This document shows, piece by piece, positions 1-64,000 of a stretch of DNA of 64,000 nucleotides. The stretch is from Basidiobolus meristosporus CBS 931.73 (Eukaryota > Fungi > Basidiobolomycota): assembly GCA_002104905.1 (NCBI GenBank), contig MCFE01000157.1, positions 1 through 64,000 of the forward strand, given 5' to 3'. Each line of letters opens with the position of its first letter. The stretch's first letter is position 1. The notes below the pieces were generated by a model, which searched no databases, was not told the origin of the DNA, and was given only the letters and a program-made list of their open reading frames with translations. The translations under genes were made by a program, and so were the position numbers.

Positions 1-144
1 CCTAAACATATTCTATGTGTTTGTTTTGCCAAGATCATACAAAGGTATAAATACTACTTATACATTCAGTCAACCATTGAGTGAAGACCACATAACCTAC
101 TGGTTCTCCCAATCACTTCCAATATCTCCAAAACTCTTACAACA
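1..144 (+). mobile_element. 3' part of a Ty1/copia LTR (runs off the window start)
   Basis: Aligns by eye with the last ~140 bp of the 348-bp LTR at 32574-32921 (AAGTATAAATACTACT...CAATCACTTCCAATATCTCCAA.ACTCTTACAACA) and ends in ...TTACAACA at 144. Confidence 0.85.
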
Positions 145-901
145 GAGTTAGCAGGTAATCCTCTTCTAATTTTGAGAGTAGTAGCAGAGTGACTTTAAAT
201 AGCAGTCTTAGAGGTTTCAGCAGCTTTTGTGTAAGTAGTGGGAGCAGTAACAAGATGTTCTTGAGAAATCTTGGGTTCAGGAATGTGTTAGGAAGGTGTA
301 ATAGATTTTTGGATGTCAGAAGAAGCCGATAGGAGCTTCTGAACTTGCTTTATGAGTTGTGCATCCATGGATTGAATAACAACCGGCTATCTGCGCTGTA
401 AGGCAGTATTGTAGTTGGAATCATATAGTTTGGCACCTAGACCATTCATGCTCTGGATGCATCTGGCTAATGATTAGATGATCGAACATTGAACTAAGAT
501 TTGGCCTATGCCGCCGTATGGATAGATCCCGGGTTCAACAAGTGAACACCAGGCTTAACTGATGGAGAAAAGGTGGTTGATAGAAGCACACTCCAAAAAT
601 ACTTGTTTATTTTTTGCGCGGAAACTAGGAAGACCCCGACATTTTCGTACTTGCCCTTCCCTTCCCTTCATCCCCAAATGGGGGCCCCACCTATCCGCTC
701 GACTTCAAAAAGACCGCCTAACCGATTCCCCCAGAGGCTGGGCGATGATCGGAGCGGAGTGACCACTCGAGGAGATCTTCAGGCTGCACCAATCGTGACG
801 GAAGATGGATGGAGGCAGGTAGGGCGAGAAGTGGATCTCAAGGCAAGAATTGGGCAGAAATGGTACGAGGCGAAGTGAGTGGAGTGGAGTGAAGAGGGGA
901 T

Positions 902-1833
902 TCAGTCGATATGGTATTCCAGAATGGGGGCACCCACGTCAGAGATCTCGGGGATGGTGCACCTGAGGTCGAACGCCTTGCTGAGGACGATCTTGAAGAT
1001 TTTCTGCACATTGATGGAGTGCGAGGTGGAGCAGAAGATCAAAGGGGCCCGCATAGCTTTGGAGAACTTCCGGGCCTGGTGGGGGATGGTTAGTCCGCAA
1101 GATCAGAGGGGAACGGACGGGATGGCTTACCTGTCTGGTCACCTCTTCCTGCTCCTCCGGCGGGCATTCAGCGAATTGATCGTATTTGGTACCCACTAGT
1201 ATCGGTATAGCAGTCTGGTGGGGAGCACGGTGCAAGTGGGAGTGGGGTGGGGTGGTCAGCACCAGAGTAAAATAGGTAGTTGTATCAAGGGTACCTTGTT
1301 GAATCCTCTTGCTTGACGATACCATTCTTTGATACTGTTGAGAGTGGATTTCCGGGACAGGTCGAACAGGAAGAGGATCGCCACGGCGTCGTTACAAACC
1401 AAGGGAAGCATATTGATGAACTCCCGTTGACCTACATAAGAGGGAAGGGGAGGGGAAGAGGTTCAGTACACGATCAACCCTAAGCCCTCGAAATTTACCA
1501 CTCTACCGCCAAGGTCCCAAAGGCTGAACGTGATCTCGGTGTTCCGGATGTGGATTGTTTTCTCCATGAAGTTCACCCCTGCAATGCAACTGTTCAATGG
1601 GAGGGGTTCGATAGCAAAAGAAACTGGAGGGGTAAAGCAGTACCTAACGTCTGGATGTAATCCTCGTCGAACGCCCCTTCCACGTACTTGACCATCAGGC
1701 TGGTTTTGCCTATTTGAGCGTCGCCCACCAGGCCGACCTTGACGACCACACTAGAGGGCAAGGGTGGTTAGTGACTAAGAAACCCCTCAACTGCGCCATC
1801 TTACCTGTTCTTTTTTTGCGCCTCAGCCTCCAT
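902..1833 (-). CDS. TEM1/spg1: Septation/mitotic-exit small GTPase (Spg1/Tem1 family), 5 exons
   Basis: Spliced translation [129 protein letters not shown]...[53 protein letters not shown]. GT-AG introns; missed by the ORF track. Confidence 0.95.
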
Positions 1834-2341
1834 TCTAGGTACTCAGTTGGGTGTTCAATGGGGAGCTTTACTGAAAGGAACTGCTACAACAGCATAAGTG
1901 GCGTCCGGGTGGTGAAGCATCCAAGGAGATATATAGGAATCAATCGATCGTTTCACAGTGGAACGTAATGTATGACAAGCCAACATCATTGAAGAATGGA
2001 TCCATGAATGGACGGGTGGGGTGCGTGGATCCATCTGCATGGAATGTTGACGGGGTGGTGGTGGTGCTAATCCGAGACGGAGATTTCCCCTTGGCTACAT
2101 AGAGTGCCTTTGCCAAGCATGCATGATGAATCCACTGATTCACTCAGCTGAGACAATTCCTGACTGGTCGGCTGAAATGGATGTGGCGATGACTGGCTCC
2201 AGCTCGGTTGACTCTTGGGCCGTGGAGCTTGAATGCCCCAAGGTGAGCTGTAACTTCTTGCTGACTGGTACGGTTGATGGTCTGATTGCCAGGCTATAAA
2301 AGCCGAGTCGCTCATCCCCCAATCCCCCAGTTATCAGCAAT

Positions 2342-3358
2342 ATGGAAGCATTAGGTCAAGTATTAAATGGATTCGTGGACAATTTTCAACCAGCAATCCA
2401 CAGCCATGTAGACACGAATGTGCGGGAGACCAAGCAAGAACTGGTGGCGAAGTTACCTCCAGCCATCCAAGGGATCCTTGGTGGAGGTGGTGGTGCGGAC
2501 GCAGGGACCCGAGACGTCCAGGACCGGGGATTCCTAGACAACATGATGCAAAAGGTGACCTCCACGGTGGGGAATGTGTTCGAGAATCTCGAACAGAAGC
2601 TTGCCCAGATCTCCCAAGACCAGGTCGATAGGGCGTCTACTGGGACCGTGGACTATCTCACCAACTCGATCGTCACCGAGTGCAAACAAACCATCTCCAA
2701 CAAACTAGGGGGCGCCGGCACCAAGGAAGCGAGTCGGGAGATCGGAGGGGAGGGCGAGAAGGACCGTGCGTTGAACGCGGAATTTCTTCAGCAAGGCCGT
2801 CAATCGGTCATCAACCTGGCGCTGGAGCGGGTACGTCCCCACGTCCACCAGGCCGGGCAAGATATCTACAACAAGCTGACCGAGAACATGCCAGGGGCGG
2901 TTCGCGATGCCCTGAACCCAGTGGGTGGGTCGGCCTCCCGAGGAATTCTGGATCAGGGGCTGGGTCAAATCCTCGAAAAGGTCAAGGCAGTTGTCCAGCA
3001 GGTGGCGGGTAACATCATGCCAGTGTTCGAGAACTCCATCATGCAGAATATCGAGCGGGAGTTGAATCAGAAAGTCCCCACGCAGGACATGGTGGTGAAT
3101 ATCATTCAGCAATTCGCCTCAGGCGTTAATATTGGCGGGTTCAACCTTGGAAACGTAGTCGGCTCCATCCTGGGCGGCGGCCATGGCCAGAACCAGGCTC
3201 AAGCTCAGGTCCCCAATAATCCGAATGGTGGGGGATTCGAGCAGGCCGGGAACAACCAGCCAAGCGGCGGATACAACCAACAACCGGCGAATAACCAGTC
3301 TAGTAACTTTGGGAATATGTTGGGTGGTCTGATCAATAATCTGTCAGGGCAGCATTGA
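2342..3358 (+). CDS. Hypothetical 338-aa protein: duplicated amphipathic-helix module plus G/Q/N-rich low-complexity C-terminus
   Basis: Long intronless ORF with coding-like codon usage; TATAAAA about 45 bp upstream; RG[FI]LD motif occurs twice; no recognisable family. Confidence 0.75.
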   Translation: MEALGQVLNGFVDNFQPAIHSHVDTNVRETKQELVAKLPPAIQGILGGGGGADAGTRDVQDRGFLDNMMQKVTSTVGNVFENLEQKLAQISQDQVDRASTGTVDYLTNSIVTECKQTISNKLGGAGTKEASREIGGEGEKDRALNAEFLQQGRQSVINLALERVRPHVHQAGQDIYNKLTENMPGAVRDALNPVGGSASRGILDQGLGQILEKVKAVVQQVAGNIMPVFENSIMQNIERELNQKVPTQDMVVNIIQQFASGVNIGGFNLGNVVGSILGGGHGQNQAQAQVPNNPNGGGFEQAGNNQPSGGYNQQPANNQSSNFGNMLGGLINNLSGQH

Positions 3359-3448
3359 TGTTAACATAGGGCTTTATTTGTACTAGTATTCTAAGGTTTT
3401 TATAAATACGAGGAAACTGTAATATTGAAAAATCCTTTAAAAATCACG

Positions 3449-4331
3449 TTAATCACAGCCATCGTCACATTTGTTGGATTCTTCTTCTTCTTCATCGCAG
3501 TCTTCGGATGGTTCCGGCTCACAGCCATCATCACAGGACTTCTCTTCCTTCTCGTTGCATCCATCGTCACACTCGGAGGAATCCTCCTCATCTTCTTTGT
3601 CACAACCATCATCACAGGATTTCTCCTCGTGACAACCACCGTCACATTCTGAGGAATCTTCATCTTCCTTGTCACAACCATCGTCACAAGATTTCTCCTC
3701 GTGGCAATCCCCGTCACATTCTGAGGAATCGTCTTCCTCGTCCTTATCACAACCATCGTCACATTTGGACTCTTCCTCTTTTTCATCGCAACCGTCGTCA
3801 CAACCAGACGAGTCATCCTCATGATCATCATCTTTGTCGCACCCATCATCACACCCGGATGACTCCTTCTCCTCCTCAGCGTCGTCTTCGCAGTCAGAAT
3901 CGTTGCCGTCCTCCTCATCATCATTATCATCCTTCCCACATCCATCCATCACAGGCAGAAGTATCCTTTTCGTCCTCCTCATCCGGTTCACACTCCTCCT
4001 CCACCTCCTTCTCATCCTCCTTTCCACCTTTGTCACAGTCCTCGGAACACTTGCTGGAGGTATCCTTCACCACGGAGGTGGTAACCTTCTCCTTGACCAG
4101 GTCGGCCTCCTTCCCACCCTTATTGTAAATATCCAATTCGGCGGTATATTTCTTGGCCGTCTCCTTCTTGTAGGCAGTGTCCAGCGGGGTAGTAGAGGAC
4201 CCTTTGGTGGTGTAACCAACGTCTACGGAACTTTTCACCGAGTCCGTGCTGGACCCAGATGGATAAAGCGGGAAACTGGTCACCACCGAGCCAAACAACA
4301 GGAATTCTAGACTGAGCTGAGGAAGTCTCAT
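3449..4331 (-). CDS. Secreted Asp/Glu/Cys-rich repeat protein (CDDGC repeats) with an apparent 1-bp frameshift near 3947
   Basis: Signal-peptide-like MRLPQLSLEFLLFGSVVTS. ORFs 3927-4331 and 3449-4036 join if one G is removed from TGT GAT G GAT GGA TGT, restoring CDDGC. About 12 CxxxC (mostly CDDGC) units. Confidence 0.75.
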
Positions 4332-4582
4332 TTTTTGTTCTCAATTGGAAGTGATGAATGGAACCCGATTGAATGCAAGAATCAACGATGCGCGCTACCA
4401 GAAAAGAAGGAACTACTCGGAGGGGGGATCGAAACACTGGTCGGTTCAGCGAAGACTGAGCCTACCGGTTGAGGAACCTGAGGGCTTTATAGCGGTCGGA
4501 GGGGAGAAGGATTTTCGAGGTCCATGAAATCCGGCGTGTGCTTCGTTTCGAATCGCTGCACGTAAGGAGAATTGGTTTGGCA

Positions 4583-4620
4583 CCTGTGCCTGTGCCTGTA
4601 CCTGTACCTGTATCTGCACC
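4583..4620 (+). repeat. (CCTGTR)n hexamer microsatellite
   Basis: cctgtg cctgtg cctgta cctgta cctgta tctgca, in the intergenic region between the secreted-protein gene and the HSF gene. Confidence 0.8.
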
Positions 4621-4879
4621 CGCATCTCCACTTTGTAACAGCTCGATTTGACACTGGCTGGGATTGCCCGTGCGATTTGAAACCATGAAATGTTGGACAG
4701 AGATTGGAATGGCTATTGAGGTGGGATTTATTATCTTGGGTGAGAGAGCATCGGTCAATGTTACATGGCAGGGGAAAGGGAAGAGAAGGGAGAAGGGGAG
4801 GGGAGGAAAACAAACCACCCCAAAAAGAACTGGCACTGACAAACATAAAGATACGTGGGGGGAAATGAAGAAATCTAAA

Positions 4880-6214
4880 TTAAATATCGAATAGAGCGTC
4901 CCCGTCGCCGGCATAGTCGGAGTTCCGGAAGTTGCCCTGAGGGCTGGAACTGTAAATCGGACTGTTGATATCATCATCCGAGACCAGGTTCCCCATGGGC
5001 GAGCCGGGCATCGGCGAGGGTGGGAGGGGCGTGTTCACCGCCTGGTTGTAGTTCTGTAAGGAGACCGGGGAGAGCGGGGACTGCATCATATTCCCGTTGT
5101 TCCCGTTATTCAGGTAGTTGGGGTCCACCTGTATCTGGAGTCCGTTCCGGTTGTAGGAGGACATGCTGGGCTGCGGAGAGAAACTGTTGGTCTGGTTCAT
5201 GTTGTTGAAACGCTGATTGGCAAACTGTAGGTTGTTGAAGGCGTTGTTGGCACCGTCGGGAGTAGTGATGTAGATGGGCGGCCGGTCGTTCTCCGACTTC
5301 AGCTGCAGGTTGTCCAAGTTTAGCTCGGGTGGGAGTGCTAAGGAGGTAGGTGTTCTGGTTAGTATACTCTTGCGGGAACCACAGCCAGGGAAGATGCTTA
5401 CGTGATCCGGGGGCTGGGCTCTGTTGCTGAATATAATCGAACATGTTCTTCATCATTTGCTGTTGTACATCTTGCTTCCGTTTGGTCTCTGACAATTCTC
5501 TGACCACCTCGGTAAGATTCTGCTGGAGATTAGCCAGCTGCTGCATCATATCCGATTGGGCCACCTGCATCATGGTGATATGTGCATGGAGGTCACCAGT
5601 TTCACGACGTAGGGTTTCGGACTCCATGGACTTCCGCTTGATGTCGTCCAAGAGGTCGGGGCGACCTCTCAAAAACTTCGGGTGCGAGAACTCCCAGATC
5701 TGGTTTTCGGCGAGCGTGCGGTGCCCCCTTGGAGACTTGTTCACCTTGTGAAAACCGTACCTAGAGGGGTTGGAAAGCGTGAGCCGCGGTTCAAGGATTC
5801 GAGGGGGGATGAGGGGGAAATTCACTCACATGTTCAGCTGTCGTACGAAGCTGGAGAAATTATTGTGTTTAAAATGCTTGGGTAAAACCTCTCTAGAGAA
5901 TTCCACTATGTTACAAACGATGAAAGAGGTGCCGGAATAGTTCCACGAGATCAAGTGCTGGTACTGCTTGTCCTCAACCATCCTATTGGAGGAGAAGCTT
6001 GTTTAGTAGGGAAGATAGGTGGTTGGTAGTTAAGAACCGTGTGATGGTACCCGTGTAGTTTATGAACAAAGGTGTTGTTCATGATTTTGACATTGGGGGA
6101 GGAAGGAGATTTGCTACCGGCCGGATTAGGCGAAGGGGGAAGAGATGCTATTTGATCGGGGGCAAATTGTGGGATCTGGAAGTTTGGCGATTGAGCTTGT
6201 AGGAGCGGGTTCAT
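4880..6214 (-). CDS. HSF-type DNA-binding transcription factor (winged-helix DBD, coiled coil, Ser/Pro/Asn-rich tail), 4 exons
   Basis: Spliced DBD: TFVHKLHGMVEDKQYQHLISWNYSGTSFIVCNIVEFSREVLPKHFKHNNFSSFVRQLNMYGFHKVNKSPRGHRTLAENQIWEFSHPKFLRGRPDLLDDIKRK, followed by a heptad region (QSDMMQQLANLQQNLTEVVRELSETKRKQ). No receiver domain seen. Confidence 0.92.
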
Positions 6215-7076
6215 TTTGACGCGTCAAAAATGGGGAACAGGACAGATCAGGTGAATAGAAGGTTGGGCTTAGAGTAAACGACACGTTCCCAAGAGTGCAG
6301 GCGCTGGAGAACAGGTCAGCTAAAAAAGGATAAACAGAGGACGGTGTAGTGGTAGTAGTGGTGGTAGTGGTAGTGGTAGAGTTAGAAAGAGGATAAGTGG
6401 GAAAAGGAAGAACGGATGAAATCAGTGACTTGTAACCTATCAAGAAAATGGGCCAATGATCAATGCTTCTATTACCATATGGAGATCTCTCACTTGGCGT
6501 TTCTGATACTAGAACCAATTATGGGAAGATAAGAGATCCAGGGTTGCTGCATTGTCTGTAGCAAAAGTCAAATGCCAAAATGCCAGCTTTAGGCAGCGCA
6601 TGAGGGTTTTCTCCGAGACAGAACTGACTCATTTGTTAGAGGGTTTCCACCTCAAGCCATCTGTCAGAGATCTGTTTAAATGGTCATATGAGCGTAGGTA
6701 TGGATATATACTTGCTGTAGTGGCTGAAGTAGATTTGTTCTCAATCCAGTAAGGTTTACCCTGCCTCCCTATCTTATATGCTGTAAACGCAACACGCTCT
6801 ACTAGTATTATGCCTAAATGGTGGGTGGGGTAGCAAAGTAGGTATCAGGTGGGTAGCCAGGTGGGTAGCTAGATCCTAAGATTTATCGCTTTTTGGCCCA
6901 AACCACCAGGATAATTCCGGCTCACTAATCTTTGATTATCTCGTGTTTAACTTGGTCAAGACTAAACGAGATGTGTGAAATCTGATCAAGATGTCCGCTC
7001 ACATATTCAAGCGCAAGTCGGTATTCAACCTCATAAGCGGCAGCCCTCTCTTATCCATAGATTAGAAGTTCTCCTC

Positions 7077-7654
7077 ATGCTCAAACCAAAGGTAGTAAGC
7101 CAAGTGCTTCGTCAGGCAACCACGGGTGGCGTGGAGGCTACTCTGTAAGAAGAACTTCATTTCTTCCAACTGTCCACATCAATTAACGTTCACCATGCTT
7201 TCCACCTTGTCCGATAGATTACTCAACTCCGAAGGCTCCTTGCTGGCCTTTGCGGCAAATAGCGACAGAGAGGCTAAGATATATGCAGCCATCGCCTCGA
7301 ATGTATGGTCCACCTACGAAAGATGCGGTAAAACCATCTATCAAAATGAAGAGTTGAAATTAATGCTCATGGAATGCGAGGTCAGTGGCCCCTTAGCGCA
7401 CACAAGTCGAGTCAAAAAACCCAACTGACACCTCTCTCACAGGAAGGAAAGGTCGCCATCACCACCGTGAGCAACATGGTGCTATGTTTGGTAGGACAGG
7501 GATCTATCGAGTTTGGTCTCTTACGTGCCAAGGTGACCTCGGAATTCTTTTTGGGCTGGTCGACAAGTAACTGACCCTGTTCTTTCTATAGGCAAACGCT
7601 TTGATTAAACATCTTGAAGAGCCCTTAGGGCGGGTCAACTACCAAACCGCCTGA
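7077..7654 (+). CDS. LAMTOR2: Ragulator subunit LAMTOR2 (Roadblock/LC7 fold), 4 exons
   Basis: Spliced translation MLKPKVVSQVLRQATTGGVEATL-LLNSEGSLLAFAANSDREAKIYAAIASNVWSTYERCGKTIYQNEELKLMLMECE-EGKVAITTVSNMVLCLVGQGSIEFGLLRAK-ANALIKHLEEPLGRVNYQTA* matches the LAMTOR2/p14 pattern; three GT-AG introns. Confidence 0.93.
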
Positions 7655-7891
7655 TCCCATATTGAATGAATAAACATAGTATTATCCAAAATATCTTGTG
7701 GCAGTTCTAGTGTTCGCCCGGAGAATAAGGCTATTCATCCGGCTGAAGGAATTATTTGACTGGGATGGGTTTTTAGTGTTTACAAGATTTTCAATAATTA
7801 TACTTATATGTTGATAAATTAAGAATTTATTGGGATGATGTTCAATACAGTGAATGATGTTAACGCTCTTATGGAACAACGTTGTATGAAT

Positions 7892-8929
7892 TTAAGCTCT
7901 GTAACCGAAGACGCGGAGACGCTTGAAGCCACCATCGGGGTGGAGGGTAGCACGGACGTGGGTGAAGACCTTGTCCTTAGGGGTCAAGTCCCATTCGTGC
8001 TCAGTGTCAGCAGCAGTCTTTTGCTTAGGGGAGATGGTGGTCCAGAAAGCCTCGTCCTTGGAAGCAGGGTCGTTCTCGGGGTTCTCCTCTTGGGAGTTGC
8101 AGGCCTCCAAAGAAGCTTGAGCAGGGAAGTTACCACGGAAATGAAGGGTATCGAAGACGGACTTCTCGAGGCGACCAGGGGCACCGAGTTTGACGATGAC
8201 ATAGTCGACGTGTCCGGGAGTACGGGAGCGCTTGGTTTCCCAACCGTCACCCATGTTCTCACCACGAGTGGGGAGGATTACGTTGGAAGCAGGGGAGAAG
8301 TGCTCGTTGGAGGAGTGAACAACGCGAGCACCGTTACCGACATAGGCCAAGTCAATGAGCTCGTTTTTGTCCTCAGGGAACAAGGGAACAATGGTACCGT
8401 AGACGCGGAAACGGGCAATACCACCATCGGGGTATTGGTTGATGCGAACGAAGTTGTAGGGGGTGTTATCGGGGTTGTTAAGTTGGAAGAAGTGCTTAGA
8501 GGTGGGGTTCAATTCAACCTTGGGGAGGATCTCCTTCCATTGGTAGTTGATCTCACCACCCTTTTCGAGCTCCTCCTTGGTGACGAAGGCAGCATCGACG
8601 GAGGCAACAGGGGCGTGGTTACCAGTGAAGTGAGCGGTGTCGATATCGAAACCAGCGATGGTTCCAGAGAAACCAAGTTGGATGATGGCCCAATCGTGAT
8701 CAGGGTTGTGGCGACGGGTTTCCCATCCATCGAACCAGGCACCGGTTTCAACGAACTTGTTAGCTTCGCGAACAGACGGCTTGGGGTTCAACATGTTGGA
8801 GGCAGCGGCGAAGAACTCATCGGAAACTGCGACGATCTTGGAGCCCAATTTGCAGTTAGCAAGGTCAACATAGTTGGCAAGGGGGGTGCTCTTGAAATCG
8901 TCAATGGGGAGTTGGGTGTAGGAAGCCAT
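7892..8929 (-). CDS. DAL2: Allantoicase
   Basis: Two allantoicase repeats: SDEFFAAASNMLNP...DGWETRRHNPDHDWAIIQLG...YPDGGIARFRVYG and SNEHFSPASNVILP...DGWETKRSRTPGHVDYVIVKLG...HPDGGFKRLRVFG. Confidence 0.97.
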   Translation of the reverse strand: MASYTQLPIDDFKSTPLANYVDLANCKLGSKIVAVSDEFFAAASNMLNPKPSVREANKFVETGAWFDGWETRRHNPDHDWAIIQLGFSGTIAGFDIDTAHFTGNHAPVASVDAAFVTKEELEKGGEINYQWKEILPKVELNPTSKHFFQLNNPDNTPYNFVRINQYPDGGIARFRVYGTIVPLFPEDKNELIDLAYVGNGARVVHSSNEHFSPASNVILPTRGENMGDGWETKRSRTPGHVDYVIVKLGAPGRLEKSVFDTLHFRGNFPAQASLEACNSQEENPENDPASKDEAFWTTISPKQKTAADTEHEWDLTPKDKVFTHVRATLHPDGGFKRLRVFGYRA

Positions 8930-9617
8930 TTTAAAGTTGGTCTAGTTGAAAGGATTGAACCTGACCATTGTCGAGCCATCCGTGTCCTTTTTATAGGCTT
9001 ATTGTTAAAGAGAGGGTGTATAGGTGGCCGTTACACACTCATCTCTATATCATAGATGTAACCTAATCCTGATTATCACCATCTGCGGACTGTTTATGTG
9101 AATTATGTGAAAATCTCCAAGATAATCTGAACGTTGATCAAGCAACATTTAAGCATCATTTTATGTCAACTGTTAGGCAGGCTTAGACTTATTCTGCCGT
9201 AGCACGGTTCCTTGATTATGTTATATCGGGCTTACCCCAACTACCTGGATTCCACTGATTACTCATAATTACGTAGCTGTTCGGTAGCTCCATTGCTTGC
9301 ACCACCACCACGACTTGGTTAGGGTTCCTTTGGTCCGTTCCTCTACCCCTCACGCTGTGCCCACCATCAATGCCTCGGTCCCCCAGATGGAGAAAGCCAA
9401 CTGACGACCGAATCGAATCAAATGGAAAAAAATCACACTTCGCGTGTATATAGTAGATTTCTATATTTAGAGATAGATTGAATATTACAATGTCTAAGAG
9501 TGATCTTAAATGAATGGAGTGGTATATGTGGATTAGAGGGATTAGAGGGGTGTAAAGAGAAGTGAGGGGTGGCGGTTCTTTACATGAGAATTACAAGTAT
9601 TGTCGAGCTCGTGTTCT

Positions 9618-11288
9618 TTACAAGGCAATGTTGCTGGTCTCGGTAGAGGCGACCGGTTGTTCAATACCAGTCAAGCCCAGTTGGGCGTCATTCCAAATGG
9701 GCTCAATCTTTTTGGAGTCAAGGCAGCCAACACCAGCACGACCACCAGTGGCCGCCCAATCCTTGACGTACTTGAGACCGTTCTTTTCCCAGATCTCAGT
9801 AAGAGCAGTAACAAGCTTGTCGGTCATGACCTCGGTGTGACCAGGGGTAGGGGTGATACGGAGACGCTCCTCGCCGACTGGGACAGTGGGATAGTTGATG
9901 CATTGGACGTAGATGTCATAGTCGGTCAACAATTGGTCGCTAGCTTTCTTGCAGAGCTCGGCATCGCCCACCAAAACGGGAACAATGTGGGAGGGATTGG
10001 GAACAACTGGAATGTCCAATTGAGCAAGACGTGACTTCAACAACCGGGTATTGAGCTGCTGCATACGGCGCTCCTCTCCAGACTCCTTCAAGTATTGGAC
10101 AGCAGTCTTCGCGCCACCAGCCACAGTTGGGGGAATGGAGGTGGTGAAGATGAAACCTGGGGCGTAGGAGCGGATCATATCCACAAAGTTCGCTGATCCA
10201 GCGATGTAGCCACCAACAACACCATAAGCCTTACCAAGAGTACCGGTGAAGATGTCGATTCTGTCCATGATGGAGCCAATTTGACGCTCGTTGCTAGAAG
10301 CGTTACGCTCCCAATCGAGATGCTCGGCAACTCCGGCACCGCGTGGTCCGTACATTCCAACCGCATGCACCTCATCCAAGAAAGTGATGGCTCCATATTT
10401 GTCAGCCAAGTCACAAATCTCCTCGATCTTTCCGATGGTGCCGCTCATGGAGTACACACTCTCAAATGCGATGATCTTGGGACAATCGGGATCAACAGAT
10501 TGGAGAAGCTGCTCGAGATGCTCCATATCATTGTGTCTGAAGATCTTCTTCTGGGCCTTTGAGTGGCGGATACCTTCGATCATGGAGGCGTGGTTGAGAG
10601 AGTCCGAAAAGATCACGCATCCGGGGAGCTTGGTGCCAAGAGTGCTTAGTGTGGCGTCGTTGGCGACGTAGCAAGAAGAGAACACAAGGGCGGAGTCTTT
10701 GCGATGAAGATCGGCCAATTCGGTCTCGAGGCTCAAATGAAGGGCAGCGTTACCAGCAATGTTTCTGGTGCCACCAGCTCCAGCACCATACATGTCGATA
10801 GTACTCTTCATGTTCTCCATGACAACGGGGCTTCTGCTCATGCCCAAATAGTCGTTACTGCACCAAACAGTCACTCTGGCATCGAAATCGGCGGTATGCG
10901 CCTTAGGGTATTCCTTGGCGATACGGTTAATGTTGTTGAAGTAGCGATAGCTCTTGTCCTTGTGCTTCTTCTCTAACTGGTCAACGTAGAAAGACTCGTA
11001 GTCAAAGGCGCCGGAGGGCTTCTCAACAACAGGAGCGACCGACTGAGGGGCTTGGAACATGTCCTTGGTATCATTGGAGCTGATAACCGAGGCAGAGTGA
11101 GGGTTGGTGGGGGTACTCTGATAGGCACGGGCAGTGGTCGAGAAAGGAGCAACGTGTTTAGCCGAGATAGCCTTGGCGAGGGGGCGGGATTGGCTAGCAA
11201 CGGAGTTTGAAACGCTTCTTAAGGCATTGAGCGAGGAGTTCTTCAATGATGGATAGGACTTGGTCACTTGTCTTAGAAGGCTTTCCAT
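9618..11288 (-). CDS. HEM1: 5-aminolevulinate synthase, mitochondrial
   Basis: [73 protein letters not shown] (PLP lysine), [22 protein letters not shown]. Confidence 0.98.
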
Positions 11289-12403
11289 TGTGTCAGCGTG
11301 TATGTGAGGAAATCAGGAAGCAGAAGCAAAAAATAATTAGATCGGAAAACCGGGAACCCAGTATCGATGGTATCTATGTGTATTAATTTGTGCTGATGAA
11401 ACTGAAGAAACCAGGGCAAGGTATTTATACGATTCGTTAACCGCAATCGTGGGGCGGGTTAACCAATAGTTAATCAATGGGGACGCTTAGAATGGTAGAA
11501 GGTTGGATATCAAATCAAATCAAATCAAATCCTTTCTGAATCTGGAGACTTTGTCAGAACTCTTATCTATATCCGAAAAATACTGGTTTCCATGCCTAGA
11601 ACCACGTTTCCCCAGTTAGATATTCGGAAGCAAAGTCCCCCGATTTGGTCATTGTAGGTCAATGTTTATTGCTCAGGGTGGTGGAAGGTGATATGTCAAT
11701 GTTGGTTCGCCCATCTGACAGGTTACGTCTTTGCGAGCATTCAATTGTAAAGTTGGACAACATGGAGCGGGTCTCGTAATTCATCACAAGGTGCACGTGA
11801 ATGATATGGTTTGAGAGTCTCCTCTTATAGAATTCTTATTGTCTGGTGTGATCGTCACCTTTAGCAGGATAGTTGGGACTCCACAGTATTTCCATTGGCT
11901 TCGGGGGTCCTCTCACATATAGTAATTCCTACATTATTTCTCCATTTGTCCCTGCACCGCTGCCCATTTTGACACTTGGATATAAAGTGAAATACTCCCA
12001 CTCCAACTTTATCATCTTCCATTTGAAATAACGTTCACAATGGCTATATCAGTCGGCATAGAGTAGCTAACACCAGGTCAAGATTACATACATACAAGCA
12101 TTCCCGGAGTTACTGCAAATGGGGCTTCGGCCAATTGCACCCATATCTGGGATGTAGGTCCTGATTAATAAGCCGAAGAGCACCACCTGAATGAATACTA
12201 AATGAAGCTAGCCGACGTGGTCGAACTGGTTAAAATGGATCCGTTTAGGTATCAGGTCGTAACGGTTCTGATCGTGGTAAGGTTAGGGTTTTGTGGCTTT
12301 TAAGGTCTAACAACTGGCTCAGGACAACCTGATCATGTGCTATAGATAGGCTTTCCATCAGTAACCCCGACCCTAATCAGGTTTGAATGTTGTTTAGGTT
12401 AAT

Positions 12404-12564
12404 GATTGTATGTCTGTTAAATTCGGTTAGCTAAACAACGTCCAATTGTATATTTGTTAGACTCTGTTAGCCAAGCAATGTTCAATTGTACATTTGTTAA
12501 ATTCGGATAGCTAAACAACGTTCAATTGTATACTTGTTAAATTCGGTTAGCTAAGCAACATTCG
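12404..12564. repeat. 40-bp tandem minisatellite, about 4 copies
   Basis: Units starting at 12411, 12451, 12491 and 12531; consensus TA(T/C)TTGTTAAATTCGGTTAGCTAAACAACGTTCAATTGTA; exact 40-bp period with no spacers. Confidence 0.9.
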
Positions 12565-12677
12565 TGCCAGCACTTATGAATACTGCTCAACAAAAAGATA
12601 GAAATAGGTAACGATAAACAGATGCTCGAAGAGAGGGCTTTATTAGAAAATAAGTGGAACATTAGACAATGTATCCT

Positions 12678-12947
12678 TTATTTATCGGAGGTGGGGGCAG
12701 GGTTCATTCTGCGCTTGCCACCAATAAGGTTGGTGACGTTGACGAAACGACGGTTGTATTGGATTCTCTTCTTGGCACGACCAGTCTTCTTCTTCTTCTT
12801 CTCTTGCTTCTCAACCTTGGGGCATTGAGACTTAACCTTACCGGCACGAGCGAGGGAACCGTGAACTTTACCCTAAACACGCAGAAGGTCAGGTTAGGAT
12901 TCGATGGATGGAAGTAACGGAGACCCAGGATTCGGCCCACTTACCAT
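12678..12947 (-). CDS. RPS30: 40S ribosomal protein S30 (eS30); first exon is the ATG only
   Basis: M|[64 protein letters not shown]; ATG followed by a GTAAGT intron. Confidence 0.97.
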
Positions 12948-13233
12948 GATGAAAAATCAAGTAAAGGATTTGAAAGAAAGAAACGATTCTCCCGCACCAC
13001 CTCAACTATATTCTTCCCAACACCCCCCAGATCCCTATCCAATCATCTACTGGGTGATCCCCTTTTTTTTCAAAGTCCAGCATTTGGTAGATTCTCCACA
13101 TCGTCGATGTTATGAAAAAATCCGGAGCCCAGACCAATCAGAGGCTCCCCTCGTAGGTGAAAAAAAGCGGACCACTTCGCAACGAATTTTCGATGTTTTT
13201 TAGGGAGCGAATGGGCGAATCATGCAGGCCCCT

Positions 13234-13243
13234 AAAATTTTCA
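13234..13243. promoter_or_regulatory. RRPE-like element in the RPS30/eIF1A bidirectional promoter
   Basis: AAAATTTTCA (reverse complement TGAAAATTTT) lies in the 362-bp gap between two divergently transcribed translation genes; function is inferred only. Confidence 0.35.
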
Positions 13244-13309
13244 GTTCAAGTAGTGGCCTAACAACTAGTTGGGTGCTTTCTTCTTGTTAGCTATTAATTG
13301 AACTTCACT

Positions 13310-13970
13310 ATGCCCAAGAATAAGGGAAAGGTAACTGCCTTCGGTGTTGCTACCTAGTCGCCTCCCGTATTCACCAATCCTGCTTATTTAGGGAGGAAAA
13401 AACAGACGTAGAGGAAAGAATGAGAGTGAAGGCGATAAGCGTGAGCTTGTCTTCAAGGAGGAGGGCCAAGGTAAACAGCAACGCTCATCACTAGACCTCA
13501 ACATCACCTGCTGAACTTCGTGTATTGCACAGAGTACGCTCAAGTCGTGAAGATGCTCGGTAACGGTCGTATTGAAGCACAGTGTTTCGACGGTGAGAAG
13601 AGATTGGCACACATTCGTGGAAAGATGAGAAAGAAGGTCTGGATCAACCAGGGTGATATCGTCTTGATCTCTCTTCGTGAATTCCAAGACGACAAGGCCG
13701 ACGTTATCTTGAAGTACAACGCTGACGAAGCCAGAAGCTTGAAGTCATACGGTGAACTTCCCGAATCAGGTATAGCAATTGTCCAGCAGATTTGGCGCTA
13801 CTGCGTAGTATGCTAACCACGCTCCACTTCCTAGCCAAAATTAATGAAACTGAAACCTTCGGACCTGAGGATGATGAAATCGACTTCGACTTCGAAATTG
13901 ACGATGTAAATGCTCTTCATTCCTCGCTTGCCATTGTACCTTTACTAACCTTCTTAATCCACAGATCTAA
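13310..13970 (+). CDS. TIF11/EIF1A: Translation initiation factor eIF1A, 5 exons
   Basis: [137 protein letters not shown]. Confidence 0.96.
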
Positions 13971-14185
13971 TCTGCTTCATCTAATCAAGCTGCTTCATTA
14001 TAAACAACCTGTAATCACTATTTCCTGAAGTTTGTAACATTTAATAGTTTTTTGAATAAAACTGACAAGGAAGACGTGTATGTTATGTAACATTTAATGG
14101 TATTTTGGATAAAACTGGCATTGGAGAGCGTGTATGTTATGTACTGTTTATTCGGGTTAGTGTATAGATTTACATTGGGAGAGGA

Positions 14186-17100
14186 TTACGGACGTTCGCT
14201 GGCGAAGCTCTTCTCTGATTCATCATCCCGGATCGAATCAATGCTGAATGATGGACTAGAAACAGGACTGGTGGCGGAGAACATGGACATCAATCGGGAA
14301 GAGGAGGATCGAATTGACCCATCTTTTTCACGAAGCGAGCCGTAGGGGCTTCTGGGGGTGTTGATGGCGCGATCCAAGCGATTCTTAAGCTTTTCGACCT
14401 CCCGTTCCAGGCGAGCAGCACGTTCGCGCTGTTCGTTGGCTTCCCGCTCGGCACGACGTTTGGCCAGCTGAAGGTTGTTCTCGGAGGTCTCAAGCTCCTC
14501 GGTTTGGGTTCGGAGCTTGTCGAATCGATTCTTCAAGCGCAAGTTCTCCTCTTCAACTCGACTGATGCTCTTTTCTCTATCGGCCAGTTGATGCTGAAGC
14601 TCACGGATGGTACGTTCCGTCTTGCGAGCTTGACGCATGGATTCGCTCTTCTCTCTAGCCTCTGTGCTCAAAAGACTGGTCAAATCTCCAATACGAGAGC
14701 CCACTGCGGCATGTCTGCTACTCTGTGAGCTGGTTTCCAACTCGACAATGCGGAGGTTTAAGGCGTTCACTTGCTTTTCAAGTGCAAGCTTGGAGCGTAG
14801 AAGCTCCGAGTTGGCGTCACGCTCTTTGGATAGTTCGCTCTGGGCTTCAGCAGCCGCCAACTCAGCCTTGCGCATTTTATCGTCGGCTTCCTCAACCTTC
14901 TCGTGTTGCTCCTCGAGCTGTTCGCGAAGGGTCGAGATTTCCTGGTCCCTGGAGGTAAGGGATCTCTGAATTGTCTGTCGAGTCTTGGAGATCTCGCTGA
15001 CCTCTTCGTCGAATTCCTCCAATCGCTGCTCAAGGCTCTTCTTGGTCTTTTCAAGCAAGAGGCGCTGGCTCTCTGAATCCTCTAGAGAGATGCGAGTATC
15101 GCGAAGTTGGATGGAGAGGGTGTTGACTTGGCGTTGAAGGTTGTCTTGAAGAGCTGTAGCCTCGTGGTAGTATTTGGTAATCTCGGCTAGCTTCAATTCT
15201 TTACGATCGGCCTCCTTCTTCCAATTCGATGCACCTCCTAGCTCTTCCTCAAGACGCACGCTGAGGTCTTCTACCTGTGCCTCAAGGTTGTGGCGGATCT
15301 CTCGTAGTTGGATGACATTGGCACGCTCCTCTTCCAGATCGCCGGTGAGCTGGCTCAGCTCGTTTTGGTACTTGCTTCTCATGGAATTCAGATCGCTCTC
15401 GAGCTCCTCGATTTCCTTACGATACCTGTCACAGGCCATCTCAAATTCCTCCTGAAGACGTTCCTTGACCATACTGATGTCAGCGTACTCCATAGCTTCC
15501 TCGTCCATCTTCGCTTGTAGATTAAGTATCTGCTCCTCCAGCAGTTTCACCGAATTCTCGGCAACTTGGCGGTCGTGTAGAGCATTTTCAAGAGTGCTTT
15601 CCAGTTCCTTCAAGTGGGCCTTCAGGTTGGATTCGCTCTTTTGAGCCTTTAGCAGAGCCATCTCCGCAGCTTCCATTCGACTGATAGCCTCTTCATACCT
15701 AGAGCGGTAGGTTTGGTTTGCTTCTTCCAGCTCGGTGGCCCTGGTGCGTTCAGTCTCTAATTTCATGAGCGCCTCCTTAAGCTCCGTGCTGGCCTGTCGA
15801 CGGGCAGATGCTTCGGCAGTTTTGGAAAGGTATTCGCTCTCAAGGCGGTTCTTCAGTTCCAGTATCTCGTCTTGAAGAGCTTTCTTCTGTTTGTCGAAAT
15901 TGCCCATATCACCCTTTCGGTCTTCAAGCTCTTGTTGCAGCAATCTCATGGTAGCCATGGCTGCCCGGCGGCTTTCTTTCAGGTTCTCGATCTCGCCCTC
16001 CATCTCCTCCCTGACCTTGTTCTTGACGTTGCTCATCTCGATATCGCGCTGAACCACCTCCAGATTGGCGCGTGCTTCTTGCTCTTCAGCCAGTTGTTCT
16101 TGAAGGATTCGGATCTCCTTTTCCAGCTGGATTTTCTGCTGGATCAGGGATTCTTTGGAGTCGTCTCCGCCATGAAGCTCGAACTCGAGATCCTCGATAC
16201 GAGCTTCCATCTGGCGTTTCTTGAGCTCAAGTTCCTCCACACGGTGCTCCAGTCTTTCCACTTCAGTTTGAAGGGAGTTCGATTTGCTCTCAAGACGAAC
16301 CGATAGCTCCTCAAAGTTCTTGCGAAGTCTCCCTTCGGCCTCCAGTTGCTTATGAAGGTCTCGAACATTGCTCTCGGCGATCTTCTTGGCCTGCTCCAAA
16401 TCGGATTTCGACCTTTCGGATGAATCGGCATTCATGGCAAGTTCCTGAAGCTCGGCCTCGAGTTTCTTCTTGGCCTTCATGAGCTCCTGCTTGTTGGCAA
16501 TCTCATCGTCCAGACGCTCACCCAAGGAGTTCACCTCTTGGAGAAGAAGCTGTCTTGTTTCCTCCATTTGGCTCTCTTTAGCCTTCAGGTTGGATTCCGA
16601 CTTTTCCTTGTACTCGTCAAACTGCTCTTCCAAACGACGTCGAAGGTCTTCGGCCTTGCTGCGGGCATTGGCTTCTTCGCTCAATTGTGCTTGCATCTCC
16701 TCAACCTTCGTTTCCAAACGACGTTTCGTTTTCTCAAGCTCGTGGATGTTTTTGCCGCCCACCCCGATCTCGTCGACCAGGCCTCGTAGCTCATTTTCGA
16801 GGTCCTTTTTGCTGCGCTGGACATTGGCGATCTGCTGGTTCTTTTCATCGAGCTCCGTTTGGAGGGTTTCAAGTGAGGATTGGAGCTTGCGGGCGTTCGA
16901 GTCGGCCAGTTCGCGTTGCTGACGCTCGCTCTCCAGCTGTAGGTTGACGCTGTTGAGCTGCGACTCGAGTTGCTTGGACATCTTCTCCGCGGCCCGGGCC
17001 ACGCTGTTTTTGCCTTCAATTTCGAATTTGAGATCCTCGATTTCTTCGGTTAGGCGGGATTTCGATTTCTCGAGGTTGGAGCATTGTCTTTGAAGGTCGT

Positions 17101-20100
17101 CGGCGAACGCTTGGAGGGTGGTCAATTCCTTCTCGGACTTACGCGCGGTCTCCAATAGCTCTGCATTCTTCTCAACTGCTTCGGATTGATACTTATCCTG
17201 AAGTTGATCGAATTCCGCACTCTTGGATGTTAGTCGGCGCTGAAGATCCGCTTTAGAGGCCTCCACTTCCTCCAGACGAGCTTGTGTGTCAGCCAACTCC
17301 ACATCAAGCTTTTTCTTGGATAGCTCCAGGGAATTCTTCCGACGCGCCTCTTCCTCCAGTCCTTGGTTCAATGAATCAAGCTGGCGCTGGAAGTTGTTTC
17401 TTTCACGCTCCAACTTGGCAATTGTTGTCTCGTGTTCCTCGACTCGAGCGGCGACACTAGAGTAATTCTCATCCAAAGCCTTCTTTGCATTGAGAGTCTC
17501 GTCAGAGAAGATTTGGAGCTCGGCATATTGGTCGGATACAGTTTGTAGCTCAAACTCGAGCTGTCTCTTGGCTTTATCCAGCTCGCTGTGCTTCCTCTCG
17601 TACTCCTCAAGCGTGGCCTCAAGTTCGCCAATTCTCTTTTCAAATGAGGTTTTATGCTTGGCCAAAAGATCGTTCTCTTGCTTGATTTCCTCTAGCTGCT
17701 TCTTGAGGTTGTCCACTAGCTGGGTATTCTTGTGTCTGTTCTCTTCGAGCTCGGCTTGGCACGATTGAAGCTGTTCCCTGAGATCGGAGAGCTCAGCGTC
17801 ACGAAGACGGCGACTCTCGCTTTGCTTCGTCTCTTCGTCTAGCTTGGTTTCGACCAAAGTATGCAATTCATGAATCTCGGACTCGAGCTTGCTCTTCTGC
17901 AGATTGACCTTCTCTCTTTCCAAGCGCTCGTTTTCCAGCTCACTTTCTAAGGTTTCGATGCGAACAAGTATCTCACGACGTTGCTTGTCGACAGCCACTC
18001 TGTCTGAACTTTCATTCTTTAGTTGCACTTGCAGCTCCGCAAGCTCGGCCTCTTTCTTCTTGAGTATCTGTTGGGCTTCTTCGCGATGATTCACAAGCTC
18101 GGTAAGCTCCGATTTGGCAAGCTTGAGCTCCCCTTCAAGTTGTGCACGCTTTTGAGCAAGCTCGGTTTTCTCAGCAACTTCCTTCACCAACTTCTCCTCC
18201 AATTCAGTGATGGCAGACTGAAGTTTGGTCTTGACTTTAAGAAGCTCTCCCTCCTTGTCTTCGTTACTCTCTACGATCTTCTGTAGCTCAAGAAGTCGGC
18301 TCTCTACCAGCTTACGATCGCTCATCAATTTCTGAACCTGCTCTGTTTCGGATTTAAGGTCGGCTTGCAAGTGTGCGATCTCATCATCGCGGAGGGATTT
18401 TTCCTTCTCGAACCTCTCCAGCAACACACCACCCTCGTCAAGTCGCTCGCGAAGGGTTAACATCTCCTGCTCTAGGTGAAGTCTGGCCTCGGTGGCTTCC
18501 TGGTACTGAAGCTCTATGTCTTTTAGCTCAGAAGTAACCTCGGTGAGTTCCTCCTCCAGTTCAGCCTCACGTTCCTGGGTTCTTCGGAGGATTTCCTCCT
18601 TATCCATAGCAACATTCCGCTCGGAAGTGAGCAACTCCTCCACTTTTCTCATCTCATTCTCCAGTTGAGTTTTGACCTTGACAAGGTGCTGTCTTTCTTC
18701 TTCTTCGTGGACCACCTTGACCTCAAGCAGCTTGATCTGCTCCTCCTTTTTCTTGAGCTCCTCGTCCACGCGAGTGACATTTAGCAGTGGCTTCACCTTG
18801 GAGTAAAGCTTCCACCAAGGCCATTCCCGAAGTTTCACATAGATACGAGCATTCTTCTGAATGATTTGAATGGCCTTCAGTTGATCACTCTTGCGATGGA
18901 AGAATTTCCTCGCCAAAAAGCCACGGCATAGCGCTTGGAAGTTGGTGACGATCTTGGACAGCTTCTCGTCTCGAACGTTCTCCATTTCTGCGAGTACGCC
19001 AGCCCTGAAGAACACCTTGCTGGTACCAATACGATACTGGTTCTTGTCCAGTTGGATCGACTCGAGAAGTCGATGGGATGCCGTTTTCCCGTCCATGAAT
19101 CCGCGGGGGATAACGTTGGGGGCAAGAATCTCGTAGCGCTGACGGAACTCGGAGAACGGCAATCGGTTGGGGAAACCTTGTCGAACGATACGGATCCCCT
19201 CCAACACACCGTTGCAACGGAGCTGCTCCAGTACAAGCGGGGTTTGGAATTTCCCGGCTTTCTTCTCCTCATTGGGAAGAATACAACGGACGAAGTGTGG
19301 CTCGGTGGAGTAGAGCTGCTTCATCAAAATTGACAATTGTTCCTTGTGGCGCTGTGCTACAGTCCGGAAAGCGCCCTTCTTTGCACGGTTTCTGGTGGAG
19401 AAGTCGGAGTTGACTCGAAGAGAATCCTTGAAGAGGGAGGCAATGTACTTGTCTGTAGAGTGGGCCAATAGTTGGGTGATGTTCTCGTTGAGAGGGTCCT
19501 TGTTTTTGTCTAACCAGCCCTCTGTAGAATATTCAACCTTGGATGCATAGTGATGAAGGATGAAGCCTTGTTTGAAGCGGGGAACCTCGTACTTGGAGGA
19601 TTTCCCTTGCCAGAGCCCATGCAGCTTCTCGGTGAATGTTTTATCGGTGGCCTTTGGAACGATACACTCCTCATCCAAACAAGAGAGAATGCCGACAGGG
19701 TTGGCCTTCTCAATCAGCTCGATGGTAGGCTGAAGGTCCAAGCCGAAATCAATGAACTTCCAATCGATGCCCTCCCGCTTGTACTCTTCCTGCTCCAACA
19801 CAAACATGTGTTTGTTGAAGAACTGCTGCAACTTTTCGTTGGTGTAGTTGATGAACAATTGCTCGAGGTCATTGATCTCGAAGATTTCGAACCCGGCAAT
19901 ATCCAGAACACCGATAAAGGTGGTTTTGCTGCCGGGTCTTTCGAAGGCCACGTTGATCCGCTCGATCAACGAATCAAACATCCGCTCGAAAATAGTACGA
20001 GCCAACGCTTCGATCGAATACACCACCTGCGCCACTGTTCTGGCCTGGACTACCCAGTCACGGCCGGCCAACATCTTGGGCTTGAGGAGGCTCTTGATGA

Positions 20101-21506
20101 ATTCAGCGACTGGAATGCCAAGGACATGGCAGAGCTTCTCGGGGATCGAAGTCTCGACTAGCTGGGCCTGCTCGTCGCGACCCGAGGAGAGCTCGATGTT
20201 GCCGAGATGCAAGATCGAGGCAATCGCCCTGAAAAGAGAGAGCTGCTCCTCCTCGCTGAAGCCCATGATGTCCATGGACTCCTGCAAGAGCTTGAACTCG
20301 GCCACGTCGTCGACGCCGTCAATGTCTTTTCTGGAGTTCTTGGTGAAGTTGTAATCATTGAGGGTGCCTTCGATGAGGAACTTGTCCTTGATGGCTTGAG
20401 GGGCCCCCTTCATGAACTGGTAGAAGATATGGTAGTTTCTCTCCTTGGAGTTTTGCTGAGTGATGCGAGACTTCTCAAGCACATAGCGTTCGATGTTGGC
20501 CCCGGCGATATGGCCAGCGCTGTTGAACTCGATTCGAATGAATTTGCCCTGTCGACTGTTGGTGAGCAGGGGCAGACTGTGGGACCAAGTGGAACTGTAC
20601 TTACGAATCGAGAGGAGTTGTTGTTGCGGATTGTTTGAGCATTACCAAATGACTCCAGAATAGGATTGGCACGCAAAATCTGCTGCTCCAATGAGCTGCT
20701 GAGGTTTCCTTGATTTCTATCGGTGGCGATGGCCGTCAGATACTGGATGACCTTCTTGGTGTTTTCTGTTTTGCCGGCACCAGATTCACCACTGGGTTCG
20801 AAAGGTTAGCTTGGATGCAGGGGACTCGTCTGCCGGCTGAGGTACTTACGTGATAAGAATCGACTGGTTCTCCTTATCCTGAAGCATATCATAGTATGCC
20901 GAGTCGGAGATGGCAAAAATGTGAGGCGGCATATCATTTCGCTTCTTGTTCTTATACGACTTGACAATCTGGTCACTGTAGATTGGGAGTCTGTAGTAAG
21001 GGTTGACAGCAACCAAGAAGAGCCCGGAATAAGTCTGCGAATGCCAGGTTAGTTAGCACAATGGCCGCTTGGAACAAGCATGGCTAGCAGACGGAACATA
21101 CGTAAATTAAATTAGAGTGGTATCTCAGACGAAGATTATGTACAACTGAGGCTTCATTTAAATAAGCGAGATCGGCCATATCTTCGACTTTATCGAACTT
21201 CGGAGGGTTCATCTTCTCGGTTGCGTTGACGTTTATTTTGCGGACCTGCACAGCAAGAAAGTCAGTCGACGCCTGCTCAACACTCAGCCCCTAGCCATAC
21301 ACTACCTCATCGTTATTCAAATGCACTTCAACTTGGTCGCCATCTTGTTTCGTAATGTAACCAGCAATGTAGCCTTCTTGCTCATCTTCAACCCAGACCC
21401 ATTTCTTCTCGGCAAAAGCAGAATGGGCAACCGCGTCAGCCACGCCGACGTTGGATACTCTCTCCAAAGCAACAAGGGGATTGTCAGATGGCTGGGTAGC
21501 AACCAT
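14186..21506 (-). CDS. MYO1/myo2: Type II myosin heavy chain (SH3-like N-terminus, motor domain, IQ, ~1300-aa coiled-coil tail), several 5' introns
   Basis: [13 protein letters not shown]-terminal motif, [14 protein letters not shown]-loop (about 20750-20790), [59 protein letters not shown], long heptad tail. Confidence 0.97.
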
Positions 21507-22120
21507 TTGTGAGAGATGGAGGAAATGTACAGGACAAATTTACAAAAAAGCTCAACCTATGAGTTAGTATCGAATACAGTAGGAAGAAGAAGTAGAAGAA
21601 GGTTCACTCTGCGTTCAGTACAGAGATAGTGTAGTCTGGAACGGCTGAGGAGCACAGAATACGGCTTAACTCTCTCCAAGTGTCGCAAATCATTAAATGG
21701 CACATTAATCTAGCAGCTGCACAAAGGTGACGAATAATATGTAAACAAAAGCAAATGGAATTCAATAATTGGTGGGTTCTTGGAATGCCAATTAATGGAA
21801 TAAATAATACGATGATGCCTTTGTTTTGATCCATTTCTAGGCAATTATTGGGAATTTATTGGGAGTCGCAATAAATAAGCGCAATAAATGATTGCTGATT
21901 ACTGAAATAGCAATCGGTTGCTCATGGAAGCTTCACTGGCGATAACGAACGAGTGTTGACGATTTCCTCACCAATGGGCCATCTCGAAAATACCGGCAAT
22001 CGAAGCCTCATCAGCATTGGATCGCACGGGCTGGCCGGGAGGGGGTCAATTAGGTTTGGTGGCGACTCGGCTTAAACTTGGGGTTAGCGTATGCATGTTT
22101 CAACCAATGCAGCGAACGAG

Positions 22121-22200
22121 TGACTAAAATTAGGCAGACGGTCAGAATTTAAGCTCCGTGCGGAAAGCCTGACTAAAATTAGACGGACGGACCGAATTCC
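22121..22200 (+). repeat. ~30-bp direct repeat (period 49) in the myosin/PPR divergent promoter
   Basis: TGACTAAAATTAGGCAGACGGTCAGAATT at 22121 and TGACTAAAATTAGACGGACGGACCGAATT at 22170. Confidence 0.6.
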
Positions 22201-22479
22201 AGTTAAATTAGGACAATTTGGGCGGAGAACTCGATCCGGCACTTCATCAGCGCAACCTCCATCGAACAGATGATGCAATCCCGAAATTCAGTCAAAGTGG
22301 AGCCCCAAAACTTCAGAGTGGAGAAAAAAACGACGGATTCGAGGCTGAAAGTTTTGGTGAAAAAATCCACGGGATTTCACACTCAGACTACCAGTTAATC
22401 TCTAGGAAGGTATAATACGAAGCATAATTTACGTTACTTTGAACTTGGGCTGTCCAATGCCGCTTTGAATGCTGGGACC

Positions 22480-24591
22480 ATGACCGTGCGGCTATTCTTC
22501 AAATTCCTCCAGAACAAACACTTAGTATACATCACCTCACACTCTCGTACCATAAGAACTATCTCGACCTCCCAGTGCATCTCCAGAAAACCATCGGCCC
22601 TTTCAAACCATCCGCGGAGTTTTCTAATTTGCTATCAAAACAAGGTTGTACTGTTACGTAGGTTTTGCACCGCAAACACACATCTCGGGCTAAATAGCGA
22701 GTGCGACGTGGACACCGAGCTGAAAAATCTCGACACCGCTCTCGCTTCCACCGATTTCTCTTCTGTTTGGCAGAGCTACAACATTATCAGCAACAGTCAA
22801 CGTGGAAATCCGCTCAGCCCAAAGCAATGCTCCAAAATAGCCAGAACCCTTCTAGCCTCCACTCTCACCGCGGAAGAAAAACGAGCCCACATCTTACAGC
22901 TACTGACATACGCGAAAACACATAAGATACACTTCGAAACTGCCAAGGATTTCAGTCTGCTGATTTCGTTCTTGGTGGAGCACAGCAAGGGGAAGAATGG
23001 CAAACTGAGCGACATCGATGTCATCGTGGACCTTCACAACTCAATCGTGGAAAACGAGATCTACCTGGACGTCGTGGCTTACAACACCATCATCAATGCA
23101 TTCGCCAAATCCTCCGATCTAGCAAAAGCCACGGCCCTGTACGAGGAAATGCTGACCAAAGACATCTCCCCAAACGTAGTGACCTACTCGATTCTGATCC
23201 ATGCAAACGTTCAGGCAAACCGCTTCAAGAAGGCGCGAGAGCTGTACTCAGAGATGCTTTCACGCAACATCACCCCAAACGCTATCACGTACAACACACT
23301 CATTCAATCCTATGTGAAAAAATCCGACCTGAGGAAAGCTCTGGACTGCTACGAAGAAATGCTGACGAACGAGCTCCTACCGGACGTGGTCACCTACACC
23401 TCACTGATGATGGCGTTCATCAAGAAGTCCGACGTAAACAGCGCTATGCAGCTCTACAAAGAGATGATCCAGCGGGACGTGTACCCAAATATCGTCACAT
23501 ACAGCCTTCTCATCCGAACCCTCACGCAACGAAATGCCATCGAGAGCGCGATGACCTTCTACAACGACATGATGTCGAACAATGTCGTGCCCAACTTCGA
23601 CACTTTCCACTCGTTGATCCAAGCGCATATTGTACAGCAAAACATCCACGAGGCGATGGATCTCTACCACGATATGTTGGCCCTGGAGGTTGTGCCCGGG
23701 CTGCTGACGTACAACACGCTGATCAACGGGCATGTGCGTGCGAAAGACCTCGAGTCGGCACTCAGGCTGTACAGCGAGATGGGCAGGGTCAAGGTCAAGC
23801 CTGATGTGGTGACCTACAACACGCTGATCAACGGCTATGTCAAGTACGGAAGTTTGGCAGATGCGCTGAGGATGTACGAGGAGATGCGCCAGGCGAGGGT
23901 AAGGCCAGATGTGCAGACATTCACTGTGCTCATAGACGGTTCCGCCAGGGAAGAGGGCATGGCCAGAGCAAATGCGATATTTGAGCAAATGCTACTCCAG
24001 GGAGTGCGACCGACCGCAGTGACGTACAACACCATGATGAATGGGTATCTGAAGGCGGGTGATCTTCAGTCTGCTACCGAGATCCACGGAAGGATGCAGC
24101 GCGAGCGGATCGCGTCCACCGTTGTAACGTACTCGACGTTGATCAGCGCGCACGTGAGGAACTCCGACGTCGACCAGGCGGTTGCTCTGTTCAAGGAAAT
24201 GCTGGCGCGCAAGATCCGACCGAACGTGTTTACCTTCACCAGTCTGATCGACGGCTATGCGAAGAAAGGAGACATGGTCAAGGCAATGAAGATGTACCAA
24301 GACATGGTAAGCCAGCGAATCCAGCCCAGTACTGTCACATACAATGTGCTCATCAAAGGCCACGTGGACGATTGGAATCTGCGCCAGGCAATGCGTCTCT
24401 ACAAAGAGATGCTGGACAGGCAAATCATGCCCACCGCCATTACCTACAACATACTGATGGAGGCGTATCTCAATATCGATGATCCCCACGGTGCCATGAA
24501 ACTATACACCGATATGGAAGTCATCGGCGTACAGCCCAGTGATGTCACGAAGCAGCTTCTAGAACGGATGTCCAGTATTTCCCCGCCTTAA
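22480..24591 (+). CDS. Mitochondrial P-class pentatricopeptide repeat protein (14 tandem 35-aa PPRs)
   Basis: First in-frame ATG at 22480 gives an Arg/Ser/Thr-rich presequence-like N-terminus, followed by 14 uninterrupted repeats of the form P[DN]VVTYNTLI..Y.K.GD...A..LY.EM. Intronless. Confidence 0.95.
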   Translation: MTVRLFFKFLQNKHLVYITSHSRTIRTISTSQCISRKPSALSNHPRSFLICYQNKVVLLRRFCTANTHLGLNSECDVDTELKNLDTALASTDFSSVWQSYNIISNSQRGNPLSPKQCSKIARTLLASTLTAEEKRAHILQLLTYAKTHKIHFETAKDFSLLISFLVEHSKGKNGKLSDIDVIVDLHNSIVENEIYLDVVAYNTIINAFAKSSDLAKATALYEEMLTKDISPNVVTYSILIHANVQANRFKKARELYSEMLSRNITPNAITYNTLIQSYVKKSDLRKALDCYEEMLTNELLPDVVTYTSLMMAFIKKSDVNSAMQLYKEMIQRDVYPNIVTYSLLIRTLTQRNAIESAMTFYNDMMSNNVVPNFDTFHSLIQAHIVQQNIHEAMDLYHDMLALEVVPGLLTYNTLINGHVRAKDLESALRLYSEMGRVKVKPDVVTYNTLINGYVKYGSLADALRMYEEMRQARVRPDVQTFTVLIDGSAREEGMARANAIFEQMLLQGVRPTAVTYNTMMNGYLKAGDLQSATEIHGRMQRERIASTVVTYSTLISAHVRNSDVDQAVALFKEMLARKIRPNVFTFTSLIDGYAKKGDMVKAMKMYQDMVSQRIQPSTVTYNVLIKGHVDDWNLRQAMRLYKEMLDRQIMPTAITYNILMEAYLNIDDPHGAMKLYTDMEVIGVQPSDVTKQLLERMSSISPP

Positions 24592-24850
24592 CCATTCCCA
24601 CCCTTCATTTGTACTTCCGCCACATCTCTTAGTATAATCCGGCTCGCACCGGGAGATCGCATTCTTTCTGCATAATTCATATTTCTCATTACATAGAACC
24701 TTTACTCACCACCAATTCATACCATCACCAAATTCACTCACTTCTCATGTAATTTCTGTTCTTTCTTTTCTTTTTATTCAGTCAATGGATAAGGAAACAG
24801 CCATCATTAAATTGTTCGGATACGGTCCATACACCGCTTTCAGTTACCCA

Positions 24851-25922
24851 CTAGCAGCTGGCCCCGAACGAGATGTCCCAGTATGTGGAGTGAGAGCTGA
24901 AGCCGACAGGAAGGAAAACGCTGTTGATGCAGCTAGAATCCTCGCTGACCTTGCCGTTGATTACATCGTCACACGCAACGGTGGAGGCGTCCTTGCGAAT
25001 ATAGACCTCGTGGGGATGATGGATGTAGCCAAAGTTCTGTGGCGGAAGCCTGGGCACGGGATCATTCTTGTTGGTGATCCTAGCCAAGGTTGCGTAGGTG
25101 GTGTTCTTTCCAAAAGTCTCATAGACCAATTGGGCAAACTCCAGGTTCCCGGTTCTCGGCTGGCCGAAGGTATGAAGGTAGATTTGTGAGCGATCGATGA
25201 TCAATAGGTCCGGTTTGAAGCATTTCTCGCTTTTGGGGTTCAGATAATATCTCTTGATATCCATGGCGCAAAAGGCCGCCACCGAGCCTCCCTGTACACA
25301 ACAGTCTGATTTAGCGTACTCAAGGCTGAAGGCCATCTGGTCACATTTACTTACCAGAGAGTGGCCCGTGATGACCAGTTTGTACGGCTCCGTTTCGTTC
25401 TTTAGCGTCGTTAGTATATCCTTCAGCCCAAGACGAACCTTCTTCTCCACGCTCGTGTAGGTGGTATAGAATCCGCTGTGAACCTTTACTTTATCAGTTG
25501 CGGTGGGGTATACGAATTTGTCCTTGGCAAATGCCAGATTTTTGGCCCAGTTCGACCAGTTCGAGGAGCTGTGGAAATAGGATCAGCCAGAGTTCACTCT
25601 TGCAACATAATGCTTCTTACCCTCGAAACGATATAACAATCTTCCTCTCCGGCTTGCTGTATCCCAGATATCCAGCAATGCCACTACCTTCATCCGAGAA
25701 GTACGAGGTTACGTTGAGCTGTCCTTGGCAGTCTTGACCGCATGTCCAGCTTTCCACTTTGGTCTGTGGACAGTAGGCGGCGGACGCATATTTAGCATGT
25801 GCCTTCAAAATTCCCAAATCGCTGCCACTCAACACAGGGCGGTCTTGGCGCTTGATAATGGGCGCTGCCCATACCGTACCACTCAAGGTCAACAAAGAGA
25901 AAAGAGATGGGAGCCACTTCAT
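24851..25922 (-). CDS. Secreted class-3 triacylglycerol lipase (Rhizomucor/Rhizopus type), 3 exons
   Basis: Signal peptide MKWLPSLFSLLTLSGTVWA; YASAAYC; IVISFRG; KVHSGFY; GHSL|GG nucleophile elbow split by an intron; RITNKNDPVPRLPP; GYIHHPHEVYI; SHSTYWD. Confidence 0.93.
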
Positions 25923-26301
25923 AGCCTCTAGCAAAGCAGACTGTTCCTTTGTGGCTTTTCAATCTCAGCAACTACATATTTATTGAAGATCCCCCGGCCC
26001 ATAAACGGACGAAAACCAGTTGGAGTGGGACAGAATGCACACTTGAACATGCTTTTCCAATGAACACTGATCTCTCCTCTCGTATTCTAGCGTCACTTGC
26101 TTCTCCAATTATCGCGCTTGACAATGTAAGTACCAATCTGCATGAGGGGCAGTTACACTGGAGTATACTGGTGAGAAAAATGCCGAACAAGAGCCAGTGA
26201 AGGATCCACGAGATGGCAAGTTCACAGAGCATGTATTTAAGCAGATCCCAAAAACGGAGTCAGTGTACGTGGTAAATTACCCGGAGCGGTAAGAATACCG
26301 A

Positions 26302-26835
26302 CTAGATACCCCAGGCGGAGACTGGAATCAGTTGTAATTCTTCAGGGGTAAATAGAGTAGAAATCAGCTCGTATATATCCATGGGTGCCTTCTCCAAGGA
26401 TGCCTTCTCAGCCGCAAGCAGGTCCAACCTATCACGGGCGTATTGAGTAGGGGTTACTCCTACCCGCTTCTTAAAAAGCCGACGAAACTGCGTGATACTG
26501 AGCCCTGCATCTTCAGCTAATGCGGAGACGGACACGCGTGAATTCTCTGGCTTTGCCAATGCTCGACAAGCAAGGGCTATAACGTCCACAGTAGGCTGGC
26601 TTTTGGCTATTTCGGGGCGACAGCGTTTGCAGGGTCTATAGCCCGCCTGTCGGGCTTCGAAGGAGTGGTCATAATAAACAACATTTGCCCGCCTTGCTAG
26701 ACGTGACGGGCATGTCGGTCGACAGAAGATTTTTGTTGTCTTGACGCAATACACAAATTCTTGTTCTGCCAAAGGGTCGCGCCTGGTCAGGGCTCTCCAC
26801 CGTTGATCATCTGTCCTGTAGTTGCTTTGATTCAT
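26302..26835 (-). CDS. adaA: Ada-like methylphosphotriester repair / adaptive-response regulator (Ada Zn-binding domain plus AraC HTH)
   Basis: From ATG 26835: DDQRWRALTRRDPLAEQEFVYCVKTTKIFCRPTCPSR...GYRPCKRCRPE (Ada N-terminal Cys cluster), then SVSALAEDAGLSITQFRRLFKKRVGVTPTQY (AraC HTH). Intronless. Confidence 0.92.
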   Translation of the reverse strand: MNQSNYRTDDQRWRALTRRDPLAEQEFVYCVKTTKIFCRPTCPSRLARRANVVYYDHSFEARQAGYRPCKRCRPEIAKSQPTVDVIALACRALAKPENSRVSVSALAEDAGLSITQFRRLFKKRVGVTPTQYARDRLDLLAAEKASLEKAPMDIYELISTLFTPEELQLIPVSAWGI

Positions 26836-28004
26836 TTCAGTGGTGGAATTATGGACTTGACCGGTGATTCTGGTGCTCGGTTTTATAGTACATCCATTAT
26901 GACGTAAAGCTCCACAAATTGACCAATTGAGTGTGACCCTTATCAAACCATAACTTAAAATGCAGTCCAACTTCTGCTGGCTTGTGATTTGGGAAGACGG
27001 GAGATAATCATATTCCAAATAAATGAAGTGGAAGAACGGTGGTGCCTACATTTTGCACTAGGAGTGTCTGCCATGTTATCAGAATGTCTATTAGGAAAAT
27101 CTGATTACTACTCCACTCATTTTGGTAGGGTTGAGGGTTAGGTTACCCTCAACTTTCAGGTTGGCGTGCTTGGCAGAGAACCCGAAAAAGCCGACCAGGC
27201 TTCGAGAAGAATTTTGTCTTAGCTCTCCCTCAGGTATGAACAAATCCGTAACTGACCTTGAGTGGAGGTATCGACAGGTTTCTTCAACTAGTAAAGGACT
27301 GTAGGTCTTGGATATTTATATATACATATTTCAATTTTGTTCCTTTGTTCCTGACTGTCCCGTTCTTTTCTTGCTACTCTCTGTTTGTGATTAGGCTTCC
27401 CAAGAGACGTAGCCAAGGACATAAACATGAAACGAGGGTAGAAAACAAGCAACATGCCGCCCTTTTGTAATACCAACAAGCCAATTCCTGAAGATATTTT
27501 CCTCTAGTCACTGATACAAGAGATTGGGTCCTTGAAAAATGGCCTTTCTGCCATCGTTGTCTACCCTCAATTAAAACGCCATGTGAGCGCTTTGTCCACA
27601 ATTAGCAAGAAAGCCCACATGGGGGACATTGTAGACTGTTATAGGGGCCTCCTACCGCTTTAAGGATGAAGGGTGAAAATACATCCCAATAGCAGTCTGG
27701 TTAGATCGTTCGAGAAAGAGTGTGAACAAATGAAAGTACCAAACATAAAATCGATCTAGAAGTCGGAAGAACCATACTAGCGGATTTTTGAACTGGTTGT
27801 CAGCTGCCTAACCTTTTATATCTATCCTTGGGCTTTAAATACCATCAGCCCACTATCCTTGAGCGTCATCATCATCATCATCATCTACACTCACATCTCT
27901 CTTTGTGTTCGCTCTCCTGCCAACAAAATACTACTCCACCTTTCCCAGTCACACTCACTAATACCACTCCACCCTTCTCAACTACACTCAACACACATAG
28001 CATA

Positions 28005-29375
28005 ATGGTCAAAAGTTTGTCCGAAATCTTTGGAATAGTCCCCAGCGAAGTGCAACGCCAACAAAGGTTCGAGAAATCCGAAAGGATGATCGAGAAACGA
28101 TGGGGTCCTCGAGATAGTGAACGCTTTTCCATAGTCATGCGCTACTGGGCAGCGACAAGGATGCAGCAACACTGGGACTACCTTCGCCGTGATCATCCTA
28201 AGAAATTCAAGTATCTGCTCGAGCTAGGCTATATGGAACCAGTGCCAACGGAATGGGTCCATGATCGACGACTCACAAACAAATGCATTGGCATAACCTG
28301 CTGGGATACGCTGGCAGAGAAACGGCTTTACTATCTGATCAATCACGGAAGCTCGCCCGACGGTGTCAAACACCCTCCCCTCCGACCCCTCAACATCGAA
28401 AGAGACTTCTATACCATTATGAAGCAAGCCAACGAACGTATGGCCCGTCAGTGTCCACTCGATGCAAGCCGCTTGGCCATGTATCAAAGTCCAGGAGACG
28501 TGTTCCAGTCAGACAAACAAACAAAATCCCACCAGTATTCCGACCAAGTTCAGAACGTGGTTTACGAGGCCCGGAGAAATGCCCTCCATGCCTTGGCCGA
28601 GGGACTTCAGAATGGCACGGACCATATTGAGACCATGTTGCTTATTGACGTCTCCGGCTCGATGGGTTGGAACCCTCATCAAGGCGTCACAGGCCCCGAC
28701 GGCGTTGTTCGTTATCATGATCAACCTCCCAACATATGTCTTGTGGAGCACCTTGTCCACCGTGTCCTGAATCACATGATCCCCCGCGCGCAACGGGAGC
28801 ATCCTAACCAAGTCGGGATTGATACCGTCACATTCTCTAGAGCAGGCCGCTATATTGGTCAGTTATCTGCCAAGAATTTCCAACGAGATTGGAGAAATGG
28901 TATCTCCATCGGAGGTGGCACCCAAGTCATGCAAGGCTGGCAGGTAGTCAAGGAGACATACTTTCAGCATCAGAACAAGAACTATGGACACGGACGATAT
29001 GATAGCGTCTATGGTTGGCAGCCTACACCCGGGATGCCGAAATTGTCCCTTCTTGTGTTTCTAGACGGTGAGGCCACAGATATGGACGAATTTGAACTGG
29101 AGCTTCTTGGCGAGACTTGGGCGTATGTCACGGTCGTGTTGGTCGGAATGGAAAACTGTCCCCATCATCATGCCCATGCTATCGAGCTGGAACGTGTGGC
29201 GAGATTCAATCCGCATATTGGCTTCTTTGATGTCCATGGGCGTGTCTGCGAGCGTATGGTTGTGGAAGAATTGTTGGCTTCAGTGTATCCCGTGGATCCA
29301 CCCAAATACGATGAAATATTGAGGCCAGAGTTTGACTTACCGGCTGATGCCCCTCCAGTGTATTCAGCTTTGTAA
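28005..29375 (+). CDS. von Willebrand factor A (MIDAS) domain protein with an unknown N-terminal half
   Basis: First ATG at 28005 (the ORF track extends it from an upstream TTG). MIDAS motifs LLIDVSGSM (DxSxS), GGGTQV (T) and LLVFLDGE (D). Intronless. Confidence 0.8.
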   Translation: MVKSLSEIFGIVPSEVQRQQRFEKSERMIEKRWGPRDSERFSIVMRYWAATRMQQHWDYLRRDHPKKFKYLLELGYMEPVPTEWVHDRRLTNKCIGITCWDTLAEKRLYYLINHGSSPDGVKHPPLRPLNIERDFYTIMKQANERMARQCPLDASRLAMYQSPGDVFQSDKQTKSHQYSDQVQNVVYEARRNALHALAEGLQNGTDHIETMLLIDVSGSMGWNPHQGVTGPDGVVRYHDQPPNICLVEHLVHRVLNHMIPRAQREHPNQVGIDTVTFSRAGRYIGQLSAKNFQRDWRNGISIGGGTQVMQGWQVVKETYFQHQNKNYGHGRYDSVYGWQPTPGMPKLSLLVFLDGEATDMDEFELELLGETWAYVTVVLVGMENCPHHHAHAIELERVARFNPHIGFFDVHGRVCERMVVEELLASVYPVDPPKYDEILRPEFDLPADAPPVYSAL

Positions 29376-29499
29376 ACAATAAACCTCTCGTTGAGTATAC
29401 TGGCTGGTAACAACCTGCTGGCCCTTCTTGGCGATGCTGACATGAAGATGGTCCATTTTTTGTTGGGAGGTGATGCTTGGTGTCGAATTGGAAGTGATT

Positions 29500-31200
29500 C
29501 GGAGGACTGGAGGATATGTGTGGCAGTCACTTTGCTCACATAAAGAGCTTGCGTCAAGGATATCTCGAAAAGTTCACAGGAAGCTATGTTCAAATTTTGT
29601 ACCTAACCCTTGCTTCTTCCCTAACCCTTATCACCTGCTTTCTGTGGGCTACCGAGGCTCTACCAACATTCGATAAACAGCAGCCTTGGGGTAAACGTGT
29701 TTATTCTTGCGTGGTCTTTAATCCTCCTGCCGAAGGTGCTCGTTTGAAGCCTGGCCGGACTGTTACTCTTGCTCGGGAGCTGGGTGAGGATTGCGGCCTT
29801 GGTGGCGATTCTGTCCCTACGTATGACCTCAGGTTGTACACCAGTTTCGAGTATTTCTACAAAACGAGTTCTTCAATCTCGATAGCAAAGAGGACATGAG
29901 GTTCCTAGAGGGCATCTGTGAGGACTTGAAGCTATGGAATAGATCTGTATCGCATCTCACGGTCAAACATACCATCGATGCATTACTGACAACTAGTCAA
30001 TACTACATGAAATCCGTAGCAATATATCGGGGCCGAATGGTGCGTATTTCTGAAGCAGAAATTCATTTCCATCTGTCAATCGAATTGATGGAACAAACCC
30101 GACTGGGTGCTCACTATTGTACGCACTGACTTTGAATGGTTCGGCCCCTCTATTCCGCACCAGGTGATTCTAGTATTTTTGGCATTGAACAGCACTCCCT
30201 CACCAATATGCCATGGACAAGTACCGCTTCCACAGAACACAGTGAAGTGGGGATTTCCTGCTCTACACTCTGACGGGGATGTCTCACGTGGGCCATAAGG
30301 GTATGAGGACGTACATTACTGCGGATCCTTGTACACCACACGGCAACCAAATCGTCAAAATGGTGCGGATGATTGACTCTGCAAACATTTGGCGACATGC
30401 AAAAAATAAGTTCAGGAAGTCATGAATGCCAAAGTACCCATATAGCACCTCAATGCCAAACATGTAAAACATCCACAACTTTTGACCAGTTGCTGGTACA
30501 ACATGTGTAAAGAGCCTTTCTCTGCGATGCAGTGACTTGCATTAGCAGTAGCTCTACACTGGAGAAGTAGGAAGGATATATTGTATTCATAGTTTTCTAT
30601 ATTATGCAATCACTGAATTTGCATTGTTCTTTGCTTCAATAGATTTGGAAGATCAGAAAAATGTTGCCAGGTGGCATACATGGAGCTATATGCCCTTGAA
30701 TTGCAATGGTATTTCAATCAAATACTTGGCTCATTTATTTTTCTTTCCAGAAATAATTGCAATGAACCCATTGACCGTAGTGAGAACTATTTATTAAAGG
30801 CTGGCATAGTACTAACACTGCATAGGCTGAGTTCCCAGTTTCTCTAAACTTACAGGCTGCAATATCTCATGTCCTAGCTATTTGGCAGTCTAGCAGCCAT
30901 ATCTACCTGGAGGAGCCTGGGCTAAATCACATTCATAGAACATTTGCCAATATGCTGCTCATGACTTTCACAAAGAATACATATGAAAACCTGAAGGAAA
31001 AGCACCAGGGGAATGCCAGCAGAATGCTATTAGATTACTCCTAGAATACTGCCAAATAGTCAGTTGAGTTCCAAGTATTAGATTTTTCATAGTGCAATGG
31101 GCTGTCCCAAAATAGAGAGCTTGTGGCTGTGAGGTATTGATGCTATTGGGAGACTGTACAAAAGCCACCAAGGAGAAGCTGTACCCTGAGCTTCCAAGAG
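29500..31200 (+). pseudogene. Unclassified decayed reading frame straddling the CpG-rich/CpG-poor boundary
   Basis: Stretches of open frame (29850-30129 FRVFLQNEFFNLDSKEDMRFLEGICEDLKLW...; about 30240-31040 with stops mostly TGA/TAG), broken by frameshifts; no family recognised. Confidence 0.3.
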
Positions 31201-31243
31201 CACTTGGTCAAATTTTTCTGGATTAACAAGCTCATTTGACTTT

Positions 31244-33481
31244 CCCTGTGAAAAATAGTTGCAATGATCCTGTCAAAGTGCCATCACAAAATTACAATCC
31301 CATGACTAAGAGGTATTGATCCCATCAAGACACCATGCAAAGACTGTTAAAAATTTACACCTTAGATTTCATCCAAAACTTGGTTGAAATATTTCATCAC
31401 AACAATACATAAGTGCCTTTTGATTGGTTTTCTGCCAATTCTCTCACTTTCTGATCTTGGACACTCAATCAACTCCTGTGTCTGTGTACATGGATTGGCT
31501 ATTGCTACTTTTTCACACTCTTTACTTCCTGACTCAACAGAGGCTCTTATTTTACATGCATACAAATTGGTTTCTTTGTATGGAAACTTCAGTTTTAACT
31601 CAGTTACCAATTGTACTGACCTATAGAAGTCCCTATACCCAACACTGACATTAAGCCCAACCTAACACTGAGTAAGTAACTCCATTAAAATCCACCATTC
31701 AATTAGTGCCTCTGCTAAAACTCCCATTTTCCATGACTCAAGTGGGAACCCTGAAGCTTTATGCCATTGTTCATTCACAGGTTTGCATATGTCCTGGTCT
31801 TCAGCCAGCACTGCAAAGTCTAGCACCTCATCTGCCAGTCCTTGCAATATATCCTTGCAGTATTCAATTATGTTTTCTGGAGCACTGTCCTTGAAGTAGT
31901 GCTGCAGCCTTTTGCTGCACCTGTTGTTGCCCCAAAATTCCACTGTAGGTATTGTGAAAGTCTTCTAAGTTCTTGATATTGTTACTTTGTCTGTGGGATT
32001 ACCACTCTGTCTTCAATGGAGGACATGGAGGCTGTGGTAGACAACTTGCCTTTCACTGCAAACTTATCTACCTCACTGGAGAGTAGTTCAACTGGCTGCA
32101 CCTCCAACTCTTGAGAAAATAGATGTTGTCTTCTTGGTAACTTTTAATGACTATTATGAGATTCTGCCTGTTCTTAGCTGACAGCATTGATTGGTGAGAA
32201 CCAAAACTTTTTTCTAATGCTTGCCTGTCCCTGCCTTTGGTAGACTTTTCCCCTTCACCTTCATCCTTAATGCTACCAGATCATTCATTGCTTTTTGACT
32301 GAGTGCTTCTTGTGTGGTGGTACATTTTCTATGGGATTCAGCCTGCTCTAGGTTGACAGTGTTTTTTTGCTGAGAACTACTGCACTTTCTTACACATCCC
32401 TGTCTCTGGCTTTGGTAGACTGCTTTCCCTTTACCTTTCCCTTTATCACTGCCAGGTCTTTGATTGCTACTCTGTGTGAGTGCCTCTTGTATTGAACTAT
32501 GTTTTATCTTTGATAGATGATGCACTGATGCATCTATATACACCTGCTTGTCTCTTACCAGCACATTTCTGACTGTTGTAAAAATTTGTAATTCCACCTA
32601 AATATTCACCTAACTTAGTCACTTAGATCATTACCTTCAAATCCCAGAGAATAATGACCAAATTTCTGGTTGGGATTTACTTAGAATATTTTCACCAAAA
32701 TACCAGGTACCCAGAACATGAAAATTCTCAAAGTTGTCCCAACAGCCCCAAACTTTGCACATATGTTCTTAGGACCTTCCTTAACCTATTCTACATGCTT
32801 GTTGTGCCATGACCATGTAAAAGTATAAATACTACTTTTACACTCATTAAATCATAAAGTGAAACCACATAATATACTTGTCCTCTCAATCACTTCCAAT
32901 ATCTCCAAGACTCTTACAACAATGACAACCTGGCATTCCTTTGCCACTTGTTTTGAGCTTTTGGCCTGGCTTACAATGGGCTTGTAAGGAGGCTGCTTGC
33001 TTTTAGCCATGTCACCCTTGTTCTTGTGCTTTTAGTAGTTTCTGCTATTTTTGAGATACTTTCTCAGCTTGCTAATGCTGGCCCAAAATCCATTTACTTG
33101 CTTGAATCCTGCAAAATGATCATGGAACAGATATAGCGCATTCTGCTTGGCCTTGTGTTCCTATTGGTCCCATGGTGTGCCAGCCTTAAAGTGATGGCAT
33201 GCTAGACCTCTTAAGGCCTCCTGAATATTAGCCCACTTTTCATCATTGGACTCAATGGCTTCACCAATCCTCAGTGACTTGATATGCTCAGGCTTTGTCA
33301 TGGGGATTGCAATCTCTCCCTTATATGCTGTGATAGGTTTTTCAGTAGGCTTTATCATTAGGCACTTTTATTGTTCTTCAGAGACTTTACAGTGTTCCTC
33401 TGCTATTATATTGGGAAATGGCCCAATACTTGGATGAGATATCAAGCTGCTTAAGCTCCTTCTTTGCTGTAAAGATACTGT
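31244..33481 (-). mobile_element. CMC/EnSpm-like transposon copy 1: accessory-ORF end with terminal repeat
   Basis: Starts CCCTGTGAAAAATAGTT at 31244; reverse-complement homology to 49900-51673; carries a solo LTR; truncated at 33481 by copy 2. Confidence 0.8.
32574..32921 (+). mobile_element. Solo Ty1/copia LTR, 348 bp
   Basis: TGTTGTAA...TTACAACA termini; flanks CTGAC / ATGAC (5-bp TSD, 1 mismatch); reverse-complement homologue of the copia 5' LTR at 41457-41804; host sequence is continuous in the copy near 43770-43820. Confidence 0.92.
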
Positions 33482-35625
33482 CCCTATGAAAAATAATTTG
33501 GCTCTGCAGGTGAAATAGATCCCAATCAATGTCAGGATCCCACAATGAGTCTGTCATGATGCAAGCAGCTTGGAATTATTGACCCTCCACACCATCTATG
33601 ACAGGATTGTAATGTTGTTTTGCTGATTTTACTGCCAAATTAAGCAAGATGAAGTAGAAATGAATACAGTGGTGGCAGAGATCTACACATTTTGCTATAT
33701 ACAGGTAGTATAGACACTCAAATCCTGTCACAAACCCCTTGCATAAAAGCTGTAGATGTGTCAAGGTGGCATTGGTGCTCTGCTGCTGGATAAATATGCC
33801 TACAATGTCAAAATATGACACCCAATGCTTCCAATGTACTCTTAGCATATATGGCCTCAGAAGGCCACTTGAATAAATACATAAGTAGTATCCAGTTGGA
33901 AAGCATACAAGGTTCATCCAGTATTGGATACAGGTAGTTATCCAGGTGGGACAGTTACTAAGGCCCAGATACCAGTAAGATTACCATCTGATATCTGCTC
34001 TGATACTGTAAGATAGGTGGCTGATTCAGGTTAATGAGAATCAGCTGCTAGCAAGATTTACTGGCAGAGTAACTGTAGGATAAGAATCCATCAAGTGCAA
34101 AGGCAAAGACATGGTCATACATACCTTAAGAGTAGCCCTTACTTCTTAGTTGTTTGTAATGTTTCCATTGAATCCATTTGAAATGTTTGCATTTGATTGA
34201 TACCAAGTGTGATACTTTATAGCTTCAAAATATTTGCTGAACTGCATGAGCTTCTTTAGACAGGGTATTACTGGAACATATCTGGAGTGTAAACAATGCT
34301 TTCCTCTTATGATGGCTGATTCCTGACAAGTTGGAAACCTTTCAATAGTGGCATTTGTGATGCAAATGCCATGCAATTGTTAGTACATGCGGGTATCAGG
34401 GCAGTCCATGGGTCAAATGTTGCCAGCCACATGATGGTGGACCATTTGTACCATGTACATGGTAAGTTGCATCTGGGAATGATTTTAGCACGAAGTAGGA
34501 GGAAATCTGCACAGCGCCCATTACTGATATTAGTGGGAACACACCACTTCTCTAGCCACAACATCACAACACTCACCAGTAGATGGATTTCTGGGCTCAC
34601 TTGACTCCAAAAAGTATCCTTGGCATTTTATTTCATTAAAGTTGTCATATTGCATATTGTGATTTTGCCAGGCTCATGCAAGGCTCCATTGTTAGGGAAG
34701 ATAGGCTCACAGTCCATCAGTGTGCCATCTTCTTCAGAGCTATCACTCTGAGTGCCATATTCAGAAGGCTGAGGTGAGCCTAAAGCTGTCACAAACTCAC
34801 CTGACTCAGTTTGTGCAAGGTGACAAGTACAGCTAGATGCCTTTGTAAAAGTACCAAGTAGCCAGCAAGATATTGTGGCTACAGTAGTGATTGATGAAGG
34901 ATCAAATATGACTTGTGTGGCAAAACTCTGGCTGTGATCATTTTAATACTTCATATGCTGTCTGCATGCTTTATGACTGACAGGCTTGTTACATTAGCCA
35001 CTTGGTCTTTTTCTCTTCTTTTACAGCATTTAATCATAGTAATCTTCTTCATGGGGCAAACAATTTGACCCACAATAATGTGACACTGTTACACCACTTT
35101 TTTGTCCATACTCATGTGAGTTTAAGACAATCTTTTATTTAAGACAATGAACCTACACAAATGTCATGTTCAATGATGACCTGCTATGGTAAGCACTATG
35201 AATACAGTTGTGGCACCACATACACACTTATATGTAATACTATTTCCCCTTTGGTTGGACTCACTTCTTGATATATGCTGCCAAAAAATAAAACAAAGCC
35301 ATCTGGTCCCCAATCAAGCCCCACTACTGACAGCAGCAGCATTGGTTGGATAACAGCTTGCTTTGACATTTGGCACAACAAGCAAAGCTACATCCAAAAA
35401 AGGCAAGATTGACAGTGTGCCCACTGAAGATAATAATGTGGACTCCTCAGGCTCTTAGTAAAGTAGGAAAATACGAATCTCTGCAGAGCTGCAAGCTGAC
35501 CCTAATACCCAGGCAGATGAGAATGCAGTAAACATAGTACCTTTGGCTGAAAACCAGTAAGTGGCCTTCATGATATCACTACTACCCATAATAGCAAGTA
35601 TGTTGTCAGCTCATACCATAGCATT
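33482..35625 (-). mobile_element. CMC/EnSpm-like transposon copy 2: terminal repeat, internally deleted Tnp2-family transposase, shared upstream region
   Basis: CCCTATGAAAAATAATTTGG terminus at 33482; transposase fragments at 33576-33917 (HLQLLCKGFVTGFECLYY), 33900-34140 (LILINLN.PPI...VSGP....YLYPILDEL) and 34146-34376; 35020-35625 is homologous to 49130-49710. Confidence 0.85.
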
Positions 35626-35663
35626 AGACTTGTTCCATTGTACTGTGCCAGGGCATTTGGTGC
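35626..35663. mobile_element. Left terminus of an AGAC-family foldback/PHIS-like element, interrupted by a solo LTR
   Basis: ATT|AGACTTGTTCCATTG; the host site is empty in the homologue near 49700 (CCAAAGCATTAATG); GGCACTAT-like subterminal repeats resume after 36739. Confidence 0.7.
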
Positions 35664-36734
35664 TGTGGTAGTATTTAAGTCCAAGGGAGAGATACATCCA
35701 ACACTTCTGAAGTGTTTTGCATGCAGGGTATTCACTGGGTGCAATAACCTCTGGCAAAAGCTTGCTAGAAATACTTGGGTTCTGTCTCTAATCTAATGTG
35801 ATGGGGAATAAAGCCAAAAGCTTGCCAAGGGAAAACTACTGAGCTACAATCCCCAACTTAGTTGGCGTCTTAACAAAAGTATGTGCTGGGTTCAGTGTCC
35901 TTTGAGATGACAATGTACTAAAGCTTCCGAAGTCAAAACAACTGTAAACTCCACCAGCAGGGACTACATAAGAATGCAGCTGTGGTCAATAGTTACATAC
36001 AGAGAAAAGTATCTTTGCTTGTACAAGAATAAACTTGGGAAAGAATCAAATATGGTAAAAGATACCTGCTCTGAGTACTCCTCACAAGTGGTGCCTCCAA
36101 GGTTAGTTGGCTGTCAGCATGGTTTCCTGGGAGTGTCCTGTGGTCTGTGGTTGGAAGTTCAGGTAGCTGCAGGTAGCAGTGATCACACTAATCAGCAAGT
36201 TGGTATATTGATAAAAGGGATGATGATTTATTGTTGAGAGATAGCCTCCCTTACATACTTTTCTCACCAGCTAAGTGATTACTAATCATGGTGTTCCAGA
36301 AGATTCTGGAGATCAATAGAAATCTTAATGACATCAGAATGAGCTAAGAGTATTCTAAGTAGGTGCCAGAAGGTACTAGGAGGCACCGCACATCCAACCA
36401 ATCAAAAATCTGTATTATGAAGCCTGTGTAACATAGGGATACCATACATGGTATGAAAATGGCAGGGATGGTGATACAGGTTGATCATGTGTCACAGGTA
36501 CTAGTGCAGGTACTTGCCTAATATAGAAGCACTTACAGCTAGTAGTCTTACATAAAGTGAGGGATAACTTATACAAAAAGGTAAGCAGGTGTGATAGTCA
36601 ACCGGCTAATGGGATAGTACTGACCAGGTAAGACAAATGGGATAAAACTAAAATAAGTGTAGTAGAGATATAGGGAAGTAGAAAATATGGGAATGAGCAC
36701 ATCTGTCAGTGGGTGTCACTGTGACCCCACTACA
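35664..36734. mobile_element. Solo LTR family B (~1.07 kb, probably Ty3/gypsy)
   Basis: TGTGGTAG...CCCCACTACA termini; end-to-end homology with 53739-54787; flanks GTGC / GCGC (4-bp TSD with one CpG decay). Confidence 0.85.
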
Positions 36735-39700
36735 GCGCAATCCTTAGTTGTTAAGGTCAATCAGGTACATTACTGTAGCTACCAGTAGGCAGGATTGCTC
36801 TTGGACAATTTTGCATCATGTAGAAAAATCTATCACACTATGGCACAATCTGACACTATGAGGTTGGCCTGGATGATTGAGCTAACTTGTAATGTTCAAG
36901 TCACATGCACAACCGGTTATCACCGTTATGGTAGGTAAAATCTGGTATATGCATATGCTTCTTTAATGCAAGTGGAAATGTGTAACACACTATAAACTAC
37001 ACTGATACTTACTATTTTGGTTACCATCAATTTAATTGGATGGCATGCCAGTGACTGATTGGCCTAAAAGTATGCTGAAGCTGTGAGCCCCCAATTAGCT
37101 CATTGCCTAATACACAAGCTACCTGATTTGTTATCAAATATCCCATTTTGCCCATTGGGCAAGTAAATCCCTGATTTTTGTGATTTGACTAGGTATAGCT
37201 AGCATGCAACCAATTATGTAGGTGCAAGACAGATCAAATAGCTGCACTGGTGTTACAGATGATAATGAAGCTTGAATGGGAGACAACCTTCAAATTACCT
37301 ATATTAAAAACTTAGTGATCACTGGCTTGCAATGGCTTGTTTTGGATTGCAAAAAAATATGTGTTGTTGGGATCATGACAAATAATAGCAATTCAATGCC
37401 ATTGCATCAGCTTCTCCTTGGTTTTTTTCTCACAGGAATTACTACTGAAGCATTTGGTAGTAGTTCTCTTTGCACAACTAAATTACCTCTTTCTTGACTG
37501 CCAGCGTGGCTACTTGTGTACTTGTATTCAGTATTTTGCCTCCAAGTTGATGAGTGCAGTCCTGCAGCTTGGCCACACTGAATTGTTCCAGATTGTGCTA
37601 CAGAGCTTGCCTGAAGTGCCACATACTCATGCATTCTTTCACTTGCCAAGGGCTCCTATGGTGGAGGCACTTCCAGTGGGTCATGGTCAGTCAGTTCACC
37701 AAAAGTAACTTGCTGATGGTCAGGTGCAACAGCCTGCACAGGTGCAACTTGATGTGCTGGCATGCCCATTGGCTGAGTTTGATGTGATGCCACTTATTAA
37801 TGCAACTTGACCTGCTCTAATGGACTTGTGTTTAATTGAGCAGTTTGGCAAGTTCTGGTAGTTTGCTCTAAACTGCATGTACTGATGCAATGCACATCAA
37901 CTCAGTGCATGACATACTTGTACAGGGTGTTGGTGTAGACTGGGCTGACATGTGCCAGTATGCCAGTGTTGCAAGGGATGGTGAGGAATCCAACAGGGTG
38001 TGCTGGCACAATCCGGATGCATTGACCATGGTCTGTATTCTTGCTCTTCAAGCTTACTTTCTGATTCCTTGAGGTATTCATTTACCCTTTTTGTAATACT
38101 TTGGAGCTGTTGTCTTGATGTGCATATTGCTCTTGGAAGCCACTTAGATCTTCAAATATATCATGCAGTACAATAGTCATTTGAGGTAGAAACTAATTCA
38201 AAATTGCCTTGGTTACCAAAGATGAGGCATGTACAGAAGCATCTGATGTGTACTGTGAAAGTTGCACACCAAATTGTTTGAGCACAGCTTTCTCATCAAA
38301 TCCCTCACTCTCAGCTAGTTCTTGATTTCAATACTTGGCATATTATGTATCTTTGTACATACATCTGCTGGCCTCTTGGTGTAGAACTCATGCCACAGCT
38401 TTTTACTCAAGTTCTTCCATATGTGTCAGCTCTCTGAGAAATCCTGTTCTACTAGATTAATGAGTAGTGCCCAAATATCTCTATGAAGGCTCAGCATAAA
38501 CAGTTGGGACATACTGGATTTGCTTATAGTATATACTATAGTCAGCAATACTCCTTTTGAAACTCGAAGATTCCAGATAAGAATCTATCTTGCAATTCCA
38601 GGTTTGAGGTGATTGTTTGAGACCATATAGAGATCTTTTAAGCTTGCAGACCAAATGGGGTTTATCTTGGACAACTAACCCATCAGGCAGGCTCATATAC
38701 ATGTCCTCATCAAGTTCTCCATTCCAAAATGCAGATTTTACATCTGTATGATGTACAAAAAACTTATATTTGGCTGCAATGGCATATATCAATCTGATGG
38801 AATTAAACTTAGCTACTAGTGCAAAGGTCTCAGTCTAGTCAAGCCCATTTACTTGAGAGTGTCCTTTGGCAACCAGTCTTGCTCTGTATCTTTCAATTGT
38901 ACCATCAGCCTGGTATTTTGCCTTAAAAACCCATCAGCATTCAAATGATTTTTTGTTGATTGGTAATTTGACTAAGTCCCAAGTCTGATTTTCCTTCAGG
39001 GCCTGATATTCCTCAGTCATTGCAGATCTCCAAACTTGGTCTGAGGGATATATATGGTCTATATTACAGTCTGGAGCTCATCAGAATGGACTGAATAGGC
39101 ATAGGCTAAGTTTGAACCCTCATTGATATAGTAATTTGGGCTATTTCTTGTCTGATTGGATCTCTGGGTATTCAATATTGATATGATCACTTCTAGAATA
39201 TTCCTTGGCACTGATTCAGGCTGAACCATAGTTGTAGAGCTCTCTGGAGTGAAGAAGTTTACATTGTTTTGCTCTGATTTAATCCTAACTACTGGTGTAC
39301 TTGGGATCAAATATAGTCATCATCTAATGTCATTTTTTGTGAGTATTTTGAATTTTCATAGAAAAAACCATTCCTGGACTTGCTCAGCTTCTTTACTTTG
39401 GTATTGTAGGGTCTGCATGCTTTACTCATATTGCAGTAGCCCAAAAATATGTATTTTACACTTTTTGGCTAAATTTTGACTGATTTCCAGGGAGTTTCTT
39501 GGCATATGCTGTGCACCCAAATATTCTTATATGTTCTGCACTTGGTCAGTATCCATACCATGCTTCAAATGGAGCAGAATCACAAAGTATTTTGTTATAA
39601 CTCCTACTTCAAAGGTATACAGCTGTGGCAACTGATTCTGCCTAACAATCATAGGATAATTTGTGATCATGGATCATTTATCTTGCCACATGAATTATTG

Positions 39701-41443
39701 ATCTCTTTACATGTTCTGCTACTCCATTTTGGTGTGGGGAGTATGGTACAGTAGTATCTTGCTTTATCCCATCAATCTTGCAGAAGAGGATGAAGAGTTT
39801 TAAGATACATTCTTCATCATTGTCAGAGCATATTTTCTTGATTTTTTACCAGTTTCTCTCTCCACCATAGCTTTAAGCTCCCCAAACTTAGACAGAGCTT
39901 CTTCCATTCTCTCCATGAAGTAGACCCATGCTTATCTTGTAAAATCATCAATAAAAATGATTAAATACCTCATCCTGCCTAAGGATAAATTTTGCCTATG
40001 TCCATTCAGATCCATGTGAGCAAGACCAGTTTTTCTCAGTTTTGATTAACCCAGAGCTCTCATACAGCTGTCTGGCCTGTTTCCCATACATGCAGGCTTC
40101 GCAGTGCTTCAAATTAGTTGGGGGATCAATTTTACTCCATAATTGGCTGATCTTTGATCATTTTGTGCAAGTATTCAAAATTGATGTGTCCAAATCTCCT
40201 GTGCCAGAGCATTGGTGTTTCTTCATTTGAGTTGCTTATATTGGCTTCCAGATATGATGGAATATAAGTTAGCTTATACCAATTCTGACCTCTGATACCC
40301 AAGGCAATATGAGCACCATTTTAATCAGTGATCCTGTAGCCAGAATTGTCAAAGCTAAAACTGGGTTCTTCTGCAGTGGCCTTGCTTACAGATAGTAGGT
40401 TCTTGGCTATTTCTGGTACATAAAGTACTTCTTTAAAGGTCAGTGTATGGCTTCCTTCCCTGCTTCTAAGGTTTACTTGGATGTTTCCTTTTCCCACAGC
40501 ATTGAGTGTTCTATTGTCACCCATGAAAACCTTCTTAATTGGAATTTCTTGATATTGGGTAAAAAGTTCTTTTTGGTGTGTTAAGTGTTGAGATGCTCCA
40601 GAGTCAATATACCATACCTGAGGATCCTTGTTTGTTGTCATGTTTAGTGCTAATTTGAACAGTCTATCTTCAGTTGTTGCTGCATTTCCATATTCAGGCT
40701 TTTCTGCTGACTGTCTCTCTTTCTGAAGCGCTGGTATGACATGTGTCCTTTCCTTTGACAGTAGTTACAAAACAGGTTGTTATTGCCTTTAAAAAGTCTT
40801 GGGTATCTTCTATGTTGGTTATCATTGATTATCAAAGCATTTTCTTCTTCCCTTGTATTGCCACTTGATTCTCTTAATTCTTCATCCAGGAGCCTTCCTT
40901 GTACATAATTTAAGGTCAGATATTCAGTTTTGGACTCTGGGGCTGATATAAGGACCTGAAACATGTCTGTCAGGTTATTCAGGATGGTAACAATTGTATC
41001 ATTATCAGTAGTTGGTATGCCCACATATTCCATCTCATCCACCAGCAGGATAACTCTGTTGAGTAGATTTTTCATTTCTTTGTCTGGCAGCATCTTTGTA
41101 GTAAAATAATCTTCTCTAAGAAAGATTTTCTTAGCATCTGAACATGACTGGTAGGTGTCTTCTAATGTCTTCCAGGTACTCTTGAACATTGAATTAGCAA
41201 TTTGTCTTTAACATTTAGGACAATGCAGTTAAAGGCACTTTGTTTTTTCTTCTTGGACTTTAAGGCTTCCTCTCCCACATCTTTAGGAGGGAATTCTTCT
41301 ATGACAATATCCCAAAAGCCTCCTTCTGGTAGCAGCATCTTTGTATCCACCTTCCACACTTGGTAGTTAGATCCGTCCAACTTTTCAGCAGAGGGAAAAA
41401 TTCCAGTTATAGTGGTAGTAGACATTGCAGAGAGTGACAGCTT

Positions 41444-41456
41444 GGGGCTTATAACC
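41444..41456 (-). promoter_or_regulatory. Primer-binding site of copia/Ty5 (half-tRNAi-Met) type
   Basis: GGTTATAAGCCCC directly after the LTR end ...TTACAACA; a second copy GGATATGAGCCCC at 60832-60844 gives the consensus GGTTATGAGCCCC. Confidence 0.8.
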
Positions 41457-41804
41457 TGTTGTAAGAGTCTTGGAGATATTGGCAGTGACTGGGAGCACAA
41501 GTAAGCTATGTGGCTTTCACTTAATAATTTATTGAATGTAAAAGTAGTATTTATACTTTTACATGGCCTTGGTGTTACATTCACATATAATAAGTTAGGG
41601 AAGGTTCCAATAACATGTGCGCAAAGTTTGGGGCTGTCTGGACAACTTTAAAAATGATCATATTCTGAGTACCTGGTATTATGTGAAAATATTCAGAGTA
41701 AATTCCAACAAGGAATTTGGTCAGTATTTCTTATGATTTGAAGGTAATAATCCAAGTGACTAAGTTAGGTGAGTACTTAGATGGAATTACAAGCTTTTAC
41801 AACA
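41457..41804 (-). mobile_element. 5' LTR of the copia element, 348 bp
   Basis: TGTTGTAA/TTACAACA termini; same length and sequence family as 32574-32921 and 1-144. Confidence 0.92.
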
Positions 41805-42078
41805 AAGTCTAATCACATCTATCCAATCACCTGCCAATCCTAATATGACTTACCCATCTGTATGGTATTTTCTGATCAATCCCATCACTACCATTAGATT
41901 TCATTTAGACACATTAGAGGAGATCTATACCAAGTGCTGTGGACCATCTACCTCAATCTACTCAAGGAGATACCTTGTTAAGCTTCTATGATATTACAAC
42001 AACTATTCCCCTATAAGGTCCCATCCCATCATTCATGGCAACAAAAGTTCTAGATGCTTTCTTTCCCAGCTGACAGCA

Positions 42079-42459
42079 ATGGAAAGCCACTTTGCAGAGG
42101 GTAGGGATGATTTAGAACAAGCTTGGAATACTGGGCTCAGAAGCTTCAAAAGACTTTCATATCCCAGAGTAATCAGCAATAGCTGCCATATGAGTAGTAT
42201 TTTGGATGCCTTCCCAATTAGGATCAACAGAACTTCTAGAGGGCAAAGGCACTCTGATTCTGGCAAATACAAGGCACACTGTGTGAAGTTTCAAGCACTG
42301 TCCAATATTGAGGGTAACATCATCTGGCTCAGTGGGCCACTTGCTCAAAGTTGGCATGAAAAAGCACTCTGGGTGGAGAATCACAAAGATTTCAGTAGAG
42401 GGGAGAAATGTATAGCAGACTTAGCTTATATAACAACAGAAACACTATATGGTCTTTGA
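42079..42459 (+). mobile_element. DDE_Tnp_4 (PIF/Harbinger-IS5 / PHIS) transposase remnant
   Basis: ILDAFPIRINRTSRGQRHSDSGKYKAHCVKFQALSNIEGNIIWLSGPLAQSWHEKAL...EKCIADLAY corresponds to the iD....I.RP...Q...YSGK.K.H..K.Q...G......S...GS.HD...aD.gY pattern. Confidence 0.85.
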
Positions 42460-42925
42460 AGCTCAACAACAGTGCCCAAAGATAAAACCTGCAGAAAAAC
42501 CTATCATAGCCTGGAAAGGAGAGACTATGATATTTATACACAAGTCTGCAAATCAAACAACATTGAAAATCTATGAAGCCATTGAGTGCAATGCTGAAGA
42601 GTGGGCTAATATTCAAGAGGCTGTTAGCAGTCTAGCAGAGCATCACCTTAAGGTTGGCATACCAAAGGGCCATCAGGAGCTTAAGGCCATGCAGAATGCG
42701 CTTGACCTATTCCTTGAGCATTATCCTGGACTCAAGCAAACAAACAGATTTTGGACCAGCATTAGTATGCAAACAAAGTATCTCAGGAATAGCAGAAACT
42801 GCTATTGGCAGAAGTACAAGGGTGCCATGGCTAACAACATCAGCTTCCTGAAGAGCTTGTCACAAGCAGAGCTGAAAGCTCCTAACAAGCAGCAAACAAA
42901 TGTCAGGTAGCCAGAGGAGTACCAA
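42449..42925 (+). mobile_element. Fragment of the CMC accessory ORF (probable continuation of copy 2 after a nested insertion)
   Basis: QQQCPKIKPAEKPIIAWKGE...EAIECNAEEWANIQEA...RFWTSISM...; homologous to 49850-50310. Confidence 0.75.
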
Positions 42926-44482
42926 TAACCAACAGCTTTATGCCACTGTTCATTCACTAGTTCCCATACATCCTGGTTTTCAGTTGATAATGCAAGATCT
43001 AGCACCTCATCTGCCAGCTTTTGCAATAATTTCTTGTAATATTCAGGTGCGTTTTCTTGAGCACTGCTCTTGAAGAAGTGCTGCAACCTGTTGGCGTGCC
43101 TATTAATGTTCCAAATTCTGCTAAAGGCATTGCAATGGTCTTTTGAGCTCTTGATGTTGTAGCCTTGTCGGTCAGTGGGATCTCCACTCTGTCAACAATA
43201 GAGGATGTGGAGGCTGTGGTAGACAAATTGCCTTTCTCTGCAATCTCATATACCTCACTGGAGTGTAACTCAACTGGCTGCACTTCCAACTGTTATGAAA
43301 ACAGCTACTTTCTTGTAAATAAATCTTCCTGGCTACAAGGAGACTTATTCAGTTCTGTGCTTATGGCATTTATTGGCAAGAGCTGCAACTTCTTTTGTAC
43401 ACTTCCCTGTCTCTGGCTTGGGTAGGCTTTTTTCCCTTTCCCACTTTCTTTATGACTGCCAGGTGCTTCACTGCTACTTTTTCTGAGTGCTTCTTGTATT
43501 GAACTATGTTTTCTCTGTGATAAATGCTACTCTGATGCATCTGTTTTGGCTTGCTTGTCCCTTGCTGGCACTCTGCAGGCAACCTGATGCTTCTTTTCTG
43601 CTTGTTTCTAGCTCTCAGCCCATATTGTGACTGGCTCCTGAGGTAGCCAGTTGTTTTTGACACTCCCAGGTCCATCACTGCTACTTTGACTGAGTGCATC
43701 TTGAGTAGAACTACACTTTTCCTTGGTAAATATTGCACTGATGCATCTGTGTCTGCCTACTTTTCCCCAATTGGCACTCTTACAGCTACCTGATGTCTCT
43801 TTGATACTTGCTTGGAGCTTTTGGCCCTGCTTGTAACAGGCTGTTGAGGAAACCATTAGTTTTTAGCCATTGAACCCTTGTTCTTCTGCCTTTTATAGTT
43901 TCTGCTATTCTTGAGATACTTTCTTAGCATACAAATGCTGGCCCAAACCTGTTTGCTTGTTTGAATCCAGGACACTGCTTATGGAGCAAGTCAAGCACAT
44001 TCTGCTCAACTTTGAGTTCTTGATGGTCCCAATGTATGCTGGCCTTAATATATTTGCATGCTACAATACTAATGGCCGCTTAAATATTAGCCCTTTCTTC
44101 AGCATTGCACTCAATTGCTTCACAGATCTATAAAGTCTTTTGATTTTTAAGCTTTGATATAAGACCTAAATTTCCTCCCTCCCATGCTGTGATAGGTTCT
44201 TCTGTGGGCTTTATTGTTTGGCACTGATGTTGTGCTTTAAAGACTGTATGGTATTTCTCTGCTGTTACATCTAGAAATGGCTCATTTCTTGGTGGTGACA
44301 TTGAGCTACTTAAGTACCTTCTTTGCAGCAAAGATACTGCTTTCTTTACCTGGGATATTGACTGCCATACACTGTGGATCTGCTCATCCAGCTTTGGCAC
44401 TATTTCCAGATTTCTCTGGGCCATTGCATCTATCCTATCAGCCATTGTGCCCAATTACTTCATTAATGCTTTAGTATGAGCT
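42926..44482 (-). mobile_element. CMC-like transposon copy 3: accessory ORF region, both ends lost
   Basis: Reverse-complement homology to 49690-51170 (MEVQPVELHSSEV..., LQKLADEVLDLA..., ADRIDAMAQRN). Confidence 0.8.
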
Positions 44483-44624
44483 AACTTTGCCATAGTTCAG
44501 TTTGTCTTTACCTTCTTATCTCCCTGCCCAAACTTCTCCTTCTATATGTGACACTATATAAAACAAGTAGTAGGGAGTAGATTTTGGCATCTCTAACATT
44601 TACCAATCTAAATTGTAGTTACTG

Positions 44625-45028
44625 AATTAGAGAATTTATAAAAATACAAATGCAATGGCACTATACAAAATCAACTGCAAGGTGCAAATTTTTGTATCTT
44701 TAATATTTTACAAAGCTGGGGCATATTTACCAGATTGGGGAATTTATAAAAATCCAAATGCACTGACACAATATATAATAAGTAACAAGAAGCAAATAAT
44801 TGTATCTTTAATAGCTTACAAAGTTGGGTTGCAGTTACCAGATTATGGAATATTTAAAGATACAAATTTTGTAGCACTATACAAAATAAGTAACAAGGAG
44901 CAAATAGTTGTATTGGATTAGAGAATTTGTAAGATGCAAATACAGTGGCACTATACAAATTCAACAACAGGATGCAAATTATTGTATCTTTAACAACTCA
45001 CAAAGTTGAGTTGTAGTTACCAAATTAA
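44625..45028 (+). repeat. 108-bp tandem repeat (~3.7 copies) encoding a 36-aa unit
   Basis: Unit starts at 44625, 44733, 44841 and 44916 (third unit has a 33-bp in-frame deletion); translation LPDWGIYKNPNALTQYIISNKKQIIVSLIAYKVGLQ / LPDYGIFKDTNFVALYKISNKEQIVV. Confidence 0.85.
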
Positions 45029-45479
45029 ATAGATGATAATATACAAATCTGCTGACCTTGTGCAAAAGTTGTTTCAAAAGTTTAACCAAATGATTTGAGT
45101 AGACTTAAATAATTCTGTAAAGACTTTTTTGCAAACTAAATTTAAAAACCATGTTAAAATATTGAATATTAAAATCCAAGTGTGAAATTCAAATATTAAA
45201 CATCAAATATCAATTATCAAATATCAAAATTGTAAAAACTTTTTAAGTCACAAGAGGTTACTTAAGACTTCAAGTTTGGTTGGGAAAAAGTTTAAACCAT
45301 ATTAATTTCCAAGAAAAAACCTTTTTAAGCAAAGTTTACTCAGAGTTGAAAATAATAAACAATCTAAAAAAGCTGTTACACAAGACATCTATATCAAAAA
45401 GTAGTTTGGAATAATTAATGTGTCATGACAAGCATAATCATCTTGTAACTTATACAGTTTGTGTTTGTTCTAATTTTTT

Positions 45480-47270
45480 TACATATTGTTTGGCCTTTTC
45501 ATTGATCCAACCATCTGTTTAATATAATCATCTTCACCCAATATTCCTAACAATTAATCTATTCAAGACATAATTTGATGTTCCATATAATAGACTTGTT
45601 CCATTGTGCCATTGGTCATAGTGCCAGAGTGTGCTGTATATTTTGTTATTAATTTGATATTTTAGGGTCATATGCATGTCAATTTTGATCCCAAACTGGC
45701 ACTGTATGGCACTATCTGGCACTCTGTGGCATGATCAGGCACCATCTGGCATGCTATGGCACTATTGGGCACTATGATCAGCTGGAATGATGGAACAAGT
45801 CTAATACAAAGGATTGACTTCTAATTCTTCTATTCTTGCCAATTCTTAGGCATATACATCTTTTCACCTGGTGTATCACCCAAAGCTGTAAAAACATATT
45901 CTAATCTGGTGGCAGCACTTACCTTTATACCATTAGCTATTAATCATTCAGCCGTGACAACTTGAGGGGGTTTGACTTTGTATTCATCTAGATTTTTAAC
46001 AGATTTAGCGATGCTCAAAAGATCAGTGGGAATATTTTACTCAGACAATCTGTATTATGTTTATTAACATTAGAAATAATCTGAACTTTGGGAAATTGTT
46101 AACCATACTGGTAATAGTACTACTATAGAGATCTTTTGCAAGTTGGCAATATCCTTGTTGGGCATTCATAACACCCTTGTATTTAAGAGTGTGATTCTTG
46201 TACATAATATATCTCTTTTTAGACATAAGAATAATTATGTCATAGTATTCTTTGAAGTTAAGTGGCATAGGTTGAGGAAGCATACTGGTACCATCTTTGC
46301 AAATATCATGGCACAGTTGGATATAATTGGGTGCGGGGATAGGAGAAGTAGGAATAATCAGGCAGGAATCAGTGTCACCATAAATAACTCTGACTGGATA
46401 ATTATAGGATATATGAGTGACAATCTGATCCAAATATTCTCTACCCATAAAGGAAATAGATTCAACGCAGCCCAAATGGCTAAAATATTTATTCTTTTCA
46501 AAGCCCATGTTTGACACAATATTTCCCAACAAGACTCATCTGAGACAGGTTCAAGGATTTGAAAGCATCTCATATTTCTTCATAATGGATGTCATCTTTG
46601 TCAACACCTAAAAGTTTTTCAGAGACAAAATGTGAACTGTATTTTTTGAGCTTAAAGCATTTAAGGTAAAGCATAAAATCAACAATAAAGTCACAACATA
46701 TTTGGACAGGCTCTAAATAAAAGCTTAATTGTTCAAAGACATATTTAAAATCAAAGCCATGAGTATTTTATCCAGTAGTAATATCAGGATCTAAAGTTTG
46801 GACAAGAGAGCCTAACTTTTGAAGAAGTTCAACCTTGGTAGAGAAAAAAGCTGGGTGATGTTATCATTGGCAGGATCATCAAGTGGTTGATTGGCAATAA
46901 AGAGGAGATTATTATCAAGTTTGCCAGACATGTAATCAGTCATAACAATATTAATCATCTCAAGCTTATCACCAGGTTTGTAAGTTTTGGGCATTCCAGA
47001 GTTAGCAGAGACCATTCATTCAATATCAAATGCCATAACCAATGGGAAAGTGGGCTTGTTACCATCAATGGGTGATATTTTTGTTGGATGAAAAACATGC
47101 TAAGTTGGGAGATGGGTAATAGAGTTATTGGGTTTGGTGTAAACATCTTTAATCTGGACCCAACCAACAAAGGCAAGGCTGTATTTAGATGTAAAAATTG
47201 GAATACATTCAAATTTGCACATTTCACATATAAATGAGGTAGCACATTGAACAAATTCTTTCATGTGCAA
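45480..47270 (-). pseudogene. polB: Decayed intronless family-B DNA polymerase with 3'-5' exonuclease, virus-like
   Basis: ExoI VMAFDIE (47019-47036); ExoII DPDITTG*NTHGFDFKYV (~46740-46792); KLKKYSSHFVSEKLLGVDKDDIHYEEI and ExoIII YCVK; then MGFEKNKYFSHLGCVESISFMGREYL, VIYGDTDS (46365-46382), SKKRY, LKYKGV, KSVKNLDEYKVKPPQVVTAE...RLEYVF and C-terminal VNPLYYMEHQI. Motif A region is deleted near 46510; AT-rich. Confidence 0.88.
45592..45802. mobile_element. Short AGAC-family MITE (211 bp) inserted in the polB 3' end
   Basis: AAT|AGACTTGTTCC...GGAACAAGTCT|AAT with a perfect 3-bp TSD; removing it restores the in-frame VNPLYYMEHQI; internal GGCACTAT repeats. Confidence 0.9.
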
Positions 47271-47848
47271 ATAGTTTATAAAGTAATGATAATAAGAAAT
47301 TTTTTATTTTTAATGGCAAGAGATGTTAGCATATAAACATCTTGGACGGCCGTAAGATGGGCAGCAGATTCAGATTGATGAGAATCAATGGCCAGCAGGA
47401 TATGCTGATGGAGTACTTGTTTAATGAGAACTCATCAAGTGCTAAATCAAAGGCAGGGTCATACATACCTTCAAGGTAGCCCTTGCTTCTTAGCTGTTTG
47501 TAATATTTGACATCAAATATGTTGGATATGTTTGTGCTTGATTGATACTGGGTACAGTACTGTAGAGCTTTGCAATATTTGTTGGACTGCAGCGGCTTCC
47601 TCAGACAGGCTATAACCAGAATACATCTGGAGTGTGAACAATGTTTTCCCTCAGTGGTGGTGGATTCCTGACAATTTGGACACATTGCAATGGTAGCATT
47701 TTTGGATATGAATGCCATGCAGCTGTTAACATATGCTGGAATCAGGGCAGTTTCTGGATCATATGTTGCCAGCCACATGATGATTGTCCACTAGCACCAT
47801 GTACATGATAAGTTGCATCCTGGTATGATTTTGGCAGGAATTAGTAAT

Positions 47849-48582
47849 AGACTTGTTCCGTTGGATAGTGCCACATTGAGCCATGAGTGCCAAATGATGC
47901 CATAGTGTGCCAGAGAGGCCAATTGAGCCTCTACCTGGCCACAGAGTGTGAAACATAGCTCTGCATCTTCATGCAAAGCAGCCCCTGTGTTTCACCCATT
48001 GTGTTGGAGAAAATCCATTTTTTGACCTTTTTTTTTGGATCAATGCTGTGCAGGATGTGTTAGAGCACAAGCAGATTGAAGATATGCATCTGGTACTCAA
48101 TACCCATGGCACTCTGAATCTAGCTCCTGTAGCTTATATCATGTCACAAAAATGAATGGCACTATCTTGGTCCACTGGTACTATCTGGCACTATAAGTGC
48201 TTTGTATAGATCTTACTTTAGGGCTAATATTTAAATATAGTGCCAGATAGTACCAGTGGACCAAGATAGTGCCATTCATTTTTGTGACATGATACAAGCT
48301 ACAGGAGCTAGATTCAGAGTGCCATGGGTATTGAGTACCAGATGCATATCTTCAGTTCTCCTGTGCTCTTACACATCCTGAGCTACATTGATCCAGAAAA
48401 AAAGGTCAAAAAATGGATTTTCTCCAACACAATGGGTGAAACACAGGGGCTGCTTTGCATGAAGCTGCGGAGCTATGTTTTACACCCTGTGGCCAAGTAT
48501 AGGCTCACTTGACCTCTCTGGCACACTATGGCATCATTTGGCACTCATGGCTCAATGTGGCACTATCCAATGGAACAAGTCT
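47849..48582. mobile_element. Full-length foldback element (734 bp): two ~347-bp inverted arms around a 40-bp spacer
   Basis: Arms 47849-48195 and 48236-48582 are near-perfect reverse complements in their inner part; AAT|AGAC...GTCT|AAT TSD; the homologous CMC site near 34495 is empty. Confidence 0.93.
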
Positions 48583-49448
48583 AATATATCCTCAAAGCCC
48601 CCATTACTGATATTAGTGGAGATGTGCCACTACTCTAGCCACAACATTACTTCATTCACCAGTAGATGGATTACTGGGCTCACTTGGCTCCATAAAGTAT
48701 CCTTGGCATTTGTTTTAATGGATGTTGTCTCATTGCATATAGGGATTTGATCAGGTTCATATGGGGTACTGTTGTAAGGAGAGATAGGCTCAAAATCCAT
48801 CAGTGAACCTTCTTTGTCAGTGTTTGCACTCTGCATGCCATATTCAGAAGGATGAGGTGAGCCTAAAGGTGTCAAAAACTCAGCTGGCTCAGTTTGCACA
48901 AGGTGGCACAGATGGCCAGGTGCCAATATAGAAATATCAACTGGCCAGCAAGATAATATTGGTACAGTAGTGACCAATGAATGGTCAAATATGACTTGGG
49001 TGGCAAAACACTGGCTGTGATCCTTGTAACACTTCCTATGCTGTCTGCATGCTTCATGGCAGAGAGGCTTGCCGCAATAGCCATATGGTCTTTTTTTTCT
49101 TCTCTTACAGGATTGAGTCAAAGTAGTCTTGTCTATGGTGCAAACAGCTTGACCTTCAACATTGTAAAGCTATTATATCACTTTTTGATCAATACTCATG
49201 TGAACTTAAGACAGTCTTGTATATAAGATATTGCACCTACATGAATGTAAGATTCAATGATGACCAGCCATAGTAAGCATTATGAATGAAGTTGTGGCAC
49301 CACATAAACATGTATATGTAACACTATTTCCCCTTTGGTTTGACTCACTTCCATATATATGCCACCAAAAAATAAAGTAAAGTCATCTGGTTCCTAACCA
49401 AACCCCACTGATGACTGCAACAGAAGAACAGTTGGTCAACAGCTTGCT

Positions 49449-51250
49449 TTGACATTCAGTGCAACAAGTGGGGCTACGTCCAAAAAAGGTTCTGTGGACA
49501 GTGTGCCCATTGAAGGTAATAATGCAGACTCTTCAGGCTATCAGTCAAGTAGGCAATTGAGAGCCTCTGCAGAGCCACAAGCTGACTGTTATGCTCAGGT
49601 ACATGATAATGAAGCCAATGCAGTACCCTCAGTTGAAGACCAGCAAGTGGCCATCATAACATCACCGCTACCCATATTAGCAAGTATGTTGTCAGCTCAT
49701 ACCAAAGCATTAATGAAGCAAATAGGTGCAGTGGCTGATAGGATAGATGCAATGGCCCAGAGAAATCAGGGAGTTGTCTCAGGTAGCTCAATGTCACAGC
49801 CAAGGGTTGAGCCATTTCCCATTGTAACAGCAGAGGAACACCATACAGTCTTTGACAAACAACAACAGTGCCCAAAGATAAAGCCCACAGCAAACCTATT
49901 ACAGCATGGGAGGGGGACAATGTGGTGGTAATACCAAAGCCTCAAAATCAAAAGACATTGGAGATCTGTGAAGCTGCTGAGTGCAATAATGAAGAGTAGG
50001 CTAATATATAAGAGGCCATCAGAAGTCCAGCATGCCATCACCTTAAGGCCGGCATACCATGGGACCATTGGGAGCTCAAGGCCAAGCAGAATGAGCTTGA
50101 CTTGTTCCATGAGCATTATCCTGGATTCAAATGGGCAAACAGATTTTGGGCCAGCATTGGTATGCTAAGAAAGTATCTTACAAATAGCAGAAACTATCAA
50201 TGGCAGAAGAACAAGAGCACCATGGCTAAAACCAGCGGTTTCCTCAAGAGCCAGTTATAAGCAGGGCCAAAAGCTCCAGATAAGCATTGAAGAGATATCA
50301 GGTAGCTGGAAGAGTGCCAATTAGGGACAAACAGGCAGACACAGATGCACCAGCACTACATTTATCAAGGAAAAAGCATAACACCACTTAAGAAGCACCA
50401 AGTCTAAGTAGCAGTGAAGGACCTGGCAGTGATAAAAACCAGTGGCTTTTGCAGGAGCCAGTCACAACCACAGTTGAGAGCTTAAAACTAGCTGAAAAGA
50501 AATGTCAGGTTGCCCAAAGAGTGCCAGCAAAGGGCAAGCAGACCAAAACAGATGCATCAGAGCAGAGTTTATCCAGCAGAAAATGTAGTTATTCACAAGA
50601 AGCACTCAGACAAAGTAGCAGTGAAAGACCTGGCAGTGATAAAGACAAAGGTAAAGGGAAAACTGTCTACGCAATCCTGAGACAGGAAGGCATGCAAAAA
50701 AAACTGCAGTTATTGCCTATTAACACTGCAAGCCTGGAACAGACTGAGTCCCATCATAGCCAAGAAGAATTACCAACAAGAAAACAGCTCTTTTCACATA
50801 TGTTAGAAGTGCAGCCAGTTGAGCTACACTCCAGTGAGGTAGATGAGTTTGCTGAAAAAGGCAATTTGTCTACCACAGCCTCCACATCCTCCATTGTTGA
50901 CAGTGTGGAGATCCCACTGACAGACAAGGCTACAGTGTTAGGAGCTCAAAAGACTATTGCAATGCCTTCAGTGGAATTTTGGAACATTAATAGGCACACC
51001 AACAGTTTGCAGCACTTCTTCAATAGCAGTGCTCAAGAAAACACACTGGAATGTTGCAAGGATTTATTGCAAAGACTGGCAGATGAGGTGCTAGACCTTG
51101 CAGTGCTGGCTGAAGACCAGGATGTGTGGGAACCAGTGAGTGATCAGTGGCATTAAGCCATTAGGTTTCCACCAAAGTCACAGTGCCAGAGCTTCACAGC
51201 AGAAATACTTACTGAGTGGTGGACTTTAATGGAGTTACTTGTTTAGTGAA
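49449..51250 (+). pseudogene. Accessory ORF of the CMC-like element (unknown family, ~600 codons, decayed)
   Basis: Fragments 49449-49931, 49970-50290 and 50449-51156 are conserved in four copies; includes a ~207-bp internal duplication (…SSSERPGSDK… units) and a conserved C-terminal helix block LQHFF..SAQEN..E.CKDLLQRLADEVLDLAVLAEDQDVWEPV..QWH. Confidence 0.6.
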
Positions 51251-52076
51251 TGGTTGGGCTTAATGTTTGTATAGGGTATAGGGACTTGTATAGGTCAATA
51301 CAATTGGCAATTGAGGTACAACTGATGTTTCAACAGAAATAAATCAGTTTGCACACATGAAAAGTAAGAGAAATGGTCAAGTCAGGAAGTAAGGAGTGTG
51401 AAAAAGAGGCAAAAGCCAATCAATGAACACAAATGTAGGAGGTAATAGAGTTTCTGGGATCAGAAAGTGAGCAAATTGGCAGGGAACCAATCAGAAGCCA
51501 CTTACACATTATTGCAATGAAAAATTTTGACCAAGTTTTTTGTCAAAACTTGGGTGCAATTATTTTTCAATGGTCTCTGGATGGTGTCCTGAAGGGATCA
51601 GTACCTCTTAGTCACAGGACTTTAGCTTTGTGATGGCCTTTTGATGGGATTATCTCAATAATCCCTCACAGGGATACATGGAAGTCAGTCAAGCCAAAGG
51701 GGAAATGGGGTTACATATATGTGTGTATGTGGTGTCACAAATGTATTGATAATGCTTACTATGACAGGTGATCATTGAATCTTACAATCATGTAGGTGCA
51801 ATGTCTCAAACACAAGACAGTCTTGAATTTACATGAGTATTGATGAAAAAGTGACATAATAGCATTATGTTGTTGAGTGACCAACTATTTGCCCCATTGA
51901 CAAGACTACTTTGATTCAACGCCATAAGAGAAGAGTAAAAAGACCATATGGCTATTGTAGCAAGCCTCTCAGCCATAAGTTTGCATATAGCATAGGAAGT
52001 ATTACTAGAATCACAGTCAGTGTTTTGCCACACAAGTCATATTTGACCGTTCACCAGTTACTATTGTACCAACAAT

Positions 52077-52779
52077 AGACTTGCTCTGTTGGATAGTGCA
52101 ACATTGAGCCATTGAGTGCCAAATGATGCCAAAGGGTGCCAGGGAGGCCAAGTGTACCTATACTTGGCCACAGAGTGTGAACATAGTTATACATTCTCAT
52201 GCAGAGCAGCCCCTGTGTTTCACCCATTGTGCGGAAGAAAATTTGTTTCTTGACCTTTTTTTGCAATCATCATTGAGCAAGATGGACATAAGCACAGAGG
52301 AGCTGAGGACATACATCTGGTACTCAATACCCATGGCACTCTGAACCTAGCTCCTGTAGCTTGTAACATGCCACAAAAATGTATGGCACTATCTTGGTCC
52401 ACTTGCACTATCTGCCACTATATTTATAAATCAGCCCAAAAGTAAAACCTATACAAGTTACATATAGTGCCATGCAATTTTGTGAAATGTTACAAGCCAC
52501 AGGAGCTAGATTCAGAGTGCCAGCAGTATTGAGTATCAGATGATTGTCTTCAGGTTGTCTGTCCTCCTGCAGATTATGCCAACATTTATTACAAGAAGAA
52601 GGGCAAAAAATGGACTTTCTCCAGCAAAATGGGTGAAACACATGGGCTACTTTGCATGAAGATGAAGATCTATATTTCACATTCAATTGTCATGTATAAG
52701 TGCACCTGGCCTACCTGGCACACTGTGGCAGCACTTGGCACTTATGGCTCATTGGGGCACTATCCATAAGAACAAGTCT
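52077..52779. mobile_element. Second, more diverged full-length foldback element (703 bp)
   Basis: AAT|AGACTTGCTC...AGAACAAGTCT|ACT; inverted arms; removing the element plus 3 bp gives GTACCAACAATATGTTGCTGG, equal in length to the empty homologues (reverse complements near 34865 and 48955). Confidence 0.9.
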
Positions 52780-53738
52780 ACTATGTTGCTGGCTGCTTGA
52801 TATTTCTATGAAGGCACTTAGGTATACTTGTCACCTTGCACAAGCTGAGTCAGGTGAGTTTGCAACGCTTTTAGGTTCACAACAGTCTTATGAATATGAC
52901 ATGCAGAGTAATAGCTCTGAAGAAACAGGCTCCCTGATGGATTGTGAGCCTATCTTCCCTAGAAACAGTACCCTGCATGAGCCTGGCAAGATCCATTTGT
53001 GCAATGTGACAACATCCATGGAAAAAAATGTCAAGGGTACTTTATGGAGTTGAGTGAGCCCAATAATCCATCTACTGGTGAATGCTGTGATGTTGTGGCT
53101 AGAAAAGTTGCTTGTTTCCACTAATAGCAGTAATGGTGGCTTGAGGACTTACTACTACTTCTTGCCAAAATCATACCAGGATGCAACTTACCATGACACT
53201 TGATGGATTTTCATTATACAAGTACTCTACCAGCCAATCATGCTGGCTACTAATTCTCATCAACCTGAATCTGCCACCTATCTAATGGTTTTGGAGCAGA
53301 AATCTGATGGTAGTTTCACTGGTATCTGGGCCTAAATCACTGTCCAACCTCAGTAGGTACCTGTATCCATTGCTGGATGAATTTTGTATGCTTTCCTGCT
53401 GGATAACAGTAAAAGGTTGTCATGTAAAAGCGCATATTATTATCTGCATTGGAGATATCCCAGCCATACACAGTATAGGCTACATTTCTGGGCACAAAGA
53501 GTGGTATTGCTGTCAAATATGTGAGATCCAGGGGACTTACTCCATGACTAGCACACATTATTATAACCCAAACACCAACACTAAGGACACCATCTTACCG
53601 CAGAGAGAAGACACAGAAGTTGTCATGCAATTGCAGCAAGACTGGCAAGCTCTAAGCTGTTGGCTGGAATATGGAATTAGTTGGTGACTGGAGATACTAA
53701 GATAGAGGGAACCTGTTAGAGCAAAGGCTTTCTACTGG

Positions 53739-54787
53739 TATGGTGGTGTATAGGTCCATGGGAGAGACATGTCCAACACTTCTGGGGTGTTCACTGGGTG
53801 CAATAACTTCTGGCAAAAGCTTGCTAGGTATACTTGGGTTCTGTCTCTAATCTAATGTGAAGGGGAATAAAGCCACAAGCTTGTCAAGGGAGAACTATTG
53901 AGCTACAATCCCCAACTTAGTTGGCATCTTAACAAAAGTATGTGCTGGGTTCAGTGTCTGTTGAGATGACAATGTACTAAAGCTTCCAAAGTCAAAACAA
54001 CTGTAAACTCCACCAGCAGGGACTTGATAAGAATGCAGCTGTGGTCAATAGTTGCAAAGACAGAAAAGTATCTTTGCCTGTGCAAGAACAAAGTTGGGAA
54101 AGAATCAAATATAATAAAAGATACATACTCTGAGTATTCCTCACAAGTAGTGCCTCCAAGGTCAGTTGGCTGTCAGTGCGGTTTCCTGGGAGTGTCCTGT
54201 GGTCTGGGGTTGGAAGTTCAGGTGGCAGCAGGTAGCAGTGATCACACTAATCAACAAGTTGGAATGTTGATAAAAGAGATGATGATTTATTGTTGAGGGA
54301 TAGCCTCCCTTATATACTTTTCTCACTGGCTAAGTGATTACTAAGCATGGTATTCAAGAAGGTTTTGGATATCAATAGAAATCTTAATGACATCAGAATG
54401 ACCTAAGAATGTTCTAAGTAGGTGCCCAAAGGTTCTAAGAGGCACAGCACATCTAACCAATCAGGAATCAGTATTCTAAAACCAGTGTAATGTAGGGATA
54501 CCATATATGGTATGGAAATGGTAGGGATGGTGAAATGGTTGATCATGTGTCACAGGTACTGGCATGGGTACTTGTCTAATATAGAAGCACTTATAGCTAG
54601 TAATCTTACATAAAGTGAGGGGTAACTTATGCAATAAGGTAAGCAGGTGTGATAGCCAACCAGCTTATGGGATAGTACTGATTGGGTAAGACAAATGGGA
54701 TAAAAATAAGTATAGTAGAGGTATAGGGAAGTAGATAATAAGGGAATGAGCACATCTGACAGTGGGTGTCACTGTCACCCCACTACA
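53739..54787. mobile_element. Solo LTR family B (~1.05 kb)
   Basis: TATGGTGG...CCCCACTACA; homologous end to end with 35664-36734; flanks CTGG / CCAG are both single CpG decays of CCGG. Confidence 0.85.
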
Positions 54788-56769
54788 CCAGGAGCAATGC
54801 ATTTGCTGTGCAACAAGATCCCTTTATAGAAGATCAAGTTGTAAGTTAGGCCATTTCAAGGTACAAGAGACCTTTGAGATATTGGAGAAATTTCAAGAAA
54901 ATGGCAAGATGTTACAGTGCCTCTGCTGCACTAAATACTACTCACAAGATCCAATCAAAATTCATATGCATATGCAACAATACTAGAGCAAGGACTTGAT
55001 GAACTGGACATGTACATAATCATGCCACCTTCTGAAGCCAATTCTACAAGTAGTACATTGTAAACATCAGGGGTTATATGTGGGCATTGTAGGAATATTT
55101 ATCTAGAAGCAGTTCACCATTGCCAACTTGACCCATCTACAGCTTTTGTGCAAAGCATACATGACAGGATTTGAGCGGCTATACTACAAATATAAGGTTG
55201 GGAGTGTTGATCTCTGCCATTACTGTCCATTAGCTACTACTTCTGGCTTGGTGTGTAGAGAATATTGAGTTGTGCTTCACCTTTTGGGAGTTTCCCATGC
55301 AGCAGATGTGTGGGGATATTGGATGAGAAGTCAATTTCTACATTGTTCAGCATGGAATTTACACAAACAAAAGCCAAAATGCCCCTTTGAGGGGACTAGA
55401 ATCCGGCAGGGAGAAGGAATAAATTGGCTCAGTACCAAAAAAGTTCTTTGTGGATATTCAGGAGGTGTTGATGGCAGAAGTGGTGGCTGCTAATCATATG
55501 TTTGCAAGATGTATGTGTTACCAGCAGTATAAGGTATATGGCAGCTTTGCAAGTATTCCACTAAAAAGCCATAAAGCTGAGGTGATAGAAGTGTGTCCAT
55601 TGTGGCAGGTGTGTATTTTTGCAGTGGTTAGCAAGCAGGAGGCCAAAGTATTTTTTGATTCAAGCTATTTGTGGAATACCCAAGGTAGTAGTGAGTAAGG
55701 AAATAAAGAGGGGCAATTCTACAATGGAATATGTGAATTGCACAAGGGAAGGTAGAAAAAGAAAATATCACTTAGTAAATTGGTACAGCAGCATTATGCA
55801 GAACCAGCTGTAGGCTACCATAGTGCGGTAATAATACCGTCACAGGCCCACAATGAGGCCATCAAAACACCATAAGTTTAGTTGCCATTTAAGGCTATTG
55901 GATGCACTGGCTGTTTAGATCCACTCAAATAGTTGTTGAGCACACTGCAAATACAACATTGCCATGCCACCCTTTCCTAAACACCACACAAACACCAGTA
56001 TGTTTTTTAACTTAAATTGGCTGTAAAATTAGTCAAATGCTGCTGTAATCCCATCATAAGATTGTGTAGATAGTCATTAGTTCCAAACTGCTGGTATTAT
56101 AACGGTCTTCTGATGGGATCTTGACAGCCAATCCAGATTGGATCCATCTGTGGGACCAAATTATTTTTCATAGGGTTCAGTGTCAAGAAAAACACAGTTG
56201 AAGGCACTTTATTCCTTCTTCTTGTACTTTAAAGCTTCCACTCTCATGTTATTAGGCGGGCATACTTCCCGCATGACAACAGCCCAAAGGCTTCTTTCTT
56301 GTAGCAACATCTTCAGCTTCACCTTCCACTTCATGATCAACACAAACATTAAAGTCAGATCTGTTACCATTGGGAGAGATTATAATACACTTAGACATAT
56401 AGCCACATGTAATCATGGTTTTGTATTTCTCTCCTTCAAATATAATTGGGTTAGCACCTTTCCAAGCTTTTTGGACCATGGTAGAATTGCTTTGATTAAA
56501 AAATACTATGGAATAAATTTGGGAAGATTGTTTTGGGCCTAGTTGTAGAGTACCAAACATATATTCAGGAGATCTCTATCAGAAGAAAAAGTTTTATCTA
56601 AAGTGATTTGGATGTTCCCTTCTAAGAAAGTATAAGTATATATGTGGAATCATAAACTTACATATCACATACCATTTTCAATGCACCTATGGTATCAGTA
56701 TATTAAACTGATTTGAGAAAACTGATCCCTGATTGATTGAATACGTTTTGCCCTCTAAAACCTTAAGGT

Positions 56770-57346
56770 CAGCAGGGACTTGATATGAATACAGTTGTGG
56801 TCATTAGTCACAAAGAAAGCAAAGTATGTTAGCCTGCCCATACATAGAAATATATCTTTGCTTGTACAAGGATAAACTTGAGAAAGAATCAAATAAGATA
56901 GATAACAGCTACTCTGGGTATTCCTCAAAAACAGTACCCTTGAGGTCAGTTGGCTGTCAGCACAATTTCCAGGAAGTGTCATGTGGTCTAAGATTGGAGG
57001 TTCAGGTAGCAGCAGGTAGCAGTGATCACACTAATTAACAAGTTGGTATATTGATAAATGGGATGCTGGTTTGTGGTTGAGGGATTGCCTCCCTTTTATA
57101 CATTTCTCACTGGCTAAGTGATTATAATCCTGGTGTACTGGAAGGTTCTTGAGATCAATAGATATCTCAATAACTTCAAAAGCAGCTAAGAATCTTCTAA
57201 GCATATGCTAGAAGGCTCTAAGAGTGACAACATATCCAACAAATTAGGGATCAGTATTCTGTAACCTGTGTACCATAAAGTCACTATGTATGGAGTGAAA
57301 ATGTTAGGAATGGTGATAATGTTTTGTCAGGTTTCACAGGTACTGG
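56770..57346. mobile_element. Partial LTR family B copy
   Basis: Homologous to about 54010-54560; interrupted at ...CAGGTACTGG by a TGTGGTGG-ended element. Confidence 0.8.
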
Positions 57347-57758
57347 TGTGGTGGTGTGAGGTACTCCTGAGAGAAGCTATACAGCTCAAAGTGTGTGAGG
57401 AGTCTGATGGGCGCAATAGCCTCTGGGTCTATGCTACTAATGTCTTTGCCAATATGTCACTATGGTAAAAGCCCCTACTTCTCTAGCCTCCTAGGTGCTC
57501 CAAGTGTCTCCAAAAGCCTCTGTGTGTCCTATGCACTACCTTGAAAAGCTTCTTGAAGGTAAGTCTGAGGTGTACTGTAGAAGATAGGTACAGTGCTTCA
57601 CTGCTAATTAATAAGGGAGAAGTGTTACTGATAGAAGGGATGATTTAATTATGTGGAATTTACTTCCCTTGATTACTTTTCCTAATTGCCAAGGGATCAC
57701 TAATGACAAGGTTTTAGAAGTTTCTAAGCAGCAGTAGAACTCTTGATGACATCACAAC
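57347..57758. mobile_element. LTR-like element with a TGTGGTGGTGT terminus (related terminus at 62350-62394)
   Basis: TGTGGTGGTGTGAGGTACTCCTGAGAGAAGCTA matches TGTGGTGGTGTAAAGGTACTCCTAAGAGAAGCTA at 62350; both follow CTGG. Right end not identified. Confidence 0.55.
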
Positions 57759-60700
57759 TGTTAAATTTTCTGAGGAGTAGTGGAAGTGATATGGCAAACT
57801 AGAGGATTTACATGCTATTCATTTGCAGATTTATTGATCAAAAGTATGGTATTTAAACTTTTGATAAAGTAGAGCAATTATATTGTAGAGATTGTTAAGG
57901 AAGGTTCCAAGAAAATGTGTGCAAAGCTTGGGGGCTTTTGGACAACTTTGAGAAAGGTCATAATGTGGGTACCTGATAATTGGGTGAAAATATTCCAAGT
58001 AAATCCCAACAAGAAATTTTGTAAGGAGAGAATCTAATCAAAGAATAAGATCTGTATGACTGTGTTAGCATGAGTATTTAGGTGACAACTTAATAATTAC
58101 AACACTCTCACTCACAAATATTCATTAGTAATAAACACATACTGAGATTGTGCAATCTGTAATATGAGTATAAAAATTCAAATGTTATGCATACTGGACT
58201 AATATATTATCCAACAATGTATACATTTGTGTTCTACTTAGTCAAACAAGTAACTTGTAACTCAATGGGTGTTTCTATCTAATAGTATGCCTTAAAATCT
58301 GAATGATCTGATCAAAATACTAATCATCATCCTTGATTAGTTGTACAGGATTAAGTAATAAGCTAAGTCTAATTGTGAGATTTTAATGATGATATTTAGC
58401 CTCAGGGATATTTGATGCTTTGAATTTGAGCAAACATGATCAACTTTTGGTCCAGTTAAGGTTTGACATTCACAGCAGATCTGGAGGCTCCTTATTTGCA
58501 GGCAATAGTCTATTTCATTTAGCCAACTTCACTGCATATCCATATTAGGCTCAGTGACAGTTAGTTCCATCATATAGAGTCTATATGTGGTAAAAGAGCT
58601 GACCTATATTGGATCAGGTTAAGGTTTTGTCATTTACACCTGATCCAAATTATCCTCATTTCCTGGTGCAGAGGCACATACAACATGGCCTAAAAGGTTT
58701 TTACCAACTCTGAGCAGGGATGGCATGCTTCCACTTGAACCACATCTGTTTAGTGATTCAAATCCACAAAAATGATCCCTGCACTGTTTTCCTCCAGCTC
58801 CATATATAGCAGACACCATGACTGCTGCTTGAGATAATCTGCTTCAAAATATACTACAATATCTGACAGATCCTGTTGAAGAATGAAGGCACTTCTGGGG
58901 TTTCTGGCTTAGGAGCTTTGTAGAAGGGGCTCCATGAAGCTTATCTGCCTTGCCAGATAATCAACATATTGCCTATATAGGTTTTGGCTCCATTTGAATA
59001 GTACCCTAATTTGCAGTAGTAGTATTTTCCCATCTTTCTTCTTTTTCTTTTTCTGATGATGATCCAAGGAAAATTCCTTCTGTGGGATAGTTCTGGACTT
59101 CCATACAGATGGGACAATGTGTGTTTTAGTATAGAAGTCCGCATGATATCATTGATTCAGAATATATGACTATTTCAGAGTGATATCACCAAAATTGACA
59201 TCCACTTAGATCAGTCATAAAATTTGATAGAATGGTCCAAATATGATCAAATAAGCTGCATTTGAAAGCTGGTTTCATCAGTAATTTCATCTCCAACTTC
59301 TATGTATCAGCTTTTTTAGTTGTGGAGGTTGGCAGTGACTTGATCAATCAAAATTCTTCTGATCTGATCTAGAGAATCAAATATCACCAAATGCTTTCTC
59401 CCACAATGCAATGTGATATATCATGTTTAAAGTACCTTAGTATCTTCTGAATAGCATGCAATTGTATAATGGCACACTGTTGCTTTACTGTATGCTCCAT
59501 TTGCTTTACACTTTCTGGCTGGTGGTAGAATCTTCTTGAGTTAACTTTGCTAAATTGGCATAATACTTTCCCAAACTTTTAGAGACTTTAGCAGCGAGAT
59601 AGCACATCTAACAGCTCCATATATAGCTACTGGTACATTGGTTTCAGTATCAAAATACCTGATACAAATATAGCCTTCTTCCATTGGATTGTGTAGCATA
59701 TCTCCATACTCCAGGTGGATATATATTTATTATATATGACAAGGATCCTTACAATTCATAGTCCTTGCCTCTGAGATCTTCTTCCATCAATAGGTAGTCC
59801 AAAAAGGTGGTTAACAGCTCCAGAATTTGCATTATCAGCCATATTTTGAGCAGCAACAGATTTGATAATATCTTCTCTGTTATGAATAGACACAAGGCAG
59901 GAGGAAAAGCTAGGCACAGCAGGAAAGGACTTAGGTGTGGACCATCAAGGCAAGACAGGATTCAAGGCAAGGCTGTTTATTCAAGACCTGTGTTTATCAG
60001 ACTGAGGAATACTTTAGGGGGGATAGGACTATATATACTTTTTGGTTATACTGATGCCAAGAGATATTGGCTAATACTAATTGGGTTGTGGGGTGAGGCA
60101 CAGCAATGTGCTGGGGATAATAATATAGAAGGCAAGGCACTGAGACAGGATGGGGAAATGGATTGGGTCACCTGATCATATGACAAAGTCATGTGACCTG
60201 GTATTTCCATATATGGTACTCAACTATGAAAAATATGATGGGAAGCTTCCATGGAATGTTCCATTGTGTAACAATGGTTTGAAATGGTCAGGAACTTTCT
60301 GGAAGGTGGTAGAAGGTTCCAGAAGGAATCTCCTAGAAATTGAGCAAGGAAGCTGAAACTTTGCATGGGTGTTCATGGTTGTCATGTGATCATGACATTC
60401 TCATAGCAGTTGTTCAATAAAGATCTACATATTTTTTTAACAATTTAGGATACTAATCTATCTAAAAGCCAGCGTACCAGAAAATTGAGGTCATATGAAT
60501 ATATAGCTATATATCTCATTTTAGATCTGTGCCCTCAATTGCTGGAACTACGCAATTTTCTTCAAAATTAATAGAGTACAAACATACTATATTTCTTGAC
60601 ATATTAACGTGTTGGTATGATGAACTCTCCTTTATAACTAGCCTGAGTAGTTACTGAATGGGTCATCTGAAGGCAAGGCCTTCTTCTCCACAGCAATATC

Positions 60701-61369
60701 TTCATGAACATATACCTTTTGGTAGATGTAGTCATCTTTGACTTTAGCAGAGCAATAATGTGGAAAGTTTTTCTCTAGACTTGCAAAAAAAAATTCCAAG
60801 GCACAGTAGACACCAAGAGGACAGCAAGCTTGGGGCTCATATCCTGTTGCAATATTCTGAGGAGTATGGGAAGTGATACAGAGAGCTAGAGAATTTATAT
60901 GTTATTCACCTGCGGATTTATTGTTCAAAGGTATGATATGATACTTTTGATAAGTTAGAGCAAACAAATGTGTAGAGTTTTTCAAGGAAAATTTCCCAGA
61001 GTATGTGCCCAAAGTTTGATGTCTTTTAGACAACTTTGAGAAAGATCACAATAGGATACTCATGGCTCTATGTGGCACTAACCAATAGAACAAGTCTATT
61101 GATCCAAAGTATGGTATTTATACTTTTGATAAAGTAGAGCAAACAAACATGTAGAATATGTTAAGGAAGGTCCCAAGAATATGTGTGAAAACTTGGGGGC
61201 TTTTTGAAAACTTTGGGAAAGAATATAACTTGGGTACATAATATTTTAGTGAGAATATTCTAAGTAAATCCCTAAGAGAAATTTGGTTGGGACAGAATGC
61301 TAATCAAAGAATAAGATCTATGCAACAAAGTTAGCATAAATATTTAGGTGACAATTTATTAATTACAAC
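57759..61369 (-). mobile_element. Heavily decayed, internally deleted copia-related element (3' LTR 57759-58104, PBS 60832-60844, rearranged 5' LTR from 60845)
   Basis: LTRs are related to the 348-bp copia LTR (GGAAGGTTCCAAG...CAAAG.TTGGGG...GGACAACTTT core); purine tract GTGAGTGAGAG before the 3' LTR; ~2.2-kb internal region with no RT motifs visible. The 5' LTR is duplicated around a foldback right end (61059-61097). Confidence 0.65.
59878..60397. mobile_element. Solo LTR family D (520 bp)
   Basis: TGTTATGA...TCATGACA termini with a perfect 5-bp TSD TTCTC / TTCTC. Confidence 0.9.
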
Positions 61370-61371
61370 TA

Positions 61372-61768
61372 TATTAAGCTGAAAATATCCAAAGAAGGTT
61401 ATGGAGGGTTCTGAAAGGCACAACACATCCAATCAATGAGGGATCAGTGGTCTGATATTTGAGTAGCAAAGTGATACCATATATGGTATTAAAATGGCAG
61501 GGATGGTTACTAAGACCAAGGTCATGTGCCATGGACACTGCCACAGGTACCTGCTTGATGTAAGTACATTTGGTGATCACAAAGCTGTATAGCATTTGGT
61601 ATATCTAATGCTGATAACTAATCAGGGTAAACATGATGTGGGGATAATACTAATGATTGGGTCAAGAAATACTATAATAATACCAATAAGATAAAACGCA
61701 AGTATGCTCATCATTATAGCTATATGAATAAACTTGTCTGTGGGAGGTGTGATCACCCTACCATACTG
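61372..61768. mobile_element. Diverged 3' fragment of an LTR family B relative
   Basis: ACATCCAA.CAAT...GATACCATATATGGTAT.AAAATGGCAGGGATGGT shared with 36390-36480; ends TGTGATCACCCTACCATA. Confidence 0.55.
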
Positions 61769-62019
61769 ATGCAGGTACTTGCTTAATATAGAATCACTAA
61801 CATATAGCAATATTACGTAAGTTTGGCCATAGCTTCCTGTAAGTGGCTTGGCATCTGTCTCCAGGACAACATGTGTCATGTACAGTGGGGATTTCAGCTT
61901 CCTCTGCATCTTCTGTTGTAATCATTAAGTTGGCACCTAGTATTCATGCTAACATAGTTACATAGATCTTTTCTCTGATTAGCATTCTGTGGCAATGGAA
62001 AGTATTCCATTACAATTAT

Positions 62020-62349
62020 AGACTTGTTCTGTTGGATGGTGCCACATTGAGCCATGATTGCCAAATGATGCCATAGTGTGCCAGAGAGGCCAAGTGCACC
62101 TATACTTGGTCACAGAGTGTGAAACATAGCTCTGAATCTTCATGCAAGGCAGCCCCTGTGTTTCACCTATGATGCAGGAGAACATCCATTTTTTGATGTT
62201 TTTTTATGGTTCAATGCTGTGCAGGAGGTGTAAGAGCACAAAAGGATTGATGATATGCATCTAGTACTCTATACCCATGGCACTCTGAATCTAGCACCTG
62301 TGGCTTGTAACATGTCACAAAAATGCACGGCACTATCTTGGTTGACTGG
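62020..62349. mobile_element. Left arm of a foldback element, truncated by an LTR-type insertion at CTGG
   Basis: AGACTTGTTCTGTTGGATGGTGCCACATTGAGCC... is colinear with 47849-48180. Confidence 0.85.
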
Positions 62350-62394
62350 TGTGGTGGTGTAAAGGTACTCCTAAGAGAAGCTACACAACTCCAG

Positions 62395-64000
62395 CCCTAT
62401 GAAAAATAATTTGGTCCTGCAGGTGGATCCAATCCAGATCATCCATCAAGATCCCGTTTAGAGACCGTCATAACAACAGCAGCTTGGAATTAGTGACCCT
62501 CCTGACAATCTTATGACAAGATCATGACAGTGTTTTGCAAATTTTACAGCCAAATAAAGGGATAAAACTTGACAATTTTTGATTGGTGCTGTGACAATAT
62601 TTGCATGGCACTGTTGCGGTCTTTCAGCGCTCTATTACTATTTTAAGTGGATCCAGCTGGTCAGGACTTCCAATTGCCTTATATGGAATGAAATTTGATG
62701 GTATTTTAATGGCCTCACAGCAAGACTCTGATGGCTTTTTCTTGGCAGTATGATGGCCTTCTGCTGATTCTGTATAATGCTACTGTACCAATTTACCATG
62801 TGGTATTTCCTTTTTCCACCTCCCCTTGTGTAATTTGTATATTTCACTGTAGAATCACCTTTCTTTATTTGCTTACCTACTACTATCTTGGGTATTCCAC
62901 ATATAGTTTGAATCAAAAAAAACTATGGCCTCTTGCTTACTGACCTCTACAAATGTGCACACCTTCTGCAATTGACATACTTCTATCACCTCAACTTTAC
63001 GGCTTTTTAGTGTGATACTTGCAAAGTTGCCATATACCTTGTACTGCTGGTAGCATATACATCTTGCAAACATATGCTTAGTTGTTGCCACTTCTGCCAT
63101 GAATACCTCCAGAATATTGGCAAAGAACTTCTTGGTATTTAGCCAATATATTCCTTCTCCCTGCTGGACTCTAGTCCCCCTTATAGGTGCGCTCTGGCTT
63201 TTGTTTGTGTGAATTCCGTACTGAATGGTGTAGAAGTTGGCTTGTGACCACAAGAAATCCAGCATATCTTGGAGGAGTTTTCATGATAAAAATTAGTTGC
63301 TTGTTGCACCCAACCCAACTTTGCATTACTTAACTGATTACCCACGCATTGGGGCTGCTTAGCTTCTGAATGCTGTAGGCATAAGTGTCTCCATGTGCAC
63401 ATTTGTCCGCAGTATTTTCCAACTCTTTCTGGCTGTCCTCCATGTGCCAACTCATCACATCCATGATGGACTTAAAGGTAATATTCTGGATGAGATTGGG
63501 ATATGGTAGTGCCTGCAACTTGACTTGTCCTCCTATCTCCCCACACATGCGCTCCATAGGAAACTCCCAAAAGGTGAAGCAAGGCCCAGTATTCTCCACA
63601 CACCGTGCAAGATGGAGTAGAGAATGGATACAGTAGCAGCAGAGATCTACACATTCAGCTTTATGTTTGTAGTATAGCCGCTCAAATCCTGTCACAAACT
63701 CCTCACACAACAGCTGTAGATGTGTCATGTTGGCATTGGTGATCCGCTTCTGGATAAATAGTCCTACAATGTCCATATATGACTCCCAATGCTTCCAATG
63801 TACTCATGGTAGGAATGGCTCCAGAACACCACTTGAATGAATAAATATCCAATTCATCCAGTCTTTGCATTTGTATTGTTGTATATGCATATGAATATTG
63901 ATTGGAGCCCATGAGAAGTACCTAGGGTAGTGGATACTCTGTAAAATCTTGCCAATTTTTTCAAAATTTACCGTTATCCCACAGGAAAGCATACAAAATT
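62395..64000 (-). mobile_element. CMC/EnSpm-like transposon copy 6: terminal repeat and transposase C-terminal part (runs off the window)
   Basis: CCCTATGAAAAATAATTTGG at 62395; 63330-63776 CIHSLLHLARCVENTGPCFTFWEFPMERMCGEIGGQVKLQALPYPNL matches the H.L.HL......GP....W.FP.ER.CG pattern of CACTA-type transposases. Confidence 0.9.

Follow-up and report, generated by a model that had tools for sequence, protein, structure and literature searches.

A decayed DNA polymerase of probable fundsalphavirus origin in a transposon-rich region of Basidiobolus meristosporus

The polymerase relic and its surroundings

We analysed the first 64,000 nucleotides of contig MCFE01000157.1 of B. meristosporus CBS 931.73 (hereafter the window). 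In its transposon-rich half, an AT-rich island between two truncated repeats holds what, judged by its sequence, is a dead family-B DNA polymerase (PolB) that would yield no working enzyme. PolB homology extends over 45483-47347 on the minus strand and is broken by seven stops and six frame changes. The features of the locus are as follows.

42935..44485, minus strand: high-copy repeat, family unassigned, truncated at the island (self-comparison; no Pfam match)
44486..47349, no strand: AT-rich island of low copy number, with a high-copy repeat fragment on either side (self-BLAST, GC, contig depth)
44549..45027, no strand: degenerate 108-bp tandem repeat in a stretch of 28% GC (TRF period 108, 2.7 copies, score 336)
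45483..45592, minus strand: thumb end (YYMEHQI...), two stops (tblastn to P0003 residues 726-765 and P0004 residues 777-815, E 0.03)
45593..45801, no strand: MITE with short terminal inverted repeats (TAATA target duplication, 45588-45592 and 45802-45806)
45807..46092, minus strand: thumb (PQVV, RLEYVF), three frames, one stop (tblastn to P0002 residues 205-287)
46095..46508, minus strand: palm piece with motif B tail, YGDTDS, KKRY and KG, no stops (PF00136, E 3e-13)
46508..46510, minus strand: junction of a ~180-residue deletion (P0003 residue 311 joined to residue 498; profile columns 348-525 empty)
46510..46839, minus strand: ExoII to ExoIII, two stops (tblastn, profile columns, translation)
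46845..47282, minus strand: PolB N-terminal part with ExoI (AFDIE), in-frame stops at 47102 and 47018 (tblastn to P0003 residues 30-157; PF03104, E 0.0017)
47285..47347, minus strand: remnant of the PolB N-terminal domain, adjoining the truncated transposase (translation against alignment A1 by eye; junction alignment)
47350..47844, minus strand: 5' part of a CACTA-type (tnp2, Transposase_21) transposase, truncated at the island (homology to 53197-53283)

Every motif named by a previous sequence-only reading was located by translation on the minus strand where that reading had put it: AFDIE (47033), DPDITTG (46791), GFDFKYV (46758), YCVK (46521), MGFEKN (46508), GREYL (46445), YGDTDS (46382), KKRY (46220), YKGV (46181), PQVV (45967), RLEYVF (45907) and YMEHQI (45589). 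The strings of motif A (SLYPS) and of the motif B core (ALKICANS, NSVYG) are absent from 44000-48000, and no C4 zinc finger follows the thumb end. A 164-aa ORF gave the PF00136 match, and tblastn with the relative P0003 reached E values of 9e-56 and 5e-42 in the island, compared with a best value of 0.05 over 20 shuffled islands.

The lost motif A region had been ascribed to one deletion near 46510. Such a deletion is present at 46509 and took out motif A and the fingers as well as the motif B core, but a second deletion of ~31-36 residues near 46705 (profile columns 251-286 empty) had been overlooked, as had a 5' truncation: approximately the first 65-70 residues are gone where PolB adjoins the CACTA-type transposase fragment (by eye). 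Contigs of the public runs X1 and X4 fit the relic up to 46701, then diverge and continue. In run X1, which contains a deleted copy 98% identical to the relic, a 686-nt contig crosses the ~180-residue deletion with no gap, at the depth of adjacent single contigs. As had been proposed, a MITE interrupts the relic, although its limits are 45593-45801 rather than 45592-45802, with 5 bp (TAATA) duplicated on both sides; it belongs to the same family as a 732-bp MITE at 47850-48581.

In a self-BLAST of the window, the flanking repeats stop at 44485 and restart at 47352. GC content is 0.28-0.34 in the island and 0.42 in the flanks, and summed contig depth in run X1 is 103-663 in island bins free of the MITE and the boundaries versus 1e5-1e6 in the flanks (run X3, which carries the same sample label, covers hardly any of the region and was left out). 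An AT-rich island of about 2.8 kb was thus correctly recognized earlier, while its limits have to be moved from 44576..47350 to 44486-47349. The previous list of features also lacked the 108-bp tandem repeat, which has no Pfam match in six frames and 7-13 stops per frame and is possibly a decayed neighbouring donor gene; Sel1- and LRR-like readings of it, made by eye, were dropped.

The left flank has an inverted copy (80% identity) at 49691-51158, and 47352-47441 in the right flank aligns with 53197-53283, the frame of which matches PF02992 (E 4e-12). Inverted repeats of 1.5 kb surround the island; a reading of these as its own termini was rejected, as they are high-copy and also occur without it. 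A second copy of the flanks at 32939-35626 contains transposase remnants where the island would be. This arrangement, the direct contact between the relic and the truncated tnp2, and the presence of a decayed twin (ORX91256) elsewhere in B. meristosporus would fit a polymerase piece that spreads as cargo of a CACTA-like transposon and is not a left-over trimmed by deletions. We regard this as unlikely, given the low-copy depth of the island, the fact that neither element ends nor a target duplication were identified for the composite, and the LTR retrotransposon domains listed as neighbours of the twin in a published survey (PMC7017919).

The ratio of observed to expected CpG is 0.09 in the relic, close to the transposon half of the window (0.07) and far from its genic half (0.82) and from four intact relatives (0.82-1.20). 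Conserved Arg columns are altered in six of nine cases, versus 22 of 112 other columns. This CpG loss suggests that the relic was methylated by the host like a transposon, and the AT bias, previously taken as a donor trait, partly reflects CpG decay after integration and not donor composition alone. It would be very surprising if the locus were a contaminant or an assembly chimera in which viral DNA from outside had been linked to fungal repeats. Although very high-copy repeats flank the island, no public-run contig covers it with both junctions, and undeleted relatives are present in the same runs (X1, X4), a host MITE flanked by an exact target duplication lies in the relic, which also shows host-like CpG loss and all its stops and frame changes; its twin has the same lesions in a named assembly, and the deleted copy in X1 crosses the main deletion at single-contig depth. 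The earlier claim of integration and decay in the host is supported by these data.

Placement among family-B polymerases

The nearest proteins are ORX91256 and B. ranarum K7432_018329 (92% and 68% identity over the palm piece), followed by unnamed polymerases of 740-870 aa at 40-60%. In a 71-row tree, the relic and these two proteins grouped together (SH-aLRT 100) within a 24-row clade (SH-aLRT 100) that includes proteins of Bifiguratus, Mortierellaceae, Ramaria, Clydaea and Spizellomyces; a 33-row LG+C20 quick tree agreed. Polymerases of this clade are ~800 aa long, with members from Basidiobolus, Bifiguratus, Mortierellaceae and environmental sequences. Both trees and the AU test represent a hand-picked subset of rows, after exclusion of rows with profile scores below 140 bits, short coverage (mostly phage-type) or near-duplication at 68% identity, and the trees were built without Pol alpha, Pol epsilon, moss, Mycodnaviridae, ascovirus and named Pithovirus rows; none of the scanned proteins was recognized as Pol alpha or Pol epsilon.

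Only PF00136 and PF03104 were detected in the window pieces, P0003 and P0004, and the protein-primed family PF03175 was not found in them. Moreover, in both trees the relic lies within a viral group, apart from Pol delta, Pol zeta and archaeal-type rows. The proposal of an RNA-primed PolB of Nucleocytoviricota affinity therefore stands. The compact clade falls inside a group of 52 rows (71-row tree) or 22 rows (33-row tree) together with L003 and L008, which we take to be a marseillevirus and an iridovirid, respectively. The relic itself, 22-28% identical to NCLDV rows, does not group with L008 in either tree but sits in its own clade, whose closest other rows are unnamed. The irido/asco label attached to it before is accordingly not supported in these trees, where the presumed iridovirid L008 is the reference and ascoviruses are absent.

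That the relic began as a host replicative polymerase (delta, zeta or alpha) and became a pseudogene by processing or decay has some surface appeal, as the motif layout of RNA-primed PolB is common to both and some databases name clade members 'DNA polymerase delta'. We consider it extremely improbable. Identity is 23-26% to Pol delta (eight rows) and 21-23% to Pol zeta (four rows), compared with 33-69% to most clade members, and AU tests on 29 rows rejected window plus Pol delta (p 1.3e-8), clade plus Pol delta (8.3e-9) and window plus Pol zeta (2e-69), Pol alpha being outside these comparisons. POL3_N and zf-C4pol were not found in the closest full-length relatives, P0003 and P0004, whose contigs are gene-dense, intronless and, as far as CpG content indicates, unmethylated. 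The phylogeny that had been proposed as a check of a viral origin thus left the relic outside the Pol delta and Pol zeta clades.

An IMG/VR scan with the ORF gave no match, the scan with profile A1 gave distant polymerases (22-33%) among the matches listed, a motif scan found one relative, and plasmid records contained only distant polymerases.

Gong, Zhang and Han (2020; PMC7017919) have reported endogenous elements of fundsalphaviruses and list three copies from B. meristosporus, on contigs of 137,082, 92,759 and 33,329 nt. ORX91256 is on a 92,759-nt contig, the length given in the supplement for copy 2, and Bifiguratus BZG36_05712, which also groups with the relic in the trees, is on a 3,791-nt contig as listed there. 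The protein record of the relic is on a 151,421-nt contig, none of these three, and may represent a copy absent from that list. Judged by its sequence, the relic belongs to the fundsalphavirus clade, a kind of fossil already catalogued in 2020, and the novelty attributed to it had been overstated. It shares with the published elements the PolB clade, stops, frameshifts and retrotransposon neighbours, and differs from those with accompanying genes in having no other donor gene beside it.

D5, SF2 helicase, methyltransferase, RPB2, RPB5 and a split RPB1 are common genes of the relatives; none of these (RP1n/RP1c included) was found in the 64-kb window, while all occur in relatives. Likewise, none of the 36 non-PolB ORFs of a 51.7-kb relative matches the window, which leaves a single gene as the basis for the locus. 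This is no bar to membership, because many published copies, including ORX91256, also lack these flanking genes (PMC7017919). ORX91256 has the same start point as the relic, the same Gln-Gln in place of Arg-Arg and the same frameshifted tail, which implies at least one round of copying after the piece had been broken.

Nature of the donor

Taken together, the island is very probably a dead polymerase fragment of a fundsalphavirus, a compact Nucleocytoviricota-related replicon, captured in the chromosome. The likely habitat of the donor was the cytoplasm of a Basidiobolus-like fungus, and its capture was likely accidental. A piece of donor DNA would have integrated in a transposon-rich region and been methylated as transposons are, with decay of its CpG sites; deletions would then have trimmed it and joined it to the CACTA transposase fragment, after which the MITE entered the thumb and the broken piece was duplicated at least once, giving the twin.

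The fossil itself adds little, and its value is as a pointer to the donor lineage, which is the new part. The 51.7-kb relative, a contig of 37 ORFs with direct repeats at its ends, is probably complete and likely circular. It encodes PolB, D5, RNA polymerase and a capping enzyme. In intact relatives generally, PolB lies among D5 primase-helicase, split RPB1, RPB2, RPB5, capping enzyme and TFIIS, with UDG, a FEN1-like nuclease and ligase nearby, a set that would permit replication and transcription independent of the nucleus. Pfam families for capsid, A32 and VLTF3 matched none of the 37 ORFs (E cut-off 0.01 for four ORFs and 0.05 for 32, PolB aside). Of two capsid candidates, a 493-aa ORF appears Evf/Cyt-like and an 837-aa ORF has no structural match. 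Among 118 relatives with a length, the longest contig is 95,100 nt, 25 relatives have contigs of 50-95 kb, and data from run X4 (one depth survey) hint that undeleted relatives occur at non-chromosomal depth.

One reading of these observations, which we put forward tentatively as a little short of an even chance, is that fundsalphaviruses are widespread circular, capsid-less, NCLDV-derived episomes of 50-95 kb and not giant viruses, still resident in Basidiobolus and other early-diverging fungi, and that the island is a chromosomal scrap of one. Such episomes would carry a full kit for cytoplasmic replication and early transcription together with lysozyme, lectin and toxin-like cargo, at copy numbers that sometimes reach hundreds per genome.

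Alternatively, the donor of this fossil could have been a large DNA virus of conventional type that formed particles and resembled iridoviruses, ascoviruses or pithoviruses, with only its polymerase left here, a possibility that we take seriously, at somewhat less than an even chance. The grouping with L003 and L008 speaks for it, as does the DUF5757 gene kept in the 51.7-kb relative, presumably an early transcription factor subunit that is usually packaged in virions. Several ORFs of this relative are also without explanation: the 301-aa ORF gave an uninformative single-sequence fold (pLDDT 34), PDB searches had no match for it or for the 572-aa ORF, and Pfam gave no match for the conserved 226-aa ORF. 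In addition, the clade was placed near Pithovirus, with some MCP and A32 matches in fungal genomes, in the survey (PMC7017919), and Pithovirus-like MCPs are divergent and easily missed, A32 being missing in Pithoviridae-like viruses too (PMC9546926). Against it are the separation from L008, the contig ceiling, the negative capsid, A32 and VLTF3 searches at the cut-offs used, and moss regions of the clade that also lack MCP and ATPase (PMC4083422). Of the traits of virion-forming Nucleocytoviricota, the locus has an RNA-primed PolB that groups with NCLDVs, D5, RNA polymerase and capping enzyme are present in relatives only, and A32 and VLTF3 were not detected by Pfam in the 51.7-kb relative. 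A capsid gene is absent from the window, and a divergent one may have escaped the Pfam search of the 37 ORFs. The large DNA virus invoked by the sequence-only reading is therefore questionable, and the virus-like element it offered as an option is favoured.

Since 2014 it has been asked whether the capsid-less NCLDV-like fossils known from moss and fungi are remnants of large viruses or come from something much smaller. The 51.7-kb relative, the ~95 kb ceiling of contigs and the hints from depth make this testable in cultured fungi. Capsid-less episomes, if real, would explain the missing capsid genes in the fungal and moss fossils of the clade and offer culturable hosts.

Comparison with known systems

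The NCLDV-like regions of Physcomitrella patens, which Gong et al. placed in the fundsalphaviruses (PMC7017919), are methylated and silent; they have the same gene set and lack both MCP and the packaging ATPase (Maumus et al., 2014; PMC4083422). They differ in their plant host and in having up to 16 genes per region, and moss sequences were outside our trees. Their authors suggested very small genomes or helper dependence, reported no free genome and judged an origin from linear plasmids unlikely (PMC4083422); a complete genome of the lineage is not given in the consulted part of PMC7017919 either.

Mycodnaviridae are a further case of NCLDV DNA that has entered the genomes of early-diverging fungi (Myers et al., 2026; PMC13533422). 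Compared by description, they are distinct in their size (up to 350 kb), MCP and VLTF3, position near Imitervirales and zoosporic hosts, and hmmsearch found no MCP in 40 non-zoosporic genomes (PMC13533422). Iridoviridae, Ascoviridae and Pithoviridae (Pimascovirales) are the nearest classified viruses by PolB, according to PMC7017919 and loosely in our trees, but their genomes are larger, and the relic's low identity to NCLDV rows and separation from L008 set it apart.

Cytosolic virus-like elements of yeasts and other fungi (killer plasmids) resemble the proposed episomes in lacking particles and carrying toxin cargo, and they encode an RNA polymerase, a helicase and a capping enzyme that come from NCLDVs; such elements occur in Zoopagomycota and Mucoromycota (PMC13348850). 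They are linear, about 9-13 kb long and use a protein-primed PolB (PMC13348850), whereas the fundsalphavirus lineage has an RNA-primed PolB, D5 and ligase and appears circular at 50-95 kb. If the episome reading is correct, NCLDV machinery would have turned into a heritable cytoplasmic element by a second route in this lineage, the first being that of the yeast killer plasmids.

Structure and decay of the PolB relic

Ordinary eukaryotic genes occupy the window up to 30 kb (the names myosin and allantoicase are our reading of translations); beyond that point it turns into a nest made up of copia, CACTA and PIF-like remnants. The CpG observed/expected ratio is 0.07 in the nest (30001-64000) and 0.82 in the genic part, and the switch from CpG-normal genes to the CpG-empty nest is sharp, at about 30 kb. 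The features discussed here are as follows.

42935-44485 and 49691-51158: inverted copies of a high-copy repeat, 80% identical; the encoded protein has a 207-bp internal repeat
44486-47349: low-copy, AT-rich island
44549-45027: degenerate 108-bp tandem repeat downstream of PolB, 28% GC, without a family match
45483-47347, minus strand: PolB relic
46041-46535: sole long open piece of the relic, matching PF00136 (E 3e-13)
46509: deletion of about 180 residues
near 46705: second deletion, of about 31-36 residues
47850-48581, 52075-52780 and 62018-62350: foldback-like MITE family with arms of about 350 bp, a TAATA target duplication at the two sites checked and a summed depth of up to 1e6 in sequencing run X1

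The island adjoins a high-copy repeat at its left edge and a tnp2 transposase fragment at its right edge, and its GC content (0.28-0.34 vs 0.42) bears out the claim that it is more AT-rich than its flanks. Every motif named by the sequence-only reading for a minus-strand PolB was found in 45483-47347. The relic pieces were collinear with P0003, a full-length relative (E 9e-56 and 5e-42); the best E value of the shuffled island was 0.05 (n=20). The gene was described as riddled with stops and frameshifts, and we counted seven in-frame stops (two of them in the tail) and six frame changes. Motif A was indeed lost in one deletion, at 46509, which also took the core of motif B. Furthermore, the 5' end is missing, and a 209-bp MITE flanked on both sides by TAATA interrupts the relic. 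Such a gene cannot produce an active enzyme.

The relic has 4 CpGs in 1,635 nt (observed/expected 0.09; 0.82-1.20 in four intact relatives). Conserved Arg columns were altered in six of nine cases (three Gln, one Cys, one stop and one Asp), compared with 22 of 112 other conserved columns. The scarcity of CpG and these Arg changes suggest the pattern of methyl-CpG decay. Taken as a whole, the island is very probably a genuine but ordinary pseudogene, from a family of endogenous elements that is already known.

Relatives and phylogenetic placement

The nearest protein was B. meristosporus ORX91256 (92% identical), which has the start, the Gln-Gln and the frameshifted tail in common with the relic; because of these shared features, the piece appears to have been duplicated after breakage. 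The next nearest were the undeleted B. ranarum K7432_018329 (68%) and polymerases of 740-870 aa. A profile search yielded 181 proteins with E values of at most 1e-20, and the 120 listed included members from Mortierella, Linnemannia, Podila, Clydaea, Bifiguratus and Ramaria. These relatives point to Basidiobolus as the likely host. Beyond the hosts of the 2020 list, the clade also has members from Ramaria rubella, a basidiomycete, and from EukProt records (P0270, P0034 and P0266). In many members (P0033, P0037, P0039 and others) the YGDTDS motif is interrupted by an intein, with PF14890 on several. More compact polymerases (P0058, P0059, P0055, P0096, P0090, P0118 and P0141), one of them from the chytrid Lobulomyces angularis, branch beside the clade and may be additional lineages of this kind. 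The contig bearing a clade PolB piece from Spizellomyces sp. 'palustris' (P0030/P0179; TPX63954.1, YP_009659047.1) measures 126,474 nt, which equals in size the 126.5-kb circular mitochondrial genome of this fungus (PMC6131824).

For the trees, the relic was translated across its breaks, with an X placed at each one. In the 71-row tree it grouped with the two Basidiobolus proteins above (SH-aLRT 100), and this trio fell within a 24-row clade (100) inside viral rows. The clade was set apart from eight Pol delta rows (identified by name), four Pol zeta rows (identified by Pfam domains) and four archaeal-type rows; the archaeal-type and NCLDV labels are presumptive, given partly by position. AU tests (29 rows) rejected grouping of the relic with either Pol delta or Pol zeta, which upholds the view that it is not a host delta/zeta copy; the host rows covered were those of these two polymerases. 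A quick 33-row tree under a site-heterogeneous model gave the same placement, and the deeper branching among Pimascovirales-like rows is ambiguous. The proposed irido/asco affinity was not borne out there, the relic not joining L008, a presumed iridovirid row.

Read depth and related copies

In run X1 the summed depth was 103-663 over the island, compared with 1e5-1e6 in the flanks. A 686-nt X1 contig bridged the main deletion with 12 differences and no gaps; this support is limited because X1 and X2 are one sample, which may be related to the source of the window. No contig in the runs examined spanned both island junctions. Other X1 and X2 contigs, at depth 3.7-5.7 (about 1/20 of that of the deleted copy) and 90-93% identical, continued beyond the deletion or the MITE edge, and a depth-204 contig continued beyond the small deletion. 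These contigs, on 45802-46509 and 46701-46968, represent several related copies at differing depths.

Run X4 has a different organism code and study. Its palm-thumb bin (46005-46271) had a mean depth of 822; in the remaining MITE-free bins of PolB the depth was 8-31. Hand translation of its loose ends gave in-frame PolB residues resembling B. ranarum, as from an intact-looking relative, with CpGs kept. If the 47 nt between the loose ends carry depth 822, the source would be at about 200-350x the host contigs, as estimated from the bin mean. Co-sequenced contaminants could alternatively cause the odd depths in these runs.

Nature of the donor and comparison with known elements

No other donor genes were found within the 64-kb window. 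Five loci of relatives were 77-96% coding, syntenic and without CpG loss. A 51,666-nt IMG/VR contig (L081, L121-L124), read over its full span, has 37 ORFs and is 82% coding. It is likely a closed circle, judging from its sequence, because its terminal 151 nt are identical at both ends except for one base and one ORF crosses the end-to-end join; alternatively, the ends could be a gene duplicated at both ends.

Genes of the 51,666-nt contig
Replication and repair: PolB, D5, UDG, XPG/FEN1-like nuclease, ATP-dependent ligase, MutS
Transcription: RPB1 in two parts, RPB2, RPB5, capping enzyme, TFIIS
Other: DUF5757, two SF2 helicases, GNAT
Cargo: lysozyme with peptidoglycan-binding domain, B-lectin protein, Evf/Cyt-like protein

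The replication and transcription genes make up a full set of NCLDV type. None of the 37 ORFs matched capsid, A32 or VLTF3 families in Pfam, a search that divergent capsids escape, and 14 of them recur in L083, the locus of another relative. Among the 118 relatives listed with contig size, 25 were on contigs of 50-95 kb and none on longer ones. It is possible, if not quite probable, that the relic lineage is a capsid-less, NCLDV-derived episome of 50-95 kb still resident in these fungi. Against this reading, the contig is a single genome of another subclade with 37% identity to the relic, and several of its ORFs are unexplained. If true, such a resident episome would be a new form of virus-like element, and directly testable.

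The clade itself corresponds to the fundsalphaviruses, placed near Pithovirus and described in 14 fungal species, with three copies in B. meristosporus (Gong, Zhang and Han, 2020, PMC7017919); in the open-access literature searched, the term occurs in this paper only. Copy 2 in that paper, 468 nt long and located on a contig of 92,759 bp, is matched by ORX91256 (155 aa; on 92,759 nt). Among the open-access matches listed, no closed capsid-less genome of the clade is described. Screening 40 non-zoosporic fungi with hmmsearch, Myers et al. (2026, PMC13533422) detected no MCP. The NCLDV-like regions of moss are reported to be methylated and silent and to lack both MCP and a packaging ATPase, for which the authors raised small genomes, dependence on a helper or partial insertion as explanations (Maumus et al., 2014, PMC4083422).
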